Assembly: GCA_038144595.1 (NCBI GenBank)
Contig: JAYQOB010000004.1
Span: 300,611-364,610 of the forward strand
DNA: 64,000 nucleotides
Source of the DNA: Candidatus Poseidoniales archaeon
Lineage (GTDB): Archaea; Thermoplasmatota; Poseidoniia; Poseidoniales; Poseidoniaceae
Direction of reading: 5' to 3'
Part shown: positions 1-64,000 of the stretch, one piece after another
How positions within the stretch are numbered: the stretch's first letter is position 1
How the letters are laid out: the number at the start of each line of letters is the position of its first letter
Position numbers and translations under genes: made by a program
Notes under the pieces: generated by a model
What the model was told of the DNA's origin: nothing
The model's input: only the letters and a program-made list of their open reading frames with translations
The model's database searches: none

Positions 1-343
1 GGGCTTTGGGTCGCTCACCTGGCGAACGGCGCTTTGCGACGGCCTTCGCCAGACGTGTGGTGGATTCGATTTGGTCGGCAAGCGAGGCGAGGTCGGTCGT
101 CGAGTGGACGCCCCATGCGCCGTCGGCGAGCACCCGAAGCGTCATGCCAAGTTCCTGCCCGGGAATGGCCCGTTCAAGCACGCCGTCTCGCATGGCCACG
201 GTTGATTCGGTCAAGGCCACAACGCGAACCTCTGCATAACTCGCCCCGTAGGCAGTCGCCGCATCAAGTGCTTTCCGAACCTTTTCTTGGTCGAGGTACC
301 GCCCTGATGTCGGCCGGTGCCCGTCGTTTTGCTTCGCTGCCAT
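1..343 (-). CDS. TldD/PmbA family protein, N-terminal part (gene runs off the left edge)
   Basis: Not in the ORF track. My own minus-strand translation from ATG 343-341 gives MAAKQNDGHRPTSGRYLDQEKVRKALDAATAYGASYAEVRVVALTESTVAMRDGVLERAIPGQELGMTLRVLADGAWGVHSTTDLASLADQIES. The pattern ...vRv...(9-10)...G.l....e.G..lRvl.dG.wG..sT.dl is typical of the TldD/PmbA N-domain. Confidence 0.55.
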   Translation of the reverse strand, partial: MAAKQNDGHRPTSGRYLDQEKVRKALDAATAYGASYAEVRVVALTESTVAMRDGVLERAIPGQELGMTLRVLADGAWGVHSTTDLASLADQIESTTRLAKAVAKRRSPGERPKA

Positions 344-386
344 GACCATGAATTGTGGACAACGAAGGAGCCTTTCAACCCTCCCA

Positions 387-956
387 TCATCGGTGCGAAG
401 AACTTTGATCGTCCGCCATCAAAATGTGAGCCACCAAGGCTTCCTCCTCCCGATGCTTCGACCAGCCGTCAACGTCGACCCCTAACAGGCTCGCGCCCTC
501 TATAGAATACGACATTTGGAGTTCCCGAGGAGCCCACTTCAACAGCCAACTGAGTGTCTTCATATCGGCGTGAAACGACTCAGGTTCGATGGCGGCCGGT
601 TGGACATGACCCAAATCGTTGGCCACGCCCCTGGCCTCGGGAAGGTACACAATCCATGCGTTCTCCTGGCCGGGCTGGAGACCTGCCCGGGTGAACGCTT
701 CCGAGATATGGTGGGTACCGGCGAGGTATCGGAGGAACTCTGCGTCAATGCTCCGAGCCACCATGCCGTCCCTCAATTCATTGCGAGTGGCTTGAACCCA
801 AGCAGTCCACAACTGGTCCATGCTCTGTGCTGCATGGCCACCAAGCAACACCCAACGTTCGGAGGGGCGGTACTTGAGGAAGCGGTCAATGGCTTCCTTT
901 GGCGCTTCCCCGCTGAGGTGAATGTTCGCAACGGGGAACGGACGAGAGCTCATCAT
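387..956 (-). CDS. hypothetical protein, possibly KEOPS subunit Cgi121-like
   Basis: 189-aa ORF 24 nt downstream of hel308. The stretch EFLRYLAGTHHISEAFTRAGLQPG resembles the conserved Cgi121 segment (EILVRASGQRQIHEAIKIIGAKDG in the M. jannaschii protein). The match is weak and made by eye. Confidence 0.35.
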   Translation of the reverse strand: MMSSRPFPVANIHLSGEAPKEAIDRFLKYRPSERWVLLGGHAAQSMDQLWTAWVQATRNELRDGMVARSIDAEFLRYLAGTHHISEAFTRAGLQPGQENAWIVYLPEARGVANDLGHVQPAAIEPESFHADMKTLSWLLKWAPRELQMSYSIEGASLLGVDVDGWSKHREEEALVAHILMADDQSSSHR

Positions 957-980
957 CCCAGTCCAGCAGGTTCACCGCTT

Positions 981-3578
981 TCAATCATGCTCAGTGCGTT
1001 CGCCTTCCAGTGGAGCATCATCGCCCCGAGCAGATGGTTTGTTGACACTCGTTTCTCGTTTCAACACCCGTTCAATTTCAGTGAAAATTTTGTCCAACAA
1101 CACCGGACCCCACCCACGCTGAGCGAGAAGCGCCGATCGTTGCTTGGACGACATGCGGAGCACATCGTTCGGTTCTCGCATGCCCAACGCTGCAAGTTCT
1201 CGGGCACGTTGTCGTCCGACATGGCGGATGTTGACAAGCTGCAAGAGATCGGTCTTGCACCCGTGTCGTACGCGTTGCTGGAGGGTACTGATGCGCTGAA
1301 CGAGGTCGGCGACCACAGGAAGGTGCTCGTCAGCAAACACATCATCGGTCAGCAAGACTTGTTGGGCTCCAGCCAAGAGCCAACCCATCAAATCGATACG
1401 GTGATGAACATCCCCCGGGAGAACATCCAACTCCTTCTCCAGTTGCCGCAACGTGGTCTCTTCGGTCCATTCTTCCACCATCCAAGCGGATTTGATATCG
1501 CTGAGCATCGCTTCTGCATAGCCCGGCTCGACGAGGAGTTCATCCTCGGTTGCGTTGGCCTTCAACCAGGTGGGTGAATTGACTTCAAAATCGGCTGATT
1601 TTGCCCACAATGAAACAAAATCTGGTGTGGCAACCGCCAGATGGAGGAAGCCAAAATCAGAGACAGGTGCATCCTTTCGAACACAACGGCGGACTGCCCT
1701 GCGGAGCCCACGCCGAAGAATGGAAGCCGAGAGGGGGTCGAGGTACAATTGTGTGACACGTTCACCCATGGCCGTGGCCTCGTAGCGCATGTCGGGGCCG
1801 TCTTCAGCGACCGGTTGAACCCAACCACCCGTTTGCTCGAGTGAAGTGGCCCTTGAGAAACCGAAGGAAGGCGTAAGATGGGCGCTGCTCGCACGTTGGA
1901 GAGGCTTGGCCCCAGGTCGTTCCGGTTCCCAGGACACGCCTTGCGTGTGATGGGCGCTGGTGGCCCATGTTGGCACCGTGTCATCCCACGCTTCATCTTC
2001 GTCAACGGACGCATTGGCCCATGAGGGCGTGAAATGTTCATCCGGACCGCATCGCCGGACAAAACGCTCCTCAACCAGCCAATCGAGCATGCTCGTGAGG
2101 CGTTCCTTCAATTGGGACGGGGGCATGGAGGCCCCGAGGAAGGTGGATGAAAAGAAGTGCTCAATGGACCCCTTGTGGACGAGACCCCCCGTTGCGATGC
2201 TGGCAAGGACATGCATGCGGAGCGCGGGTTCGGAAGCCAATTTGGAAGAGATGTCTTCGATCGGGCCGAAGAAGTACCGATTAGACACTGCATCGGCCAC
2301 CTCCCATCCGTCCGTACCCTTGCAGTAGACCCAGGCTTCTCCTTTGGTGTCGTACTTTGGCCGCCCCGCACGACCGAGCATCTGACGCACTTCCATGACA
2401 GGCAATGGACGACTCATCCCGTCGTCCCACCGCTTGAGGTCTCGCACCAAGACGCGCCTCGCTGGAAGATTCACGCCTGCTGCCAAGGTTGGTGTGGCGG
2501 TCAGGGCCACCAACAGGCCATCCTTGAACGCCGCTTCCACATCCTTCCGCTGGGCGTTGGTGAGGCCTGCGTGATGAAAGCCGACCCCCGAGGACAAGCA
2601 GGCGGCCAACTGCTCGGCAAGGTTGGATTGGCTTCGACCGGTCAACTTCTCGCCGACTTCCTTGAGCCTCGCCAATCGTTCGGGGTCTTCTTTTTCGAGG
2701 CGTTTGCTAACTCGTTTTGCCAGGTTCTTCGCCTCGGATTGAGCACTTCTGCGCGTCCCAACGAACATCAACACCTGCGCACCCTGCGTCAGGCCGTCGT
2801 CCACGACGCTCCACACCGGATGACTCTTCAGGCCCTCAAGGTCCCGGGGCGGGCTCAATGTCCCGTGATCACCTTCGTCGCCCGGGGATTGGATTTTGCG
2901 CGGTTCAACGTGAAAATCGTGGAACGTAGCGTACTCAAGCGCGACCGGGCGCCAGTCGGATTGAATCAACGTCGCATCAAGCCACGTAGCAAGGTCCTGA
3001 GAGTTGCCGACCGTGGCCGAAAGCGCAATGATTTGCGCATCGGGTTTGATGTGGCGAAGGCGGGTCAGGTTGATTTCCAATGTTGGACCGCGGGTCCCGT
3101 CGTTCATCAACTGAAACTCATCCGCTACGACACAGCATACATCCGACACCAGCTCGGCGCGGTGACGCAGCAAAGAATCCAGCTTTTCGGAGGTGCACAC
3201 CAGGATGTTGCAATCGTCGATGTTTTTGGCTTCCGCTGTCGCATCGCCAATGCCCAGGCCCACGGACCAGCCCATGGCACCAGCGATGGCGCTCAAATCC
3301 TCATATTTCTCCATCGCCAGCGCCTTGAGCGGCACGATGTAGATGGCCTTTGAGCGTGAATGGCCCTCGGAAATTCGTTTGACCATGCCCATGTAGGCAA
3401 GAAGTGACTTCCCGGAAGCCGTGGGGATCGCCACCAACGTGTTGTCGCCCTTGAGAATGGACGGTGCGGCTTCAGCCTGCGGCGGGTGGAGCTGTTGAAT
3501 TCCCCATTCGTCGGTCAAGAACTTCGTAAAGCGAGCCGGCAACCCCAGCGATGAAACCGCCCGTTTTGCCACCTCCAT
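981..3578 (-). CDS. hel308: Hel308/Ski2-type ATP-dependent DNA helicase
   Basis: 865-aa ORF with Walker A AIPTASGKS, DExQ box VVADEFQ, motif III LSAT and HHAGL. The Ski2/Hel308 domain order is present, with a roughly 100-aa low-complexity insertion. Confidence 0.9.
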   Translation of the reverse strand: MEVAKRAVSSLGLPARFTKFLTDEWGIQQLHPPQAEAAPSILKGDNTLVAIPTASGKSLLAYMGMVKRISEGHSRSKAIYIVPLKALAMEKYEDLSAIAGAMGWSVGLGIGDATAEAKNIDDCNILVCTSEKLDSLLRHRAELVSDVCCVVADEFQLMNDGTRGPTLEINLTRLRHIKPDAQIIALSATVGNSQDLATWLDATLIQSDWRPVALEYATFHDFHVEPRKIQSPGDEGDHGTLSPPRDLEGLKSHPVWSVVDDGLTQGAQVLMFVGTRRSAQSEAKNLAKRVSKRLEKEDPERLARLKEVGEKLTGRSQSNLAEQLAACLSSGVGFHHAGLTNAQRKDVEAAFKDGLLVALTATPTLAAGVNLPARRVLVRDLKRWDDGMSRPLPVMEVRQMLGRAGRPKYDTKGEAWVYCKGTDGWEVADAVSNRYFFGPIEDISSKLASEPALRMHVLASIATGGLVHKGSIEHFFSSTFLGASMPPSQLKERLTSMLDWLVEERFVRRCGPDEHFTPSWANASVDEDEAWDDTVPTWATSAHHTQGVSWEPERPGAKPLQRASSAHLTPSFGFSRATSLEQTGGWVQPVAEDGPDMRYEATAMGERVTQLYLDPLSASILRRGLRRAVRRCVRKDAPVSDFGFLHLAVATPDFVSLWAKSADFEVNSPTWLKANATEDELLVEPGYAEAMLSDIKSAWMVEEWTEETTLRQLEKELDVLPGDVHHRIDLMGWLLAGAQQVLLTDDVFADEHLPVVADLVQRISTLQQRVRHGCKTDLLQLVNIRHVGRQRARELAALGMREPNDVLRMSSKQRSALLAQRGWGPVLLDKIFTEIERVLKRETSVNKPSARGDDAPLEGERTEHD

Positions 3579-3666
3579 ACCGCCTCATATCGGGCAGCGG
3601 TTCAAAAGGACAACGCCCCCTCTTTGTTGCCGACACTTAGAAGTCCCACCTGTGCGTGGTCAAAGC

Positions 3667-4284
3667 ATGAGCGACGAACGAGATGCCATGGTCGAGGAAC
3701 GTCTTTCGGTGTTTGATGACGAGCCCGACCTCAACGACTGGGTCGAGGTCATGTGCGGCGCCGCCATGGCCGTGTTGGGGATCTTTCACTTGGTCGAGCC
3801 GGGCAACCTTGTCGACCCGGACATCATGCGATGGTTTGCCGCTGCCGTGGTTGCCGCAGGAGCGGTGTGGGCTGGCCACGGACTCAAAGACATGGCCGTC
3901 AAGGAAGTCCGCCGCTCCATCGCCCTCCTCGACATGGTCAACAACGACCAGGGCGTTGACACAGGCTTGATCCGAGACGTCCTCCTCAACCAAGAAGCCT
4001 ACAAGGAATTCTTGGTCCACGCCTATGATTCTGCCTGGGAGGATGGCGTGATCACGGAAGCGGAACTCAGGGAACTCAAATCGTTCCAAGAGGCGCTCGG
4101 CATCAGCGACCAAGAAGCCGCTGATTTGAACGTCAAGGCCGCCATCAAATCCGCAGCGGCTGATGGAGAAATCACCGCTGACGAGGCCAAATCCATCGAG
4201 GCTGCTGCCAAGGCCGCCAACATGACGGAGTCAGACACTGCGAAGGCGGTCAGCGACGAGCTTGGGAAAACCGAAAGCAACTGA
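3667..4284 (+). CDS. hypothetical 2-TM membrane protein with TerB-like helical C-terminal module
   Basis: ATG at 3667; the track ORF begins at an alternative start at 3652. Two hydrophobic helices (GAAMAVLGIFHLV, WFAAAVVAAGAVWAG) are followed by EDGVITEAELRELKSFQEALGISDQEA. Confidence 0.5.
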   Translation: MSDERDAMVEERLSVFDDEPDLNDWVEVMCGAAMAVLGIFHLVEPGNLVDPDIMRWFAAAVVAAGAVWAGHGLKDMAVKEVRRSIALLDMVNNDQGVDTGLIRDVLLNQEAYKEFLVHAYDSAWEDGVITEAELRELKSFQEALGISDQEAADLNVKAAIKSAAADGEITADEAKSIEAAAKAANMTESDTAKAVSDELGKTESN

Positions 4285-6357
4285 TCAGGCCCATTGGTCG
4301 GACCCCGGGGCATATTCACGGGCCAGTGCTTCCGCCTTTGACTTGCGTTGAACCTCCACCCATGTGGCCAACAATCCAAGGGTCACACCGACCATCATCA
4401 GCCCGCCACCGTACGGGACGAATCCATCGGCGCTTTGAATTCCCCAAGAGGGCGGGATATCTCGGCCGTCAAAACCTGTGGACGGTATGAAATTCACGTC
4501 GAGTAGATCAAGATCACAATCGCATAACGAGATGGTGATTCGCTCGGGGAACAGGGCCGATTGAAGCCGAACCCAATCGTTGGCATCGACCGTTGATGGG
4601 CGAGTGGCCCATGCAGGTGATGCGAGCGAGCCGCTGGCCGGCGCAGCAATCATCTCGGCATCGATGTGAAAGACCGAGGACGACGGTGCGTCATCGACCA
4701 CCAACATCGCTTCGAGCATCATGAGATCGAGCACCAAGGAACGGCTTGCAAGGAGAATGAATCGGACGGTTTGCGCCTCAAGCATCCCTTCCTGCGTGGT
4801 GTAGGTCTGACCTTGAGCCACTTGACCGAAGATGGCCTGGTCCAAACGGAACGAATCCAGTTCAGGCACCACTAGTTGCCACCGACCATCATCAAGAGGG
4901 ATGGCTTGGTCAATGTCGAGTTTGAGTTGAAGACGCTCCCCGGCCAACATGCCCCAGGTCGCTCCTGTGTGGGTCGCAAGCGTTTGCTCGGGCACACCCT
5001 CAGCAGATACATCCCAGAGTTGCTTGAGCCGCATGTCGATGAGCTCATCGACGGTGATCTCCTCGGGATGCTGAACTTGGTTGTACATGACCACGGCGGG
5101 ATTGAGAACCCCGCCGACGACCAGCAGGAGGACGCCCGGTACAAACAAGCCGAACCGGACACCGTACGCAGTTGTCGGACGAAAGGCGACGAACGTGAAC
5201 GCACCAAGCATCAGAAGCGACACCAACAACAACCCGACGCCTTGGTTGTCCAGGTCAACTGAATGGTCGAGGCTTCCAACGAGGCCCGTGCCCTGCGGGT
5301 AGTAACTTGCGGCGGTAAATTCTGTGGGGTCGGTCGGACCCGTCCCTTCGTATCCAAAAACACCCGTCCATGCATAAGGCTGGATTTTCTCCGGTGAACC
5401 GTGCATGCACAGGGTGTAGTCGCCGGTCGGAAGGGCTCGCCAGCGGTAGGTGATGCGCAGGGATTCGCCATCATCGTCGACCACGACTTCTGGAGTGGGT
5501 GAGAGCCTTCCAGCAGCGGTGATCAAGTCGGGAATTGGATGTGGCTGCTCAATTTCAATGGGGACGACTTCCCATTCCACCAACAAGCGGAGCACTTCGT
5601 GAGATTCTATTTCGAAGGCCCAGCAATCGTGGTCCGCACCCACCAACGCACCTCGGTGAACATCCTCGAATGACGTGGCAACCGGTTGTGTTCGGGACGA
5701 GGGTTCGTCCATGTTCACTTGGGCTGCGTCCATCGACCACTGGACGTCCAGTTGAAGAAACGAGGCACCTCGCATGTTCAGCGACCATGTTCCCGGTCGG
5801 TCAAGGGTCACCGTGATCAGCAATCGGACGCTCGCTTCCTCCCAGAGCACCCTGCCAGCCGACGTGTCGAGGGGTTCATCCTCCAGCAGGTACGGCGAAG
5901 TCGCCATCTCAGGAAGTGTGCTCGCCTCGAAGGACCACTGGTTGACGTTCTCACCGAGGATCAAGCGAACATCCATTGCTGGGCGAAACAGGCTCCCTGA
6001 CTCGGTTTGATGTTTGAAATCGATTTCGAGGACATCCAAGAATTCAGGCAACAGGGCGATATGATCTTGACTCGGGCTCATGATGAATTCGAAGACGACG
6101 GTTTCGGGCTGCACGATGTTGGCAAAGGTCTGGTCGGAAATCTGTTCCTCACCGACCGGCGTGGGTGAAAGGACACAATCGTTGTCTTCAAGGCACGACA
6201 GGAACAAGTCGCCCTCTTCTTTGGTCAAGCCTGCGGAAGCAGCCGGGACGAACGGTTGAGCCAACAAGGTCAGCAGGCAAGCGATGAACACGGCGCATCG
6301 CAGAGGGCGAGCCGACACCTGCTTCATCGAGCAGAGGGTTGAGTCGCAGTATTTCAT
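4285..6357 (-). CDS. hypothetical secreted/membrane protein (690 aa)
   Basis: Signal-peptide-like N-terminus (RCAVFIACLLTLLAQPFVPAASA), central TM helices (GLLLVSLLMLGAFTFVAF, FGLFVPGVLLLVVGGVL) and a C-terminal TM helix. ATGA overlap with the upstream SprT-like gene. No recognisable catalytic motif. Confidence 0.6.
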   Translation of the reverse strand: MKYCDSTLCSMKQVSARPLRCAVFIACLLTLLAQPFVPAASAGLTKEEGDLFLSCLEDNDCVLSPTPVGEEQISDQTFANIVQPETVVFEFIMSPSQDHIALLPEFLDVLEIDFKHQTESGSLFRPAMDVRLILGENVNQWSFEASTLPEMATSPYLLEDEPLDTSAGRVLWEEASVRLLITVTLDRPGTWSLNMRGASFLQLDVQWSMDAAQVNMDEPSSRTQPVATSFEDVHRGALVGADHDCWAFEIESHEVLRLLVEWEVVPIEIEQPHPIPDLITAAGRLSPTPEVVVDDDGESLRITYRWRALPTGDYTLCMHGSPEKIQPYAWTGVFGYEGTGPTDPTEFTAASYYPQGTGLVGSLDHSVDLDNQGVGLLLVSLLMLGAFTFVAFRPTTAYGVRFGLFVPGVLLLVVGGVLNPAVVMYNQVQHPEEITVDELIDMRLKQLWDVSAEGVPEQTLATHTGATWGMLAGERLQLKLDIDQAIPLDDGRWQLVVPELDSFRLDQAIFGQVAQGQTYTTQEGMLEAQTVRFILLASRSLVLDLMMLEAMLVVDDAPSSSVFHIDAEMIAAPASGSLASPAWATRPSTVDANDWVRLQSALFPERITISLCDCDLDLLDVNFIPSTGFDGRDIPPSWGIQSADGFVPYGGGLMMVGVTLGLLATWVEVQRKSKAEALAREYAPGSDQWA

Positions 6358-6884
6358 TCAATGTCCCGGCTGGGCACATCCTTGAGTACCGTTTTGCATC
6401 GCCTGCACATGTACCGGCCACCGCCTTTTCGTTGCCGAGGGTAGCGCTCATCGCAAGTCGGACACACCCAATGCCAGGAGGCCCTCGCAAGCCTTCTTGC
6501 GTGCGTGAACGCTTTTCCACGAGCCGCCGCAGTCCTGTGAGGCCAACGCGCTTCCAAGGCCCTGAAGGTGCGGTCGTGAGCCCGATGACCCAAAGCGTGG
6601 AGGTATTCATGGAACAGCACGAAGGCTGCATAGTCTCGCCAGTTATCGTTGAGCAAATGCGGATTCAAGTCGACCACATCGACTTTCAAACGGCCGTGTT
6701 CGTCGCCGCTCCAGCGTGTCACACCGTGGCGTTGCGTGGCGTTTGACCGCAACACACCCAGCGGAACAGCGTCCAAACGTCGGCGACCATCCTCGTCCAA
6801 CATTCCGATGGCCGTCATCTCGGCCAACACCTCCACCTGCAGCGCATCCAGTTCATGCTGTTGCTCAACCGATGGTCGAGGCAT
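6354..6884 (-). CDS. SprT-like zinc metallopeptidase with C-terminal zinc ribbon
   Basis: HExxH motif in VLFHEYLHALGH, plus CPTC...CRRC (a four-cysteine ribbon) near the C-terminus. Confidence 0.5.
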   Translation of the reverse strand: MPRPSVEQQHELDALQVEVLAEMTAIGMLDEDGRRRLDAVPLGVLRSNATQRHGVTRWSGDEHGRLKVDVVDLNPHLLNDNWRDYAAFVLFHEYLHALGHRAHDRTFRALEARWPHRTAAARGKAFTHARRLARASWHWVCPTCDERYPRQRKGGGRYMCRRCKTVLKDVPSRDIE

Positions 6885-6893
6885 GCCACGGCC

Positions 6894-7388
6894 TCAGGAC
6901 CATCGATGATAGGCGGGGTGCCCTTCCTTCACAGCGACAAAGAGACCGCTCCCTGTTGCACATACCTTACCTTCCGCTTCCAAGGTGAGCGCAACCCGCA
7001 CCCTATCGTCCATGACCTCGGTTGGCGTGGCGTTCACCGTCAAGGTCGCACCATGGGGCGGAGGCCGTCGAAGTTGAACATCGTAGGCGGCGGTGACCGT
7101 GCAGGGCGGCTCATCAAGGCCTTGTGCATCCATGAGTGCCACAGCAGCCGCCCAATTCCCATGACAGTCGAGCAGGGTCCCGATGATACCGCCGTTGATC
7201 ATGCCAGGAAAGGCTTGGTGATGGTCAGCTGGAACGAAGTCCATGGTCAGCCCGTCCGCTGTCCGAAAGGAATTGATCCGAAGGCCGTGTTCGTTGGCTG
7301 GACCGCATCCAAAACAAATCGAAGTGGGAGCGTAGGTCCGTTGCACACCGAGGTCGCTCATGGTGGGAAGACCAGCGACACGATTCAT
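6894..7388 (-). CDS. PaaI-family hotdog-fold thioesterase
   Basis: ICFGCGPANEHGLRI followed by a hotdog-like core (GGIIGTLLDCHGNWA). The track ORF extends to 7700 but would overlap the divergent gene, so the ATG at 7388 (or 7361) is preferred. Confidence 0.65.
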   Translation of the reverse strand: MNRVAGLPTMSDLGVQRTYAPTSICFGCGPANEHGLRINSFRTADGLTMDFVPADHHQAFPGMINGGIIGTLLDCHGNWAAAVALMDAQGLDEPPCTVTAAYDVQLRRPPPHGATLTVNATPTEVMDDRVRVALTLEAEGKVCATGSGLFVAVKEGHPAYHRWS

Positions 7389-7446
7389 GGTTCTTGCCTC
7401 GGGGAAAAACGGAGCGTTGATGACGGGCAGGGGCGTAGGGAATCGC

Positions 7447-8760
7447 ATGAGCGGGCGGAAGAAGAAAACCGTCCGCAAGGTGCGCGTCGCGCACGAACTC
7501 CCCAAACGACGACGAATGGCCATTGAAGAGGCGATGAAAGAACACCAAACCGAAGACCGACCGGAATGGGACCGAACCTCCGACTGGGGTGACATCCGGT
7601 TCAACCGAAAGCGCATCAAACCGGGGACGCTTCGAACCGTGCACCTTCCTTTGCTCAACGTCAGCCTCGGTGATGCGTGGCCCATCCCGGTCACCATCAT
7701 TCACGGTTCAAGACCGGGCCCTTGCATCACGGTCATTGGTGGCATCCATGGCGACGAATTAACCGGCCCCTCCGCTTGCACTCACCTCCTGAGCAACGCC
7801 TTCACGGACGATGGAAAACCCCTCGACCCCAAGAGCCTCGCCGGCACGCTGCGCATCGTCCCCATCGTGAACCTTCCCGGCTACCGGATGAAATCGAGGT
7901 ATTTCCCTGATGGAAGGGACCTCAACCGACAATTTCCAGGCGACCCGGGCGGCTCAACCACACGGCGGGTTGCCCATCAAGTGTGGACGCACCTGGTTGA
8001 GGACAGTGACGCCATCATCGACCTGCACAGCGCCGCCAAAGGACGACGGAACATGCCTCAGGTTCGGTGTGACCTCACTCATACAAGTTCCTACTTACTG
8101 GCCAAATCATTCGGCATTGAAATCATCCTCGACTCGGTTCCTTCCAAAGGGACGTTGCGTCGCACGGGCAACGCCGCAGACATCCCAGTGGTTACGTACG
8201 AGGGCGGCGGGGCAGATTCGCTGGGCGACCTCTCGGTCAAGGTGGCCGTCCATGGTGTGATGAACGCCTTGCGTTCGATGCGCATGGTGCCCGGCAACCC
8301 TCAACGGCCCAAATTCCGAATCATGGCCAGCGGCTCGACATGGCTAAGGGCCGCCGAAGGCGGCTTGCTCGACATGTTTGTCCAAGCGGGGAGCGTCATG
8401 CGAGAGGGGGAAGTGGTGGCGACCATCTCCGACCCCGCCACGCCAGGCATGTCGGTTGACATCGTCGCACCCGAAGACGGTTTGATCATCGGTGCCGCCA
8501 CGAACCCGTTCACGGCGGCTGGCATGCCGGGCGGCCATTTTTTGCCCATCTCCAAACATTTCGCCTTGCTTGAGGAGCAAATCGATGAGAACGGCCAATT
8601 CATCGTCAACGGAAGCCTCGAGGAGAAGGTGTGGCGAGAGGAGCACGAAATCAACGAAATTTCGCTCGATGGCGAATGGAGCGGTGGTGAAGTGGACTCG
8701 GAGTGGATCGGCTCCAAGCCCACGGGAGAGGAAAAGGACTTCGAAGAGGAAGCCGCTTGA
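7447..8760 (+). CDS. succinylglutamate desuccinylase/aspartoacylase (AstE/AspA, M14-like) family protein
   Basis: GGIHGDELTG zinc-binding motif and IIDLHSA. ATG at 7447 (MSGRKKK) is preferred over the track start at 7360. Acidic C-terminal extension. Confidence 0.7.
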   Translation: MSGRKKKTVRKVRVAHELPKRRRMAIEEAMKEHQTEDRPEWDRTSDWGDIRFNRKRIKPGTLRTVHLPLLNVSLGDAWPIPVTIIHGSRPGPCITVIGGIHGDELTGPSACTHLLSNAFTDDGKPLDPKSLAGTLRIVPIVNLPGYRMKSRYFPDGRDLNRQFPGDPGGSTTRRVAHQVWTHLVEDSDAIIDLHSAAKGRRNMPQVRCDLTHTSSYLLAKSFGIEIILDSVPSKGTLRRTGNAADIPVVTYEGGGADSLGDLSVKVAVHGVMNALRSMRMVPGNPQRPKFRIMASGSTWLRAAEGGLLDMFVQAGSVMREGEVVATISDPATPGMSVDIVAPEDGLIIGAATNPFTAAGMPGGHFLPISKHFALLEEQIDENGQFIVNGSLEEKVWREEHEINEISLDGEWSGGEVDSEWIGSKPTGEEKDFEEEAA

Positions 8761-8763
8761 TCA

Positions 8764-10077
8764 TCAAGCGCTGAACGCAGCGACTGCAGCGTGAATTTCT
8801 TCATCAAGCATGTTCCGCTTCTGGCTCTTGGCCACTTCAAACAGATGAGCGACCAAGTCATCTTGAGGTTCAATGCCCTCTTGTTCCAACCACCAAATGA
8901 TGTTCGAGCGACCGGACATGTGCCCGATTCGGATGACCTGCTTCAAACCGAAATCACCGGCAGGAACGCCGGAATACACACGGTCGGCAAGCCAATGGTC
9001 GCCTTTCCGCATGGCCTTGATGACAGCTGAAGCGTGGACACCGGTACCGGTTTCAAAGGCATCCTCACCGAACACAGGGTAGTTTCGTGGCAAGGGGACT
9101 TCGATGTATTCGTTGGCCTTCTGCATGTAGGTGTCCAGCAACGTCAGGTCGTTGTCAATGACGCCCATGAGCTTCAAATTGACCAAGGTTTGGTCGAGCG
9201 GGGCGTTTCCAGCTCGCTCACCTACGCCAAGGGCCGTGCCGTGAATCACATCGGCGCCGGCTTCCACCGCAGCGATGTTGTTGGCCACGCCAAGACCACG
9301 GTCTTGGTGGCCGTGCCAGTTGACTTCGATGTCCCGGCGCTGGTAGCCTGCGTCCTTGATGACCTCCTCGTCAATGAAGGCGAGGAGTTTCTTGACGCCG
9401 TTGGGCGTGACATGGCCGCAGGTATCGCACACGCACAGGCGGCGCACGCCAAGTTCCATGGCTCGTTGGTAAATCATCTTCACATCTTCAGGGTTGGAAC
9501 GGGTGGTGTCCTCGGTGACAAACATGACAGGAACATCGTTCTCAACAGCGTAGGAGACGGCCTTTTCCATCGTGGTCATGAGTTTCTCCATGGTCCAGCC
9601 TTCCGTGTACTGGCGGATGGGGCTGGTGCCGAGGAAAGCGGAGGCTTGGATTTCCATTTCGTGCTTGGCCTGCATCTCCACCAGCGGTTCAATGTCGCCC
9701 ATCAAGGTTCGAACAGCCGCTCCGGGTCGGATGGCGTAGTCGTTTTCTCGGATGTGGGTGAGCATGGCATCGATGTGGTTGCGGTGGAACGGGCCAGCCC
9801 CGGGCAGACCAAGGTCGACCTTTTGCAAACCGAGTTGCTCCATGTAACCGAGAAGTTCGATCTTCTGCTCGATCGTGGGATTGCGGGCGCTGGGGCTCTG
9901 AAGCCCGTCGCGCAAGGTTTCATCATCAAACCAAACCCCGTGAGGGTGGTTGTTCGCATCACGCTTGAAGTCGTACTCCACCGTATTCCAATCGTAAATC
10001 AAAGAACGCTCGTCCATCAATCTCACCGCAGGAGGGAACGCCCCTTGCGAACCGAAGACATCGGCATCCTGTTTCAA
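8764..10077 (-). CDS. HMGL-like aldolase family: 2-isopropylmalate/homocitrate/citramalate synthase-type enzyme
   Basis: DETLRDGLQSP and HGHQDRGLGVANNIAAVEAGADVIHGTALGVGERAGNAPL are typical of the LeuA/NifV/CimA catalytic TIM barrel. No LeuA regulatory domain is present. Confidence 0.7.
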   Translation of the reverse strand: MKQDADVFGSQGAFPPAVRLMDERSLIYDWNTVEYDFKRDANNHPHGVWFDDETLRDGLQSPSARNPTIEQKIELLGYMEQLGLQKVDLGLPGAGPFHRNHIDAMLTHIRENDYAIRPGAAVRTLMGDIEPLVEMQAKHEMEIQASAFLGTSPIRQYTEGWTMEKLMTTMEKAVSYAVENDVPVMFVTEDTTRSNPEDVKMIYQRAMELGVRRLCVCDTCGHVTPNGVKKLLAFIDEEVIKDAGYQRRDIEVNWHGHQDRGLGVANNIAAVEAGADVIHGTALGVGERAGNAPLDQTLVNLKLMGVIDNDLTLLDTYMQKANEYIEVPLPRNYPVFGEDAFETGTGVHASAVIKAMRKGDHWLADRVYSGVPAGDFGLKQVIRIGHMSGRSNIIWWLEQEGIEPQDDLVAHLFEVAKSQKRNMLDEEIHAAVAAFSA

Positions 10078-10125
10078 TGCGTCGCTCGCTTGCGCTGCGC
10101 GTCAAGGCTCGTCCATGCGGCCGGG

Positions 10126-14781
<4,656 letters not shown>

Positions 14782-14800
14782 TTCTTCACCTCAAAGCGTG

Positions 14801-14806
14801 TTAAAA
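14801..14806 (-). promoter_or_regulatory. candidate TATA box for gyrB (minus-strand TTTTAA)
   Basis: Minus-strand TTTTAA lies 20-25 nt upstream of the gyrB ATG (14781). The spacing suggests a leaderless or short-leader archaeal transcript. Confidence 0.3.
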
Positions 14807-15068
14807 TCGGTGGGCTGCGGGCGTTTTTGGTCATGCAAGAACGCCGCTTTCCTCCTTCAAAATACACTGCTCGCCACGGGGTATAAACATACCCCTTTTT
14901 CTCACAGAAAAACGAGTGATAGCGGCCCATTTTTTGATGCCGAACACCCTCCATGCCTTCGACATCAACCCTCAATGTTCATCAAACAACCACTGAGGTT
15001 GGTTTTGCTGAAAAAAACGATGATGAAGCCAGCGTGACCGTTAAGAAGAGGGGTCAGATGGGTGCTGC

Positions 15069-15866
15069 ATGGCTGACCCGAAAGTGTGTGTTTCTTTGGA
15101 AGGAACGACCGTGAAAGAGATGGCGGATGAAGCAGCACGAGCCAACCTCGCTGGCGCCGATTTCGTTGAAGTCCGATTTGACCGACTCTACCTCAAGCGA
15201 CCCGAAGCGCAACCTGTTGAAGGCGAAGACGGCGAAGTCAAGCACGTGATGCCGCCAGAAAGCGAATGGCCTGTTCGCGAAATGGACAGCATCGACGTGG
15301 ACACTTGCATTCAGAACCTCAAGGAGAGCATCCCGCTCCCGGTCATCTTCACGGTTCGCCCGACCGAAGAGGGCGGACACTACCCCGGCGAGGCCAGTCA
15401 ACGCCATGAAATCCTCGAGAAGGCCATCGCATCGGGCGTGAACTCGGTGGACCTTGAATTGTCCATTGACGACGAGGTTCGTGCGGGCCTGCTCGACAAA
15501 GCCAGCGCCGCCGGCGTTCGCGTGATCTCTTCGATTCACGACACCACCACCACCCCAAGCGCTGAAGAACTCGTGGGCATGGTGAACGAGCATGCCAAGG
15601 AGGGCGAGGTGTTCAAGTTCTGTGGAACCGTCAACGACCACCAAGATGCACTGCAAATCGTCGAGGCCAGCTACGAACTCAAGAGTTCGAAGCACGCCTT
15701 TTCCATGATGGCGCTGGGCAACGGCGGCGATTGGACACGGCTCCACGCTCCCGTTCTCGGGCAATCACTTGTCTACGCCACCCTACGTTCGGAGTTCAAA
15801 CACTCCAACAAGGGCCTCGTCAATATTCGAGACCTCACGAACGCCTGGACCCTCATGGAATACTGA
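15069..15866 (+). CDS. aroD: 3-dehydroquinate dehydratase, type I
   Basis: FVEVRFD, VIFTVRPTEEGG, SVDLEL, ISSIHD (catalytic His region) and FKFCG (Schiff-base Lys region). A roughly 35-aa insertion follows the first strand-helix. Confidence 0.75.
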   Translation: MADPKVCVSLEGTTVKEMADEAARANLAGADFVEVRFDRLYLKRPEAQPVEGEDGEVKHVMPPESEWPVREMDSIDVDTCIQNLKESIPLPVIFTVRPTEEGGHYPGEASQRHEILEKAIASGVNSVDLELSIDDEVRAGLLDKASAAGVRVISSIHDTTTTPSAEELVGMVNEHAKEGEVFKFCGTVNDHQDALQIVEASYELKSSKHAFSMMALGNGGDWTRLHAPVLGQSLVYATLRSEFKHSNKGLVNIRDLTNAWTLMEY

Positions 15867-15869
15867 GTC

Positions 15870-16898
15870 CTATTCGAGTTGAGAAGCGGACTGCTCCATC
15901 ACCGGAACTGGCGTCTCCTTGGTTGATTGTTGGTCAAGGCCAGCCTGCATGTACCGGCTGTTGAGGACCACGGGCACCACGACCACGGCCGCCAGCAAAA
16001 CAAACAGCGTGAGCGGTACTGTCCAGGGCGGAAGAAGGGCTGAGCGCTCGGTAGGGAGCACGGTGACATCGGCCACCAGAACACTGTTCAAGGCGGGTGC
16101 ATCATCGTCGTTGGTGTTGTCCCAAGCATCGATGACGAGGTAGAAATCTTGCCACTCCGTACCGCCAAACAACGAGGAATACACTTCGGGGCCGTCCATG
16201 GCGACGGAAAAGGTGAGTTCTTCACGCTGTTCGTATTGGTGCACGTCGCGGTACGATTGCCAGCCGAGCGGGTTGAAACTGCGCCATTCCGGCGGAATAT
16301 CGCTGAGCACGTCGCCGTCACCACCTGCGATGTCCAGGTCGTCCCACCACCAACCCCCGTGCATCATTCGGTACACTTCGCCGTAGGCATCGTATTGCGT
16401 TGTGGTCATCAGGTAGACATCGGCCGCCACCGGTTTGGTGGTGTTCCCATCCGTTTCGTACAGGGAAATGCAGAAGGTGGTTCTGTGCGAACTGGAGAGG
16501 TTCATTCTGAGCACGCCAGAACTGTCGTTCCCAATCTCCATCACGGCGTACTGCCCGGTGGTGAGCGGATCGAGACGAGGCAGCGGCCAAACGGGGTTGT
16601 AGACCCACGGTTCCTCGGGGTGGAGAGCGGGGTCAAGGTCGCCGACGTTGGTTTCGTAGTACTCCTCGTGATCCCTGCCCTCCGTCGCATAAACGGGTTC
16701 GCCGTAGTATGGGTCGAAGGCGTAAGGGCTGCTCCAGTGGGGCACCAACGCCATCTGTTGGAGGCTGGCGTTCCACTCGGGTGCAGCGACCTCACCCTCG
16801 CATGCCGAGGCTGCTTGGGCCGAAGGCAGCACGCTCGTACTTGGCGAAACGAGGATGGCCATCAAGACCATCAAGGCGACCGCCGATGTCATTCGCAT
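15870..16898 (-). CDS. hypothetical secreted protein with C-terminal TM anchor
   Basis: Signal peptide MRMTSAVALMVLMAILVSPSTSVLPSAQA and C-terminal TM LTLFVLLAAVVVVPVVL. It lies downstream of and co-oriented with the giant PKD protein. One of only two confident genes here ending in TAG. Confidence 0.55.
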   Translation of the reverse strand: MRMTSAVALMVLMAILVSPSTSVLPSAQAASACEGEVAAPEWNASLQQMALVPHWSSPYAFDPYYGEPVYATEGRDHEEYYETNVGDLDPALHPEEPWVYNPVWPLPRLDPLTTGQYAVMEIGNDSSGVLRMNLSSSHRTTFCISLYETDGNTTKPVAADVYLMTTTQYDAYGEVYRMMHGGWWWDDLDIAGGDGDVLSDIPPEWRSFNPLGWQSYRDVHQYEQREELTFSVAMDGPEVYSSLFGGTEWQDFYLVIDAWDNTNDDDAPALNSVLVADVTVLPTERSALLPPWTVPLTLFVLLAAVVVVPVVLNSRYMQAGLDQQSTKETPVPVMEQSASQLE

Positions 16899-16945
16899 GC
16901 CTTCACCCGGTTGGAGACGGTCCTGCTCGGTTTTAGGACATTCCC

Positions 16946-19900
16946 TCAACGACGGCGCAGAGGACGAACATAACCGCTCTCATCGTTCCGGCGTTCGTCC
17001 TTCGAGAGGATCTTCGGAGCAGGCGGTGGCATGTGATGGTCCATGCCCAGCAAACCGCCCTGCGACTCAACATGCTCAATATCGGTGTACGTCTCAGCGG
17101 CTTCCTTGGCTTCTTCCTCGAGCGCCGATGGCTCACGCATCACGAGCCATCCCAAGACGAGCGCCACCACGATGAGCGCAATGAAGGTCGCCAGTTCGGA
17201 ACCCGCATCGGCCAGCCAGGATTTCCACTCGTCAGCGCTGAAGTCGGACAACGAGGGCGGACCATCAGGCTCCGGTACCACTTCGATGTCTTCGGTCAAG
17301 ATGTCGCACTGACCCATGCCATCGCAAACTTCCACCAACACGGTGTAGAATCCGGTGGCCTCCCAGGTGTTGATGGTACGGACGGAAGAACCTGCGATGG
17401 GGGTGACCCAATCGTCGGCTGGATCCCCGTTCTCATTTGCATCGGTTTCCGTGTCAAAGTCCCAACGAACGGTGAACTGCGTGAGAATGCGCTCGTCTCG
17501 CTCGGTGATCGAACCGTCCTCAACATCCAAGTCTCGATAGATCTCCATCTCGCTTCCAGCCTCGGCGTCAAACACGTCGGCGTCAAAGGAAATGGAGGAG
17601 CCGGCGAAGATGTTCTCCGGAACGTAGATCTCCCGCGCCTCGGGCGGTTCGTCAACCACCACGGTGAAGGTTTGGCGAGATACATCACCCGTTCCGAACC
17701 CGTCTCGCACGGTGAGCGATACCGTGTAGGTGCCGGGGAGGGTATAGGCGTGCCAGGGCGTCGCCTCGTGAACCAATGGTGTCGCATCGCCGAAGTCCCA
17801 GGTGTATTGGACCAAGCCGTTCCAGTCGGGTGATTCCACTTCAAATGGAACGTATTTGCCCTCGAATTGCCGGTCGCCGTCGCGTGTTCCTGAGGAATCG
17901 AAGTAGAGCATGCGCTCGGGTGCGGTTACCACGGCGCCGTCCTCGTTGAAGGTGTGCGACCATCCGTCGGGGACGGTCCCCTCGGGGAACGGCGTCGAGG
18001 TGGTGATGATGTCGTCCCCAATGTACCCGTCCAAGATGCGGACCTGAATGATGGGGAGTGGGTTGGCGATGCGAACCGTCATGGTACGGGTGAAGCTTTC
18101 CTGCCCGTCCTTGTCGGTGACGACCAAGGACACGGTATGAACGCCGGGGGTGGTGAACGTGTGCGTCGCTTGGGGGCGGTCGCCGAAGGTGCCGTCGGAG
18201 AAGGTCCAGTTCCACACCTCGATGTCCGTTGAATCACCCACTGAACCGTCGGGGTCCATGCTGTCAAGTCCGTCGAAAACGTAAGCAGTGTCGACCTCGC
18301 CGTCTTCCTCTCGGAAGTCGATTTCACGCGAACCCATCGCCGAAAGTGTCCTGACGTCAAAGGTGGCTACGGGCATTTGGTTCAACACCACCACGTTGAG
18401 GACGGCCGTGGCTTGGCTGCCGTCGTCGTCCGTGACCGTGAGCGAGACGGTCTTGTTGCCTGGAACATCCCAAGCAACGATGGGGTTCGTGGCACTGCTG
18501 CTCACCGTTGAGAAGTCATCGTTTCGGGTCGGAGTCCCCGTGCCCACGCGAGCGCCGTCCGGGAAGGACCATGCGTAGGTGAGAAGTTCACCGTCGTCGT
18601 CCACGAACACATCGGGAAGGACCAGGCTGGTGTAGGTCATGGTGGTCAACGTCTCTGCGTAAATTTGGACGGGCACCCTGTTGTTGATGTGAACGAGAAG
18701 CGTCTTCGTTCCGACGTTGATGCCGTCGGAGACCGTCAAGGTGAGGGTGAATGTTTCGCTCTCACCGTCGATGTCGTCCCATTCGTGCTGTTGAGAATAA
18801 ACGCCAACGCCACCGCTTTGCGTGCCATCACCCCAATCCCACTGGAAGTCGAGATGGTCGATGGGAACGTTGTCAACAGAGCGGCCTGCTGAGAAGAGAA
18901 TACGCTGACCAGTGAGCAAGGAAATGTTGTCCTCAATTACCACGTTGTTCACGGTGATGACCGGCAACGGTTCCGTGATGTCACTGACATTGATGGCGTG
19001 GACTTGCGTCTCCGACCAGGTGCCACCTCGGTCCATCACACGCAAGGTGGCGTTGTAGCTTCCGACCTCCGTGTATGATCGGAGGGGCGATTTGAGGTTT
19101 GAAGAAGCGTTGTCGCCAAACACCCACGCATAGGCCGTCGGTGCGTCGAGATAGGGCAGGCTGTTGTTGGACAGCGAGAGGCCCCAGGCATCAAAGCCTG
19201 CACCTCGGAACTGAATGTTCTCCCAGGTCTGAACTTCGGTGAGCGAGACACTCCCGTTGGCCACAGGACGCATGTTGTTGAGCATCTGAGGCGATGTTTG
19301 GAGGGAATCAACCTGATCACCAAGCATGTCCTTCATGACCATGTCAAAGGCGTACTGGTCGGCCAAGGGGGCGGTGAAGTAAACCTGTCCGTCAACGGCC
19401 ACACCGCCACCGGCAGCGATTCTGTCAATGATGGTGTCCACGACCGTGCCACTCGCATCACGAACGGTGATTTCAACATCGAGATCCTCAAAGAAAGCAT
19501 TGGAGAGGACGCCGTAGTTGATTTCCACCGTGTCTTCCATGCCGTCGCCGTCCCGGTCCGAGAGCACCGTGTTGTTGAGCGAAAGCGTAGCAGGCGAAGT
19601 GATTCGGGCGGCTTCAATGTCAACGGTGCCTTCAGGATAGGAGGGGCCACATGAGGTGTAGTCGCAATCCGCCACCGTGGAGGCGTACCAGGTGATCACC
19701 CACACTTCATCGGTCAGGTTGCCGAACCCAGGCACAAGGCCGGTGGCCACGTTGTTCACGAAGTCCAGGTCGGTGACGCTCCACAGACCGTCGGAAACGG
19801 CCTTGGTGACAATCACGCCGTCGAACTGGCTCTTGTCGGCCGTCAAACGAAGGGTCAGCGGTGCTGGTGAAGCGGATCCGGGTGTGAACTGGAACGAGCG

Positions 19901-21151
19901 GATGCCCCAGCCTTCGAGGGTGTTGCCGGTGGAGGACCAGGGGGTTGACCAGTCGCTGTTGATTTCGGTTGGTTGCGCCCTACAAAACGCGCCACCGGTG
20001 CACACAGGGTTGAGGTCAAGGTTCGGGTAGCCGTAGATGCCTTGGTCGGAATCGAGGGTGGCCGCGATGCTGAAGTTTGCAAAGGCCTCGTTCATCGTCC
20101 TCCCAAGCAGACCGACCTGCCCGCTCTGTGGCGAAAGAAGCAGGTTCTCAACACCCCTGCCGCCCGTGGCGGAGTCCTGCACGAGTTGGCGAACAGCTGG
20201 ACCGCCGCCCAAATGCTCAGCGAGGTACAAGGTAAACATGTAGCCCGCCCCGTAGTCCGCAATGCGCTGATTCCACCATCGCACCGATTGTTCGGGTGCA
20301 CCCGTCCATGCGTTCACGTGGCCGGTCAGGGTTGAATCTGCACCGAAGCAGAGGTAAATCGCGACGTCGGCGTTGCCTTCGTCAATCCAGAGGTTCTCGT
20401 AGGGGTCGAGGGCGTTGTGGAGCAAATGCTCGAGTTCGTGTGCGAGGATGGAGCGACCCCAAGAGAGGGTGATGTCGGCGTAATCCACGAACACCGCCTC
20501 TCGGGACGACGAGAAAGAAGGGGCAAAGTAGCCGCCCGTGTTGTACGCACCGTCGATGTCGTAAATGACGATTTGAACCTGACAGTTGTTGTCGATGTCG
20601 GGCGGCGCAAGGCCTCGTCCGTCCTGGTAGTCCTTGCCGTAATAGGTCGTCATGGTGGGGTAAATGGTGGAATCCCAGGTGCTCGCTAAGTTGTTGAGGA
20701 CGGTGGACGAAAGCGTGCGTCCGCTTTGAACGATGAAGGCTACCGTCGTGGTTGTTTTTGCAACGTAGGCAGAAATGGAGCCGCCGGAGATGGGGACCGT
20801 GAGCGTGTCACCAACGACGTGCGGGGTGCAAGCACGACCCGAGGAGCGCCCCATGGATGGCTGAATCACCATGTCATCCACGCCGGGTCGGCCTTCGTCG
20901 ATCCATGCCTGCCGCATGAACTGCGTGGCGGAGACGACGGGCTCTTCTTCATGAATAAACAAATACTCACTTCCTTCACTGGGGTCGAACTCATCCAGAT
21001 CTCCGATGATCACGCCACCGGCATTGTAGGCGTTGGTAGAAGTCCCATCCTCACCACTTTCTGCAGCCACGCTCATCAGCAAAGGCGCCGTGCTGGACAC
21101 GAGCATCAGGAGGACGAAGGCAAAGGCTGGACTGGAGCGCCGTTCCGACAT
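16946..21151 (-). CDS. giant secreted gluzincin-type metallopeptidase with multiple PKD-like repeats and C-terminal TM anchor
   Basis: Signal peptide. HELEH...LWIDEGNAD (HExxH + downstream Glu, similar to the M1-type WLNEGFA motif) at 20378-20440. At least five PKD-like signatures (WVFGDN, WDWGDGT, WSFPDG, WTFSDGT, WDFGDAT). C-terminal TM LATFIALIVVALVLGWLV. ATG at 21151. Confidence 0.8.
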   Translation of the reverse strand: MSERRSSPAFAFVLLMLVSSTAPLLMSVAAESGEDGTSTNAYNAGGVIIGDLDEFDPSEGSEYLFIHEEEPVVSATQFMRQAWIDEGRPGVDDMVIQPSMGRSSGRACTPHVVGDTLTVPISGGSISAYVAKTTTTVAFIVQSGRTLSSTVLNNLASTWDSTIYPTMTTYYGKDYQDGRGLAPPDIDNNCQVQIVIYDIDGAYNTGGYFAPSFSSSREAVFVDYADITLSWGRSILAHELEHLLHNALDPYENLWIDEGNADVAIYLCFGADSTLTGHVNAWTGAPEQSVRWWNQRIADYGAGYMFTLYLAEHLGGGPAVRQLVQDSATGGRGVENLLLSPQSGQVGLLGRTMNEAFANFSIAATLDSDQGIYGYPNLDLNPVCTGGAFCRAQPTEINSDWSTPWSSTGNTLEGWGIRSFQFTPGSASPAPLTLRLTADKSQFDGVIVTKAVSDGLWSVTDLDFVNNVATGLVPGFGNLTDEVWVITWYASTVADCDYTSCGPSYPEGTVDIEAARITSPATLSLNNTVLSDRDGDGMEDTVEINYGVLSNAFFEDLDVEITVRDASGTVVDTIIDRIAAGGGVAVDGQVYFTAPLADQYAFDMVMKDMLGDQVDSLQTSPQMLNNMRPVANGSVSLTEVQTWENIQFRGAGFDAWGLSLSNNSLPYLDAPTAYAWVFGDNASSNLKSPLRSYTEVGSYNATLRVMDRGGTWSETQVHAINVSDITEPLPVITVNNVVIEDNISLLTGQRILFSAGRSVDNVPIDHLDFQWDWGDGTQSGGVGVYSQQHEWDDIDGESETFTLTLTVSDGINVGTKTLLVHINNRVPVQIYAETLTTMTYTSLVLPDVFVDDDGELLTYAWSFPDGARVGTGTPTRNDDFSTVSSSATNPIVAWDVPGNKTVSLTVTDDDGSQATAVLNVVVLNQMPVATFDVRTLSAMGSREIDFREEDGEVDTAYVFDGLDSMDPDGSVGDSTDIEVWNWTFSDGTFGDRPQATHTFTTPGVHTVSLVVTDKDGQESFTRTMTVRIANPLPIIQVRILDGYIGDDIITTSTPFPEGTVPDGWSHTFNEDGAVVTAPERMLYFDSSGTRDGDRQFEGKYVPFEVESPDWNGLVQYTWDFGDATPLVHEATPWHAYTLPGTYTVSLTVRDGFGTGDVSRQTFTVVVDEPPEAREIYVPENIFAGSSISFDADVFDAEAGSEMEIYRDLDVEDGSITERDERILTQFTVRWDFDTETDANENGDPADDWVTPIAGSSVRTINTWEATGFYTVLVEVCDGMGQCDILTEDIEVVPEPDGPPSLSDFSADEWKSWLADAGSELATFIALIVVALVLGWLVMREPSALEEEAKEAAETYTDIEHVESQGGLLGMDHHMPPPAPKILSKDERRNDESGYVRPLRRR

Positions 21152-21208
21152 GTCAAACACCAACGAGAATCGTGTTACGGATTCCCTATTTTGCGAGAAG
21201 AAAGGAGG

Positions 21209-21216
21209 TATTTAAG
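21209..21216 (+). promoter_or_regulatory. candidate TATA box (TATTTAAG) for the M28 peptidase gene
   Basis: TATTTAAG lies 23-30 nt upstream of ATG 21239, in the 87-bp divergent spacer. Confidence 0.35.
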
Positions 21217-21238
21217 AGTCCGTGGTCGAGGCGTCATC

Positions 21239-22438
21239 ATGCGTCATGCACAGGTGCGTGTTCCAACTGCACCGCGTGGCCTCATGCTGGCAGTTCTCGC
21301 CAGCGTCATGTTGGCATCCACCGCTCCGGTATCGTTTGCCTCATTTGAGGAACTTGAACCCTCCTTGGTGTGCTCCACCATCGACGAACTGCAGTTCAAC
21401 GGGACCCATGCCAATGCATCGATTGCCTGGCAGGTGGAACTGGGCCCCCGCATCCCCGGTTCAAACGCCTCTGGCGAATTCCGGTCCACCATCACGGCCG
21501 ACCTTGAGTCGCTGGGCTACGAGGTGAGCAACAAAACGCACGAACGGTACGGCATGGAGCTCACGAACCTCTTCGCACGCTGGCCCTCGAACTCAAGCAG
21601 TGACGGCCAACTCGTGCTTTCCGCTCACTACGACTCTCGCAACGTGGCGGACCAAGATGAAAATGAAAGCAACCAATCCCTTCCTGTCCCTGGCGCCAAC
21701 GATGCGGCGAGTGGAGTGGCTGTTCTCTTGGAACTCGCTCGCCACATACCAAACATGAATTTGGAGTACGACGTGGTGTTGTTCTTCAACGACGCGGAGG
21801 ACCAGCAGCCCAAGTACACCCTGGGCGCCGAGGCTTGGGCAGAGAACATGACGGAGGACGAGATCAACGCCACGCATGCTTTTGTGTTGCTGGACATGGT
21901 CGGCGACGCCGACTTGCAACTCCACGACATCGCGCCCGGCAACGCCACACTCAAATCCAGAGTGGTTGAACTTGGCACCTCATTGGGGTTGGTGAACGGC
22001 ACCACATCGTGCACAGGGGAGGCCGGCTTGGATGTTCTTCAGTTCGAAACCACCGTGTACGTGCTGGATGACCACGTCCATGCGCACAACCTCGGCATCC
22101 CTGCCATCGACCTCATGGACACCTCGTTCGGTGCGCCCAAGCCCTACACCTTTGGTGCCTACTGGCACACGATGGAAGATACCCCCGACAAGGTCAGCGC
22201 TGAATCGCTGGCCAAGGTGGGCCGGCTTGTCGAACTTGGCTTGCGCACGGATGCCTTCGTTGACATCAAACCGACGATGGACATCACGGACGAGGGTAAC
22301 ACGACCTCCGCTGACCAGCCCGATGAGGGAGAAGCTTCGACCCCCAATCGAAACACCGGCCTCACCATCATGGCCGCTGTCGGATTGGTCGGCATTCTGG
22401 GCCTGCTCCTGGTGGTTGAATTCAACGGAAAACGCTGA
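21239..22438 (+). CDS. M28-family metallopeptidase (aminopeptidase/glutaminyl-cyclase-like), membrane anchored
   Basis: Signal peptide, LVLSAHYDSR, PGANDAASGVAVLLELAR, FFNDAED and C-terminal TM. The track ORF start at 20726 overlaps the convergent giant gene, so ATG 21239 is used. Confidence 0.7.
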   Translation: MRHAQVRVPTAPRGLMLAVLASVMLASTAPVSFASFEELEPSLVCSTIDELQFNGTHANASIAWQVELGPRIPGSNASGEFRSTITADLESLGYEVSNKTHERYGMELTNLFARWPSNSSSDGQLVLSAHYDSRNVADQDENESNQSLPVPGANDAASGVAVLLELARHIPNMNLEYDVVLFFNDAEDQQPKYTLGAEAWAENMTEDEINATHAFVLLDMVGDADLQLHDIAPGNATLKSRVVELGTSLGLVNGTTSCTGEAGLDVLQFETTVYVLDDHVHAHNLGIPAIDLMDTSFGAPKPYTFGAYWHTMEDTPDKVSAESLAKVGRLVELGLRTDAFVDIKPTMDITDEGNTTSADQPDEGEASTPNRNTGLTIMAAVGLVGILGLLLVVEFNGKR

Positions 22439-22506
22439 TATCAAACGCGGTCATCCAACAAAGAGGTATTATCCGCGCACGCCCTCGGGGCAACGGGAGG
22501 GGTAGC

Positions 22507-23370
22507 ATGTCCGACGACCGCGAAGCGAGGATGGAAGCCCTTCGTGCCCGTGTCAAGGCCAAGAAAGAGGCAGCGCTCAGCGACGGCATCATCGAAGAGG
22601 AATTGGTGGTCAGCACCCAAGAACTCCCCGCTACCGAATCAACGCGTCAACAAGAAGACGATGAGTGGTACGAACTCATGGATTTGGATGCTGACCGATG
22701 GAGAAACTTAGCGGCTGTCCTCATCCTTGTCGGCAGCATCCTCGGGATGGTCAGCGGTGCGCTCATCCTCCAAGGGAACCCCACAGAACTGCTGAACACC
22801 TCCTTGTTCGCAGAGCAAGAATCGGTTGACATCTCTGGGACGGCCCTCGAGGACGTTGACGGAAACGGGGTCGAGAACGTCTCCGTGGTGCTCCTTGAAG
22901 CCGAATCAAGGGCTGAATTGCAATCCACCATAACGGATCGTTTTGGCTATTTCTCCATGAAAAACGTCGCTCAAGAGGTCCACATTATCGTCTTCTCAAA
23001 GGAAGGCTACGTCACGGTGGAGCGGACCTTTGTCCCCGATAACGTCGGTTTGGACCCTGTCACCATGAAACAGGGGAACGCCACGCCCGTCAGGGAGGAA
23101 AACGACCAGCAATCCATTTCAGGTTGGACCCTTGACAACGCCGTCGGACTCTCGACCGCCATCGGCGTGCTCACGATTGGCACGGCGTTGCTCGGCATCC
23201 AATCAGCGGTCGAAATCCGCCGTGGCAAACACTACCGACGAAGCCAGTACTTGGCAGCAGGCGCCCTTTTCAGCCGCGGCCTGATCATCGTTGGACCGAC
23301 GTTGATTTTGTTTGGCATGATCGTGAACCTGTTTGCAAAAATGGACTTTGAAGACCAGCGTGAGGACTGA
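22507..23370 (+). CDS. hypothetical membrane protein with carboxypeptidase-regulatory-like (beta-sandwich) domain
   Basis: Charged N-terminus and TM AAVLILVGSILGMVSGALIL. VDGNGVENVSVVLLEAE...DRFGYFSMKNV...FSKEGY resembles a CarboxypepD_reg fold. Two C-terminal TM helices. Confidence 0.5.
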   Translation: MSDDREARMEALRARVKAKKEAALSDGIIEEELVVSTQELPATESTRQQEDDEWYELMDLDADRWRNLAAVLILVGSILGMVSGALILQGNPTELLNTSLFAEQESVDISGTALEDVDGNGVENVSVVLLEAESRAELQSTITDRFGYFSMKNVAQEVHIIVFSKEGYVTVERTFVPDNVGLDPVTMKQGNATPVREENDQQSISGWTLDNAVGLSTAIGVLTIGTALLGIQSAVEIRRGKHYRRSQYLAAGALFSRGLIIVGPTLILFGMIVNLFAKMDFEDQRED

Positions 23371-23372
23371 GC

Positions 23373-24740
23373 ATGTACTTGATCTCGGTCGAGGGAGGCG
23401 ACGGGTCCGGCAAGGGCGAGGCTGCTCGTATCCTCGGTGAACTCCTCAGCGAGTTTCCATTCCCGGATGTGGTGATGACCCACGAGCCTCGTCGCCACAG
23501 TGAGTTAGGAAAATTGGCCCTACAATCTGTGAAACTCGGGAACAAAACACCCCTCGAGGAAGCGGGTTTGTTCGCCGCCGACCGTCTTGACCATTCCCAC
23601 ACCTTCATTCGACCGCACCTGACTCAGGGATGCGTCGTCATCTCTGACAGAAACATCCACTCGTCCCTCATCTACCAGGGCGTGGTGGGCGACCTTGGAC
23701 TCGAAAAGGTCGCTGGCATGAACGCTGCCGCGATGATTCCTGACCTTGTGTTCTGGATTGATTGCGACCCTGAAAAGGCCATGAAGCGAATCAAGTCGGG
23801 AACACTCCGCATGACGAGTCAAAAGCAGGAGTACTTTGAGACCCAAGAAATTCAAACGGCCATTCGCCAAGGGTTTCATGCCTTGTTCGGAGAACTCGGC
23901 GAGGTGCCCTCACCCTTCAACCAGTGCTGCGTTGTTGGCCCCATCATGAACGAAGGTGGATTGGACGAATTGAAAACCAAACTCCGACGAGAACTTCGTC
24001 GTTTCTTCAACAAAAAGCCGCTCCCGCTGAACGTGGATCGCGACGCAGTTGACCGCACACTGCTCAACGCCTTGGTCCACGACGTCAAGAAACAACGACG
24101 GCTACCGGGAGCACCGCAGGAACGAACGGCGATTCACGTGGGCTGGTTGGGTGGAAAATCACCGGCGTATTGGATGAAAGAGGCCGAGGACAACTGGCCG
24201 ACGGCTTCAGCACAGGAGCACGACGTGCCAGCTTCACCCCTCGCCCATTCCTGCTGGTCCATCTTGGGCACGCTCTCGCTGATGGTGGGTTCAAGCGAAG
24301 TCCCTCGCCTCCACGCTGCGCTCGGTCCTGTGCGTATGGTGACGCAGCGCCACACGCAACGCCTCATCAAGTGGCTGCTGGCCGAGCATTGGGTTCACAA
24401 ACAACAGAACCACACCCCGTTCAGCGACGCTCAACTGTTCAAACTTCGAGAGGAACGACTTGGCTTCGCCCGACTGACCTTGGCCATGTGGCCGTTGAGA
24501 ACGCAACTCGCCTCTTGGCGCCGGGCCAACCCCGACGCCGAGTGGACCCAAGCCCTGCATGACGTGTTTGCAGTGGAAGAAGGCAAATCACTGTCGTCGA
24601 ATTTGCAAAAGGCCGTGGGCGACGTGCACGAACGTCTGACAATCTTGACCAGCGGCCACGAAGGCTGCCCGCTGCCGACCAACGCCGCTGAGTTGACCGT
24701 CTGGTGGTCGATGCAACCGCCAAATCACTCGGATTCCTGA
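23373..24740 (+). CDS. tmk: thymidylate kinase fused to a ~245-aa uncharacterised C-terminal domain
   Basis: P-loop ISVEGGDGSGKG, DRNIHSSLIYQG and a LID-like region in the first ~210 aa. The remaining ~245 aa have no motif I recognise. Confidence 0.7.
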   Translation: MYLISVEGGDGSGKGEAARILGELLSEFPFPDVVMTHEPRRHSELGKLALQSVKLGNKTPLEEAGLFAADRLDHSHTFIRPHLTQGCVVISDRNIHSSLIYQGVVGDLGLEKVAGMNAAAMIPDLVFWIDCDPEKAMKRIKSGTLRMTSQKQEYFETQEIQTAIRQGFHALFGELGEVPSPFNQCCVVGPIMNEGGLDELKTKLRRELRRFFNKKPLPLNVDRDAVDRTLLNALVHDVKKQRRLPGAPQERTAIHVGWLGGKSPAYWMKEAEDNWPTASAQEHDVPASPLAHSCWSILGTLSLMVGSSEVPRLHAALGPVRMVTQRHTQRLIKWLLAEHWVHKQQNHTPFSDAQLFKLREERLGFARLTLAMWPLRTQLASWRRANPDAEWTQALHDVFAVEEGKSLSSNLQKAVGDVHERLTILTSGHEGCPLPTNAAELTVWWSMQPPNHSDS

Positions 24741-25486
24741 CGTCCGTTGCTTGCAAGGGTGAACCTTGCCTCACCGGGAAGAAGCACCTGACCCGCTCCG
24801 AAGAACGCCTCGGCCCGAGCGGCAAACATGGAGCAGAGGAGGATTCCGAGGCCAAAGCCAAAGGGAATTCCGGTCAACACCCGCTTGAAGTTGGTTGATT
24901 CGTACGAGGTGAGGAGTTGAAGGAAGCCGTCTGCGATCAACGGAACACACAGCAGCATGCCACATGCCAACCACAACATCGTGCGCTGATTTTTTGCATA
25001 GACGCCGTGAAGCATGGATTCTGGCAGCAGGGAGAGACAGGTATCACGAACCGTCCACCGATTCCAACCACGGCGAGAAAACACCACGCCGCCAATGAAA
25101 AGGCCGGCAAAGATGCCAACATCACGGGTGCAGACAGGAAGTTGGTTGTTGTTGACTTCCCACGAGCGCTCTGATTTTTGATGGCAGTTCACATCGCCAA
25201 AACCGTAGATGATGGCGGCGTAGACGTTGACCTCCGACCATGCAAAGGCGGGGCAGCATTGGCCGTCAGCGGCCCCCTCGCCGGCGGCTTGGTTGCCATG
25301 TGATCCGAGGCCGTCCTCGCTGTAGTAATCGATGGCATTGGCCCGCCCCTGAAGCGGTCCGACCGAACCCTCCTCAACGGTCATGGGGGCGAGGAAAAAC
25401 GAGACCAGCAAGAACCCACACACGCCGAGGACCCACCGCCCAATCTTGGCTTCACGCATCCGGTCGGGCAAACCGTTGCGCTCCAT
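24725..25486 (-). CDS. DUF2085-like integral membrane protein
   Basis: Multiple TM helices and CHQKSERSWEVNNNQLPVCTRDVGIFAGLFIG, which matches the CHQ..RS....lP.CaRc.GiY pattern of DUF2085. Confidence 0.5.
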   Translation of the reverse strand: MERNGLPDRMREAKIGRWVLGVCGFLLVSFFLAPMTVEEGSVGPLQGRANAIDYYSEDGLGSHGNQAAGEGAADGQCCPAFAWSEVNVYAAIIYGFGDVNCHQKSERSWEVNNNQLPVCTRDVGIFAGLFIGGVVFSRRGWNRWTVRDTCLSLLPESMLHGVYAKNQRTMLWLACGMLLCVPLIADGFLQLLTSYESTNFKRVLTGIPFGFGLGILLCSMFAARAEAFFGAGQVLLPGEARFTLASNGRQESE

Positions 25487-25566
25487 GCGACTCCAAGCCC
25501 GGCAGAATCACTTCATTGTTTCTTCATCGACCAAGCCTTCAATGGCCACACGCCTCATCCGCCATC

Positions 25567-26199
25567 ATGGCCGAGACCGAGCGCCCCCGCATCGGCCTGG
25601 TCACCGGCGTCCAAGCAGGTGGATTCATCGGCCTCTTCCTTGGTTTCTCGCTTGCCGTTGTTTCGGCGTTAACCGACCCCGATGCTTTGGTGAGACTCGT
25701 TCAACTGATGTGCATCACACCGGTGGCTTGTGCACTTCTTTTGGGGCCGTTCTTGGGCTTCCGAAGGGCACCCAACGTCTCCAACGTGGACCCCATCGAT
25801 GAAATCCGAACTCGGCTCCAACCCTTCAATGAGGGTCAAGGGAAGTGGCGCGTGCTCAGCCATGTACGAAGCGACGGGCGTACGGTTCGGATTGATCTTC
25901 ACAACTCAACTCAACCCTTGACCATCGTGGCTGCAACCCTTGAATTGGCGAAGGAACATCCCATTCGCTACATCGTCGGCCGGGGTGAAGCACGAAGCAG
26001 GGACCCCGAATTGCGTGGCACGGTGCTGGCCTACATCGAAGAACACGTCATGCTCAACCGCCGTCGCCGAACCTCCTCGTCCGTTGAAGTGCTTCCACCG
26101 TCCGTCATCGAGCACATGGAAGCCACGCATCGCATGCATCGTCGCTTGTTCTACCTCCTTCCCATCATCCTGTTCTTTGCCTGGCTCGAAATGCGCTGA
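25567..26199 (+). CDS. hypothetical membrane protein with possible Smr-like domain
   Basis: ATG 25567. Two N-terminal TMs, then VRIDLHNSTQPLTIVAATLELAKEHPIRYIVGRGEARS...LRGTVLAYIEEH, resembling Smr (DLHG...A....l......v.iIhGkG.hS...L...v..wL). The call is weak. Confidence 0.4.
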   Translation: MAETERPRIGLVTGVQAGGFIGLFLGFSLAVVSALTDPDALVRLVQLMCITPVACALLLGPFLGFRRAPNVSNVDPIDEIRTRLQPFNEGQGKWRVLSHVRSDGRTVRIDLHNSTQPLTIVAATLELAKEHPIRYIVGRGEARSRDPELRGTVLAYIEEHVMLNRRRRTSSSVEVLPPSVIEHMEATHRMHRRLFYLLPIILFFAWLEMR

Positions 26200-26242
26200 G
26201 GACAACGCAACAGGCTATGAGGGAGCGGCGCTTCCCACGAGC

Positions 26243-27238
26243 ATGGCGAACGACATCGGGAAAGCCATGGCTCGGTTGAAGCACCGAGACATTCGCACCC
26301 GACGCCGAGCGGTTCGAACCTTGTTTGAACACGACGACCCTTCCGTGCTGCAGGCGTTCAAGCCACTGCTTGATGACGACGACACCTGGTTCGTCTCAAA
26401 GGCATTGGATGCCTACCGAACATGGGGATTGCTGTTCGGCACCGAAGCCATTGAAACCTTGCTTAACCATCGCAATTTGGACGTTCGCAGGGCAGGTGCC
26501 AACCTGCTCGCACCGCTTGGCCAACAAGGCGTTTCGTTGGCACTGGTTGCCTTGGACGATGAAGACAACGTCGTGCAGCGCAAAGCGGCCAGAGCCGTTG
26601 CTTCTCGTAGAAGGACAGCGATGTTGCAGAACGCCTCGCACAACACAACAGCGATTCAATTCGGGCCACCGGCATGGGCCACCCAGCGCTGCCCGAAGAC
26701 CACCTTGCGAGGCGGGTTGAGCGACCCTCACGAGGGCGTGCGAGTGGCGGCTTTGAAGACCGCCCTCAAGCGAAGAGTGGACATGAAAATGGACGATTTG
26801 GTTCCGTTCTTGGAAGCCGGGCACCACACCGTGGAAATCTTGGTATGGGCAGCCGAACACGAAGCATCGCAGCTCAAACAACTCACTCAGCACATCAAAC
26901 CAAAGGACATGAAGGCCCTGAGCGCCCACCTTCGTGCGACCGTTTCAGACCGTTCCGAACCGTTGATTCAACATCTCCTCGATGGTGGCTTGCTTGAACC
27001 CGTGGCACGTTGGGTGATCCGACAAGATGCAACAGAGGACGACCTTCGTTGGGAACTGATCAACGATGAACGCCTCCATGTCATTGAGCGGTGCAAACTC
27101 CTCGAACGGCTCATCGGTCGAGCCAATGAACCGGAGTGTATCGAGCGAGTCAACGAACTCGCCGAGACCACCGAAGGTGAACTCCTCAAGGTGGCGTGCG
27201 AGAACCTATCAACCGCCGCAATTGAACTTGGAGCATGA
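26243..27238 (+). CDS. HEAT/PBS-lyase-type repeat protein
   Basis: Repeated D.R.RRAV..L / D..VRRAGANLL / D.DNVVQRKAARAV / DPHEGVRVAAL units. ATG 26243 is preferred over the long track ORF that overlaps the upstream gene. Confidence 0.55.
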   Translation: MANDIGKAMARLKHRDIRTRRRAVRTLFEHDDPSVLQAFKPLLDDDDTWFVSKALDAYRTWGLLFGTEAIETLLNHRNLDVRRAGANLLAPLGQQGVSLALVALDDEDNVVQRKAARAVASRRRTAMLQNASHNTTAIQFGPPAWATQRCPKTTLRGGLSDPHEGVRVAALKTALKRRVDMKMDDLVPFLEAGHHTVEILVWAAEHEASQLKQLTQHIKPKDMKALSAHLRATVSDRSEPLIQHLLDGGLLEPVARWVIRQDATEDDLRWELINDERLHVIERCKLLERLIGRANEPECIERVNELAETTEGELLKVACENLSTAAIELGA

Positions 27239-27957
27239 GCCTGCCATCCTCCGGTATCCGCTTTCACGCCGATGCAACCAACGGACGTCAACACCACCTC
27301 GGTGCAGGATTGACCATCGAGGGACCCTTCACCTCACTGCAACTGGTCCTGAGATTCCCTCGCTGGGTGCCGGGGTCCTACTTCCTTCGAGAACCGATTC
27401 AGCACATGTTTGATTTTTCCGCCACCGATGATGCCGGCACAGAATTGACGTGGAAGCGCGTTGGGGTGGACGGCATCTCGGTTCGCCTTCGGAAAAGTTC
27501 CAAGACGGTCCGCCTCGACTACACGCTGCTTGCCAAGGAACTGAGCGTTCGGTCCAATCACCTCGACACGACCCATTTGCACCTGATGCCACCCTTCACC
27601 TGGTTTTGGCCCGAACGTGGCATTGACACCAAGCGTTTGGAATTGAAGCACGGCGTGGACATCACGGCACCATCAGCGTGGACCCCGGCGACGCAACTCC
27701 ATCTCGATTCAAGCGAAGACCTGAACGATGCCAGCAAGCAATGGCACTTCTCCACCGAGGGCAGGGATTTGGTGCTCGACAGCATCATCGAAGTCAACCC
27801 GAACCCCACCATCACGCACAACATTTCCGGACGCCCTCATCATCTGAAATGGTGGGACAGCGGTGGGCATCAGCCCGACAGCACCCGCCTCCAAGCCTTC
27901 ATCGACGACATGGAGCGCATTGCCGAAGGAGCACTACGCCCTCTTCGGCGTGCCTGA
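27235..27957 (+). CDS. M61 (glycyl aminopeptidase) family peptidase, N-terminal fragment
   Basis: FPRWVPGSYFLREPIQHMFDF...WKRVGVDGISV matches the M61 N-domain pattern. ATGA overlap with the HEAT gene. Terminates after ...DDMERIAEGALRPLRRA*. Confidence 0.7.
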   Translation: MSLPSSGIRFHADATNGRQHHLGAGLTIEGPFTSLQLVLRFPRWVPGSYFLREPIQHMFDFSATDDAGTELTWKRVGVDGISVRLRKSSKTVRLDYTLLAKELSVRSNHLDTTHLHLMPPFTWFWPERGIDTKRLELKHGVDITAPSAWTPATQLHLDSSEDLNDASKQWHFSTEGRDLVLDSIIEVNPNPTITHNISGRPHHLKWWDSGGHQPDSTRLQAFIDDMERIAEGALRPLRRA

Positions 27958-29047
27958 TTGGCCCGATTACACCACGGTGCTCCACCTGACCGACACCGGC
28001 AGAGGCGGACTTGAGCACATGAATTCTCAGACCTCGATGATGCCACGTTCCTGCTTGTTCCCGGACCACGCCGACGAGTACAGGGACCTCGTGAGTTTGT
28101 TTTCGCATGAATACCTCCATCAGTGGAACGTCAAACGGCTTCGCCCCAAATCCTTCCTGGACTATGATTTGCAGTCGGAGACGCACACCGATCTCCTGTG
28201 GTGGTTTGAGGGCGCCACGTCCTGGCTGGGCGACATGATGTGCGTTCGCTCGGGTGCATGGAGTGAAGAGGACTGGCGATTGGATTTTGAGCGAAAGATG
28301 AAGCGGCATACCGCCAACAACGGCATGCTTCGAGAATCCCTCGCCGAATCGAGCCATGATGCATGGATTCACCTCTATAGAAGCGGACCCTACACGAGAG
28401 AAAACCAAATTTCCTACTACCTTGAAGGGGAACTGGCCCTGCTCTGCTTGGACGTCGAGTTGCGGCGGCGAAACAACCACGCCTTCGGTGCCTGCGACCT
28501 CATGGCGGAACTGGTTCGTCGCTACGCCATTGATTCGCCTGAATCCGAAGAACTGGGCGTCGAGTACAACGACATTCGAACGACACTCAAGTCGTGTCCC
28601 GGCGGTGAGAACATGGGCCCGTACCTCGACCGTTTGGTCAAGCATCGAAACCACCCCAACCTCCTGCGCGCCCTGTCGGCGTTCAGATTGAAACTGGTGC
28701 CCCATGCCTCCGATAAGGAAGGAAAGGGATGGCTGGGCGTCGGACTCAAAGAGGCCGGCGGCCGGGTTATGATCACCACCTACCACGCCGGCTCACCCCT
28801 CCGAGAACTGACCCAGGTCGGGGACGAACTGCTCGCGATTGACGGCGTGCGCATCAAGTCCGTCGCTCACCTCAAGAAACTGATCGCCGGACGAACCGCC
28901 GATCAACTCACCATCGACGTGGTCCATGAAGGCATTTTGAGCACGGTGAACCTGACCCTGCCAGCCTCACCGCAGCACGGTGTATCCCTCAAGGGAAAGG
29001 GGAACGAGCGCTGGCGGGACTGGATCAAGACGCGTCAGGACCCGTAA
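27863..29047 (+). CDS. M61 family peptidase, catalytic + PDZ fragment (frame-shifted continuation)
   Basis: GGLEHMNS, HExxH in FSHEYLHQWNVKRLRP, EGATSW, and a C-terminal PDZ-like GVGLKEAGGRVMITTYHAGSPL...GDELLAIDGV. Homology starts at about KEHYALFGVP (~27926). Confidence 0.75.
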   Translation: MGISPTAPASKPSSTTWSALPKEHYALFGVPDWPDYTTVLHLTDTGRGGLEHMNSQTSMMPRSCLFPDHADEYRDLVSLFSHEYLHQWNVKRLRPKSFLDYDLQSETHTDLLWWFEGATSWLGDMMCVRSGAWSEEDWRLDFERKMKRHTANNGMLRESLAESSHDAWIHLYRSGPYTRENQISYYLEGELALLCLDVELRRRNNHAFGACDLMAELVRRYAIDSPESEELGVEYNDIRTTLKSCPGGENMGPYLDRLVKHRNHPNLLRALSAFRLKLVPHASDKEGKGWLGVGLKEAGGRVMITTYHAGSPLRELTQVGDELLAIDGVRIKSVAHLKKLIAGRTADQLTIDVVHEGILSTVNLTLPASPQHGVSLKGKGNERWRDWIKTRQDP

Positions 29048-29507
29048 GCGGAGGAAGAACCGCCAAGGTTTCGAGCGGCACAAAAATCGGCGGCGTCTCA
29101 TCAGGGAGCGTATGCCGGCTCGTCTTTGGAGGAAACACCTCATCGGAGAGCGACATAGCAATCACTTCTGCCTTCGTGAGTGAATCCCGCCCACAGGCCG
29201 GCCAGACGCCGAGTTGAATTGAATCGTCTTCAAGGTAGTCCACGCACACGGCAGGCACCCGCTTCAACCCCAACAGCACGGCGATGGAATGCCGATGGTG
29301 ACCGTCCAAAATAGCCCCAGTGCGCTTGTCGACGATGAGCGGTTTGGTGTAGCCACCCCACTTTTTCGTCATCTCGAGCAATTTATCTCGGTTCTTTGGC
29401 TTGATTTCCTCGTGTTCTTTGAGCCACGCAACGGGGACCAGTTGAACATCGTCTTCTGCCCACGACATGCCGGTGTCTCGCTGCCGATTCACATAATGCT
29501 TTTTCAT
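29025..29507 (-). CDS. ParB/sulfiredoxin-fold (ParB-like nuclease domain) protein
   Basis: LIVDKRTGAILDGHHRHSIAVLLGLKRVPAV is the ParB N-domain core. Possible ATG starts at 29507 or 29468; the latter has an ATAAT-type element about 27 nt upstream. Confidence 0.55.
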   Translation of the reverse strand: MKKHYVNRQRDTGMSWAEDDVQLVPVAWLKEHEEIKPKNRDKLLEMTKKWGGYTKPLIVDKRTGAILDGHHRHSIAVLLGLKRVPAVCVDYLEDDSIQLGVWPACGRDSLTKAEVIAMSLSDEVFPPKTSRHTLPDETPPIFVPLETLAVLPPLTGPDAS

Positions 29508-29540
29508 GCCACGCACGCCACAAGCACCAAGGGTGAGCAC

Positions 29541-30314
29541 ATGGGAACGACCGACGCTCTTCTGGAAGGCCTCAAGGCCGACATGGAAGGGGCACCTTGT
29601 CCACCACCCATCGCCCGATGGTTGGCGAGCCTGCCTGATGATTTACTGAGCCTGCTGCAAACCCTTGCGGAAGCGGGCGAAGGTGCATGGCTGGTCGGCG
29701 GTTGCGTTCGTGATGCATGGCTCGGCGAGACGGCTCCGGACATTGATGTCTGCACCACCTGCACGCCTGACCGTATGATGGAACTCTTCGGTGAGCAAGC
29801 CATCCCCACGGGCATTGATTTTGGCACCATCACGGTGAAGGGACAAGGTCAGCATTACGAAGTGACCACCCTCCGCACCGAATCGCTCTACCGGGACGGA
29901 CGGCGCCCTGATGTCGTCTCCTGGGGTCGTTCGTTGAAGGAGGATTTGAGTCGCAGGGACTTCACCTTCAACAGCATGGCCGTCGATGTCGCCCGACGCC
30001 GACTGTACGACCCGTACAACGGAGTGGCTGACCTCCAACAGCGCCTGGTCCGAGCGGTCGGCGATGCCAGTCAACGCTGCGAGGAAGATGCACTCCGAAT
30101 CCTCCGAGCCTACCGGTTTAGGCGGCGGGACAGCGGCCCTCTGTGGGCCATGGACGCTGAACTTGAGCAGGCCATCGCTCGCCACGCCACCCGCCTGGGC
30201 ATGGTGGCGATCGAAGCGACGGTGGATGGAAGTCAAGAAGATCCTTGCCGGACCAAAACCAGGAGCTGTTCTCGAGGCCATGCAGGACGGGGGCGTCCTG
30301 CGTCATGTCTTTGA
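29541..30314 (+). CDS. cca: class II tRNA nucleotidyltransferase (CCA-adding/poly(A) polymerase family), N-terminal fragment
   Basis: WLVGGCVRD, DIDV, GIDFGTITV, EVTTLRTESLYRDGRRP, RRDFTFNSMA and EDALRILRAYRF are head/neck motifs A-E of the bacterial/eukaryotic class II enzymes. Confidence 0.8.
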   Translation: MGTTDALLEGLKADMEGAPCPPPIARWLASLPDDLLSLLQTLAEAGEGAWLVGGCVRDAWLGETAPDIDVCTTCTPDRMMELFGEQAIPTGIDFGTITVKGQGQHYEVTTLRTESLYRDGRRPDVVSWGRSLKEDLSRRDFTFNSMAVDVARRRLYDPYNGVADLQQRLVRAVGDASQRCEEDALRILRAYRFRRRDSGPLWAMDAELEQAIARHATRLGMVAIEATVDGSQEDPCRTKTRSCSRGHAGRGRPASCL

Positions 30315-30906
30315 GCAGCTCATCGTGATGAACACCGCTCTGCTCAACGTGTTGGACGATGACCGACTTCAACGGCTTCATCTTCACCAGCGCCTCGCCC
30401 TGATGATGATTGAACACCCGACAAAAGAAGCGGTGCAGCAGCTCAAACGCTTGCGGGCCTCCAATGAACTCCAACGTTCCACGGCCGCCTTCCATGAAGT
30501 CCTGGGCCACCTGCCCACGAGCGATACGGCAGCCCTCCGTGTATTCAGCCATGCCCTCACGACCCAGGCAGAGCCACACCTGCTAACCTTGGAGTGTTTG
30601 GCAGAACACGGGATTCGAGTGCACACTGGGCTGCGGTCAGAAACCGCCACCGTTGCTGAGGTCAAAAAGCGCTGGCGTGCCGTGGGACCCAGAAGCAAAC
30701 CTGTCCCCTGTTTGGTGGACGGGCACTGGCTCATGGAGCGGACAAACCTTGGCCAAGGGATGCGCCTGGGACGATTGAAGCAGTGGCTGCATCGGCGCCA
30801 AATCGAGGAGGAGGTGACCACCATCGAAGGCATGGAAGCCCTTCTGGTCCGGATGCCCTACGAGCACGGTGCTGCCGAGGACTGGCCAACCCCCTCGTTT
30901 CCTTGA
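29986..30906 (+). CDS. cca: class II tRNA nucleotidyltransferase, body/tail fragment (frame-shifted continuation)
   Basis: From about 30216 the frame reads RRWMEVKKILAGPKPGAVLEAMQDGGVLRHVF, matching ...ER...E..KiL.......l..m...gvL..ifPe of class II enzymes. The first ~75 codons of the track ORF are shadow frame. Confidence 0.65.
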   Translation: MSPDADCTTRTTEWLTSNSAWSERSAMPVNAARKMHSESSEPTGLGGGTAALCGPWTLNLSRPSLATPPAWAWWRSKRRWMEVKKILAGPKPGAVLEAMQDGGVLRHVFEQLIVMNTALLNVLDDDRLQRLHLHQRLALMMIEHPTKEAVQQLKRLRASNELQRSTAAFHEVLGHLPTSDTAALRVFSHALTTQAEPHLLTLECLAEHGIRVHTGLRSETATVAEVKKRWRAVGPRSKPVPCLVDGHWLMERTNLGQGMRLGRLKQWLHRRQIEEEVTTIEGMEALLVRMPYEHGAAEDWPTPSFP

Positions 30907-30949
30907 TGGTCGGCATCAATTTCATGTGCGCTGAGGTTATCGGCGGTCC

Positions 30950-32005
30950 ATGGCGACCGTGGAATTCCGGGACAAAGAGAACTTCATGCAGCGAGCAGCC
31001 GCCATTAACCGACGGGTCGAAGGCATCACTCGCAACAACACCATGGCAGGTCTGCTCAACAACAATTTCAAGAAATGGCTGGCCGATTCTGCCATGTCGC
31101 CGGTGAAACTCACCGAGGAACTCGACACCAACAAAGACGGCTTCATCTCGGGCGACGAATTCGCCACGCTTCTCGGAAAAATGACCGGGGAGCGTCCACC
31201 GGAATGGGTGGTTGAACTGGTCTTTTCTTTCGTCAACGCCAACATCAACGACGGCATCCCTGTTCGGGACTGGATGGCGTTTTTGGCCGCCAGCGGCATG
31301 GAGTTCCCTGACGAATTATTCGAAGAAAAGGTGGAGGTCACCGGTGCCATCGGCATCCTTGATGACGCCTACGAAACAGGTCAACAGATCTCCGTTTCAG
31401 TTTCGTTTAACGTTGAAGTCGTGGCCTACGAATTCTCTGTCTTTGACAACGCCACGAGGCAGGAAATCCACGCCTCGCTCACACCTAACGTCGACATGGA
31501 CCGACCCGATTTCGATGAATTCGTCATCGAGCTTGATGAAGCAGGCAACTACACCGCTGAACTTCTGCATCTTGGCGTTCGCCTCGACACGCACGCGTTC
31601 ACCGTCTTGCCAGCGCCGGTGGAACCGGTGGTGGAGCAGGTTGAGGAAACACCGGCACCAGCTGAAGCGCATGAAGCCCCCTCGGAACCCGTCGTGGACG
31701 GCTTCGAATCCTTCGTGGCTCATCTTGAATCCATGAAGCTGCGCAGCGATGCTCAAGCGGTCATCGGGGAATCGGTGACCTTCGGCGTGTCAGCCACTGT
31801 ACAATCCATTTCCCGCACGCTGCTGGGGGTTGACCTGTACCGAAACGGAACCACGGCCCACTGCACGACGGCCGAGGGCACCACCTTCCGCATGATGCTC
31901 AAGCCAACAGAAAACCCACCAGCGGTCGGCCAAAGTCACGAAATGGTGGTCAAGCCCCACGACTGGGACGTCGCGCTCAGGCAGTTGGTCTGTCTCGAGG
32001 TGTGA
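30950..32005 (+). CDS. hypothetical protein with one canonical EF-hand calcium-binding loop
   Basis: DTNKDGFISGDE (31124-31159) fits the 12-residue EF-hand loop D-x-[DNS]-x-[DNS]-G-x-[ILV]-x-x-x-E exactly. The rest is unrecognised. Confidence 0.6.
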   Translation: MATVEFRDKENFMQRAAAINRRVEGITRNNTMAGLLNNNFKKWLADSAMSPVKLTEELDTNKDGFISGDEFATLLGKMTGERPPEWVVELVFSFVNANINDGIPVRDWMAFLAASGMEFPDELFEEKVEVTGAIGILDDAYETGQQISVSVSFNVEVVAYEFSVFDNATRQEIHASLTPNVDMDRPDFDEFVIELDEAGNYTAELLHLGVRLDTHAFTVLPAPVEPVVEQVEETPAPAEAHEAPSEPVVDGFESFVAHLESMKLRSDAQAVIGESVTFGVSATVQSISRTLLGVDLYRNGTTAHCTTAEGTTFRMMLKPTENPPAVGQSHEMVVKPHDWDVALRQLVCLEV

Positions 32006-33175
32006 TCACTTCAGCGCACGAGCGATCACGATGCGCTGCACCTCTTGGGTGCCCTCGTAAATCTGCGTGATCTTGGCATCACGGAAGAAGCGCTCAACGG
32101 GGAATTCCTTGGTGTAGCCGTAGCCGCCAAGCACCTGAATGGCTCGTTCCGACACCCACATGGCGGTGTCGCCAGCGAACAACTTGGCCATGCTGGCCTC
32201 CTTGGAATGCCGTGGACCATCGGCATGGTAGTGCTGTTCCTTGGTCCAAGCTGCTTTGTACACCAGCAGACGAGCAGCCTCGATTTGCGTCGCCATGTCG
32301 GCGAGGTAGGCCATGATCATCTGGTGGTAAGCGATCGGCTTTCCGAAGGCCTCGCGCTCGTGGGCGTATTGGAGCGCCGACTCGTACGCGCCCTGGGCGA
32401 TGCCCAACGCTTGGGCGGCGATGCCGATGCGGCTGTTGTCGAGGGCGTTCATGGCGATGGGGAACCCGTTGCCGACGCCTTTGATGGCGTTTTCAATCGG
32501 CACTTTGCAGTTGTTGAGCACGAGCGTGCACGTGTCTGACGAGCGAATACCCAACTTGTCCTCCTTCTTTCCAACAGAGAACCCTTCGTAAGCAGCATCG
32601 ACGATGAACGCCGTAGTGCCGCCGTGCTTCTTTGTCCCATAGTCGGGGTGGTCAACATCCTTAGCGAACAGAACGATGATTTGCGCTTGTGCGCCGTTGG
32701 TAACCCACATCTTTTCGCCATTGAGGATGTAATGCGTACCGTCGTCAGAGAGTTTGGCTTTGCAGGACATGGCTGCAGCGTCGGTTCCGGCACCAGCCTC
32801 CGAAAGTGAGTAGGCCCCTACTTCGCCCGCTGCGAGGCGAGGGAGGAAGGTTGACTTCTGATGCTCATCACCGTGAAGTGCGATGGTCATGGAACACAGT
32901 CCAACGTGGACACAGTACATGACGGCAAAGGACGGGTCGACCCGCGCCAACTCTTCGATGATGATCGCCTCGGACACATCATCGATGGGCGAGCCGCCGT
33001 AGGCTTCGGGAATGGTGATGCCGTGGAGACCGTATTCGAGGAAGGCCTGCCATTCTTCGGAAGGCGGAATTTGGTTCTGGTCGCGATGCTCCACCGTGGG
33101 CGCAAGCACCGTTTCAGCGAAGTCTCTCACCAATTCTCGAATCATCTGTTGTTCGTCGGTTTCACCAAAGTTCAT
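32006..33175 (-). CDS. acyl-CoA dehydrogenase (short/medium-chain type)
   Basis: 389 aa with GAYSLSEAGAGTDAA, ITNG-type WVTNG and a C-terminal YEGTQEVQRIVIARAL carrying the catalytic Glu region. Confidence 0.9.
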   Translation of the reverse strand: MNFGETDEQQMIRELVRDFAETVLAPTVEHRDQNQIPPSEEWQAFLEYGLHGITIPEAYGGSPIDDVSEAIIIEELARVDPSFAVMYCVHVGLCSMTIALHGDEHQKSTFLPRLAAGEVGAYSLSEAGAGTDAAAMSCKAKLSDDGTHYILNGEKMWVTNGAQAQIIVLFAKDVDHPDYGTKKHGGTTAFIVDAAYEGFSVGKKEDKLGIRSSDTCTLVLNNCKVPIENAIKGVGNGFPIAMNALDNSRIGIAAQALGIAQGAYESALQYAHEREAFGKPIAYHQMIMAYLADMATQIEAARLLVYKAAWTKEQHYHADGPRHSKEASMAKLFAGDTAMWVSERAIQVLGGYGYTKEFPVERFFRDAKITQIYEGTQEVQRIVIARALK

Positions 33176-33293
33176 GCGCTCACCAAATCTCCCAACATGA
33201 GGAGTCTCTTAACCCGTTTGATTCGGAAAAATTACATTTTTTCCCTCAGTCTTCATATACCACCCGTGGAAGCCGCGAGGTGAGGCAGCGACG

Positions 33294-33719
33294 ATGGATG
33301 ACGACATCATTGAATTTGTGATTGCTCAAGACCGAAAATACTCAATGGACCACCTTTGGTTTCAGCAGAAAGACCAGAAGCTCATGATCGGCGTGAGTGA
33401 ATTTCTTCGCGTTGAAATCGGCGACGTGCTGCGCGTGATTCTGCCCCAAGCAGAAACCGAAATTGATGAAGGCGGCAGCCTGTTCTCGCTTTGGACCGCC
33501 GACGAGAAGATCTCGTTGACGGCCCCGGTCTCTGGCGTGATTTCCGACGTGAACGGCGAAGTGGAGATCAACCCTGACCTGGTCAACGATTCCGCCTACA
33601 ACGACGGCTGGATCATCCTTCTCGAGCCTCACGAGTTGCAACTCAACCCCGACGACAAGCAGCTCCTCGAGAACCTCATGGAACACGACGAATACGTCGA
33701 ATACCTCGCCGAACTTTGA
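33294..33719 (+). CDS. glycine-cleavage H-protein-like (GcvH family) protein
   Basis: YSMDHLWF...IGVSEF...GDV...L...APVSGVISDVNGEVEINPDLVNDSAYNDGWIILLEP is the GcvH fold signature. The lipoyl-Lys position looks non-canonical (see findings). Confidence 0.65.
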   Translation: MDDDIIEFVIAQDRKYSMDHLWFQQKDQKLMIGVSEFLRVEIGDVLRVILPQAETEIDEGGSLFSLWTADEKISLTAPVSGVISDVNGEVEINPDLVNDSAYNDGWIILLEPHELQLNPDDKQLLENLMEHDEYVEYLAEL

Positions 33720-33784
33720 GCGAGCGGCTGTTGCGGGGTATCCTTCTCCCGAAGGATGATGAACTCACACCCCTACGGAATTCC

Positions 33785-34357
33785 ATGCCTGACGCCATGG
33801 AACAACTCCGTGCCAGCCTCCAAGCAGCACCGGTCATCTGGAAAGGCGATTATCCGTACTTCATCCATCCCATCACCGACGGCGTCCCTCGAATGAATCC
33901 TGAGATATTGACGGCCATCACCGAACTCGTTGTTGGCCGCGTCGATTGGTCCGGCGTGGACATCCTGCTCGGGATTGAAGCCATGGGCCTGCCCCTGACG
34001 GCTCCGTTGTCCATGGCCACGGGCATTCCGCTGGTCATCGCTCGAAAGCGTTCCTACGGACTTGATGGTGAAGTGGAAATCGATCAGTCTACAGGCTACT
34101 CCAAGGGCGCCATGTACCTCAACGACCTGAAGAAGGGCGAACGTGTGGCCGTCGTCGATGATGTGCTCTCAACCGGTGGCACCCTTGAGGCCGTGATTGA
34201 AGGCGTCCGCCGTGCAGGTGCAGAGGTCACCGAGATCATCACCGTGGTGGAGAAAGGTGGCGGGTTGCGTCGCCTGCAAGGCCTCTACCCCGACATTCGC
34301 ATCCAATCCCTGGTTCGCCTCGAGATGGACGGCGACCAAGTTGTCTTGTTGGATTGA
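33785..34357 (+). CDS. hpt: archaeal-type hypoxanthine/guanine phosphoribosyltransferase
   Basis: GDYPYFIHPITDGVP, EAMGLPLTAPLS, ARKRSYGL.GEVEIDQSTGYSKG and PRPP loop VAVVDDVLSTGGT. Alternative starts are TTG 33716 (overlapping the gcvH-like stop) or ATG 33797. Confidence 0.75.
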   Translation: MPDAMEQLRASLQAAPVIWKGDYPYFIHPITDGVPRMNPEILTAITELVVGRVDWSGVDILLGIEAMGLPLTAPLSMATGIPLVIARKRSYGLDGEVEIDQSTGYSKGAMYLNDLKKGERVAVVDDVLSTGGTLEAVIEGVRRAGAEVTEIITVVEKGGGLRRLQGLYPDIRIQSLVRLEMDGDQVVLLD

Positions 34358-34440
34358 ACCTCCACGCCGCACTAAGTCTCTGCTCAAGGGCCGTGAAACC
34401 CCCAAAGAGAGCAGAAAAATTGGTGAGTGTTTATTGTTTA

Positions 34441-34448
34441 TTTTTTTT
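34441..34448 (+). terminator. oligo-T tract (T8), candidate archaeal terminator for the gcvH-like/hpt unit
   Basis: A T8 run lies 84 nt after the hpt stop and is preceded by the 7-bp inverted repeat TCTGCTC (34379-34385) / GAGCAGA (34409-34415). Confidence 0.25.
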
Positions 34449-34470
34449 GTTGGAATCTATCAAACAATGC

Positions 34471-34477
34471 TTTATTA
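34471..34477 (+). promoter_or_regulatory. candidate TATA box (TTTATTA) for the 2-TM protein/rhodopsin unit
   Basis: TTTATTA ends 24 nt upstream of ATG 34501, inside the only strongly AT-rich stretch of the window. Confidence 0.4.
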
Positions 34478-34500
34478 GGCGACGACCTAAGAATTTCGAC

Positions 34501-35511
34501 ATGAACTTTAACATCGTTACGAACATTACCCAACAGGTGTGCCAAACCGATGTGGAAGACATCCGTGAGGTCTATCTTGAAGCCATCTGCGTCCTTGCTG
34601 AAGCATCGACCTCTTTTATTCTGAAACTTGACGGCGGCAAGGCGAAAGTCGTCCGCTCAACCCTTCCGAGTTTACTCAACGTCTCGCTCAAAAGCGACTC
34701 CATCCGATTGGAGGACGATTCCTTTTGCCTGACGGAAGATGAGTTGGCGGCGTGGTCGGCCCTTCCCCCGGTGAGTGACGGGCGCATCAAATCCATCGTC
34801 CTGCGACGATTCACCGTTGGTTCAGAAGGGTACGTCGCTTGTGCTGGTTCCTCTCAAGTCGGCGCCTTCAACCAGGACATCTGCGACCAATTCAACTGGA
34901 CGGCCCCGTTGGGCGCCCACACCATCCGGTTGATTCGAAACTCTGCCAAAAACGAGCGTGAGAAGCGAGACCTCCTCAAAGAGATGGAGGTCATCAAGCA
35001 GGAGTTGGCCGGCGCCCAATCCGCAGCCGACCAACTCGAGGGGTCAAACGCCCAGCTTTCCAACGCTCTTCTCGAGGTATCGAGCGCCAAAGCGCAATCA
35101 AAGGCGCTGCTGCTGACGGTTGGCATCGGTATCATTCTCTTCGCCATCTCAGAATTCCGAATCGAGCCTTGGCTTGAAGCATCGGGCGTCTCCCCTTCCA
35201 CCTTGATCTACCAAAAAGTCCTGATCCTCGGAGGGCTGGTGCCCATTCAGGTGGTCGTTGAACGCTTTATCTCCTCGAAGGTGAACTCCAACGCTTCAGC
35301 CATTCGTGTTTCCATGTACGAGGAAGTGCTTGGCGTGCTCCTCGAAGACGGTGCCCTCTCGGAGAAAGAAATCCGATGGCTTGAGCTCTACCGCCGCCAG
35401 CAAGGCATCCTTCGCGAGGAAGCACAAGCGGTTGAGGCCCGCCTGCGGATGATGATGCTCAAAAATCGCCGTCAAAAATTACAAAACAGCCCGTCGGTTG
35501 TCTCTGCATGA
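34501..35511 (+). CDS. hypothetical coiled-coil protein with 2-TM hairpin and TerB-like C-terminal module, co-oriented with the rhodopsin
   Basis: 336 aa from ATG 34501. N-terminal ~150-aa soluble domain, coiled coil (NEREKRDLLKEMEVIKQELAGAQSAADQLEGSNAQLSNALLEVSS), TM1 ALLLTVGIGIILFAISEF, TM2 VLILGGLVPIQVVVERFI, then EDGALSEKEIRWLELYRRQQGILREEAQ. The stop is 13 nt before the rhodopsin ATG. Confidence 0.6.
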   Translation: MNFNIVTNITQQVCQTDVEDIREVYLEAICVLAEASTSFILKLDGGKAKVVRSTLPSLLNVSLKSDSIRLEDDSFCLTEDELAAWSALPPVSDGRIKSIVLRRFTVGSEGYVACAGSSQVGAFNQDICDQFNWTAPLGAHTIRLIRNSAKNEREKRDLLKEMEVIKQELAGAQSAADQLEGSNAQLSNALLEVSSAKAQSKALLLTVGIGIILFAISEFRIEPWLEASGVSPSTLIYQKVLILGGLVPIQVVVERFISSKVNSNASAIRVSMYEEVLGVLLEDGALSEKEIRWLELYRRQQGILREEAQAVEARLRMMMLKNRRQKLQNSPSVVSA

Positions 35512-35524
35512 AGGACGTGAATCC

Positions 35525-36538
35525 ATGAATCAACGCAAATACAGTACCCGTGCTCTCACCGCAACGCTCGTTCTCATTTTGGCTTTGTTGCCAACCGTCT
35601 CGGCTGCGGGTGGCTCGACCTTTGAAAACGGCGACGCAATGACCGGGCTTGAGCGAGTCACGTACATCTCGTTCGTGGCCATCAGCCTGATGTTCATCGC
35701 TGCTGCGTTCTTCTTGTTCATGGAACGCAACGACGTCGCACGCCGCCACCGCCCAGCCATTGGCATCGGCGTGATGATTGTCGGCATTGCTGGGTTCCAA
35801 TACGCCCTCATGCAGGACGTGTACATCGCTGACGGCTCCATCCCCACCGACTTCAGGTACGCCGACTGGTTGACCACCGTGCCTCTGATGGCCGTGACCT
35901 TTGCCGTTCTCGCTGGTCGAGAATCGTTCACCAACCACCGCTTGTTCAGCCTGCCCGGCATGTCGGTACCCGGCATCATCATCGTTGGTTCGTTGTTCAT
36001 GATGATCGGTGGCTACATCGGCCAGGTTGAGCTCGACCAGGCACTGATCGAGGGGGTTGAACCTTCCGGAACACACTGGTTCTTCTTCGCTCAGGGCATG
36101 ATTGGCTACCTGACCGTCTTCCTCATCGTTGGAACCCCATTCTCGGGCTCCTACGGCATCGACGACACCAAAATCGATGACGATTCCATCCGCCAAACCA
36201 TGGATCGCCTCCGCCGACTGGTGCTCTTTGGTTGGCTTATCTACCCTGCAGGCTACGTTGTCGGCGCCCTCGAGTTGGGTGGCGCAGGTGGGGCCGCTGG
36301 CATGATGCTGGTCTACAACCTCGCTGACCTCGTCAACAAGTTGGCCTTTGTTATCATCGTGCTCGTGGGGGCACGAGCCACCGAAGAAGCCCAAGCGGCG
36401 TACGATTCAACCCTCACCCACACACCAACCGTGGCGAAAACCGAGCGAGAGGAAGATGAGGACCACCGAGACAGCCTCCGTGAACTGGCCGCTCTCGCTT
36501 CTGAGATCGCCGATGAAGAGATCAGCGGCGAACTTTGA
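35525..36538 (+). CDS. type-1 microbial rhodopsin, proteorhodopsin-like
   Basis: Signal peptide plus seven TM helices. Helix C FRYADWLTTVPLM, helix F GWLIYPAGY, helix G YNLADLVNK (Schiff-base Lys). The track ORF begins at TTG 35498; the first ATG is at 35525. Confidence 0.9.
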   Translation: MNQRKYSTRALTATLVLILALLPTVSAAGGSTFENGDAMTGLERVTYISFVAISLMFIAAAFFLFMERNDVARRHRPAIGIGVMIVGIAGFQYALMQDVYIADGSIPTDFRYADWLTTVPLMAVTFAVLAGRESFTNHRLFSLPGMSVPGIIIVGSLFMMIGGYIGQVELDQALIEGVEPSGTHWFFFAQGMIGYLTVFLIVGTPFSGSYGIDDTKIDDDSIRQTMDRLRRLVLFGWLIYPAGYVVGALELGGAGGAAGMMLVYNLADLVNKLAFVIIVLVGARATEEAQAAYDSTLTHTPTVAKTEREEDEDHRDSLRELAALASEIADEEISGEL

Positions 36539-36618
36539 TCGGTGCAAGCTTCGCACTGCGATGTGGTGAATGGGTGGCTTCATGAGGGAGAGGCGCCGCC
36601 GTTGAGGTGAGGGGAAAC

Positions 36619-37728
36619 ATGGACCTTGACCGCCACGACTTCGAACTGGACGAGTTGATGGAGCGCATTCGCGCCAACGACAACCGTCTGATTGCCCTTC
36701 AGGTGCCCGAAGGCCTCAAGATGCAGGCCCTCGAAATGATGGACACCATTGAAACCGAAACCAGCGCCCAAGTCGTCTTGGCCGCGGACCCGTGCTACGG
36801 TGCGTGCGACCTCGTCCACGACAAGATGCAGCTCATGGGCGTGGAATTGGTCGCTCACATGGGTCATTCTCAAATGAACATCGATTCCGGCATGCCCACG
36901 CAATTCATCAACGTCACCTACGATGGCGACCCCGAACTCAGCCCCGTCCTTCCCTGGCTCGAGCAGCACCGCGCCATGGCTCAGGCACGTCTTTCCGAAC
37001 AAGGCCAAACCACCGACTTGACGGAAGAAGAAACGCAGGAGAAGTTCATGGATGCCGTGGGCCGAATGGCGCCGCTCAGCGACACCAAACTTGGCCTTGT
37101 CGGTTCCATTCAGCACCTTCACCTGCTGCCCGAATTCCACGACCGTTTGGAGAAGGCTGGCTTTGACGTCACCATCCCCATCGGCGGTGCTCGCCTTTCC
37201 TTCCCCGGTCAGGTCTTGGGTTGCAATTACTCCGGCGACGACCCCTCCATCGGCCACTACCTTTTCCTCGGAAGCGGGGACTTCCACCCCATCGGCCTCG
37301 TGCTCCACACCGGTAAACCGCTGGCCATGCTCGACCCCTACACCGGCGATGCGGAGGAGATGTCACTCCAACGCATTGAACGCATCCTTCGTCAGCGCTT
37401 CGGCCTCATCATGAGCGTCCAAGACGCCAACTCCTTTGGCATCCTCATCGGCGAAAAACCGGGTCAAATGCGTCGTACCCTTGCCCTTCGCATGAAGCGC
37501 ATGCTGGCGAAGCACGGCAAGAAAGGCTACCTGCTGGCGCTCGAGCACGTTGGACCCGAACTCATCGACTTCTACCCCGTTGACGCCTTTGTCAACACCG
37601 CTTGCCCCCGCATCGCCATCGATGATGCTGTCAAGTATCGCAAACCGCTCATCACGCCCTTCGAACTTGAAGTGGCCTTGGGCGAAAAGCAATGGGAAAC
37701 GGGCTACCAGTTCGACGAAATCCCCTGA
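36619..37728 (+). CDS. dph2: diphthamide biosynthesis enzyme Dph2 (2-(3-amino-3-carboxypropyl)histidine synthase)
   Basis: IALQVPEGLK, LAADPCYGACD and ...FVNTACPRIAIDD (Cys ligands of the radical-SAM-like 4Fe-4S site). Purine-rich GAGGTGAGGGG precedes ATG 36619. Confidence 0.8.
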   Translation: MDLDRHDFELDELMERIRANDNRLIALQVPEGLKMQALEMMDTIETETSAQVVLAADPCYGACDLVHDKMQLMGVELVAHMGHSQMNIDSGMPTQFINVTYDGDPELSPVLPWLEQHRAMAQARLSEQGQTTDLTEEETQEKFMDAVGRMAPLSDTKLGLVGSIQHLHLLPEFHDRLEKAGFDVTIPIGGARLSFPGQVLGCNYSGDDPSIGHYLFLGSGDFHPIGLVLHTGKPLAMLDPYTGDAEEMSLQRIERILRQRFGLIMSVQDANSFGILIGEKPGQMRRTLALRMKRMLAKHGKKGYLLALEHVGPELIDFYPVDAFVNTACPRIAIDDAVKYRKPLITPFELEVALGEKQWETGYQFDEIP

Positions 37729-37817
37729 TTCACCGGGCCACGGCGTGGAAAAGGCGAGCGGTGCGCCCGTTTTGAGACCACATCTTTTAGAACGGTTGAC
37801 ATCAGCATTCCCTTGAT

Positions 37818-39017
37818 ATGGTGGACTATCTTGACCGCATCGGCGCTGGGCTCATCATCGCCCATCCAGAGATGTTGGATTTTGACTACGTCCCTGATGA
37901 ACTGGTGGGCCGTGAGGACATCCAACGTGAGTTGGCCTCAAAATTCTCCAACGTGGCCTCACCCGAAGGAGCCGCACGAGCGGTGATCACCGGGCCGGTA
38001 GGCAGCGGAAAAACGGTGCTCGCCAAAACCTTCTGCAGGGACCTGCAACGGCATCTTGCTGGGAAACGTGAACTCAAGGTGGCGCACATCAACTGCCGGA
38101 ACGCCTCCACCAGCATGCGGGTGGCGCAACGCATCCTTCACCAGTTTGACCCTGGCCATCCCGACCGAGGCCTCTCGCTCGGTGAAATGCTGCTCAGCCT
38201 GCGAAAGATGCTCCGCCGAACCTCAACCCACCTCATCGTGGTGCTGGACGAAGTGGACCACATGCTGCGTCGGTCCGGGGATGAGTTGCTCTACCAGCTG
38301 CTTCGCATCGACGAAGACCAAGAGGGAACGGGAACGATTTCCCTGATGCTCATCAGCCAAGAGCAGGTCCTTGACGTCCTCGAGACCGCCGTCATTTCCA
38401 AGTTCGGTCAGTCCAATCACCTTCGAATCCCACCCTACACCGTGGATGGCCTCGAGGCCATTGCTCTGCAGCGAGCGGAACTGGCGCTCGTTCCGGGAAC
38501 GTACACCGAAGCCACCGTTCGCCTGCTCGCCGAGCGAGCCGCACCGAGCGGTGATGCCCGCCGTGTGATCGAATACCTGAGCGCTGCGGCTGAGCGATGC
38601 GAATTCCGCCAGGACAAGCACTCGGAACGCCTCATCAGTGCGGAGGACGTCCACGCCATGAACGACAACGTCGCCCTTGACACCAGCGCTCGCTTGGAAG
38701 TGGTGGATGACCTCGCACCGCAAGGCATGCTGGTGCTGCTCGCCATGTGCAGACGCCTCCGGACGGAGGAAAGCATGACGATGGGCGATGTTGAGCGGCT
38801 TTACGCCGTGGTCTGCGAGGAGTACGAACAAAAGCCGAAAAGCCACACCACGCTTTGGAAGTACGCCAAACTCATCGAACAGGAAGGCATCATTGCCACC
38901 CGCGTGGCCACCGTGCCGGGTGGGCGGGGGCGAACAACGCACCTGAGCATGCCGCACTTCCTCCCGGCCGACATCGCCAGCCGTCTCGAACTGCTCCTCC
39001 CGAAGCGACTTCGCTGA
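37818..39017 (+). CDS. cdc6: Orc1/Cdc6 replication initiator
   Basis: YVPDELVGREDIQREL, Walker A GPVGSGKT, Walker B VVLDEVDHML, sensor regions and a C-terminal winged helix (...GRGRTTHLSM). Confidence 0.9.
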   Translation: MVDYLDRIGAGLIIAHPEMLDFDYVPDELVGREDIQRELASKFSNVASPEGAARAVITGPVGSGKTVLAKTFCRDLQRHLAGKRELKVAHINCRNASTSMRVAQRILHQFDPGHPDRGLSLGEMLLSLRKMLRRTSTHLIVVLDEVDHMLRRSGDELLYQLLRIDEDQEGTGTISLMLISQEQVLDVLETAVISKFGQSNHLRIPPYTVDGLEAIALQRAELALVPGTYTEATVRLLAERAAPSGDARRVIEYLSAAAERCEFRQDKHSERLISAEDVHAMNDNVALDTSARLEVVDDLAPQGMLVLLAMCRRLRTEESMTMGDVERLYAVVCEEYEQKPKSHTTLWKYAKLIEQEGIIATRVATVPGGRGRTTHLSMPHFLPADIASRLELLLPKRLR

Positions 39018-39090
39018 CCTTGGCGGCGATGAGGCAGACGATGGGGCTAAATACGGGTCTTTTGTCGGACAAATCCCGAGAGGTGCTACC

Positions 39091-39567
39091 ATGGCAGAAT
39101 TCATCGCAGTCGTCAACGACACCGACGCCAAGAACGGCGGCAAGTCCTACGCTCTGAAAATCACCGGCAACAACCACGCCCAGATGCTCGGAAAGCGCAT
39201 CGGCGACGTCGTCGACGGCCTGTTTGTTGGCGAAGGCGACAAGACGCTGTCCGGCTACAAACTCGAAATCACGGGTGGTTCCGACAAGACCGGCACCCCC
39301 ATGCGCCGAGACCTCGAAGGCGGCAACCGCCAATCCATCCTCGTCACCCAGTCGACGGGGTACAAGGGCGAAGTCATCGTCAACAAAAAGAAGAGCGGGG
39401 AACAGAAGCGCTTCCGATACAAGCCCGATGGCCTGCGAAAGCGACGCAACTTCCGTGGCAACACGGTCACCCAAGACACCCGTCAAATCAACCTCAAAGT
39501 GGTCGAAGCCGGCAAGAAGCCACTCGCCACCATCCTCGCTGCTGAGGGCGAGGAAGCATCGGAGTGA
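39091..39567 (+). CDS. rps6e: 30S ribosomal protein S6e
   Basis: GYKLEITGGSDKTGTPMRRDLEG, ...RKRRNFRGNTV. The length and order (S6e then aIF2-gamma) match the conserved archaeal cluster. Confidence 0.9.
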   Translation: MAEFIAVVNDTDAKNGGKSYALKITGNNHAQMLGKRIGDVVDGLFVGEGDKTLSGYKLEITGGSDKTGTPMRRDLEGGNRQSILVTQSTGYKGEVIVNKKKSGEQKRFRYKPDGLRKRRNFRGNTVTQDTRQINLKVVEAGKKPLATILAAEGEEASE

Positions 39568-39606
39568 ACCCGAGAGGGCAATCGCACGACATAGGGAGGG
39601 GGAAGC

Positions 39607-40845
39607 ATGGCACGAAAGCTTCCCGCTCAACCCGAGGTCAACATCGGTCTGGTCGGTCACGTTGACCACGGGAAGACCACGCTGACGCAAGCACTGTCCG
39701 GCGTGTGGACCGACACCCATTCCGAAGAACGAAAGCGAGGGATCTCGATCAAACTCGGCTACGCTGACACAGCGTTCTACAAAGACGACAGCGGCCAGTA
39801 CTACGCCACGGGCAAGCGACCGGATGGCGGCGCTGATGTTGAGGGTGAATTGGAGCGCGTGGTGTCCTTCGTTGATGCACCCGGCCACGAGACACTGATG
39901 GCCATCATGATCACCGGGGCTTCCATTATGGACGGTGCCATGTTGATGGTGGCTGCCAACGAAACCTGCCCTCAACCCCAAACCCGAGAACATCTCATGG
40001 CGCTGGAAATCGCTGGCATCGAGAACATCGTCATCGTTCAGAACAAGATCGACCTGGTCTCGAAGGAGCGAGCCATGGAGTCTCACGCTGAAATCAAAGC
40101 CTTCCTCAAAGGCACCATCGCCGAAAACGCACCCATCATTCCCGTTTCAGCGCACCACGACGTGAACCTCGACATCCTCATTCACGCCATTGAGGCCACC
40201 ATTCCAACACCCGACCGGTCCAAGGACAAGCGCTCCATCATGCACGTTGCTCGTTCCTTTGACATCAACCGCCCAGGTACGCGCCCGACCAAACTTCGAG
40301 GCGGCGTCATCGGCGGAAGCATCGTGGAAGGTGAGTTCTCCGAAGGCGATGAAATCATCATCGGCCCCGGACGAAAAATCGAGAAGGGCAACAAGGCTAT
40401 TTGGGAGCCCATTGAAGCAGTGGTTAGCAGCATGCAAGGTGGTGGATTGAACCTCGACACCATGCACGCAGGAGGCCTCTGCGGCATGGCCACCTTCCTC
40501 GACCCCTCCATCACGACCTCGGACAACCTTTCCGGTCAGGTCGTCGCTCGCAAAGGTGACCTCCCCGAAGTCCACAACAGCGTGTCCATTGAGGTCAACC
40601 TGATGCAGCACATGGTCGCTGGGGACGGTGAATCCCCCGAGAAGATTCATCCGCTTCGCAACAACGAGATGTTGATGCTCAACGTGGCCACCGCCACTTC
40701 GGTGGGTGTGACTCGAAACGCAGAGAAAGGCAGGACGGACCTCGATTTGCGTCTGCCCATTTGTGCGGATAAAGGCCAACGCATCTCACTTTCACGTCGG
40801 ATCGGCTCTCGCTGGCGCCTGATCGGCTACGGCACCATCGTGTGA
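39607..40845 (+). CDS. eif2g: translation initiation factor aIF2 subunit gamma
   Basis: G1 GHVDHGKTTL, G3 DAPGHE, G4 QNKID, domains II/III. The zinc-knuckle region appears reduced. Confidence 0.95.
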   Translation: MARKLPAQPEVNIGLVGHVDHGKTTLTQALSGVWTDTHSEERKRGISIKLGYADTAFYKDDSGQYYATGKRPDGGADVEGELERVVSFVDAPGHETLMAIMITGASIMDGAMLMVAANETCPQPQTREHLMALEIAGIENIVIVQNKIDLVSKERAMESHAEIKAFLKGTIAENAPIIPVSAHHDVNLDILIHAIEATIPTPDRSKDKRSIMHVARSFDINRPGTRPTKLRGGVIGGSIVEGEFSEGDEIIIGPGRKIEKGNKAIWEPIEAVVSSMQGGGLNLDTMHAGGLCGMATFLDPSITTSDNLSGQVVARKGDLPEVHNSVSIEVNLMQHMVAGDGESPEKIHPLRNNEMLMLNVATATSVGVTRNAEKGRTDLDLRLPICADKGQRISLSRRIGSRWRLIGYGTIV

Positions 40846-40855
40846 GGCGGAAGCC

Positions 40856-41233
40856 ATGCAGCACGTGCTCATCGATGCATGCGGATGGGTGGCTTGCATG
40901 GAGGCAGGATTGAACGTTGAACGCGACCTCGAAGCTCTGCTTGGTCCATGCTCGTGGGTGCTGCTGCCGCATGTAGAGGCCGAACTCGAGCGCCTTGAAC
41001 GCGGGCGTCCAAAGAAGAAATCCCTGCTCCTGAGCCTGCTGCGGTCCCGAGCCAACCGGTTAGAAGGGCAACCAGGCGGCCACACCGATGACGTTCTTCT
41101 GGCCTGCGCCATGGAACACAATTGGGCCACACTGACCGTGGACACGGCCCTGAAACGGCGGCTCTACGAGGCCAACCTACCGGTCATTGAGGTCCGGCAG
41201 AACAGCCACCTTCACCTCGTTGATTCGCTATAG
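40856..41233 (+). CDS. PIN-domain protein (conserved neighbour of aIF2-gamma)
   Basis: 125 aa. VLIDACGW at the N-terminus, acidic residues spaced as in PIN domains (D..E..D..D), and the position after eif2g seen in many archaea. Confidence 0.55.
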   Translation: MQHVLIDACGWVACMEAGLNVERDLEALLGPCSWVLLPHVEAELERLERGRPKKKSLLLSLLRSRANRLEGQPGGHTDDVLLACAMEHNWATLTVDTALKRRLYEANLPVIEVRQNSHLHLVDSL

Positions 41234-41238
41234 AACGA

Positions 41239-41538
41239 TTACGGCAAGGTGAACAACACGTCGTCCCCGTGCCCGTCAAGCCAACCTATTTTCACGCCGG
41301 CATCGATCCAGGCATGTGCGTAGTTGATGGCACCAAAGGCGCGAACAAGGTCGCCAGTCTTGAGAAAATGTTGTGCGTCGGAAGCATAGTCGTCAGCCAT
41401 TCGAAGCATCACGGCGAGATGGGCTTCCTCTTCGGAAGGGGTTTCCACCAGCGGCGTGGCTTTCGCACGTGCCCGTCGCGTGATGTCAAGGTAGGATTCA
41501 ACGCGCTCAACCGTGAGCGAGGTCAAGTCGTCGCTCAT
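41239..41538 (-). CDS. DUF357-like small helical protein
   Basis: 99 aa. DDYASDAQHFLKTGDLVRAFGAINYAHAWIDAGVKIGWLD resembles the DUF357 pattern (Y..DA..f...gd...A......YA.GwlDag...G). ATGA overlap with the upstream gene. Confidence 0.5.
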   Translation of the reverse strand: MSDDLTSLTVERVESYLDITRRARAKATPLVETPSEEEAHLAVMLRMADDYASDAQHFLKTGDLVRAFGAINYAHAWIDAGVKIGWLDGHGDDVLFTLP

Positions 41539-42587
41539 TCGCCGCCCTCCTTTTGCCGCTTCAACAAGCGTCGTGCATCTTCCGTGCGCCCCAGCGCTTC
41601 GTAGAGTTCAATGGCCAAGGACAATTTTCCGAAATCTTCGGCTTCCTGGGCACGCACAAACATCTGACGTCGTTCCTCCCAATTTCGCGCCATGGCCGCT
41701 TGTGCTGCGGCTTTGTAGCGGCCTTCCCTCTCTGCATCGGCGAGATGTGGGGCAGTCCATCGTCGTAGAAGTCCTTCTCGAGTCGCCGTGACCATGGCGT
41801 CGGGCGTGCACAGCACCAGCAGGTCGCCGAGGTTCATGCCTTCGGTCAGTGGAACCTCGTCCTCATCTTGGCTTGGTCCTTCGGTCATGGAGATGAGATG
41901 ACCTTCAATGCCGAGAACCCACCAGCCATCGCCGCTTCGAACGGCGCCCATGGGCTCGAGACTGTCGTATTCCAACCGGTTGAGCATGTCCCAACCAAAG
42001 GGATGAGGAACGCCTTCCCACAATCCACCATCGCTGCTTTGCAACAACAATCGACCCTCTGCAAGGGTGGAACACCAACTCCACAAACGGTCCTCCAGCT
42101 TTCGTTTGCGATCATCGCCCGTCAACCGTCCGCACCAGAGGTGGCCATCGGGATCCTGCCAGATCAGGTGCTCTCGGTCCAACCAACCCACCAACCGGCG
42201 GACGGGGCCACTGTCAACCCGACGGATACCACGGCCCTGCTGTGAGAAGAGGTGAATCTCCCCCCGGCGACCTGCAAGCGCCCAGCCTCCGCCTGGTCGA
42301 GGAGCCAAATCGCTGAAACCACCAGGAGCGCTCCGGCCCTCGTTGACCATTGAACCATCGTTGGTGTTGACCAGGTAAAACCCGTGCGCGGCCAGGAGAC
42401 CTACAGCACCCTGTGTGGCTTTGGCGGCATGAACCTTGAACGGGACGTCGACCGACCATCGGGGACGCCCATCGGCTTCCAGCAATTCGAGTTGAAGGCC
42501 TGAGCTCACCAACACCCCGCCCTCCACGGCGGCGATGGTGGCCACGCGCTCGTGGGCTTGCCAAGACCATGCAATGTTCCATGTCAC
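41535..42587 (-). CDS. beta-propeller-like repeat protein with C-terminal helical (TPR-like) tail
   Basis: Repetitive G/W/D-rich ~40-aa units (GGVLVSS, DGRPRWS, GGWALAG, DGHLWCG, DGGLWEG, DGWWVLG), then AEDFGKLSLAIELYEALGRTEDARRLL. GTG start overlaps the upstream stop (GTGA). Confidence 0.55.
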   Translation of the reverse strand: MTWNIAWSWQAHERVATIAAVEGGVLVSSGLQLELLEADGRPRWSVDVPFKVHAAKATQGAVGLLAAHGFYLVNTNDGSMVNEGRSAPGGFSDLAPRPGGGWALAGRRGEIHLFSQQGRGIRRVDSGPVRRLVGWLDREHLIWQDPDGHLWCGRLTGDDRKRKLEDRLWSWCSTLAEGRLLLQSSDGGLWEGVPHPFGWDMLNRLEYDSLEPMGAVRSGDGWWVLGIEGHLISMTEGPSQDEDEVPLTEGMNLGDLLVLCTPDAMVTATREGLLRRWTAPHLADAEREGRYKAAAQAAMARNWEERRQMFVRAQEAEDFGKLSLAIELYEALGRTEDARRLLKRQKEGGE

Positions 42588-44185
42588 TGAGCCTCACCTC
42601 CACTGATGGCACCCCATGCCGTGAGTTGTGCCCTAGCCGCTTGTGTAAGCGAATACTTGCGTGAGCGACCAACCTGGCGCGCCTGCAAAATACCGTGTTT
42701 GAGCAGGCGGTTACTGATTTGGGAAAGACGAGCTCGTTTGATGTCCAGGTGCGCCAGCATGTGCTCGTCCGAGGGCGAGTAGGCACGCTCGTGGGCGAGC
42801 GCCACAACATAGCTTTCATTCGCATTCAAGGAACCCAGAAGGTGTTTGTTGAGGGCATAGGACTCGTTGGGCCCTGTCTGCTCTCGAATTCGGCTTTGGA
42901 GGAAGGCCAGAAGACCTTCATGGTGAGCGTTGGAGGTTGGTGAGCCTGTGCTCAACAGTCCAGCGAGCGCCGACAGCACCGCTTGATTCGTCAGCGGTTC
43001 GGACTCGGCAGGCACCATCGAGTGAACCGAAGGCTCGTCAAAACCCACCGCTGACGCCGCAAGATCAACCTCATCCAACATCCCGGTTTCGTCGTGGAGG
43101 AGCATGGCTGATTCCTCCTCAGGGATGTCCTCAGGCGGCGAGGGAGGCAGAAGATCTTCAGCCACCCAGTACTCAAACTCCGTGGATTGAGCAATGAGTT
43201 CTTGCGAATGAGGCTCTTCCTCCTCTTCTCCGGATTTCGTGGCCGTGTTGGCGTCTTTGTTGCGGTTCGCCAACCCCTTGAACATCCCGTGAACCGGCAC
43301 CCGACCCCCCAGTGCTTGGTCTGCATCGATGATGGGGGGATTAAATGGGTTGGCTTGCAGCGGTTCGTCCTTTTCCTGTTCTTCCTTCAACCGGTCCATG
43401 TCCAACTCAAAGCCTGCCAGCGCCGGAGGAACATGGCCCTGGGCACCATTCTCTGGGCTGCTGGACAGCGGTGGGCGTTGATCCCACGGCATGGAAGCAT
43501 CAATCACTTCTGAGGAGGGCGTACCGGCCTCTGCATCACCGAGAGGTTCACCGATCGTCTGCCCCTCCGTGATGTCAGAAGACCCCCCGTCGTCCATCGA
43601 CACCCCGTGCGTCGCCGTTTCATGGCTCGTGGCCGTCGCCTTATCGTTGCCCATCAGGCGGTGGAGGCGTTCGGGTTCATCCCGAGGTTGAATCCTCGCC
43701 GAGGTATCCAGGAACGGCTCAGGTGCTCCATTTGACTGGCGCATACGAACGCTGTCCACAGCATCGCGAAGGATGGTGATGACGGAGGCTGGATACCCAT
43801 CGCACTCGTCGAGGATGGCCGCCGCATCCTGCATGGTGAATGCACTGTCCATGACACCGACGGAGGCAAGACGTTGTTGCACCAACGCCATCACATCGTT
43901 GGCCGTAAACGGAGGAAGTCGAAACAATTCAAATCCGTCAATCACGGCATTTGGAAGGTGGTGGCGCTCCTTTACATCGCAAACCAACACGAGCAAGGCG
44001 TTGAGCCGCTCAAGGGATGAATGTGCATCCCGTAAGGCGACTTCCAACACCGAAAGATCGCTGGCCGGCACGTCAATCACGATCATCGGCAATTTGTCGT
44101 TGTAGGAGTACATCTCATTGACCAGTTCGGTGACCAGTTCGGTTCGATTGACCGGCGGCTCCCCCCAATCATTTGACGATAGCAC
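42584..44185 (-). CDS. Orc1/Cdc6- or Arch_ATPase-like P-loop NTPase with acidic linker and C-terminal wHTH: main fragment
   Basis: Walker B-like LPMIVIDV, a lid-like segment, a ~230-aa acidic low-complexity linker and a C-terminal winged-helix (LSQISNRLLKHGILQARQVGRSRKYSLT). It continues from the upstream fragment in another frame. Confidence 0.6.
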   Translation of the reverse strand: MLSSNDWGEPPVNRTELVTELVNEMYSYNDKLPMIVIDVPASDLSVLEVALRDAHSSLERLNALLVLVCDVKERHHLPNAVIDGFELFRLPPFTANDVMALVQQRLASVGVMDSAFTMQDAAAILDECDGYPASVITILRDAVDSVRMRQSNGAPEPFLDTSARIQPRDEPERLHRLMGNDKATATSHETATHGVSMDDGGSSDITEGQTIGEPLGDAEAGTPSSEVIDASMPWDQRPPLSSSPENGAQGHVPPALAGFELDMDRLKEEQEKDEPLQANPFNPPIIDADQALGGRVPVHGMFKGLANRNKDANTATKSGEEEEEPHSQELIAQSTEFEYWVAEDLLPPSPPEDIPEEESAMLLHDETGMLDEVDLAASAVGFDEPSVHSMVPAESEPLTNQAVLSALAGLLSTGSPTSNAHHEGLLAFLQSRIREQTGPNESYALNKHLLGSLNANESYVVALAHERAYSPSDEHMLAHLDIKRARLSQISNRLLKHGILQARQVGRSRKYSLTQAARAQLTAWGAISGGEAQ

Positions 44186-44469
44186 ATGCTCAGCAGCGAC
44201 GTCGCCGGGGAATGCGCAGGGAGGTGGTCAATGGTCGCCACGGCAGCAGCGTAAGTTTTCAAGCAACTCACGAGCGACGTCCGCCCTGAACCCAACGGAC
44301 CCAAAAGCATCACGCGACGAGCAGAGCGGAAGCGCAGGAAATTCTGGAGGCGGGTAAAGAGGTCGGCCCGTCCGATCAGTTTGCCCGACTCGCCAGGTTC
44401 GAGAGGACGGATGGAAAACGGGTTTTCCTCCAAGCAAGGTAAGCCGTACGCATGGGTCTCTCGAGCCAT
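44083..44469 (-). CDS. same P-loop NTPase, N-terminal fragment (Walker A region)
   Basis: ATG at 44469 (MARETHAYG...). NPFSIRPL...GRADLF...LLGPLGSGRTSL is a Walker A with Arg in place of the canonical Lys. The frame is lost at the C6 run 44161-44166. Confidence 0.6.
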   Translation of the reverse strand: MARETHAYGLPCLEENPFSIRPLEPGESGKLIGRADLFTRLQNFLRFRSARRVMLLGPLGSGRTSLVSCLKTYAAAVATIDHLPAHSPATSLLSMCYRQMIGGSRRSIEPNWSPNWSMRCTPTTTNCR

Positions 44470-44527
44470 GGCCGAGCAACCTCTTCCAAGTATATGATGT
44501 TTCAGCGGACCGCGCAGCCCCGCGATA

Positions 44528-44630
44528 GCGTTAGAACTCGTTAATCGCCCCACCGGAGAGGAATAACACGTAAGATTAACGCCCAATTAACGCATGGTTA
44601 ACGCGTTAGTAAATGTGTTAATTGCGTTAG
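44528..44630. repeat. iteron-like cluster of TAACGC/GCGTTA hexamers including a 10-bp palindrome
   Basis: Forward TTAACGC at 44576, 44587 and 44598 (11-bp spacing). Reverse GCGTTAG at 44528, 44603 and 44624, and CGTTAA at 44539. TAACGCGTTA palindrome at 44599-44608. Confidence 0.7.
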
Positions 44631-44703
44631 CAGAGGTGTTTGAGCGAGGACCACTCAGCGATTGATTCAAGGAACGAATGCCCCACCCACCAACGGGAGC
44701 GAC

Positions 44704-46002
44704 ATGCCGGTTGAGAACAGTCGAGTCAAGGGATTGTACAAACTCAGCGTTGAAGAACGCCGCTCCCTGGTGGCAGAAGCCGCCAACCTCTCTGATGCTC
44801 ATGTTGCCGCCTTGGCCGCCCATGGCGAATTGGATGAAACCGCAGCCGATCGCATGATTGAGAACGTCATCGGCACCATGTCGCTCCCGGTGGGCGTTGC
44901 CACGAATTTCGTCATTGATGGCTCCCATTACCTCATTCCGTTCTGCTTAGAGGAGTCCAGCGTGGTCGCTGCCGCTTCAAACATGGCCAAGCGCTGCCTG
45001 AGCCACGGAGGATTCACCACCAACAACGATGCGCCCGTGATGATCGGCCAAATTCAACTTCTCGACGTTGAGGACCTCGAACAAGCAACCGCTCACATTG
45101 AGGACGCCAAAGACGAATTGATGGCGTTCTGCAACGACATCCCTTCCCGCATGATCGCCATGGGCGGAGGGTGCAAAAACATCGAAATCAGGCGTTTACC
45201 GACCCCCATGGGCGAGATGCTCATTGTTCATTTGCTGGTGGATTGCAGGGACGCTATGGGCGCCAATGCAGTGAACACCATGGCAGAACGCGTAGCACCT
45301 CGCTTGGAGGCATTGACCGGCGGTCGTGCTCACCTCCGCATCCTCTCCAACCTTGCAGGCCACCGGCTGGCTCGAGTACGAGCGGTGTTCAGCCCTGAGG
45401 AAATGGCCTCCGACGGGACTCGAGAGGACGGTTTGGCCGTCATCCAAGGCATTCTTGAGGCCCACGCCTTTGCTGTGGAGGACCCGTTTCGGGCCACGAC
45501 GCACAACAAAGGCGTGATGAACGCCATCAGCAGCGTAGCGCTCGCCTGCGGTCAAGATTGGCGGGCGATTGAAGCGGGCTGCCATGCTTGGACGACCATG
45601 GCCGACGGCCGCTACACCTCCATGTCGGACTGGGCACAGGACAGCGAAGGTAATCTGGTCGGAAGCATGGACCTCCCGATGGCCGTTGGTATCGTCGGCG
45701 GCGCCTCGAAAGTCCACCCCGCTGCTCAAGCCAACCTCGCCATCCTGGGTGTCGAAACGGCTCAAGAATTGGCTGGCATCATCCTGTGCGCTGGTTTGGC
45801 CCAGAATTTAGGCGCCCTTCGTGCCCTTTCAACCAAGGGCATCCAAGCCGGTCACATGAAACTCCACGCCAAGAACATGGCCGTGAGCGCTGGAGCAGAG
45901 GGCGAAGAGGTGGAACTGTTGGCTGCTCGACTCCAAGCCCATGAAGGACACCGCACGCAAAGCTTGGTTGAATCATGGCTGAAGGAACTCAGAGGCGAGT
46001 GA
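44704..46002 (+). CDS. hmgA: HMG-CoA reductase, class II type
   Basis: GLYKLSVEERR, ENVIGTMSLPVGVATNF, EESSVVAAAS, DAMGANAVNTMAE and GHMKLHA. ATG 44704 is preferred over the TTG at 44662. Confidence 0.9.
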   Translation: MPVENSRVKGLYKLSVEERRSLVAEAANLSDAHVAALAAHGELDETAADRMIENVIGTMSLPVGVATNFVIDGSHYLIPFCLEESSVVAAASNMAKRCLSHGGFTTNNDAPVMIGQIQLLDVEDLEQATAHIEDAKDELMAFCNDIPSRMIAMGGGCKNIEIRRLPTPMGEMLIVHLLVDCRDAMGANAVNTMAERVAPRLEALTGGRAHLRILSNLAGHRLARVRAVFSPEEMASDGTREDGLAVIQGILEAHAFAVEDPFRATTHNKGVMNAISSVALACGQDWRAIEAGCHAWTTMADGRYTSMSDWAQDSEGNLVGSMDLPMAVGIVGGASKVHPAAQANLAILGVETAQELAGIILCAGLAQNLGALRALSTKGIQAGHMKLHAKNMAVSAGAEGEEVELLAARLQAHEGHRTQSLVESWLKELRGE

Positions 46003-46004
46003 AC

Positions 46005-46616
46005 TCACTCCTCCTCGACGACGGGGAGTGAGGACTGGACCATCCCGTCTTCATCGGATTCTTCCCTCAAAATTTCCTTGCTGTCGCCCAATTCATCCAA
46101 CAGACCGCTGGATTGAACCTGTTCCCTGAACCACGCCTTGACCTTTTTTCGGTCCGTGTGCGGGCATCCAAAGGCCTCTGAAAATCGACGCGTGGTCGCC
46201 AAGCGTCGAGTGTTGCCGTCTTTTCGACGATCGATCATGCCGTGTTGTGCGAGTTCTCGAACGTAATCGTAGGCCTTCTGACCGAGGAGTTCCACCAGTC
46301 GAGATTGCGGCATGGGCTGATGGTAGGCGATGAGCGCTGCCGCTTTGAGCAACTTGGGCGGCATGTCGGTCTTCGTCTCCCGAGGCAAATGCGAGGCAAT
46401 GACGGGTTTGACCTCAAGGGCCCAACGGTCGCCGACCTCCGCCAGTTGAAGGGCGCCTCCTTTGCGTCGCTTGAGGGTGGCCTGGAGGGAACCGAGGCAG
46501 TCGAGCATCTCGTCTTCATCGTAGCCCAAGACCTTGGACAATTCCTCGACGGACATGGATTTCCCCGAACTGAACAGGGTCGCTTCAATCAGGGATTCCA
46601 ACGGTAATTCGGCCAT
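46005..46616 (-). CDS. scpB: segregation and condensation protein B
   Basis: IEATLFSSGKSMSVEELSKVLG, LAEVGDRWALEVKP and LKAAALIAYHQPMPQSRLVELLG are the tandem winged helices of ScpB. Confidence 0.85.
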   Translation of the reverse strand: MAELPLESLIEATLFSSGKSMSVEELSKVLGYDEDEMLDCLGSLQATLKRRKGGALQLAEVGDRWALEVKPVIASHLPRETKTDMPPKLLKAAALIAYHQPMPQSRLVELLGQKAYDYVRELAQHGMIDRRKDGNTRRLATTRRFSEAFGCPHTDRKKVKAWFREQVQSSGLLDELGDSKEILREESDEDGMVQSSLPVVEEE

Positions 46617-46625
46617 GTCTTTCCC

Positions 46626-47837
46626 TCACTCCACCAACCAATCATGCTCTTCGAAGGCTTCCGCCGATTCAGCCTCAACCGTTGCATCCGCCAATTGGTG
46701 TTCGGCTTCTTTTGCGGCCTTCGCCTCCAATTTGGCCTGCCGTCGTGCCTCGCGCTGCTCGGCCAGCCGTGCACGCTCGGCGATGGCCTCCATTCGGTGT
46801 TCAGAACCCGTGGTTTGCCCGTCGAGCTCGACCGCATCTTCAGCCATCAAGGCCTCAACCGCTTCGAGAACATCGGAAAAGGACGTTAAATCAGGCCAGA
46901 GGTCCTCGATCATGATGTTGGCCACCGCCTCACCTTCCTGAGTGATGCTGGCCATTCGCCGATGGGTGAGGAACAAACCAGCGATGAATGAAGCGACGAA
47001 CGCCTCGCTTTCAGGGTCCTCGAGCGACGCACCGAAGGTGGAAACGAGCAACGGCCTGAGCCTGGCCATGACATCAACCAGCGGTACAACGGGGGAGGCA
47101 GCGGCTTCACACGTGGCTTTCAGCGCTGTCCAGCATCGTTCAATATCGCCTTCGAGGTCTTCGTTGTGCATTCGTCCACCGACGTCCTGGAGGTATTCAC
47201 TGAGTTCCCGTTCATGCTCAAGACGATTGATTTCACGCTGCTTGAGCGCTTCTGCATCGTCCGCTGCATCCTTGAACGCCGACAACAATTCCGCCAGCGT
47301 CACCGGCCGACCTTCATCACGGCGGACCCGCTCGTCGAACAGGTTGGTCAGCAGGTCATCAGCGTCGCCGTCGAGAACGGATTGCGTGAAGAAAAAGGCT
47401 TCATCGTCGTATTCGCTCTCCCAACCGAATCCATGGTCATCGTCCCAGACCTCTTCCTCAACGGGCTGGATTTTCTCAAAGAGAACGGCGGATTGGTGGT
47501 GGAGCACTTCCCAAGACAGGCGAATCAGGCGGCCGCAGGCCGGTAAGTCGAGGTTTTCACCGTCCTTGACGCGTTGAGCAAACACCGTCAGGAAGGCCGA
47601 GAGGTCAACGTCCCACGGATTGAAGGCTTCCTCGCGCACCAGCGAGAGCACCAGCGCAACCGAACGGTCAAACGGGTCGTGCAGGCTTTGGTGCTCGGCT
47701 TCCTCGGTCGCAGCGATGGCAGCGATTCGTTGGCCGAACTGCTCAGCATCTTCTCGATCTTCACCTTGACCGAGAAGTTGGTCGATGACCTCCTGTTGGA
47801 GGAACCATCGGTCCAGCATGCTCTGTTCTTCTGCCAC
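46626..47837 (-). CDS. scpA: segregation and condensation protein A (kleisin), extended form
   Basis: FDRSVALVLSLVREEAFNPWDVDLSAFL is the N-terminal ScpA motif. The position between smc and scpB fits. Charged C-terminal extension. GTG start 9 nt after the smc stop. Confidence 0.8.
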   Translation of the reverse strand: MAEEQSMLDRWFLQQEVIDQLLGQGEDREDAEQFGQRIAAIAATEEAEHQSLHDPFDRSVALVLSLVREEAFNPWDVDLSAFLTVFAQRVKDGENLDLPACGRLIRLSWEVLHHQSAVLFEKIQPVEEEVWDDDHGFGWESEYDDEAFFFTQSVLDGDADDLLTNLFDERVRRDEGRPVTLAELLSAFKDAADDAEALKQREINRLEHERELSEYLQDVGGRMHNEDLEGDIERCWTALKATCEAAASPVVPLVDVMARLRPLLVSTFGASLEDPESEAFVASFIAGLFLTHRRMASITQEGEAVANIMIEDLWPDLTSFSDVLEAVEALMAEDAVELDGQTTGSEHRMEAIAERARLAEQREARRQAKLEAKAAKEAEHQLADATVEAESAEAFEEHDWLVE

Positions 47838-47846
47838 GACTCCACC

Positions 47847-50800
47847 TCACTGTTCGTCCGATTCCACCAAGGGTTCGCCCTCGGCCGATGCCTCTGAAGC
47901 CTCACGTTGTTCGGCTTCAGCCACCTGTGTGGCGACCTCTGACCGTTCGTTGATGTCCTCGGTCAATTCGCTCGTGCGCTCCATCAAGCCACCGAGGGGT
48001 GCCTCGGCGTCAGGAGAAGGTGAGGTCTCCTCGTGCATGTGGTTCAACAAGCCGCCAAGACTGCGAGGAACGGTGAGGGGGCCGGGAACTTCAGGCATGT
48101 CTTGGGCGGCGGCCACGGCATCCATGATACGACTCTCGTTCTTGTCGGCGTCCTTCTGGGCCTCTTTGAGGGCCGCTTCGCCCAGCGCAATGGCTCGCTC
48201 ACGGTCAAAGTCGAGGATGCGGCGACTGCATCCATCTCCGCCGTGGGTGATGCCGATGTGGTGGTCGGCGAGTTTGAGGGAAACTTTGCGAAGGGTGACC
48301 ATGATGAATTGGGCACGCTTGCTGCGTTCCCGGCACATCTTGGCAATCCGCTCTGCATTGTAGGCGTCGAGGTTTTGGTCGACCTCGTCGAAGTAGTAAA
48401 ACGGACTTGGATCGTAGTCTTGAATCGCGAAGATGAGCGCCAGTGCAGCCATCGACTGCTCTCCACCAGAGAGTTGTTGGCGGCTGACCTTGGACGACTT
48501 ACCACGTGGTTGTGCCCAGAGTTCCAAACCGCCCTTGAACGGCTCTTCTGGATTCTCGAGGAACAGTTCTCCACGACCGCCGTCCGAGAGTTGATGGTAG
48601 GAGACTTTGAAATTCTCATTGACCTTTTCCAGCACGGCAATCAATCGCTCTTTTCGCTGCGTTTCCAACTGCTCAGTGACCTCGATGAGGTGCTTGCGAC
48701 GAGCCTGCAGCGTCGCAAATTCGTCCTTCATCAGGTCGAGCCGGGCTTGGCATTCATCGTACTGCTCAATCGCCATCATGTTGACGTTCCCAAAGCCTTC
48801 CATGCGGCGCTGGAGGTTACGGAGATCCCGCTCCAACTCGCCGACGTTTTTGAGTCCCTCAGGAAGGTCGTTGAGCGAGAGGTTCGCATCGATAAGCTCC
48901 TGTGCCATGAGTTGAACCTCGGCCTCCTTGTCGCTGATGGTTCGCAACAATTCTTCGGCCAAGCGTCGGTGATTCTGGGCTTGATTGAGGCGTTCTTCGT
49001 TTCTCACACGGAGGGTGGCACGCTGGTCCGTAAGCTCTTGACGTTCCTGCTCCAGCCCTTGGTTTTCCTCGAGGTAGACCGCCTGTTCGTCCTTTTTCGC
49101 CTTGAGGGCGATTCGGTCGGTCGCCAGCGTGGCTTCGAGTTCGTCGATTCGAACGAGGCGTGCTTCTTTGTTCCCATGGAGGGTGTTGAGCCGCCCTTGG
49201 GTTTCGTCAACCCGTCGCTGAAGGAGCGCTTGATGGCTGTTGCCGCTGCTCAACACCTCTTCGGCCTTGTCTTTGGCCCCGTTGGCCTTGACACGCAACA
49301 AGTCCACGGCGTGCATGCGCTCTCGGAGATGTTCAGGACTGGCGGCCTCAACCGCCTCTTTGGCCGCTTCATACGCGTCCTTTGAATTCGCAAGAATGCG
49401 GTCGGCTGCATCAAGACCGCGAAGGGCTTCTTGAGCACTTTGACGCAATTCGTCCAGTTTCGCCTCGAGGCCGTCGACCACGCCTTGGGCTTTCTTGTGA
49501 GCTTGCCCGACCTGCTTTTGCTCGGCCTTGACCTCCCGTACCTCGGTCGCGTAGGAATCGTCAACCATGGCGTTGATCTTGTTTCGAATGCTTTGCTGGT
49601 TCATACGAGCCTCACGCAGAGCTTCGTTGACGGTTTGCTCCATGAGGTGGAATTTCTCAACCTCCGCTGTGTGCTTCTCCACCTCGGAGGCACCTTGGAT
49701 GCGGCCGCCAAACGAGATGCTCATTTTGCGCTTGGAACCACCGACCATCGCTCCACCCGACTCAATCACGTCGCCTCGGAGCGTGACAAATCGGGTGCCA
49801 CCCATGTACTGGCGGGCGACGCTGAGGTTTTCCACGATCAAGGTGTTCCGCAATGCAAAGCGAACGGCGACATCGATGCGGGGGTCGTAATCGAGCATCT
49901 CGTGAGCGAACCCCAGAACCCCGTCCTTTCGGGCGGTCATGACGGTTTTTCCACCCGCCCGAGAACTGCTCAATTTGTTGAGTGGAAGGAAGGTTGCACG
50001 ACCGGCCCGATTCTCAGCCAGCCAGCGGATGGCATTGGCAGCATCTTGGTCGGTTTCAACAACCACCGAGGCCATACCAGCACCGATGGCGGTGGCGAGG
50101 GCAACTTCGTGAGCGCTGTCCTTTGGAGCGCACAATTCGGCCACCGTACCGATGATGCCCTGCAAGGCCTGATTGTCCCGTGCAGCGAGCACGGCGCTGG
50201 CACCGCCTGCCAAGCCCTTGGCGCCGGATTTCTGTTCCATCTCGGCCTTGGCGAGGCTCAGCGCACGCTCTGCCTCTCGCAATCGAACTTCGATTCTCGT
50301 TCGGTCTTCCGCGAGTTGAGCCTCGGCGCGTTGGGCCTCGACCAATTGGCGGGCGAGGGCTTCACGGTCGTATTCTGGGGCATCCTCGGCCAATTCTTGC
50401 AGCCGGATGTCGAGTTCACCAAGCGCCAGTCGAATCTCCTCGGATTCCTCTTGAGCATCGGCGAGCTGCTGGCCCACGAGGTCGGCCTCCACTGCGAGTC
50501 GGTCGACGTCGGATTGGGCTTCAGCGCGTTGTGCTTCATGGTCGACAACGAGCGCTTCTGCTGAGCTGAGGGCTTCGCTGAGATGCTGGTTTTGCTCACC
50601 AGCCGTAGCCAGTGCCTCGCGCACCTGCTGCTCTTCGGCTTGAGCCTCCTCGAGCTCCTGCAGCGCTTCGGCGAGGGCCGTGTTGGCGGAGACCAAGCTG
50701 GCCTTGCACGCTGCGAGTTCCTCGTCGGCCTCCTGCAACTGCTCATCGAGGGCAGCCACCTCCACCGCCTCTTCCTCTTCTTCTTTGGCCGCTTCGATCA

Positions 50801-51761
50801 GGCGATCGTTGTTGAGTTCGATGGCCACTTGGAGGGATTGAATGGCTTGACCGAGTTCTGATGTTTCGCCGCCCGTCAACAGGTTGATCTCCTTTTGGAG
50901 TTCAGCGATTTTGTCGTCAAGTTCCAGCAGCGTTTTTTCCGTCGCTTTGTGCTCGTCAAGCAAATCTTGGCTCTGCCCCAGGTATTTTTGCCGCTCTTCT
51001 TGGTGAAAGGCCAACTCGTTCTTGAGCGTCGCATACCGGGATTGGAGCAACATGGCGTTGGTGACCTGGATGGCATCCGAGACTTCCTTGGCTTTCTGAG
51101 CGACATGGCGTTCCTTGGCCAGCGTCGACAACCGTTCAAGTTGCTCCTTCTCCAACAGGCCGATGCGGTCAAGATAACTCTCAACCATCTCTTTCTGCTT
51201 GTTCGCCTTGCGGATTTCGTCATCGTAGGACGTGACGCCAGCGACGTTATCAAGCACCTTCCGACGTTCATTGGCGGTCATTTTCGCCAGGCTTGTAACG
51301 TCGCCTTGCAACACGATGTTGTAGCCGTCGGGACGGGCATTCGCCGCACCGAGCAAGCGGTGGAACACCTTCTGCGTGCTGTCTTCACCGTTGAGTTTGT
51401 AGGTGGTCACCGGATTGTTGGAGGCTGTCAATCGGATGCTTCTCGACATGCGGATTTCCTCCTTGTCAAGGGGCAAGCGACGACGGCCATTGCTCATCAC
51501 TGGGTTGGCAAAGACGAGCGTGACGGAACACTCTCGGGCAGGCTTGGAGTTCTTCCCACCGTTGAAGATCAAATCCGCAGAGTTTTGGGCACGGATTACC
51601 CGGTTCGATTTCGGCCCGAGGACGAATTGAATCGCATCACCGCAGTTCGATTTCCCCGACCCGTTCGGCCCGGTGATGGCCGTAAAACCACGGTCCAAGG
51701 GGACGGTCACTTCGCCCTTGAACGATTTGAAATTGAGCACTTCAAGTGATTTTAGGTACAT
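47847..51761 (-). CDS. smc: chromosome segregation ATPase SMC
   Basis: 1304 aa. Walker A GPNGSGKSN, two long coiled coils flanking a hinge (GIIGTVAELC...), signature LSGGE, Walker B FYYFDEVD. Confidence 0.95.
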   Translation of the reverse strand: MYLKSLEVLNFKSFKGEVTVPLDRGFTAITGPNGSGKSNCGDAIQFVLGPKSNRVIRAQNSADLIFNGGKNSKPARECSVTLVFANPVMSNGRRRLPLDKEEIRMSRSIRLTASNNPVTTYKLNGEDSTQKVFHRLLGAANARPDGYNIVLQGDVTSLAKMTANERRKVLDNVAGVTSYDDEIRKANKQKEMVESYLDRIGLLEKEQLERLSTLAKERHVAQKAKEVSDAIQVTNAMLLQSRYATLKNELAFHQEERQKYLGQSQDLLDEHKATEKTLLELDDKIAELQKEINLLTGGETSELGQAIQSLQVAIELNNDRLIEAAKEEEEEAVEVAALDEQLQEADEELAACKASLVSANTALAEALQELEEAQAEEQQVREALATAGEQNQHLSEALSSAEALVVDHEAQRAEAQSDVDRLAVEADLVGQQLADAQEESEEIRLALGELDIRLQELAEDAPEYDREALARQLVEAQRAEAQLAEDRTRIEVRLREAERALSLAKAEMEQKSGAKGLAGGASAVLAARDNQALQGIIGTVAELCAPKDSAHEVALATAIGAGMASVVVETDQDAANAIRWLAENRAGRATFLPLNKLSSSRAGGKTVMTARKDGVLGFAHEMLDYDPRIDVAVRFALRNTLIVENLSVARQYMGGTRFVTLRGDVIESGGAMVGGSKRKMSISFGGRIQGASEVEKHTAEVEKFHLMEQTVNEALREARMNQQSIRNKINAMVDDSYATEVREVKAEQKQVGQAHKKAQGVVDGLEAKLDELRQSAQEALRGLDAADRILANSKDAYEAAKEAVEAASPEHLRERMHAVDLLRVKANGAKDKAEEVLSSGNSHQALLQRRVDETQGRLNTLHGNKEARLVRIDELEATLATDRIALKAKKDEQAVYLEENQGLEQERQELTDQRATLRVRNEERLNQAQNHRRLAEELLRTISDKEAEVQLMAQELIDANLSLNDLPEGLKNVGELERDLRNLQRRMEGFGNVNMMAIEQYDECQARLDLMKDEFATLQARRKHLIEVTEQLETQRKERLIAVLEKVNENFKVSYHQLSDGGRGELFLENPEEPFKGGLELWAQPRGKSSKVSRQQLSGGEQSMAALALIFAIQDYDPSPFYYFDEVDQNLDAYNAERIAKMCRERSKRAQFIMVTLRKVSLKLADHHIGITHGGDGCSRRILDFDRERAIALGEAALKEAQKDADKNESRIMDAVAAAQDMPEVPGPLTVPRSLGGLLNHMHEETSPSPDAEAPLGGLMERTSELTEDINERSEVATQVAEAEQREASEASAEGEPLVESDEQ

Positions 51762-51894
51762 CCCTATCCCTCATGCAATGGAACCTTGATTCCATCACTT
51801 TCCCCCACCCATGCTTGAGGGGTTTTAAACAATCCGAAAAAACACGGCTCAGTGCCACGGTTTTGAGGGGTTGAAATTGAACGCCGCCGAGGGC

Positions 51895-52647
51895 TCAAAA
51901 CACGCCGTGATTGTTGCACTTCTTACATCCTGCCCCCTGGCAGTAAGGGCAGGTGGCCATGACCAGCAATTTGCTGCGTCGTCGACTCATGGCGAGGTCC
52001 TTGTCGGAGCGGAGGAACCTTGACCGCTCTGAGCGTTCAAGGGTCTTCTTGCTGTGCTTCTCCTTGTCAAAGAACGACGAGCGGAACACGCCGGCTTTTT
52101 GGCGCCGACGCTCCAACTTATCCCGAGTCTGTGCGACGGCCTCGGCCTCCCAATATTTCGGCCCACGAATCATCAGCACGCCGATCACAGCGAACATGAT
52201 CTGCACGACCCATCCCGCCACAGGGAAGGGGAACAAGGCCGCCAAACCGTCGGAACTGGCCGAGGTCGGCAAGAGCGAGAAACGGTCCAACACTGCCAAC
52301 GTGCAGAGAACGCAACCCACCATGAAACCGGCCTTTCGAAGGCGTCGCGCCCACCCTTTGTTTTGCGGCAATTCGAAGCCGTACACAAACAAAAACAGCC
52401 CTTCCATCATCATCAGCAAGTCCGCACCCGACCACTGGCCAACTTCGCCAAGGCAATACGAGTTGCCGTTCAAGCGCAATTCTTCCTCCACGGCGTCAAA
52501 GGAGCAACTCGGCTCAAACATCAACAGGGCATCGAGTTTTGTGCCTTCAGCACCGTCAATGACCCGGGGCGCTACGGCTCCGAATTGGACGTTGGCGATG
52601 ACGAACAGCATCATGACCGCCCCAAAGACGGTGAGAATTTTGCGCAT
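51895..52647 (-). CDS. hypothetical multi-TM membrane protein with C-terminal CxxCxGxGCxxC zinc-finger
   Basis: Five to six hydrophobic helices, a basic cytoplasmic tail, and CPYCQGAGCKKCNNHG (DnaJ-type Zn finger unit) at the C-terminus. ATG at 52647. Confidence 0.5.
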   Translation of the reverse strand: MRKILTVFGAVMMLFVIANVQFGAVAPRVIDGAEGTKLDALLMFEPSCSFDAVEEELRLNGNSYCLGEVGQWSGADLLMMMEGLFLFVYGFELPQNKGWARRLRKAGFMVGCVLCTLAVLDRFSLLPTSASSDGLAALFPFPVAGWVVQIMFAVIGVLMIRGPKYWEAEAVAQTRDKLERRRQKAGVFRSSFFDKEKHSKKTLERSERSRFLRSDKDLAMSRRRSKLLVMATCPYCQGAGCKKCNNHGVF

Positions 52648-52786
52648 CGAGAGACCAAACACCGGGAATCCTCAGCCCTCCCACCCGTCGCCAATTGATA
52701 GGGATTGCGAGATGAACTGACACAGACGGCACATCCATCACCGTCAAGAAGGGGGAAGGAAAGGGAAACCTGCGGGAGAGGAGACC

Positions 52787-54421
52787 ATGGCCCACATCGC
52801 CATCATCGGCAGCGGCATCGCTGGCTTGTTTGCCGCCAGCCAACTCGCTGATGCAGGCCACGATGTGACGGTGGTCACCAAAAAACGACCCAAGGATTCC
52901 TCGACGAACTGGGCGCAAGGTGGTGTGGCGGCGATTTTGGACAAAACCAACGTCGAGGGCATGGAATCGCACGTCCAAGACACCCTTCGCTCAGGGGACG
53001 GCGCCTGCGATGAAGCCGTCGTACGCTCGATCATCAGCGAAGCCGGCGACCGCATCATGGACCTCATTCGCATCGGCGTTGAGTTCGAAAAAGAAGAGGA
53101 CGGAGCGTATTCATTCATTCGAGAAGGAGGCCATTCCTCAAAACGCATCCTCCACGCCAAGGACGCCACGGGCAAGGAGATTGAACGCGCCCTCACCGCC
53201 TACGCTCGCAACCATTCGAACATCACGCTCAAGCCCAACACCCTCGCCATTGACCTGATTCAACGCCAGCACGGCCACCCAGAGCAGGGCGTCGCCGGCG
53301 TGTGGTGTCTCGACCAAGACTCCCAGGCCGTCATCACCCTTGAGGCCGATGCCATCGTGCTCGCTACAGGCGGCGTCGGTCGTTTGTGGCAACAGACAAC
53401 CAATCCCGACGTGGCGACGGGTGACGGGTTGGCGATGGCCTATAGAACGGGTGCTTCCGTGGACAACATGGCGTACATCCAGTTTCATCCGACCGCCCTT
53501 GCATCACCATCCCCCCGACCGTTTCTCATCTCCGAAGCCGTGCGTGGCGTTGGCGCCGTCTTGCTCGATGACGAAGGCTTGGCGGCGTGGACACACGACT
53601 GCAAGGCCGCCTCAGAAGAGGGAGAGGAGGCTGGTTCACCTGCCCCGTATTCGTTCACCCTGGAGCACACACCGGCTGGCTCACTGGCGACAAGGGACAT
53701 CGTAGCTCGCGCCATTGACCAACAAATGAAGAAGAACGGCACATCCTGTGTTTATCTGATCACCTCTCATCTTGACCTACCCTGGCAGGAGAAATTCCCC
53801 ACCATCGCTCGCCGTTTAGCCCAAGAAGGACTTCAACTCGGACAGGACCCGATCCCCGTGGTTCCCGCTGCTCACTACATGGTGGGGGGCGTTCGTGTGG
53901 ATGACATCGGGCGAGCTTTTCTGCGAGGCACCACTGAACCCATGCCGCACCTCTACGCCATCGGCGAAGTGGCCTGCACTGGCATGCACGGAGCGAACCG
54001 GTTGGCGTCCAACAGCCTGCTTGAAGCGGTCGTTTACGCTCAACGTGTAGCCCAACACCTCATTCAGTTTCCGCCACCCACCTACGCAGGAAGCCATCCC
54101 GCATGGCGCGCAGACGGCCTGGGGGCCTTACGGGAACACGCACCCATCAATCACGACCGAATCAGCCTGGTTCGCACCATGACGGAAGAAGTGGGCATCG
54201 TGCGCTCAAACCAACGGCTGAAGCGAGCCCAACGCCGACTCAATTTGCTCCAAAACGAGGTCGACATGATGTGGCGAACCGCTCGGCCAACACGAGAAAT
54301 CGTTGAGCTTCGGAATTTGTGTCTCATCGGGCAACTCGTCGTCGAAGATGCCCTGCGCCAGACCGAAAACAAGGGGCTTCACTACAACGTCGACTTGCTC
54401 AAGGATGGCAGGCCTGAATGA
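52787..54421 (+). CDS. nadB: L-aspartate oxidase
   Basis: FAD fold IAIIGSGIAGL, TNWAQGGVAA, HYMVGGVRVD and GEVACTGMHGANRLASNSLLE. Confidence 0.9.
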   Translation: MAHIAIIGSGIAGLFAASQLADAGHDVTVVTKKRPKDSSTNWAQGGVAAILDKTNVEGMESHVQDTLRSGDGACDEAVVRSIISEAGDRIMDLIRIGVEFEKEEDGAYSFIREGGHSSKRILHAKDATGKEIERALTAYARNHSNITLKPNTLAIDLIQRQHGHPEQGVAGVWCLDQDSQAVITLEADAIVLATGGVGRLWQQTTNPDVATGDGLAMAYRTGASVDNMAYIQFHPTALASPSPRPFLISEAVRGVGAVLLDDEGLAAWTHDCKAASEEGEEAGSPAPYSFTLEHTPAGSLATRDIVARAIDQQMKKNGTSCVYLITSHLDLPWQEKFPTIARRLAQEGLQLGQDPIPVVPAAHYMVGGVRVDDIGRAFLRGTTEPMPHLYAIGEVACTGMHGANRLASNSLLEAVVYAQRVAQHLIQFPPPTYAGSHPAWRADGLGALREHAPINHDRISLVRTMTEEVGIVRSNQRLKRAQRRLNLLQNEVDMMWRTARPTREIVELRNLCLIGQLVVEDALRQTENKGLHYNVDLLKDGRPE

Positions 54422-55331
54422 GCGACGCCAACGTTTGGTTGATGGGAACGGAAAGACCGTGCCCCTCTGCGAGGGCGACCACCGCCTGATTCAATGCAGA
54501 AATCTCCGTTTTCCGCCCTTTTTTCAGGTCCTGAAGCATGCTGCACGTGTTGTCTGCGGTTTGTTCCAAGACATGTCGAAGACGGCCCTCAAACGTCGGT
54601 TCATCAGGAAGGGAGATTCGCTCCATAGCGGTCACCTGAGCAGCCTCTCGATACACCATCATGCACGTATTGAACAGCCCGCTCTCAAGCAGTTCACCGT
54701 TCTTGAGCCCGGCCAAGGCGGCGATGGGATTGATGGCGAGGTTCAGCACGACCTTCTCCCAGACCAAGGTGGCCGCATCTTCGTGAATCCACGGGTTCAG
54801 CTCTGCCCTTTCAAACAGCGAAACAACGGCCTCCAACCGTTCGGCATCGGGTCCCAGAGGAGGTGCCGCCAGGCCGATGCCACCAAAGCCGGCCCACACC
54901 ACGCTTTCGCTCTCTGCATACGCTCCATGGGTGGTGCTCGCTGCGAGAACTGCCGACGGGCCGTGAATTCGTGTCAAGGCCTCCACGTGACCCAAACCGT
55001 TGCACAAGGCCAAGACCAGGCCCCCGGGCTTCAGAAACGACATGGCTGTTTGAGCCAGGTGCGCCACATCGCTTGATTTGCAGGTGAGAATCACCAGGTC
55101 TGAACCCTGGTTCAACCCGTCGTCGACAGGGAGTTCTTCGCATGAAAACAGGAAGCGAGCAGCGGCCAGGTTGAGGCCTCGATGACCTGAAACAGCAATC
55201 CCTTGGAGCATCTGAGCAGCGCCCCGTTCACCGCGGACGTGGAGGTGAAGTTCCACCTCGGTTGTTGCCAATGCGGCCGCCACCACTGAACCAATGGCGC
55301 CAACCCCGAGCACGGATACACGAATGTCCAT
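54399..55331 (-). CDS. panE: 2-dehydropantoate 2-reductase (ketopantoate reductase) family
   Basis: N-terminal Rossmann VSVLGVGAIGSVVAAAL, ...CKSSDV... and C-terminal SMLQDLKKGRKTEISALNQAVV (typical ApbA_C SM.qD...gr.tEid.lnG). ATG 55331 is preferred over the track start at 55520. Confidence 0.7.
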   Translation of the reverse strand: MDIRVSVLGVGAIGSVVAAALATTEVELHLHVRGERGAAQMLQGIAVSGHRGLNLAAARFLFSCEELPVDDGLNQGSDLVILTCKSSDVAHLAQTAMSFLKPGGLVLALCNGLGHVEALTRIHGPSAVLAASTTHGAYAESESVVWAGFGGIGLAAPPLGPDAERLEAVVSLFERAELNPWIHEDAATLVWEKVVLNLAINPIAALAGLKNGELLESGLFNTCMMVYREAAQVTAMERISLPDEPTFEGRLRHVLEQTADNTCSMLQDLKKGRKTEISALNQAVVALAEGHGLSVPINQTLASLIQACHP

Positions 55332-55335
55332 CACC

Positions 55336-57930
55336 TCACTGATAACTGGAAAGATGGAGGACAACGGCGTCCGCTTCGTAGGAAAGCCACATCGTTGCGA
55401 GCGGAGCATCAGGCGGCACAAGTTCAAACGTGGTTGTCCCCGGCTCCAGGGCGTTGCCGTCCCAATCATGGCTCCAATCTTCCCCGAAACTTCCACCGCG
55501 GTCAAGGCGGAACGGCACACTCGTGTTGGTCGGGTTGTGAAGGGTAAACGACGTCATGCCTTCATTAAGGACGGTCCCGTTGGAAGCAATGGCCCACGGC
55601 GTGGTCCAGAATCGCGAGGTGGAGCCCATCCATGTGGCGAGCAATTCGGGCCCTTCCACCACCGAAAACGAGAGCGAAGGGTAGGGATTGTACGTCTCTT
55701 TGCACAACGACATGTTGGCTCCGCTGGGCATTTGCAGCGTCAGATTCTGCTCAGCCTCGACCAGCGGTAGGTCCCCGGATGAACGGACTTCGAGATCCCA
55801 TATCCACGGGCTGTTGTCTTGGGGCCGAGCCGGCGTGCTGATGCTGGCGTTGATAGGGCAATGGTCGGCGTTCATGTTCAACACGCCGCCTTCCCCAAGG
55901 AGGGCTTCCCAGGACGTACCAGCTTGTGCTTGAACGGTCCAGCCATCGGCAGGAACATGGGCCATCAACGGTCGGCGAGGTGGAAAAAGAGGCGAGAAGG
56001 TATCGTTGTTGAGGGTCAACGATGCCATGGAGGCATCGAACACCAGCGGGTCCAATCCCTGGAGGCACAGGGATCCCGGCACCTCGTTTGCGGTCATGTT
56101 CATGCCCGCTCCGCCCACCAAACTGACGAGTGGCGTTTGGACCTCGGACGCGAGACCACCCGCAACAGAAATCTTGAGCATTGACGACTCAAGAAGGTCG
56201 CCGGACAACGCCACGCAGCGATGAACGTAGGCGCCCACCTCAACATCGTACCAACTTGAGTCGGGGACCACCTCAAGGGCGGGCCGTACCGAAACGGGAA
56301 CGACATCATACGCATCGTTCATCGAAACAACATAACTCAAATTTGCCCGAGTTGGTTGCGTCGGACCGTCCCACGTCAAGTTCATCCAGAAGAACGCCGT
56401 TCGTTTTGGCAACAGGTCAGCACCGCACCCTTCATCGTCGAGATCATAGGTGGTTTCGCCATCGCAATCCCACGAAACCGTCCATCCTTGACCGGGATGT
56501 TCGAGGTAGGCACCAACTGCATACGGTTTGGAAAGCGCTGAAGGGTTGGTGATGCGAACTTCGGTGCTTGACAGCCAAGTGCCGTCTTCTAGAAGGGTGG
56601 CGGCGACCGGTTCAACCAGTTCATGGGTCAACGGGTCGTCCCACGTGGTTTCGTGAAGGACGGGTTGAGCAGCCGGGAGGAGGAAGACACCAACCAAGAG
56701 GAGCAACAGCCCCATGCGCCCATGGTCCTGCTCACTCAAGCCGGTGGTTTCGTTGAGGATGAGTGGGATGCGAAGGTCGGTACCAAAGAAAAACAGAAGT
56801 GGCAACAGCAAGGCGAACACGAGGTACCACAGTGAAAATTGGTTGAAGACTCCAAAGATGTAGGCACAGAAAAGCATGGTCACCAAAATCAAACTCTGCG
56901 TGCTTGAACTGCGACCGTCCAACAAGCCCATGCGTGCGATGAGGACACGACCGCCCGGGAAGGTCGGAATGGGCAGAATGGAAACCCAAGCAAACAGCAT
57001 GAGCATCCCGCCTGCGTGGACCCATGGATGGGCCCATAGAAGACGAACGAAGGCATCGTCTCCCGCCAGCTGTGTCGCAAACAAGGAGATGAACAAGGGT
57101 GGATCAGAAACCAGCGGCATGGCGGTGGAAGCAAGGTACTCTGGCGTCATGGTGAGGCCGGCGAGCATCATGACAGCGCCGCTTACACCCAGAACAAGCG
57201 GCACGCTCAACGCGGTGAACCCAAGCGCTGCACGATGGGGCCACGGCCGCGCGTCCATCCTCGGCATCGTCGGAATCAGGAGAAGGCCAAACGGCCAGAA
57301 CAACCACGAAGAAGGAAAGAGGCCCAAAGCGTACAACGCGATGGTGAAATCGGGTACGGGGAGAAGATGCCCGCATCGTACGCCGTAGCGTCCGGCGACC
57401 CGCCGTTGAAGTTGAGAGGCGACGGCCAAAACGAGCAGCACAGGAAGGGTGTAGCCGAGCAGGGCGTCAATAAACGAAGAGGTGTGAAACCAGCCACCCT
57501 CAGGGCGGGCTTTGGACATCCAATGGTCACCAGCCAACGTCAAGGTCAGCAAGGACAGCACCCAGAACATGAGCACGGTGTTGAAGCGAGGGAATTGACG
57601 TTCTGGGACGGGAAAGACGGTGATCACCCAGGGTTCGCCTTTGGTCAACTTCCCCATCCAACCCAAACGGTCAAGGTGGGTGTTGAGGCGAAGGAGGTCG
57701 CCGTGGATGTCGTCGTTGGGTGAAGCCACCGTCCAGGCAGGCCACCGCCCACCGTCTTTTTGGACGACATCGACGTACTCGCTCAGTGTGGAGGCCAGTA
57801 AATCGTGTTGCGACCACGCCTTCTTGTGATGAGGCAAGCCGGATTCAATCGCTTCGGATGAATCGTCCATGCCATGGCCCCCTGTCGTTGCGGTGCGGCC
57901 CATCCTCCATGAATCCCTCGTTGGGACCAT
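55336..57930 (-). CDS. M50 (site-2 protease)-like polytopic membrane protein lacking catalytic residues, fused to a large extracellular domain
   Basis: The N-terminal ~400 aa are polytopic with M50-like segments (RRVAGRYGVRCGHLLPVP; ILPIPTFPGGRVL), but HExxH is replaced by SQLQR. The C-terminal ~450 aa are Asn/Thr/Trp-rich and extracytoplasmic-looking. Start is 7 nt after the atpD stop. Confidence 0.6.
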   Translation of the reverse strand: MVPTRDSWRMGRTATTGGHGMDDSSEAIESGLPHHKKAWSQHDLLASTLSEYVDVVQKDGGRWPAWTVASPNDDIHGDLLRLNTHLDRLGWMGKLTKGEPWVITVFPVPERQFPRFNTVLMFWVLSLLTLTLAGDHWMSKARPEGGWFHTSSFIDALLGYTLPVLLVLAVASQLQRRVAGRYGVRCGHLLPVPDFTIALYALGLFPSSWLFWPFGLLLIPTMPRMDARPWPHRAALGFTALSVPLVLGVSGAVMMLAGLTMTPEYLASTAMPLVSDPPLFISLFATQLAGDDAFVRLLWAHPWVHAGGMLMLFAWVSILPIPTFPGGRVLIARMGLLDGRSSSTQSLILVTMLFCAYIFGVFNQFSLWYLVFALLLPLLFFFGTDLRIPLILNETTGLSEQDHGRMGLLLLLVGVFLLPAAQPVLHETTWDDPLTHELVEPVAATLLEDGTWLSSTEVRITNPSALSKPYAVGAYLEHPGQGWTVSWDCDGETTYDLDDEGCGADLLPKRTAFFWMNLTWDGPTQPTRANLSYVVSMNDAYDVVPVSVRPALEVVPDSSWYDVEVGAYVHRCVALSGDLLESSMLKISVAGGLASEVQTPLVSLVGGAGMNMTANEVPGSLCLQGLDPLVFDASMASLTLNNDTFSPLFPPRRPLMAHVPADGWTVQAQAGTSWEALLGEGGVLNMNADHCPINASISTPARPQDNSPWIWDLEVRSSGDLPLVEAEQNLTLQMPSGANMSLCKETYNPYPSLSFSVVEGPELLATWMGSTSRFWTTPWAIASNGTVLNEGMTSFTLHNPTNTSVPFRLDRGGSFGEDWSHDWDGNALEPGTTTFELVPPDAPLATMWLSYEADAVVLHLSSYQ

Positions 57931-57937
57931 GACGGGC

Positions 57938-58555
57938 TCACTTGTTCTTGAAACGCTTCAGTCGGAAGGTTTCTTCGCGCTCCATCTCTTCAAGGCGGAG
58001 TTGAATGAAGACCTTGGCCTCTTCAAGTTCGGGGATGACCTTGAACTCGAGGGCGTTTACACGACGCTTGGTGGCTTCAATTTCTGCCAGCAGGCGCTTG
58101 AGGGTGGCCTCCATCTCCGAGGCTTTCACGATCTTCTCAATGAGTTCGCTGAACGAATCGCTCGCTTCGTCAATGTAGGGCGACGAACCAATGAAACCGA
58201 TGCCGCGCTCGGCGAAGGTGGACTTCAGGTTGCTTCCGCTGACACTTGGCACGACCACACCCATGATGTTGCGGCGCTCAACTTCGACCTCGGGATGAGC
58301 AGAGTTGGCGATGGCGGCTGCACGAACGGCCAGCCCACCTTCGATGGCGTTCGCCAAGTCGATACGCGTCTTGGCCAAACGATAGGCCGCCGTCAAGTCA
58401 CGCTTGGCTTCGATCATCTCAGCGAGAAGCGTTCGGAACTCGTGGAAGAGACCGTCACGCTTCATTTTCAGCAACTTGTAGCCGTTCTTGGTCTGCTTGA
58501 TGCGACCTTTCAGTTTGATGAGTTCGCTACGGGTTGGTTTGATGTCCAATGCCAT
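57938..58555 (-). CDS. atpD: A-type ATP synthase subunit D
   Basis: IKPTRSELIKLKGRIKQTKNGYKLLKMKRDGL is the canonical V/A-ATPase D N-terminal helix. 205 aa. Confidence 0.9.
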   Translation of the reverse strand: MALDIKPTRSELIKLKGRIKQTKNGYKLLKMKRDGLFHEFRTLLAEMIEAKRDLTAAYRLAKTRIDLANAIEGGLAVRAAAIANSAHPEVEVERRNIMGVVVPSVSGSNLKSTFAERGIGFIGSSPYIDEASDSFSELIEKIVKASEMEATLKRLLAEIEATKRRVNALEFKVIPELEEAKVFIQLRLEEMEREETFRLKRFKNK

Positions 58556-58591
58556 GCTTTCTCACCTCCTTGTTGATGCCTTCGTTGGCCC

Positions 58592-59977
58592 TCAAGCCTT
58601 GTTGTCTGGGTGGTACTTCTTGATGAGTTCCTCATCCAGACGGACGAGGTACTTCGTGTCGATGCTCGCCATGAGTTCCCAGCAGAGGTTGAGGGTCTCG
58701 TCAATGGTGCGGTCCTCATCGCGGGACTGGCGAAGGAACTTGTCTTCGAAGACACCGGAGAAGTCCAGCAGTTGCTTATCACGCTCGTTGAGGGCGTCCT
58801 CACCGACGATGGCGACAAGGCCACGAAGTTCACGGCCTTGTGCGTAGGCAGCGTACATCTGGTCGCTGACCTTCTTGTGGTCGTCGCGGGTCGTTTTCTC
58901 ACCGATACACGAACCCATCAGTCGGGAAAGCGACGGCAACACGTTGATCGGCGGATAGATACCTTGCTGGTGCAACTCACGGCTGATCACGATCTGACCT
59001 TCGGTAATGTAGCCGGAAAGGTCAGGAATTGGGTGCGTGATGTCATCACCGGGCATGGTGAGAATCGGGAATTGGGTGATGGAACCCTTTTTGCCCTTCA
59101 CGATACCTGCACGCTCGTAGAGCATGGCCAAGTCGGTGTACATGTACCCGGGATAACCACGTCGTCCTGGAACTTCTTCACGAGCGGCACCGATTTGACG
59201 AAGTGCGTCGCAGTAGTTTGTCATGTCCGTGTAAATGACGAGCACGTGGTAGTCCTTCTCGAAAGCCAAGTATTCAGCTGCGGTCAGGGCGAGACGTGGC
59301 GTAATGATTCGCTCAACAGCGGGGTCGGCAGCGAGGGTGACGAACAACACAGCGTTCTCGAGTGCACCGGTGCGCTCCAAGTCGGAACGGAAGAAGTTGT
59401 ACTCTTCAGCGGTGATACCCATGGCGCAGAACACCACAATGAACTCTTCATCGGAATCCTTGAGCTTGGCCTGTCGGGCAATTTGCAGGGCGATGTCGTT
59501 GTGTGGAAGACCCGATGCAGAGAAAATCGGGAGCTTTTGTCCACGAACGAGCGTCGTACAGCAGTCAATGGCCGAAATACCCGTTTGGATAAAGTCGTGA
59601 GGCGACTGTCGGCTGTAGGGGTTGATGGCCGCACCAATGATGTCGGCCTTCTCCTCGGCGACGATTTCAGGACCGCCGTCTCGGGGGCGACCTGCGCCAT
59701 CAAGAATGCGTCCAACAAGGTCAGTGCTCACGGGGAGTTTGAACACATCACCCATGAAGGTGACACCGGTGTCTCGGTTGATTTTGGCCGTGCCTTCGAA
59801 CACTTGGACGATGACGAGGTCATCGGAAGTGTCGAGCACTTGACCGTTCTTGATCTCACCGTTGGAGAGACGGAGCGTAACAATTTCACCAAACGCAACG
59901 GGCTCGGTTTTGTTCAAAAAGACCAGTGGGCCCTTGACGTCGGTAATGGTTCGGTATTCTTTTCCAGTCATCTTCAT
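58592..59977 (-). CDS. atpB: A-type ATP synthase subunit B
   Basis: [43 protein letters not shown]. 461 aa. Confidence 0.95.
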
Positions 59978-59984
59978 CCTCTCC

Positions 59985-61724
<1,740 letters not shown>

Positions 61725-61755
61725 TTTTTCTTCCTCCTGTTTTTGGGTTGGAACA

Positions 61756-62055
61756 TCACTTCCACAAATCGACTCCGATGGCCTTGCGAATGGTGTCCCG
61801 CAAGGTGGTGTCTTCCTCCGTACCGATGCCGAGCACGGTGGGGGAGACGGACGCCGACAATTGATCTCGCAATCGTTCGGGCAGCGTGGCCATCACGGCG
61901 GAGTCGACCACCATGATACCAACGGACTTGTTGTTGAGTAGGGAGCGAAGCGTGGTGTGCAGTTCTTCTTCGCCGTCTGGATTGTAAAGGCTTGACAGCC
62001 CAGCGAGCTGGAAGCCAAGGGTGAAGGCCGGAGAACCAACGACTGCAATCTCCAT
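61756..62055 (-). CDS. atpF: A-type ATP synthase subunit F
   Basis: 99 aa. [17 protein letters not shown]...VGIMVVD matches the V/A-ATPase F pattern. Position between C and A. Confidence 0.8.
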
Positions 62056-62066
62056 TCATCTTCACC

Positions 62067-62702
62067 TCAGAGTAGATGCGCCTCAAGCACAGCGGCCGAC
62101 AAACCGGCCAGTCGTCCACGGACGATGAGTCGAAGGTCAGCGACCTCCTGAACTTTCATGGCGATGTAGTAGATGATGGGGAGGGCAGATACTGGATGGA
62201 GGTAGCTCATCCGTTGCATCATGTCATGCTCCCGTGCATTCATCCAGGTGACCACCGAGTCGAGGCTTCGGGTTGTTTCGGCTTCTTCGAGGGCGGATTC
62301 AAACGAGGCGTAATCGAACTTGTTGGCGCTGCGGAGCAAATCCAACATGGCGCTTCGCCCACCGGTGGCGATGGAGGAGAACGCACGCTTGGGCACAAGT
62401 CGCCCACCTGGAATCAACAGCGAGACCAAACGTTCGTTGTCAATGCCAACCGCACTGGCTTCCAGGATGTTTGAGATGTTCGTGTGATCGATTTCCGCTG
62501 CGAACAACTGCTTCAAGAAGCGAGCAGGTGCGCCTTTGGCTTGACCCAGCGCCTTGAGGGACGCAGCGTAGTAGTGGCGGTCAAGCGCATCTTCGTAATC
62601 CGAGAGACGACCGTCTTCAGGCACCTTGGCGAGGGTAGGACCGAAGGCCTTGCGACGCATCAGGTTCGCTGCAGACTTCATGTCGTCGCAACTTTCCACC
62701 AC
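62067..62702 (-). CDS. atpC: A-type ATP synthase subunit C, C-terminal two thirds (follows an in-frame TAG)
   Basis: Same frame as 62703-63107. ...EIDHTNISNIL..., ...YLHPVSALPIIYYIAMKVQEVADLRLIVRG is the conserved C/d-subunit C-terminus. Confidence 0.8.
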   Translation of the reverse strand: MVESCDDMKSAANLMRRKAFGPTLAKVPEDGRLSDYEDALDRHYYAASLKALGQAKGAPARFLKQLFAAEIDHTNISNILEASAVGIDNERLVSLLIPGGRLVPKRAFSSIATGGRSAMLDLLRSANKFDYASFESALEEAETTRSLDSVVTWMNAREHDMMQRMSYLHPVSALPIIYYIAMKVQEVADLRLIVRGRLAGLSAAVLEAHLL

Positions 62703-63107
62703 CTAGAGCCAAGGGGTGTTCACGTCGTTGATCTCAGGGAGGATGCTGTTGCCGACTTCTTCGACCGAAACTTCGTTGTGAATCGCACGGAAGACCGCCT
62801 TGGCGTTTTGGTACTCAAAGCGAGACGTGTAAATCTCAATGAGGGGCCGAATGGATTTGTTGGTCATGTTGACCATCTGCGTCAATTCAGATTCCAAGTT
62901 GTGCGTCAGTGCTGCTTCAACGAGGTCGCCGCCGGCTAATTTACCAGCGTACAAATCGATTTCAGTGCGGTAGCCGAGGTCACCCACGGCCACGGTCAAC
63001 TGGTCCACGGACTGGTTGATGAGTTGTCGTAGACGTGCACGGTCTGCCAGCTTCTGTCGTCGTGCCTTGGCACGTGAGACGACATAGGGGGTGTTGCCGA
63101 GCATCAT
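62703..63107 (-). CDS. atpC: A-type ATP synthase subunit C, N-terminal third (ends at in-frame TAG 62705-62703)
   Basis: YVVSRAKARRQKL...L (the conserved Y..aR.ra....L start of subunit C/d). ATG ATG at 63107/63104. Combined length with the next ORF is about 346 codons, the normal subunit C size. Confidence 0.8.
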   Translation of the reverse strand: MMLGNTPYVVSRAKARRQKLADRARLRQLINQSVDQLTVAVGDLGYRTEIDLYAGKLAGGDLVEAALTHNLESELTQMVNMTNKSIRPLIEIYTSRFEYQNAKAVFRAIHNEVSVEEVGNSILPEINDVNTPWL

Positions 63108-63120
63108 CTTCTCACCTTCT

Positions 63121-63312
63121 TCATCCAAACAGGGTTTCGTTCACGGCGGCGAGCTGGTTGGACCAGGCTCGCTCAAGCATGTTGTCAAATCGCATGTCAA
63201 ACGACACCGACCCGTCTTCGGCTTCAAGCACGAAGCCACCCAAGGCCGTCCACGCTCTCACCGACCTTTCGGTCGCCGGCCTCTTTCGAGATGGCGGCGC
63301 GGTCAACCTCAA
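63121..63312 (-). CDS. atpE: A-type ATP synthase subunit E, C-terminal fragment (frame-shifted)
   Basis: ALGGFVLEAEDGSVSFDMRFDNMLERAWSNQLAAVNETLFG matches the conserved E C-terminus (GG.i....dG....dnTfe..le.........lf). Only the part from about 63247 downward is homologous. Confidence 0.7.
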   Translation of the reverse strand: MRLTAPPSRKRPATERSVRAWTALGGFVLEAEDGSVSFDMRFDNMLERAWSNQLAAVNETLFG

Positions 63313-63685
63313 CGGGCAGAATCACAAACTTGCCTTTGGCCAGTTTCTTGGACTGGGACAGCAGGGTCTTGAGAAGCGCTGCTCGTCCCTTCATGCCGGG
63401 GTCGGCGATGTGGTTTCGGGCAGCCTCGTAGGTCGCGTCGAGCACCTTGCGGCGAGCGATCAACACGTCCTTTTGATTGGACTGTCGGGCGCTCGCTACG
63501 GTTTCTCGTGCAATCTGCGTAGCTTCTTTTTCTGCTCGCTGTTGTGCTTCGTCTCGCAGGGCGCTGGCTTTGGCTTCGGCGTCGGCCAGCAGTTGCTTGG
63601 CTTCGGCCTTGGCTTCAGCGATCAGCGCCTTTGCGTCTTTTTCTGCAGCAGCAGCGATGTCGTTGGCAAGTGTTTCAAGGGTCAT
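63224..63685 (-). CDS. atpE: A-type ATP synthase subunit E, N-terminal fragment
   Basis: Long Ala/Lys/Glu-rich helix (LANDIAAAAEKDAKALIAEAKAEAKQLLADAEAKA). ATG at 63685. Ends ...GESVDGLGWLRA* in the wrong frame. Confidence 0.8.
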   Translation of the reverse strand: MTLETLANDIAAAAEKDAKALIAEAKAEAKQLLADAEAKASALRDEAQQRAEKEATQIARETVASARQSNQKDVLIARRKVLDATYEAARNHIADPGMKGRAALLKTLLSQSKKLAKGKFVILPVEVDRAAISKEAGDRKVGESVDGLGWLRA

Positions 63686-63744
63686 CGTATCGTCTCCGTC
63701 TTCGTTTTCGATGTGGGCAGAGCCCACCCGTCCACCGTTCGTCC

Positions 63745-63999
63745 TCAGTTGAGGAAGAGCGGGAGTGCGCCGAGAATCACAATGGATTCAGGGAGAGCGG
63801 TGAAAATCAGGCCGTAACCGAACTTGCTACCGTCTTCAGCGATCATGCCGATGGCAGCGCTACCGATGGCAGCTTGGGAGAAGCCAGCACCGATGGCAGC
63901 GAGGCCAAGGGCCAGGCCGACACCAACGTCGCCGGTCATTCCGTCAGTTGCACCGCTGTCCGTGGTTTCTTCCGCAGCAGCGACGCCTTGGGCGACCAA
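63745..63999 (-). CDS. atpK: A-type ATP synthase proteolipid subunit K (c), possibly truncated by the window edge
   Basis: GLALGLAAIGAGFSQAAIGSAAIG...LIFTALPESIVILGAL is a two-helix c-subunit hairpin with the essential Glu in PES. The frame is still open at the window end. Confidence 0.8.
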   Translation of the reverse strand: MVAQGVAAAEETTDSGATDGMTGDVGVGLALGLAAIGAGFSQAAIGSAAIGMIAEDGSKFGYGLIFTALPESIVILGALPLFLN

Positions 64000-64000
64000 G

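What the first reader, a model, noticed from the sequence alone, without database searches (positions are those of the whole stretch)
34501..35524. Two-TM coiled-coil protein encoded 13 nt upstream of the rhodopsin, in an htr-sop-like operon layout
The 336-aa ORF ends at 35511 and the rhodopsin ATG is at 35525 on the same strand, with no room for a separate promoter. The predicted architecture is a soluble N-terminal domain (~150 aa), a ~50-aa heptad-like coiled coil, a TM hairpin (residues ~202-219 and ~239-256, with a ~19-aa outer loop) and a cytoplasmic helical module with a basic tail (RLRMMMLKNRRQKLQ). In haloarchaea the 2-TM transducers HtrI/HtrII are encoded immediately upstream of sopI/sopII and co-transcribed with them. 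This protein has no HAMP or methyl-accepting signature that I can see. If it is a partner, it would be a non-MCP type of rhodopsin-associated signalling or regulatory protein. Together with the donor-less rhodopsin, this is my best candidate in the window for an undescribed two-gene system.
Basis: inference. Interest (0 to 1): 0.7.

Follow-up and report, generated by a model that had tools for sequence, protein, structure and literature searches.

The report
Rhodopsin with a conserved GAF-hairpin partner
In the abundant marine archaea Poseidoniales (Marine Group II), a proteorhodopsin-like gene without a proton donor is nearly always co-transcribed with an unnamed membrane signalling protein, which points to an undescribed, chemotaxis-independent way of handling light in these cells.

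Summary
A 336-aa ORF (34501-35511) ends 13 nt before a PF01036 rhodopsin (35525-36538). Both sit behind one conserved archaeal BRE/TATA promoter, with a Shine-Dalgarno-like spacer between them. The pair is a conserved cassette in Poseidoniales. Every partner homologue (44-97% identity) lies -4 to +16 nt upstream of this rhodopsin clade, in at least 5 different flanking contexts. Rhodopsins of the clade that lack the ~55-aa C-terminal tail also lack the partner.

The partner is not an Htr/MCP. It consists of a GAF domain, a signalling helix, a 2-TM hairpin and a TerB-like helical unit. No Pfam or NCBIfam model covers the hairpin. A ~200-aa paralogue of the helix-hairpin-TerB core always follows an H-NOX gene in the same archaea. 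The hairpin module also ends REC, PAS, TPR and GAF proteins elsewhere.

Best reading: a light-input/transducer pair with a new kind of membrane-hairpin output. The main rival is a donor-less proton pump with a regulatory subunit. Neither the direction of signalling nor the output is shown. I could not settle how this rhodopsin relates to the published "Archaea clade B".

The parts
34463..34477 (+). BRE/TATA-like promoter element (AACAATGCTTTATTA). It ends about 23 nt upstream of the partner ATG, which implies a leaderless or near-leaderless bicistronic mRNA.
   Evidence: The same motif (AACAAtGcTTTAT[t/g]tA) lies at the same distance in nearly all homologous loci, at 44-100% protein identity. 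The region is AT-rich (GC 0.44).
34501..35511 (+). Partner gene, 336 aa: GAF, signalling helix, 2-TM hairpin, TerB-like unit and basic tail.
   Evidence: ORF. 20 homologue clusters at 44-97% identity, all unnamed and without Pfam hits. AF2 model. Always upstream of the rhodopsin.
34501..34899 (+). GAF-fold domain (residues 1-133).
   Evidence: pLDDT about 88. Foldseek hits to PDB GAF domains: 6oza_A E 3e-6, 3cit, 3k2n, probability 1.0. The distant full-length homologue P0222 (hhalign 99.6%) passes Pfam GAF at 23.4 bits against a cut-off of 22.4. There is no direct Pfam hit for the window protein.
34900..35103 (+). Long signalling helix or coiled coil (residues 134-201). The membrane-proximal part (176-201, ADQLEGxNAQLSNALLEVSSAKAQSK) is nearly invariant.
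   Evidence: Continuous helix 134-228 in the model. Heptad d-positions are L,L,N,L,I,A,L,L,V. Column identity is 0.93 for residues 176-201 against 0.56 for 134-175.
35104..35268 (+). 2-TM hairpin (TM1 202-219, loop 220-238, TM2 239-256) with the family motif SEF-x2-EP-x-LE ... K ... L-x-P-x-(E/Q).
   Evidence: Hydropathy peaks. Column identity 0.85-0.92. The motif is invariant in the partner and in the H-NOX-linked paralogue, and is kept in REC/PAS/TPR/GAF/stand-alone proteins. No Pfam or NCBIfam model matches it.
35311..35448 (+). TerB-like helical unit (residues 271-316, MYEEVL..LEDGALSEKEIRWLELYRRQQGI..EEAQAVEA).
   Evidence: Profile positions 170-230 of the core HMM hit proteins that carry 2-8 copies of this unit. 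Pfam labels those proteins TerB (PF05099) or Tic110 repeats. Column identity 0.86. The window protein has no direct Pfam TerB hit.
35512..35524 (+). 13-nt intergenic spacer with a Shine-Dalgarno-like AGGACGTGA.
   Evidence: Sequence. Equivalent spacers elsewhere carry GGTGA or AGGAG.TGA, or the genes overlap; the range is -4 to +16 nt.
35525..36538 (+). Proteorhodopsin-like rhodopsin, 337 aa. It has a signal peptide, D97/T101 present, no carboxylate or Lys at 108, M105, the Schiff-base Lys, and extended conserved cytoplasmic loops.
   Evidence: PF01036 E 1.7e-31. Best PDB sequence match is green proteorhodopsin, E 8e-27, with E108 aligned to Thr. Clade alignment. AF2 7TM model with Foldseek TM-score 0.84-0.87 to GPR/BPR. 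Loop conservation.
36377..36535 (+). Cytoplasmic C-terminal tail of the rhodopsin (residues 285-337). It is acidic, with the conserved amphipathic motif (S/D)(G/S)L(L/R)ELAAL and an acidic end (..EL/DL).
   Evidence: Alignment. The tail is absent or truncated exactly in those clade members that lack the partner gene. Low pLDDT, as expected for a segment that folds on binding.

Best explanation
The finding is a conserved bicistronic operon of Poseidoniales (MGII archaea). It encodes a retinal-type, proteorhodopsin-like photoreceptor without a proton donor, and a dedicated membrane-anchored signalling protein of an undescribed family.

Proposed mechanism:
- The partner dimerises through its long signalling helix and sits in the membrane by a 2-TM hairpin, with both ends in the cytoplasm.
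- The rhodopsin docks to it through its acidic C-terminal tail and conserved cytoplasmic loops, and possibly by lateral TM contact.
- Light-driven movement on the cytoplasmic side of the rhodopsin passes to the near-invariant juxtamembrane helix and hairpin. This changes the state of the GAF and TerB-like modules and/or of the hairpin itself, which is the family's common output element.
- A paralogous helix-hairpin-TerB protein does the same job for an H-NOX gas sensor.

Shown: operon structure, strict co-occurrence, domain composition, the existence of the paralogue, and the wider hairpin family.

Inferred: physical contact, direction of signalling, sensory rather than pumping photochemistry, and what the output is.
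For: 1. Operon. One conserved BRE/TATA lies at a fixed distance from the partner ATG. The junction to the rhodopsin is SD-like or overlapping, at -4 to +16 nt.

2. Synteny from the partner side. Seven look-ups of homologues at 44-72% identity, plus four Poseidonia MAG loci, all have the rhodopsin directly downstream, while the outer flanks differ. The flank pairs are PRTase/Dph2, H-NOX operon/Kelch, GrpE/SRAP, AA-kinase/Rib5P isomerase and S8 peptidase/CD36.

3. Synteny from the rhodopsin side. Every tail-bearing clade member with upstream DNA has the partner.

4. Joint loss. The 304-aa group is nested in the NJ tree and the 291-aa form is basal. Both lack the tail and the partner.

5. Signalling anatomy. 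The partner has a GAF fold and a signalling helix. The hairpin module is found at the C-terminus of REC, REC-PAS, PAS, TPR and GAF proteins, with library-wide E-values of 1e-13 to 1e-16.

6. Paralogue. A paralogue of the core lies immediately downstream of an H-NOX gene in 7 loci with 4 different contexts, and once with a stand-alone GAF gene.

7. Rhodopsin features. No residue capable of acting as donor occurs at position 108 in any of 19 clade members (T/S/M/V/C/L). The retinal-pocket residues and the Lys are kept. The cytoplasmic loops are as conserved as the TM core (0.81-0.95), against 0.55-0.71 for the D-E and F-G loops.

8. Poseidoniales lack identifiable chemotaxis genes (Rinke 2019), so an Htr-CheA route is not available.
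Against: - There is no experimental or modelled contact between the two proteins. A complex prediction could not be run.
- Lack of a donor does not prove a sensor. DTG/DTS rhodopsins pump protons without one (PMC8927995, listed).
- Published surveys report a single rhodopsin per MGII MAG and read it as a pump. If this is the only rhodopsin in the genome, an energy role is more plausible.
- In the wider family the hairpin sits C-terminal to the input domains. The signal could therefore run from the GAF domain to the membrane, and so to the rhodopsin, rather than the other way.
- The hairpin's conserved residues are shared with the H-NOX-linked and bacterial members, so they are not a rhodopsin-specific interface.
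- No output is known.
- The rhodopsin tree is only a neighbour-joining tree of 24 sequences.
Confidence: 0.5

Rival explanations
1. Regulated pump. The rhodopsin is a light-driven outward proton pump that works without a carboxylic donor, as DTG/DTS rhodopsins do. The partner is its regulatory subunit. The GAF domain senses a cytoplasmic ligand or state, and the signalling helix and hairpin switch or tune the pump, or tie it to another membrane process.
For: The acceptor Asp, Thr101, Arg94, Asp227 and Lys are all present, and the fold is closest to green and blue proteorhodopsin pumps. MGII MAGs are reported to carry one rhodopsin each, read as a pump. In REC/PAS/TPR relatives the hairpin is the C-terminal, output-side element, which fits signalling from cytoplasm to membrane. 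Tail-less members of the clade exist without the partner, as expected if the rhodopsin can work alone.
Against: There is no donor-type residue at position 108 in any member. His75 of the PR counterion pair is replaced by a nearly invariant Gln. The long conserved cytoplasmic loops and tail are unusual for PR pumps. The analogous H-NOX pair links the same core to a protein that is purely a sensor. No regulated microbial rhodopsin pump of this kind is known (own knowledge).
Confidence: 0.3
2. Scaffold or assembly factor. The partner organises, oligomerises or localises the rhodopsin in the membrane, as has been proposed for flotillin with FArhodopsins, and has no signalling role. The rhodopsin might even be retinal-free.
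For: There is a precedent: PR paralogues with DTT/DTL/DNI motifs are encoded 16 nt from a flotillin gene on the same strand. PsFAR does not bind retinal. The partner has a long coiled coil and a membrane hairpin, the same general parts as bacterial flotillins.
Against: No SPFH/Band_7 domain was found. GAF, a signalling helix and membership of a family with REC/PAS inputs point to signalling. The rhodopsin keeps the usual retinal-pocket residues (DW, WxxYPxGY, ADxxNK). By sequence it is closer to GPR (E 8e-27) than to PsFAR (E 7e-18).
Confidence: 0.12
3. Coincidental operon. The two genes are co-transcribed but functionally unrelated.
For: Archaeal operons sometimes combine unrelated genes. No interaction has been demonstrated.
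Against: The adjacency holds down to 44% partner identity, across 42-65% GC and through at least 5 rearranged neighbourhoods. Loss of the partner coincides with loss of the rhodopsin tail.
Confidence: 0.04

Closest known systems
Haloarchaeal sensory rhodopsin-transducer operons (htrI-sopI, htrII-sopII)
   Same: The gene for a 2-TM, coiled-coil, dimer-type membrane protein lies immediately upstream of, and is co-transcribed with, a rhodopsin that lacks the carboxylic proton donor. Both termini of the 2-TM protein are predicted to be cytoplasmic.
   Different: The partner has no HAMP domain, no methyl-accepting signalling domain and no Che coupling. Its large domain (GAF) lies N-terminal to the TM hairpin, whereas the Htr signalling domain lies C-terminal. 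The rhodopsin is of the proteorhodopsin type, not the bacteriorhodopsin/SR type. There is no sequence homology between the partner and Htr.
Proteo-SR with Htr-like transducers (PMC10519204)
   Same: These are proteorhodopsin-related rhodopsins with a non-carboxylic residue at the donor position that are thought to be sensors because of their gene neighbourhood.
   Different: Proteo-SRs have a Y(T/C)M helix-C motif and sit next to Htr, CheA, CheW and CheY genes. Here the acceptor Asp is kept (D-T-T/S/M/V/C/L), and the neighbour is a GAF-hairpin protein in a lineage without che genes.
Flotillin-associated rhodopsins (FArhodopsins) of SAR11, HIMB59 and Pseudothioglobus
   Same: A PR paralogue with a DTT-type motif is encoded a few nucleotides from a non-MCP coiled-coil membrane protein on the same strand (16-nt spacer). 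Its function is unknown.
   Different: That partner is an SPFH flotillin, not a GAF-hairpin protein. FArhodopsins lack the N-terminal leader and do not bind retinal (H84/E120 block). The archaeal clade keeps the leader and the pocket residues and is closer to GPR. The hosts are bacterial and the gene sits in a 26-kb accessory cluster.
H-NOX with adjacent signalling partners (bacterial HnoX-HnoK, H-NOX-DGC, H-NOX-MCP)
   Same: A stand-alone sensor protein is encoded next to its effector. In Poseidoniales the H-NOX gene is followed by the paralogue of the partner's core.
   Different: Known H-NOX partners are histidine kinases, GGDEF/EAL proteins or MCPs (own knowledge). Here the partner is a ~200-aa coiled-coil, TM-hairpin, TerB-like protein with no known catalytic domain.
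MGII rhodopsin clades described so far (Archaea clade A/'DP': Q105, E108; Archaea clade B/'SP'/ACB: M105, K108, mostly Leu at the fenestration position)
   Same: The host group is the same, Met is at position 105 as in clade B, and the fold is PR-like.
   Different: Position 108 is never Lys or Glu, and the fenestration position (GPR F152) is an invariant Phe. No paper I could search mentions an upstream partner gene.

Membership tests
Htr / methyl-accepting transducer (MCP) | HAMP domain after TM2 | tested here: not met
   No HAMP hit in Pfam or NCBIfam at E up to 0.1-1. TM2 is followed by a short linker and a TerB-like unit.
Htr / methyl-accepting transducer (MCP) | Methyl-accepting signalling domain (PF00015) that couples to CheA/CheW | tested here: not met
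   No MCPsignal hit. Poseidoniales are reported to lack identifiable chemotaxis genes.
Htr / methyl-accepting transducer (MCP) | Two TM helices binding rhodopsin helices F/G | not testable with these tools
   Two TM segments are present, but a complex prediction or experiment could not be run.
GAF domain superfamily | GAF alpha/beta fold | tested here: met
   Foldseek top 50 are GAF domains, E 3e-6 to 1e-4, probability 1.0. Homologue P0222 passes the Pfam GAF gathering score. A direct Pfam scan and BLAST against a neighbouring GAF protein were negative.
GAF domain superfamily | Small-molecule (cNMP, tetrapyrrole or other) binding pocket | not tested
   The conserved residues (R52, T54, P56-S57, W85, D93-G94-R95, C114) were not mapped onto known ligand sites.
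TerB-like helical domain (PF05099) | Sequence match to the TerB profile | tested here: inconclusive
   The window protein has no Pfam TerB hit. However, the core HMM's C-terminal 60 positions hit multi-repeat proteins that Pfam calls TerB or Tic110. Only one unit is present, about half a TerB domain.
Flotillin / SPFH (partner of FArhodopsins) | SPFH/Band_7 domain | tested here: not met
   No such hit.
Microbial (type-1) rhodopsin, PF01036 | 7TM fold, Schiff-base Lys in helix G, retinal-pocket residues | tested here: met
   PF01036 at 109.9 bits. K272 lies in ADLVNK, and W115, W237, Y240 and P241 are conserved. The AF2 model has 7 TM helices, TM-score 0.84-0.87 to proteorhodopsins. Retinal binding itself was not tested.
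Proteorhodopsin proton pump (DTE) | Carboxylic proton donor at position 108 and the His75-Asp97 pair | tested here: not met
   Position 108 is T/S/M/V/C/L in 19 of 19 sequences. Position 75 is a nearly invariant Gln.
Archaea clade B (ACB / 'SP') rhodopsins of MGII | Lys at position 108 (Rinke 2019, Tully 2019) and Leu at the fenestration position in most members (Nat Microbiol 2025) | tested here: not met
   There is no Lys at 108, and Phe is invariant at the position aligned to GPR F152. This compares against published descriptions only. No ACB sequence was available, so clade membership by phylogeny remains untested.
New 'helix-hairpin' module family (unnamed) | Coiled coil running into TM1, then SE-x3-EP-x2-E, a short loop, K, and TM2 with L-x-P-x-E/D, at the C-terminal end of signalling proteins | tested here: met
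   Profile search: 917 representatives at E<=1e-3 and 103 at E<=1e-10. Alignment across six architectures has invariant E, E, K, L and P. The module is absent from Pfam and NCBIfam.

The most novel reading that the evidence does not exclude
The helix plus 2-TM hairpin (SE-x3-EP-x2-E ... K ... P-x-E) is a previously unrecognised signalling output module that acts in the membrane itself, for example as a gated ion path or by controlling a membrane machine. In Poseidoniales it has been wired to two different sensors, a rhodopsin for light and an H-NOX for gas. This would give the ocean's most abundant planktonic archaea a Che-independent photosensory and gas-sensory pathway. It would also mean that part of what is counted as MGII 'proteorhodopsin phototrophy' is really light sensing.
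Probability: 0.3. Interest if true: 0.88.

Novelty: new variant of a known kind. Interest (0 to 1): 0.72.

Why it matters
MGII/Poseidoniales are among the most abundant archaea in surface oceans. Their rhodopsins are routinely counted as proton pumps in estimates of light-driven energy capture. This clade lacks a donor and is tied to a GAF-containing membrane partner, so these rhodopsins are either photosensors or regulated pumps. Either way, the way MGII 'phototrophy' is inferred from gene presence would need to change.

The partner also reveals an unnamed membrane-hairpin module. It is found after REC, PAS, TPR and GAF domains in hundreds of protein clusters, and next to H-NOX genes in archaea. 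It is a candidate new output type for one- and two-component signalling.

The pair is small (two genes, about 2 kb) and can be tested directly by co-expression in E. coli.

Tried and rejected
- Sequence searches of the partner gave nothing usable in Pfam, NCBIfam, PHROGs, PADLOC or PDB. The only hits were coiled-coil noise and SarA at E 0.1.
- BLAST of the N-domain against the stand-alone GAF protein of the H-NOX operon was negative. The GAF assignment therefore rests on the fold and on a transitive homologue.
- I tried to decide whether the rhodopsin is the published Archaea clade B. The ACB-G35 sequence is not in the held text, and no supplements are held. Cluster look-ups gave no matching accession. 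Pinhassi 2016 is not held. Only published descriptors could be compared.
- I tried to learn the taxonomy and annotation of the distant hairpin-bearing proteins. Cluster look-up gave no names. tblastn against plasmids matched only their REC/PAS parts or nothing.
- I asked whether the tail-less rhodopsins sit in the 'canonical' MGIIa rhodopsin neighbourhood (GGGPS, ABC transporter, purQ/L, uvrA). Only an ABC ATPase matches, so this is undecided.
- A phage or defence origin was considered and rejected. The window is core chromosome: gyrase, SMC, A-ATPase, Cdc6, aIF2-gamma.
- The longer TTG ORF from 34354 was rejected as the real start because of the conserved TATA position.
Full report
**Observation.** The window is a chromosomal stretch of a Poseidonia-like archaeon (Marine Group II, Poseidoniales). 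Four MAG contigs titled 'Poseidonia sp.' or 'Methanobacteriota archaeon' carry the same genes. Six loci share the order acyl-CoA dehydrogenase, GcvH, phosphoribosyltransferase, ORF, rhodopsin, Dph2, Cdc6. The rest of the window is housekeeping: gyrase, SMC, HMG-CoA reductase and the A-ATPase A/B subunits.

The ORF runs from ATG 34501 to TGA 35511 and encodes 336 aa. The rhodopsin ATG is at 35525, 13 nt downstream on the same strand. An AT-rich element, AACAATGCTTTATTA (34463-34477), ends about 23 nt before ATG 34501. The same BRE/TATA-like motif lies at the same distance in nearly all homologous loci. The spacer to the rhodopsin carries GGTGA or AGGAG.TGA-like Shine-Dalgarno sequences, or the genes overlap. 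Across 27 loci the spacer is -4 to +16 nt. The two genes are therefore one operon with a leaderless-type first gene. ATG 34501, not the upstream TTG, is the start.

**Anatomy of the partner.** Hydropathy gives two peaks, around residues 210 and 246-249. The AlphaFold2 model (21-sequence alignment, mean pLDDT 79) shows:
- an alpha/beta domain at 1-133 (pLDDT about 88);
- one helix from 134 to 228;
- a turn at 229-231;
- a helix at 232-282;
- two further helices.

Foldseek against the PDB returns only GAF domains at the top: phytochrome GAF 6oza E 3e-6, histidine-kinase GAF 3cit, and the sigma-54 regulator GAF 3k2n. A distant full-length homologue, P0222 (hhalign probability 99.6%, 27% identity), passes the Pfam GAF threshold. 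The window protein itself has no Pfam, NCBIfam, PHROGs, PADLOC or PDB sequence match.

Conservation is uneven. The GAF domain has column identity 0.62 and the first part of the helix 0.56. The juxtamembrane helix, both TM segments, the loop and the C-terminal unit have 0.85-0.93. The N-domain is a GAF domain, and there is no HAMP or MCP domain.

**Synteny.** The protein has 20 homologue clusters at 44-97% identity, all unnamed. Seven were looked up. In each, a ~335-aa Bac_rhodopsin gene follows directly, while the outer neighbours differ:
- GrpE and SRAP;
- an H-NOX operon and a Kelch protein;
- AspRS/AA-kinase and ribose-5-P isomerase;
- an S8 peptidase and CD36.

The loci range from 42 to 65% GC, so several genera are involved. 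In the reverse direction, the rhodopsin has 27 close clusters at 54-96% identity. Loci fetched through the rhodopsin have the partner upstream whenever the rhodopsin is full length and upstream DNA is present.

There are two informative exceptions. A 304-aa group (L028-L034, L038/39) and a 291-aa form (L037) lack the ~55-aa C-terminal tail, and both lack the partner gene. In a neighbour-joining tree rooted on green proteorhodopsin, the 304-aa group is nested among tail-and-partner lineages and the 291-aa form is basal. The tail and the partner were thus lost together at least once. This is the strongest indirect evidence that the two proteins work together, and it points to the tail as a contact site.

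**The rhodopsin.** It is a proteorhodopsin-type protein. The best PDB sequence match is GPR at E 8e-27, and the Foldseek TM-score to GPR/BPR is 0.84-0.87. It has a signal peptide. R94, D97, T101, D227 and the Schiff-base Lys are kept, and Met is at position 105.
- Position 108 is T/S/M/V/C/L in all 19 aligned members.
- His75 is replaced by Gln.
- The retinal-pocket residues are kept. This differs from flotillin-associated rhodopsins, which share a DTT motif but do not bind retinal.
- The C-D and E-F cytoplasmic loops are long. Together with the A-B turn they are as conserved as the TM core (0.81-0.95), while the D-E and F-G outer loops are less so (0.55-0.71).
- The tail is acidic, has a conserved ...L(L/R)ELAAL... 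motif, and is predicted with low confidence.

These features suggest a cytoplasmic protein-binding surface. They do not prove a sensory function.

**Relation to published MGII rhodopsins.** Rinke 2019 and Tully 2019 describe two clades: Q105/E108, and M105/K108 ('SP', Archaea clade B). They report one rhodopsin per MAG. A 2025 paper says most clade-B rhodopsins have Leu at the fenestration position. The present clade has no Lys at 108 and an invariant Phe at the position aligned to GPR F152. It does not fit those descriptions. I could not obtain an ACB sequence for a direct comparison. I also could not check whether genomes with this cassette carry a second rhodopsin. None of the papers I could search mentions an upstream partner gene.

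**A paralogue and a wider family.** A tblastn search of the fetched loci showed a second, weaker match to residues ~178-324 of the partner. It is a ~200-aa protein (coiled coil, hairpin, C-terminal unit; 36% identity) encoded directly downstream of an H-NOX gene (PF07700, E 2e-39, with the YxSxR motif). It has 56 clusters, all Poseidoniales hypothetical proteins. The H-NOX-then-paralogue order holds in four different contexts, once with a stand-alone GAF gene in front. In several genomes this operon lies back-to-back with the partner-rhodopsin operon.

I searched a profile of the shared core against 1.84 billion representative proteins. It found 917 hits at E <= 1e-3, of two kinds:
1. The coiled coil plus hairpin occurs at the C-terminus of REC, REC-PAS, PAS, TPR and GAF proteins, and in ~175-aa stand-alone proteins. 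The motif SE-x3-EP-x2-E, then K, then L-x-P-x-E/D is conserved, and a basic stretch follows TM2.
2. The last ~60 residues match repeats that Pfam calls TerB or Tic110.

Neither Pfam nor NCBIfam has a model for the hairpin module. The partner is thus a member of an unnamed family in which a membrane hairpin is the terminal element after typical input domains.

**Mechanism.** My best reading (about 0.5) is a light-signalling pair.
- The rhodopsin is the input.
- The partner is a dimeric membrane-anchored transducer. It receives the signal through the rhodopsin's tail and loops, and possibly through lateral TM contact.
- The signal passes through the invariant juxtamembrane helix to its GAF and TerB-like parts, or to the hairpin itself.

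The H-NOX pair is the gas-sensing counterpart. The reported absence of chemotaxis genes in Poseidoniales explains why the transducer is not an Htr.

The main rival (about 0.3) is that the rhodopsin is a donor-less proton pump like the DTG/DTS rhodopsins, and that the GAF protein regulates it. This fits the position of the hairpin on the output side in relatives, and the 'one rhodopsin per MAG' reports. A flotillin-like scaffold role (about 0.12) and a coincidental operon (about 0.04) are less likely.

Shown: the operon, the co-occurrence, the joint loss, the domains, the paralogue and the family. Inferred: the contact, the direction of signalling, the photochemistry and the output.

**Verdict.** It is a new variant of the known 'rhodopsin plus dedicated partner' theme. 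The partner family itself is undescribed, and the module may be of broader importance.

Noticed in passing
L007 5381-5926 (-) and 4752-5351 (-); also L003, L012, L014, L015/16, L017/18, L027: Poseidoniales archaea carry stand-alone H-NOX (PF07700, YxSxR present) genes. Each is followed by a ~200-aa coiled-coil/TM-hairpin/TerB-like protein that is a paralogue of the rhodopsin partner. I found no paper in the searchable library describing H-NOX in this group.
   Followed up: partly
L017 1085-1540 (+), L018 1102-1557 (+): A 151-aa stand-alone GAF gene (PF01590, E 1e-9) sits directly upstream of the H-NOX gene in one lineage. This gives GAF + H-NOX + hairpin protein, the same parts that are partly fused in the rhodopsin partner.
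   Followed up: partly
L029 1814-2338 (+), L038 627-1262 (+): The tail-less, partner-less rhodopsins are preceded on the same strand by a different Pfam-less protein with two predicted TM segments and a long acidic tail. They are followed by a fatty-acid-desaturase-family gene and PhoU/PHO4 genes. It is unclear whether the small 2-TM protein replaces the partner.
   Followed up: no
proteins P0234, P0263, P0247, P0273, P0260, P0236 and others: The coiled-coil plus TM-hairpin module ends REC, REC-PAS, PAS and TPR proteins of unknown taxonomy. The REC and linker region of P0234 resembles the NCBIfam 'NosR family' nitric-oxide-linked response regulator (NF053512, E 1e-47, below cut-off). This hints at a link between this module and NO signalling outside archaea as well.
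   Followed up: partly
window 12833-13600 (-) and 13597-14781 (-): DNA gyrase B is split into two ORFs that overlap by 4 nt: HATPase_c + DNA_gyraseB, and Toprim + GyrB_C. This is either a genuine split gene or a frameshift in the assembly.
   Followed up: no
window 30950-32005 (+): A 351-aa protein has only a weak single EF-hand match (E 2e-4, below cut-off) and an acidic, low-complexity C-terminal half. Its function is unknown.
   Followed up: no
window 36541-36557 (+): A short inverted repeat (GTGCAAGCTTCGCAC) lies directly after the rhodopsin stop codon, without a T-run. Dph2 probably starts at ATG 36620 behind a GAGGTGA Shine-Dalgarno sequence, so read-through into Dph2 cannot be excluded. 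The downstream gene differs in other lineages.
   Followed up: no
window 16946-21163 (-): A 1405-aa secreted-type protein has multiple PKD domains. Other cassette loci have giant Kelch or PKD/collagen-like surface proteins nearby (L002, L007, L017), which is typical of the MGII particle-adhesion gene repertoire.
   Followed up: no

Follow-up and report, generated by a model that had tools for sequence, protein, structure and literature searches.

In the htr-sop arrangement, the transducer gene lies immediately upstream of the rhodopsin gene and both belong to one operon. Among the planktonic archaea of surface waters, those of Marine Group II are the most abundant, and they are still uncultured. 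The haloarchaeal sensory rhodopsins SRI and SRII carry an aromatic Tyr or Phe at the cytoplasmic proton-donor position (PMC10519204). The bacterial Proteo-SRs, sensors related to DTK pumps and inferred as such from their gene neighbourhood, carry the non-carboxylate Met at this position, show a Y(T/C)M motif in which the acceptor Asp is exchanged for Tyr, keep Glu142, have lost the His75 partner, and are encoded beside Htr-like and CheA/W/Y genes (PMC10519204). FArhodopsins (PsFAR, 9r21/9r23) show a DTT motif, typically Thr at position 105 and a reduced retinal pocket; they are paralogues of a resident pump in bacteria (SAR11, HIMB59, Pseudothioglobus), co-transcribed with a flotillin as dedicated, non-enzymatic, membrane-associated partner (PMC10308929). 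DTG/DTS rhodopsins keep the acceptor Asp and the Thr and have neither a carboxylate nor a Lys donor; they are stand-alone bacterial pumps that move protons outward, and the abstract of PMC8927995 notes no conserved partner or tail for them. For Marine Group II, genome surveys described rhodopsins only as pumps with a Glu or Lys donor and reported no chemotaxis genes (PMC6461757, PMC6336850), and environmental sensing by these archaea is therefore uncharted. The ACB rhodopsins, e.g. that of the Iverson MG-II genome CM001443.1 and ACB-G35, are DTK proton pumps of Poseidoniales.

The window, i.e. the whole 64 kb stretch of Poseidoniales DNA that was analysed, contains a rhodopsin gene preceded by a second gene on the same strand. 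Comparative sequence analysis suggests that 34501-35511 and 35525-36538 form an operon for a light sensor and a membrane-bound, Che-independent transducer, a reading to which we assign a probability of roughly 55%. The features of the locus are:

34420..34500, + strand: putative archaeal promoter, AT-rich intergenic region in which a TATA-like CTTTATTA precedes the ATG by about 30 nt, read by eye
34501..35511, + strand: partner (candidate transducer) gene, 336 aa, immediately 5' of the rhodopsin gene in every tail-bearing locus
34501..34893, + strand: partner residues 1-131, N-terminal GAF-fold domain, predicted cytoplasmic (AF2 and Foldseek)
34900..35100, + strand: partner residues 134-200, long signalling helix or coiled coil (AF2, conserved motif)
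35101..35268, + strand: partner residues 201-256, two-helix membrane hairpin with short extracellular loop (conservation; common to the H-NOX-associated paralogue)
35269..35508, + strand: partner residues 257-336, C-terminal cytoplasmic helical domain with basic end (conserved motif, charge)
35512..35524, + strand: spacer of 13 nt between partner stop and rhodopsin start, AGGACGTGAATCC, with Shine-Dalgarno-like GGA/GTGA (sequence read)
35525..36538, + strand: rhodopsin gene, 337 aa and stop codon
35525..35605, + strand: MNQRKYSTRALTATLVLILALLPTVSA, probably a Sec signal peptide (sequence read), with a hydrophobic N-terminus that aligns with ACB protein P0052
35798..35800, + strand: Gln92 at the GPR His75 site, i.e. 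of the His-Asp counterion partner (alignment, codon checked)
35855..35899, + strand: helix C motif with Arg111, the acceptor Asp114, Thr118, the tuning residue Met122 and, at the donor position, Thr125 (alignment, codons)
36023..36025, + strand: Gln167 at the GPR Glu142 site (alignment)
36326..36340, + strand: helix G, DLVNK, with Asp268 as second counterion (GPR D227) and Lys272 as Schiff-base lysine at its two ends (alignment, codons)
36377..36535, + strand: acidic cytoplasmic tail after helix G, residues 285-337, 53 aa, net charge -12

The 337-aa product matched the Pfam profile Bac_rhodopsin (PF01036) with E = 1.7e-31 and, with seven transmembrane helices and the Schiff-base Lys in helix G, is a type-1 microbial rhodopsin. 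A search of all six-frame ORFs with the family HMM returned no other rhodopsin in the window. Among solved structures, the top sequence match was green proteorhodopsin (8cqc, 7.7e-27). Helix C was aligned to GPR and BPR by HMMER without gaps (FRYADWLTTVPLMAVTF versus FRYIDWLLTVPLLICEF), placing Asp114, Thr118, Met122 and Thr125 at the positions of D97, T101, L105 and E108 of GPR. The initial annotation, which had aligned helix C by eye and read a D-T-T motif with Met at 105 and Thr at the E108/D96 donor site, was thereby borne out, and no family member carries D or E at the donor site. It had also located the codons exactly: GAC (Asp114) at 35864-35866, ACC (Thr125) at 35897-35899 and AAG (Lys272) at 36338-36340. 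For bacteriorhodopsin chains, residues 110-158 of the query were matched to chain residues 81-128, which is compatible with D85, T89 and D96 if the alignment starts ungapped, this placement being taken from the alignment ranges rather than residue by residue.

The protein is not a DTE proteorhodopsin, as both the carboxylate donor Glu108 (here Thr125) and His75 (here Gln92) are replaced. The motif is also not NDQ, NTQ or TSA, and a Na+ or Cl- pump was rejected. In xenorhodopsins and Anabaena sensory rhodopsin the second counterion (BR D212) is lost, e.g. replaced by Pro; here Asp268 is present, aligned with GPR D227 within YNLAD(L/F)VNK, and assignment as inward pump or xenorhodopsin was dropped. 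All retinal-pocket residues checked against GPR and BR were kept (W115, T118, W237, Y240, P241, D268, K272). Relative to GPR, insertions were found in the C-D loop (131-147), in the D-E region and, slightly, in the E-F loop, so that the enlarged F-G loop of the initial annotation has to be withdrawn. A structure-model comparison, proposed at that stage as a check, gave an AlphaFold2 model with a seven-helix bundle (pTM 0.75), pLDDT above 90 across most of the core and lower values in the C-D and E-F loops, and target-normalised TM-scores of about 0.85 against PR, ESR and FAR structures. The N-terminus is probably a Sec signal peptide common to the ACB relatives; that of ACB-G35 was taken off before modelling in the HeimdallR paper (PMC12137139).

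Homologues of the window rhodopsin form a small, tight, donor-less family confined to Poseidonia (Marine Group II) archaea, whose members are 54-96% identical, have intact ORFs and come from many samples. They occur in 6 of 185,579 GTDB species representatives, versus 175 loci for ACB. Cluster names read 'bacteriorhodopsin' or 'hypothetical protein' and nothing else, and no published description of the family was found in the literature searched. The nearest family by score was ACB (P0052: 36% identity, E = 6.5e-36; about 33-36% identity to ACB in general). In the NJ tree, ACB and the donor-less family were each monophyletic with 100% bootstrap and the window rhodopsin fell outside the ACB clade; a sister relationship of the two families received 56% NJ bootstrap. 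This phylogeny against the Marine Group II clades, likewise suggested earlier as a check, makes ACB appear as the sister group, with weak support.

ACB and the donor-less family share the host order, the signal peptide, Met at position 105, an inserted stretch in the C-D loop and, in the E-F loop, GTPxxGxxG(I/V)D. They differ at three ionisable pump residues. The donor position (GPR 108) is Lys (DTMK) in 80 of 80 ACB rhodopsins, taken from the best 80 of 175 loci, whereas the window has DTMT and the donor-less family T, S, M, V, C or L, never D, E or K. The His75 site is His in 79/79 ACB sequences and Gln in 25/26 donor-less ones, and the Glu142 site is Glu in 79/79 and Gln in 26/26, respectively. 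At the fenestration position, ACB has Leu and the donor-less family Phe (compare PMC12137139). In addition, many residues are fixed specifically in the donor-less family, including new conserved Arg residues at the cytoplasmic end of helix F. In at least four of the six GTDB MAGs with a donor-less rhodopsin, a separate contig encodes an ACB DTMK pump in addition, a count that depends on MAG binning and considers the best 80 of 175 ACB loci, among which none belonged to the other two MAGs. Since these four MAGs also encode an ACB pump, the donor-less rhodopsin is a second paralogue and not the sole rhodopsin of the cell. The initial annotation included neither this genuine DTK pump, encoded at another place in these genomes, nor the conserved upstream partner gene.

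The partner gene is preceded by an AT-rich stretch in a host genome of about 58% GC. The 13-nt spacer with its Shine-Dalgarno-like GGA/GTGA implies a single transcript with the rhodopsin gene. At sequence level, the partner gave no significant match in Pfam, NCBIfam-type, PADLOC or PDB profile searches, and profile searches for HAMP, MCPsignal, kinase and cyclase domains were negative. A weak TerB-like motif was spotted by eye. An AF2 model built with database homologues reached pLDDT of about 88-92 over the N-terminal domain, for which Foldseek returned many GAF domains, including those of phytochromes and sensor kinases, with probability 1.00 and E = 2e-6 to 1e-4 (6oza, E = 2e-6; 3cit, 3hcy and 3k2n, TMt 0.62-0.67). 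Because there is no Pfam GAF match at sequence level, the domain is assigned to GAF by fold only. It is followed by a continuous helix (134-228 in the AF2 model), which gives the succession of GAF fold and signalling helix known from phytochromes and sensor kinases. Across 16 partner sequences (43-87% identical overall), the hairpin columns 204-255 were largely invariant and the best conserved part; the coiled coil carries the conserved motif DQLEGxNAQLxNALLEVSSAKAQSK and the C-terminal domain EDGxLTxxExxWLELYRRQQG, after which the last approximately 20 residues are basic in every member (net charge +2 to +5).

The partner is the sole neighbour of the rhodopsin conserved in four unrelated genomic contexts, at a spacing of 4-13 nt, and among the 185,579 GTDB species representatives it was found solely in the 4 MAGs with a tail-bearing rhodopsin. 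No partner gene lies within 3 kb of an ACB gene (0 of 80 loci, the best 80 of 175), and ACB rhodopsins also differ in having no acidic tail. Htr or Che genes were not found near the rhodopsin in any locus examined. The tail, which the initial annotation had described as a strongly acidic extension of about 50 aa, measures 53 aa here and 46-58 aa in all tail-bearing members (net charge -8 to -17), opposite in charge to the partner C-terminus. It contains an amphipathic motif, SLRELAALA (consensus sGLLELAAL), that is conserved in A1, a helix predicted at low confidence by AF2 at residues 313-329, and an acidic terminus with a hydrophobic final residue.

Tail and partner co-occur perfectly, the tail being missing exactly in those members whose locus is without the partner gene, and they were lost jointly at least twice. 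Tail-less P0019 and its tail-bearing sister P0015 (bootstrap 96%) share their synteny, yet the partner gene is cleanly missing beside P0019; P0022/P0023 represent a second independent lineage that lacks tail and partner, and the basal P0025 has neither. In the tail-less locus L096, tblastn detected no remnants of partner or tail. This pattern lends support to the earlier proposal that the tail could be a docking surface. All three lineages retain an otherwise intact rhodopsin, and from the persistence of such tail-less, partner-less members some partner-independent activity can be deduced.

In each of five different contexts, an H-NOX gene was found to be followed directly by a paralogue of the coiled-coil, hairpin and C-terminal module of the partner. 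With 199-212 aa this paralogue is shorter than the partner and comprises the membrane module only. In bacteria, H-NOX is known to pair with partners that are histidine kinases, diguanylate cyclases or MCPs. In Poseidoniales, the module is the invariable downstream neighbour of H-NOX and thus occupies the usual effector slot, but it differs from those partners in having no known catalytic or signalling domain. As the paralogue always follows the H-NOX gene, one module appears to serve two unrelated sensor types. A stand-alone GAF gene 5' of H-NOX in locus L100 was considered as a split-off GAF domain of the partner and rejected, as it matches PF01590/PF13185 GAF and has no BLAST or HMM similarity to the partner domain.

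Like SRI/SRII with Htr, the pair has its candidate transducer gene immediately upstream in what is probably one operon, a transducer candidate that spans the membrane with two helices and has extensive cytoplasmic portions, a donor position without a carboxylate, and a pump paralogue alongside. The differences are that the window rhodopsin belongs to the PR/DTK clade and is not BR-like, that its family has Thr, Ser, Met, Val, Cys or Leu rather than an aromatic residue at the donor position, that it bears a long acidic tail, and that HAMP and MCP domains are missing from the partner, which shows only a GAF fold, seen by structure. Poseidoniales have no identifiable chemotaxis genes (PMC6461757), which excludes a classical Htr-CheA output and fits a non-Htr transducer. 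Proteo-SRs offer a precedent for a sensor related to DTK pumps; they share with the donor-less family the inference from gene neighbourhood, the loss of the His75 partner and a non-carboxylate donor position, which is Met in some donor-less members too. In contrast to Proteo-SRs, the donor-less family has kept the acceptor Asp and lost Glu142, resides in archaea and is accompanied by a GAF and two-TM protein.

From these comparisons, the following scheme is proposed for the sensor-transducer reading. The rhodopsin would derive from the DTK proton pumps found in Marine Group II, ACB being the probable sister group, and would still bind retinal, given Lys272, Asp114, Asp268, Arg111 and the Trp/Tyr/Pro pocket residues. 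At the cytoplasmic donor position Thr has replaced Lys, and His75 and Glu142 of the pump pathway have been lost as well (both to Gln). Because the donor and two ionisable pathway residues are lost, reprotonation of the Schiff base after light-driven deprotonation is expected to be slow, and a slow photocycle with a long-lived signalling state may result. The partner, with its GAF domain, coiled coil, two-helix hairpin and small basic C-terminal domain, would have both ends in the cytoplasm; it may read the signalling state by lateral contact of hairpin and rhodopsin, and the acidic tail may dock onto its cytoplasmic parts. The output most likely resides within the coiled-coil, hairpin and C-terminal module, because the same module also follows the H-NOX sensor. 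The partner has no recognisable output domain, and signalling could also run in the opposite direction, in which case the GAF domain would regulate the rhodopsin.

Retention of both counterion residues (the acceptor Asp and the second counterion) and of Thr101 and Arg94 runs against a sensor. With Asp114, Thr118, Arg111, Asp268 and Lys272 all intact, the rhodopsin might instead be a slow, donor-less outward proton pump, comparable to DTG/DTS rhodopsins or to ESR K96A, and the GAF protein might regulate, stabilise or localise it as an accessory; the GAF domain, classically a ligand-binding input domain, could for example sense a metabolite and gate pumping, with information passing from partner to rhodopsin. 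The nearest relatives are pumps, outward pumping by donor-less DTG/DTS rhodopsins is reported in PMC8927995, and the intact core of the tail-less, partner-less members speaks for stand-alone activity. Against this stand the conserved DTMK pump already present in the same genomes (at least 4 of 6 MAGs) and the replacement of not one but three ionisable pathway residues. Met, Val and Leu, moreover, are tolerated at the donor position, where they would block a water-mediated uptake path, and the use of the partner module in an H-NOX sensor system as well suggests that it receives signals rather than regulates a pump. The initial annotation had left the choice between sensor and slow pump undecided; the comparative data favour the sensor, and the DTG/DTS-like pump, although rather unlikely in our estimate, is its main competitor.

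Considerably less probable is a structural or membrane-organising pair like the flotillin-associated rhodopsins, with little or no photochemistry and perhaps acting for the co-resident ACB pump. The window rhodopsin shows the FArhodopsin hallmark DTT (D114, T118, T125), its third position varying within the donor-less family, and like FArhodopsins it is a second paralogue beside a bona fide pump with an adjacent, dedicated and apparently non-enzymatic membrane-associated partner (PMC10308929). The long coiled coil and hairpin of this partner are loosely scaffold-like, and a DTT rhodopsin gave neither pigment nor pumping in E. coli (Olson et al., as cited in PMC10308929). However, GPR and ACB resemble the rhodopsin more closely than FAR 9r23 does (E = 6.6e-18 for FAR), position 105 is Met and not Thr, all retinal-pocket residues checked are present, and the partner has no SPFH/flotillin (Band_7) Pfam match and carries a signalling-type GAF domain instead. 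Membership in the FArhodopsins was rejected on the missing flotillin, Met at 105 and the similarity being weaker than to GPR.

A decaying or neutral paralogue, i.e. a duplicated ACB-type pump drifting after donor loss with the upstream gene hitch-hiking, would explain the variable donor position and the rarity of the family, but is very improbable and largely refuted by the conservation data, namely the tight identity with intact ORFs, the many family-specific fixed residues, the gene pair kept at its short spacing through at least four genomic rearrangements, the conserved tail motif and the joint rather than independent loss of tail and partner.

If the sensor-transducer reading is correct, signalling in Marine Group II would become accessible for the first time, through a dedicated photosensor that has a transducer of its own, and a further sensor related to DTK pumps would stand beside the bacterial Proteo-SRs. 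The wider proposal, that this is the first sensory rhodopsin of planktonic marine archaea, that its partner founds a new Che-independent transducer class, that the module is a general sensor receiver of Poseidoniales which also serves H-NOX, and that the acidic tail mediates docking, is put forward tentatively, at a little short of even odds. The natural joint loss of tail and partner marks a candidate interaction surface, and a slow-cycling rhodopsin with a docking tail may provide an optogenetic scaffold. With a newly defined transducer module that appears to serve two unrelated sensors, a rhodopsin and H-NOX, light and gas/redox sensing in these archaea would converge on one new membrane signalling device.

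The rhodopsin gene and the partner gene directly upstream of it are read here as a candidate sensor–transducer pair, with a probability of roughly 0.55.

34501–35511 (+): partner gene, 336 aa, 13 nt upstream of the rhodopsin gene
35525–36538 (+): rhodopsin gene, ORF with a product of 337 aa

The 13-nt spacer contains a Shine–Dalgarno-like sequence, and the partner gene is preceded by the sole promoter-like, AT-rich stretch. The TTG at 35498, in frame and overlapping the partner stop codon, was rejected as rhodopsin start, as homologues favour the ATG at 35525. Two antisense ORFs over the rhodopsin gene (35459–36394 (−), 311 aa; 35530–36000 (−), 156 aa) were taken for the usual high-GC artefact. 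GC content was uniform (56–60%), giving no hint of an island at the pair, and the 64-kb window yielded no tRNA genes (ARAGORN), no Rfam families at gathering score and no second rhodopsin.

The rhodopsin matched Pfam Bac_rhodopsin (E = 1.7e-31), its top sequence relative among solved structures being green proteorhodopsin (GPR) 8cqc (7.7e-27). Helix C was aligned to GPR and blue proteorhodopsin without gaps, giving the following correspondences:

Asp114: GPR D97, proton acceptor
Thr118: GPR T101
Met122: GPR L105, spectral tuning
Thr125: GPR E108, proton donor position

The D-T-T motif and the Met at tuning position 105, assigned by eye in the initial annotation, were thereby borne out, with Thr and no Glu/Asp at the donor position; the codon coordinates matched exactly upon checking. 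As read from the sequence, the retinal-binding residues are intact, and Asp268, Arg111, the expected Schiff-base Lys272 (36338–36340) and Trp237, Tyr240 and Pro241 of helix F are all kept. The acidic extension of about 50 aa noticed past helix G measures 53 aa (net charge −12); the enlarged F–G loop described alongside it was the wrong region, the enlargement being located in the C–D loop, D–E region and E–F loop. An AlphaFold2 model, calculated from 24 sequences, gave a seven-helix bundle (pTM 0.75) with pLDDT >90 through most of the core and lower values in the C–D and E–F loops, and with target-normalised TM-scores of ~0.85 against PR, ESR and FAR structures.

Among 5.8 billion proteins, a word-indexed search returned only 27 close clusters (54–96% identity), the next matches being at 23–27%. 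Exhaustive phmmer against 1.84 billion 50%-identity representatives returned one full-length family representative and, as closest outgroup, cluster P0052 (36% identity, E = 6.5e-36), a rhodopsin of Archaea clade B (ACB), the DTK proton pumps of Poseidoniales, and 84% identical to the rhodopsin encoded in CM001443.1, the original MG-II genome. P0052 as query led to 175 loci among Poseidoniales MAGs; in the best 80 of these (L016–L095, match at ~3001–3870 in each) D-T-M-K was found in 80/80, the D97/T101/M105/K108 signature being identical throughout. In NJ trees the family was monophyletic in its own right (100% bootstrap), as was ACB (100%), which appears as its sister inside a wider DTK group at a bootstrap of only 56%; the family is probably derived from ACB-type pumps. 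A further clade of the DTK supergroup in the tree (P0075, P0094, P0103, P0113, P0122, P0096, P0081) also has non-ionisable donor positions (DT-I/L/M, then V/I/M/N/L) and may comprise further sensor-like or donor-less rhodopsins.

The family occurs in 6 of 185,579 GTDB species representatives, MAGs that bear the name Poseidonia sp. (MGIIa). Window neighbours are archaeal (Cdc6/Orc1, diphthamide synthase), followed in the near-identical loci L001–L003 by ribosomal protein S6e and aIF2-gamma. Going by their sample names (SFB-prefixed MAGs, a 'sediment metagenome' record, several TARA scaffolds, a JGI sample), several members may come from coasts, estuaries or sediment, which hints at a habitat bias. 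The family rhodopsin is an operon-linked paralogue of the resident pump: at least four of the six family MAGs (CBFIDD01, JAURDW01, JAYQVP01, JAYOHN01) carry an ACB DTMK gene on a separate contig, a co-occurrence based on MAG binning, the remaining two being absent among the best 80 of 175 ACB matches. Surveys of MGII rhodopsins list only Glu or Lys as donor, in inferred pumps (PMC6461757; PMC6336850), which places the family outside these descriptions; a literature search found no publication describing a DTx rhodopsin family.

Residues differing between 26 family members and 79 ACB sequences
GPR 108 (donor): ACB Lys 100%; family T19, S3, M1, V1, C1, L1
GPR 75 (partner of the acceptor Asp): ACB His 100%; family Gln 25/26
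GPR 142: ACB Glu 100%; family Gln 26/26
Fenestration position: ACB Leu 79/79; family Phe

By this residue comparison, the donor and two more ionisable pathway residues have been lost in the family, and new conserved arginines occur at the cytoplasmic end of helix F. Since Phe replaces Leu at the carotenoid-fenestration position, the family is predicted to be non-fenestrated.

The partner gene is the only neighbour kept across four unrelated genomic contexts (window with L001–L003; L004/L005; L006/L007; L008/L009). Its product had no match in Pfam and PDB sequence searches and was modelled with AF2 (pLDDT 78.6):

residues 1–131: N-terminal alpha/beta domain
residues 134–228: long helix 1
residues 232–282: long helix 2
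C-terminal: two short helices

In a Foldseek comparison, the N-terminal domain came out as a GAF fold with a signalling helix behind it, an arrangement shared with phytochromes and sensor kinases (6oza, E = 2e-6; 3cit, 3hcy and 3k2n, TMt 0.62–0.67). The best-conserved region is a two-helix membrane hairpin with a short outer loop; by the positive-inside rule both termini would be cytoplasmic, and all members have a basic stretch at the very C-terminus.

The partner accompanies every tail-bearing rhodopsin with upstream DNA (window, L001–L008, L010, L011, L014, L015, L103; upstream DNA of L009 was too short). Among GTDB representatives it occurs in exactly four loci, those of the four MAGs with tail-bearing rhodopsins, and at none of the best 80 of 175 ACB loci. 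Three lineages are tail-less and all lack the partner: P0019, the P0022/P0023 clade (100% bootstrap; L012, L013) and the basal member P0025. P0019 and the tail-bearing P0015 are sisters (96% bootstrap) with common synteny (SelO, Pirin, 200-aa paralogue, H-NOX, rhodopsin, Kelch giant protein, DUF2240), the partner gene being missing from the P0019 locus, where no remnants were found. Tail and partner were therefore lost jointly at least twice independently, the strongest evidence available for an acidic tail that would exist for the partner.

One synteny type has the giant protein (Kelch/beta-propeller with CARDB, ~1,570–1,600 aa; L006 9039–13811, L096 7058–11848, L103 6148–10851) as the next gene downstream of the rhodopsin, and then DUF2240 and an MMPL/Patched-like transporter. 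In L012, the tail-less, partner-less rhodopsin is flanked by a Gly-rich membrane protein of 204 aa whose C-terminal half is very acidic (5249–5863 (+)) and a fatty-acid-desaturase-family gene (6939–7919 (−), PF00487).

The C-terminal half of the partner (coiled coil, hairpin, C-terminal domain) has a 199–212-aa paralogue (coiled coil, two TM helices, no Pfam match), confined to Poseidoniales (51 clusters). It directly follows an H-NOX gene (PF07700) in five different contexts; in several genomes this H-NOX pair stands back to back with the partner–rhodopsin pair. Coordinates of H-NOX pairs:

L006 5704–6878, L014 3722–4896, L096 4282–5458, L103 2667–3843 (−): H-NOX and paralogue
L100 1605–2798, L101 3429–4618 (+): H-NOX and paralogue

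The two genes appear to form a so far undescribed H-NOX signalling pair of archaea; no publication connecting H-NOX with Poseidoniales was found in the literature search. Because the same module accompanies two unrelated sensor proteins, the simplest reading of it is that of a signal receiver. In L101, a 148-aa acidic protein (1499–1945 (+)), encoded two genes upstream of the H-NOX pair, contains two DDE(I/V)(V/I)T(D/E)DE...L repeats, resembling the EDGxLTxxE motif of the partner/paralogue C-terminal domain and TerB-like by eye.

In a sensor–transducer pair, slow reprotonation of the Schiff base would give a long-lived signalling state, passed to the partner via hairpin contacts and tail docking (charges: tail −8 to −17, partner end +2 to +5), and output would sit in the shared module, independently of Che. 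Poseidoniales have no identifiable Che genes (PMC6461757). Bacterial Proteo-SRs, sensors likewise related to DTK pumps and with a non-carboxylate donor position, are a precedent (PMC10519204).

A regulated slow pump is the main rival, though less likely. Acceptor and counterions are intact, and the persistence of tail-less, partner-less members argues for some stand-alone activity, which could be weak pumping. Haloarchaeal SRs without transducer behave as weak pumps. Donor-less DTG/DTS rhodopsins do pump protons (PMC8927995). No output domain is recognisable in the partner, so information could also flow in reverse, with the GAF domain acting on the rhodopsin. A FArhodopsin-like scaffold role and neutral decay share the small remainder.

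Sensory rhodopsins with cognate transducers are of a known kind. If the rhodopsin is a sensor, it would add a new rhodopsin family and a new group of hosts, the planktonic MGII archaea, along with a dedicated docking tail and a new transducer architecture common to an H-NOX system.
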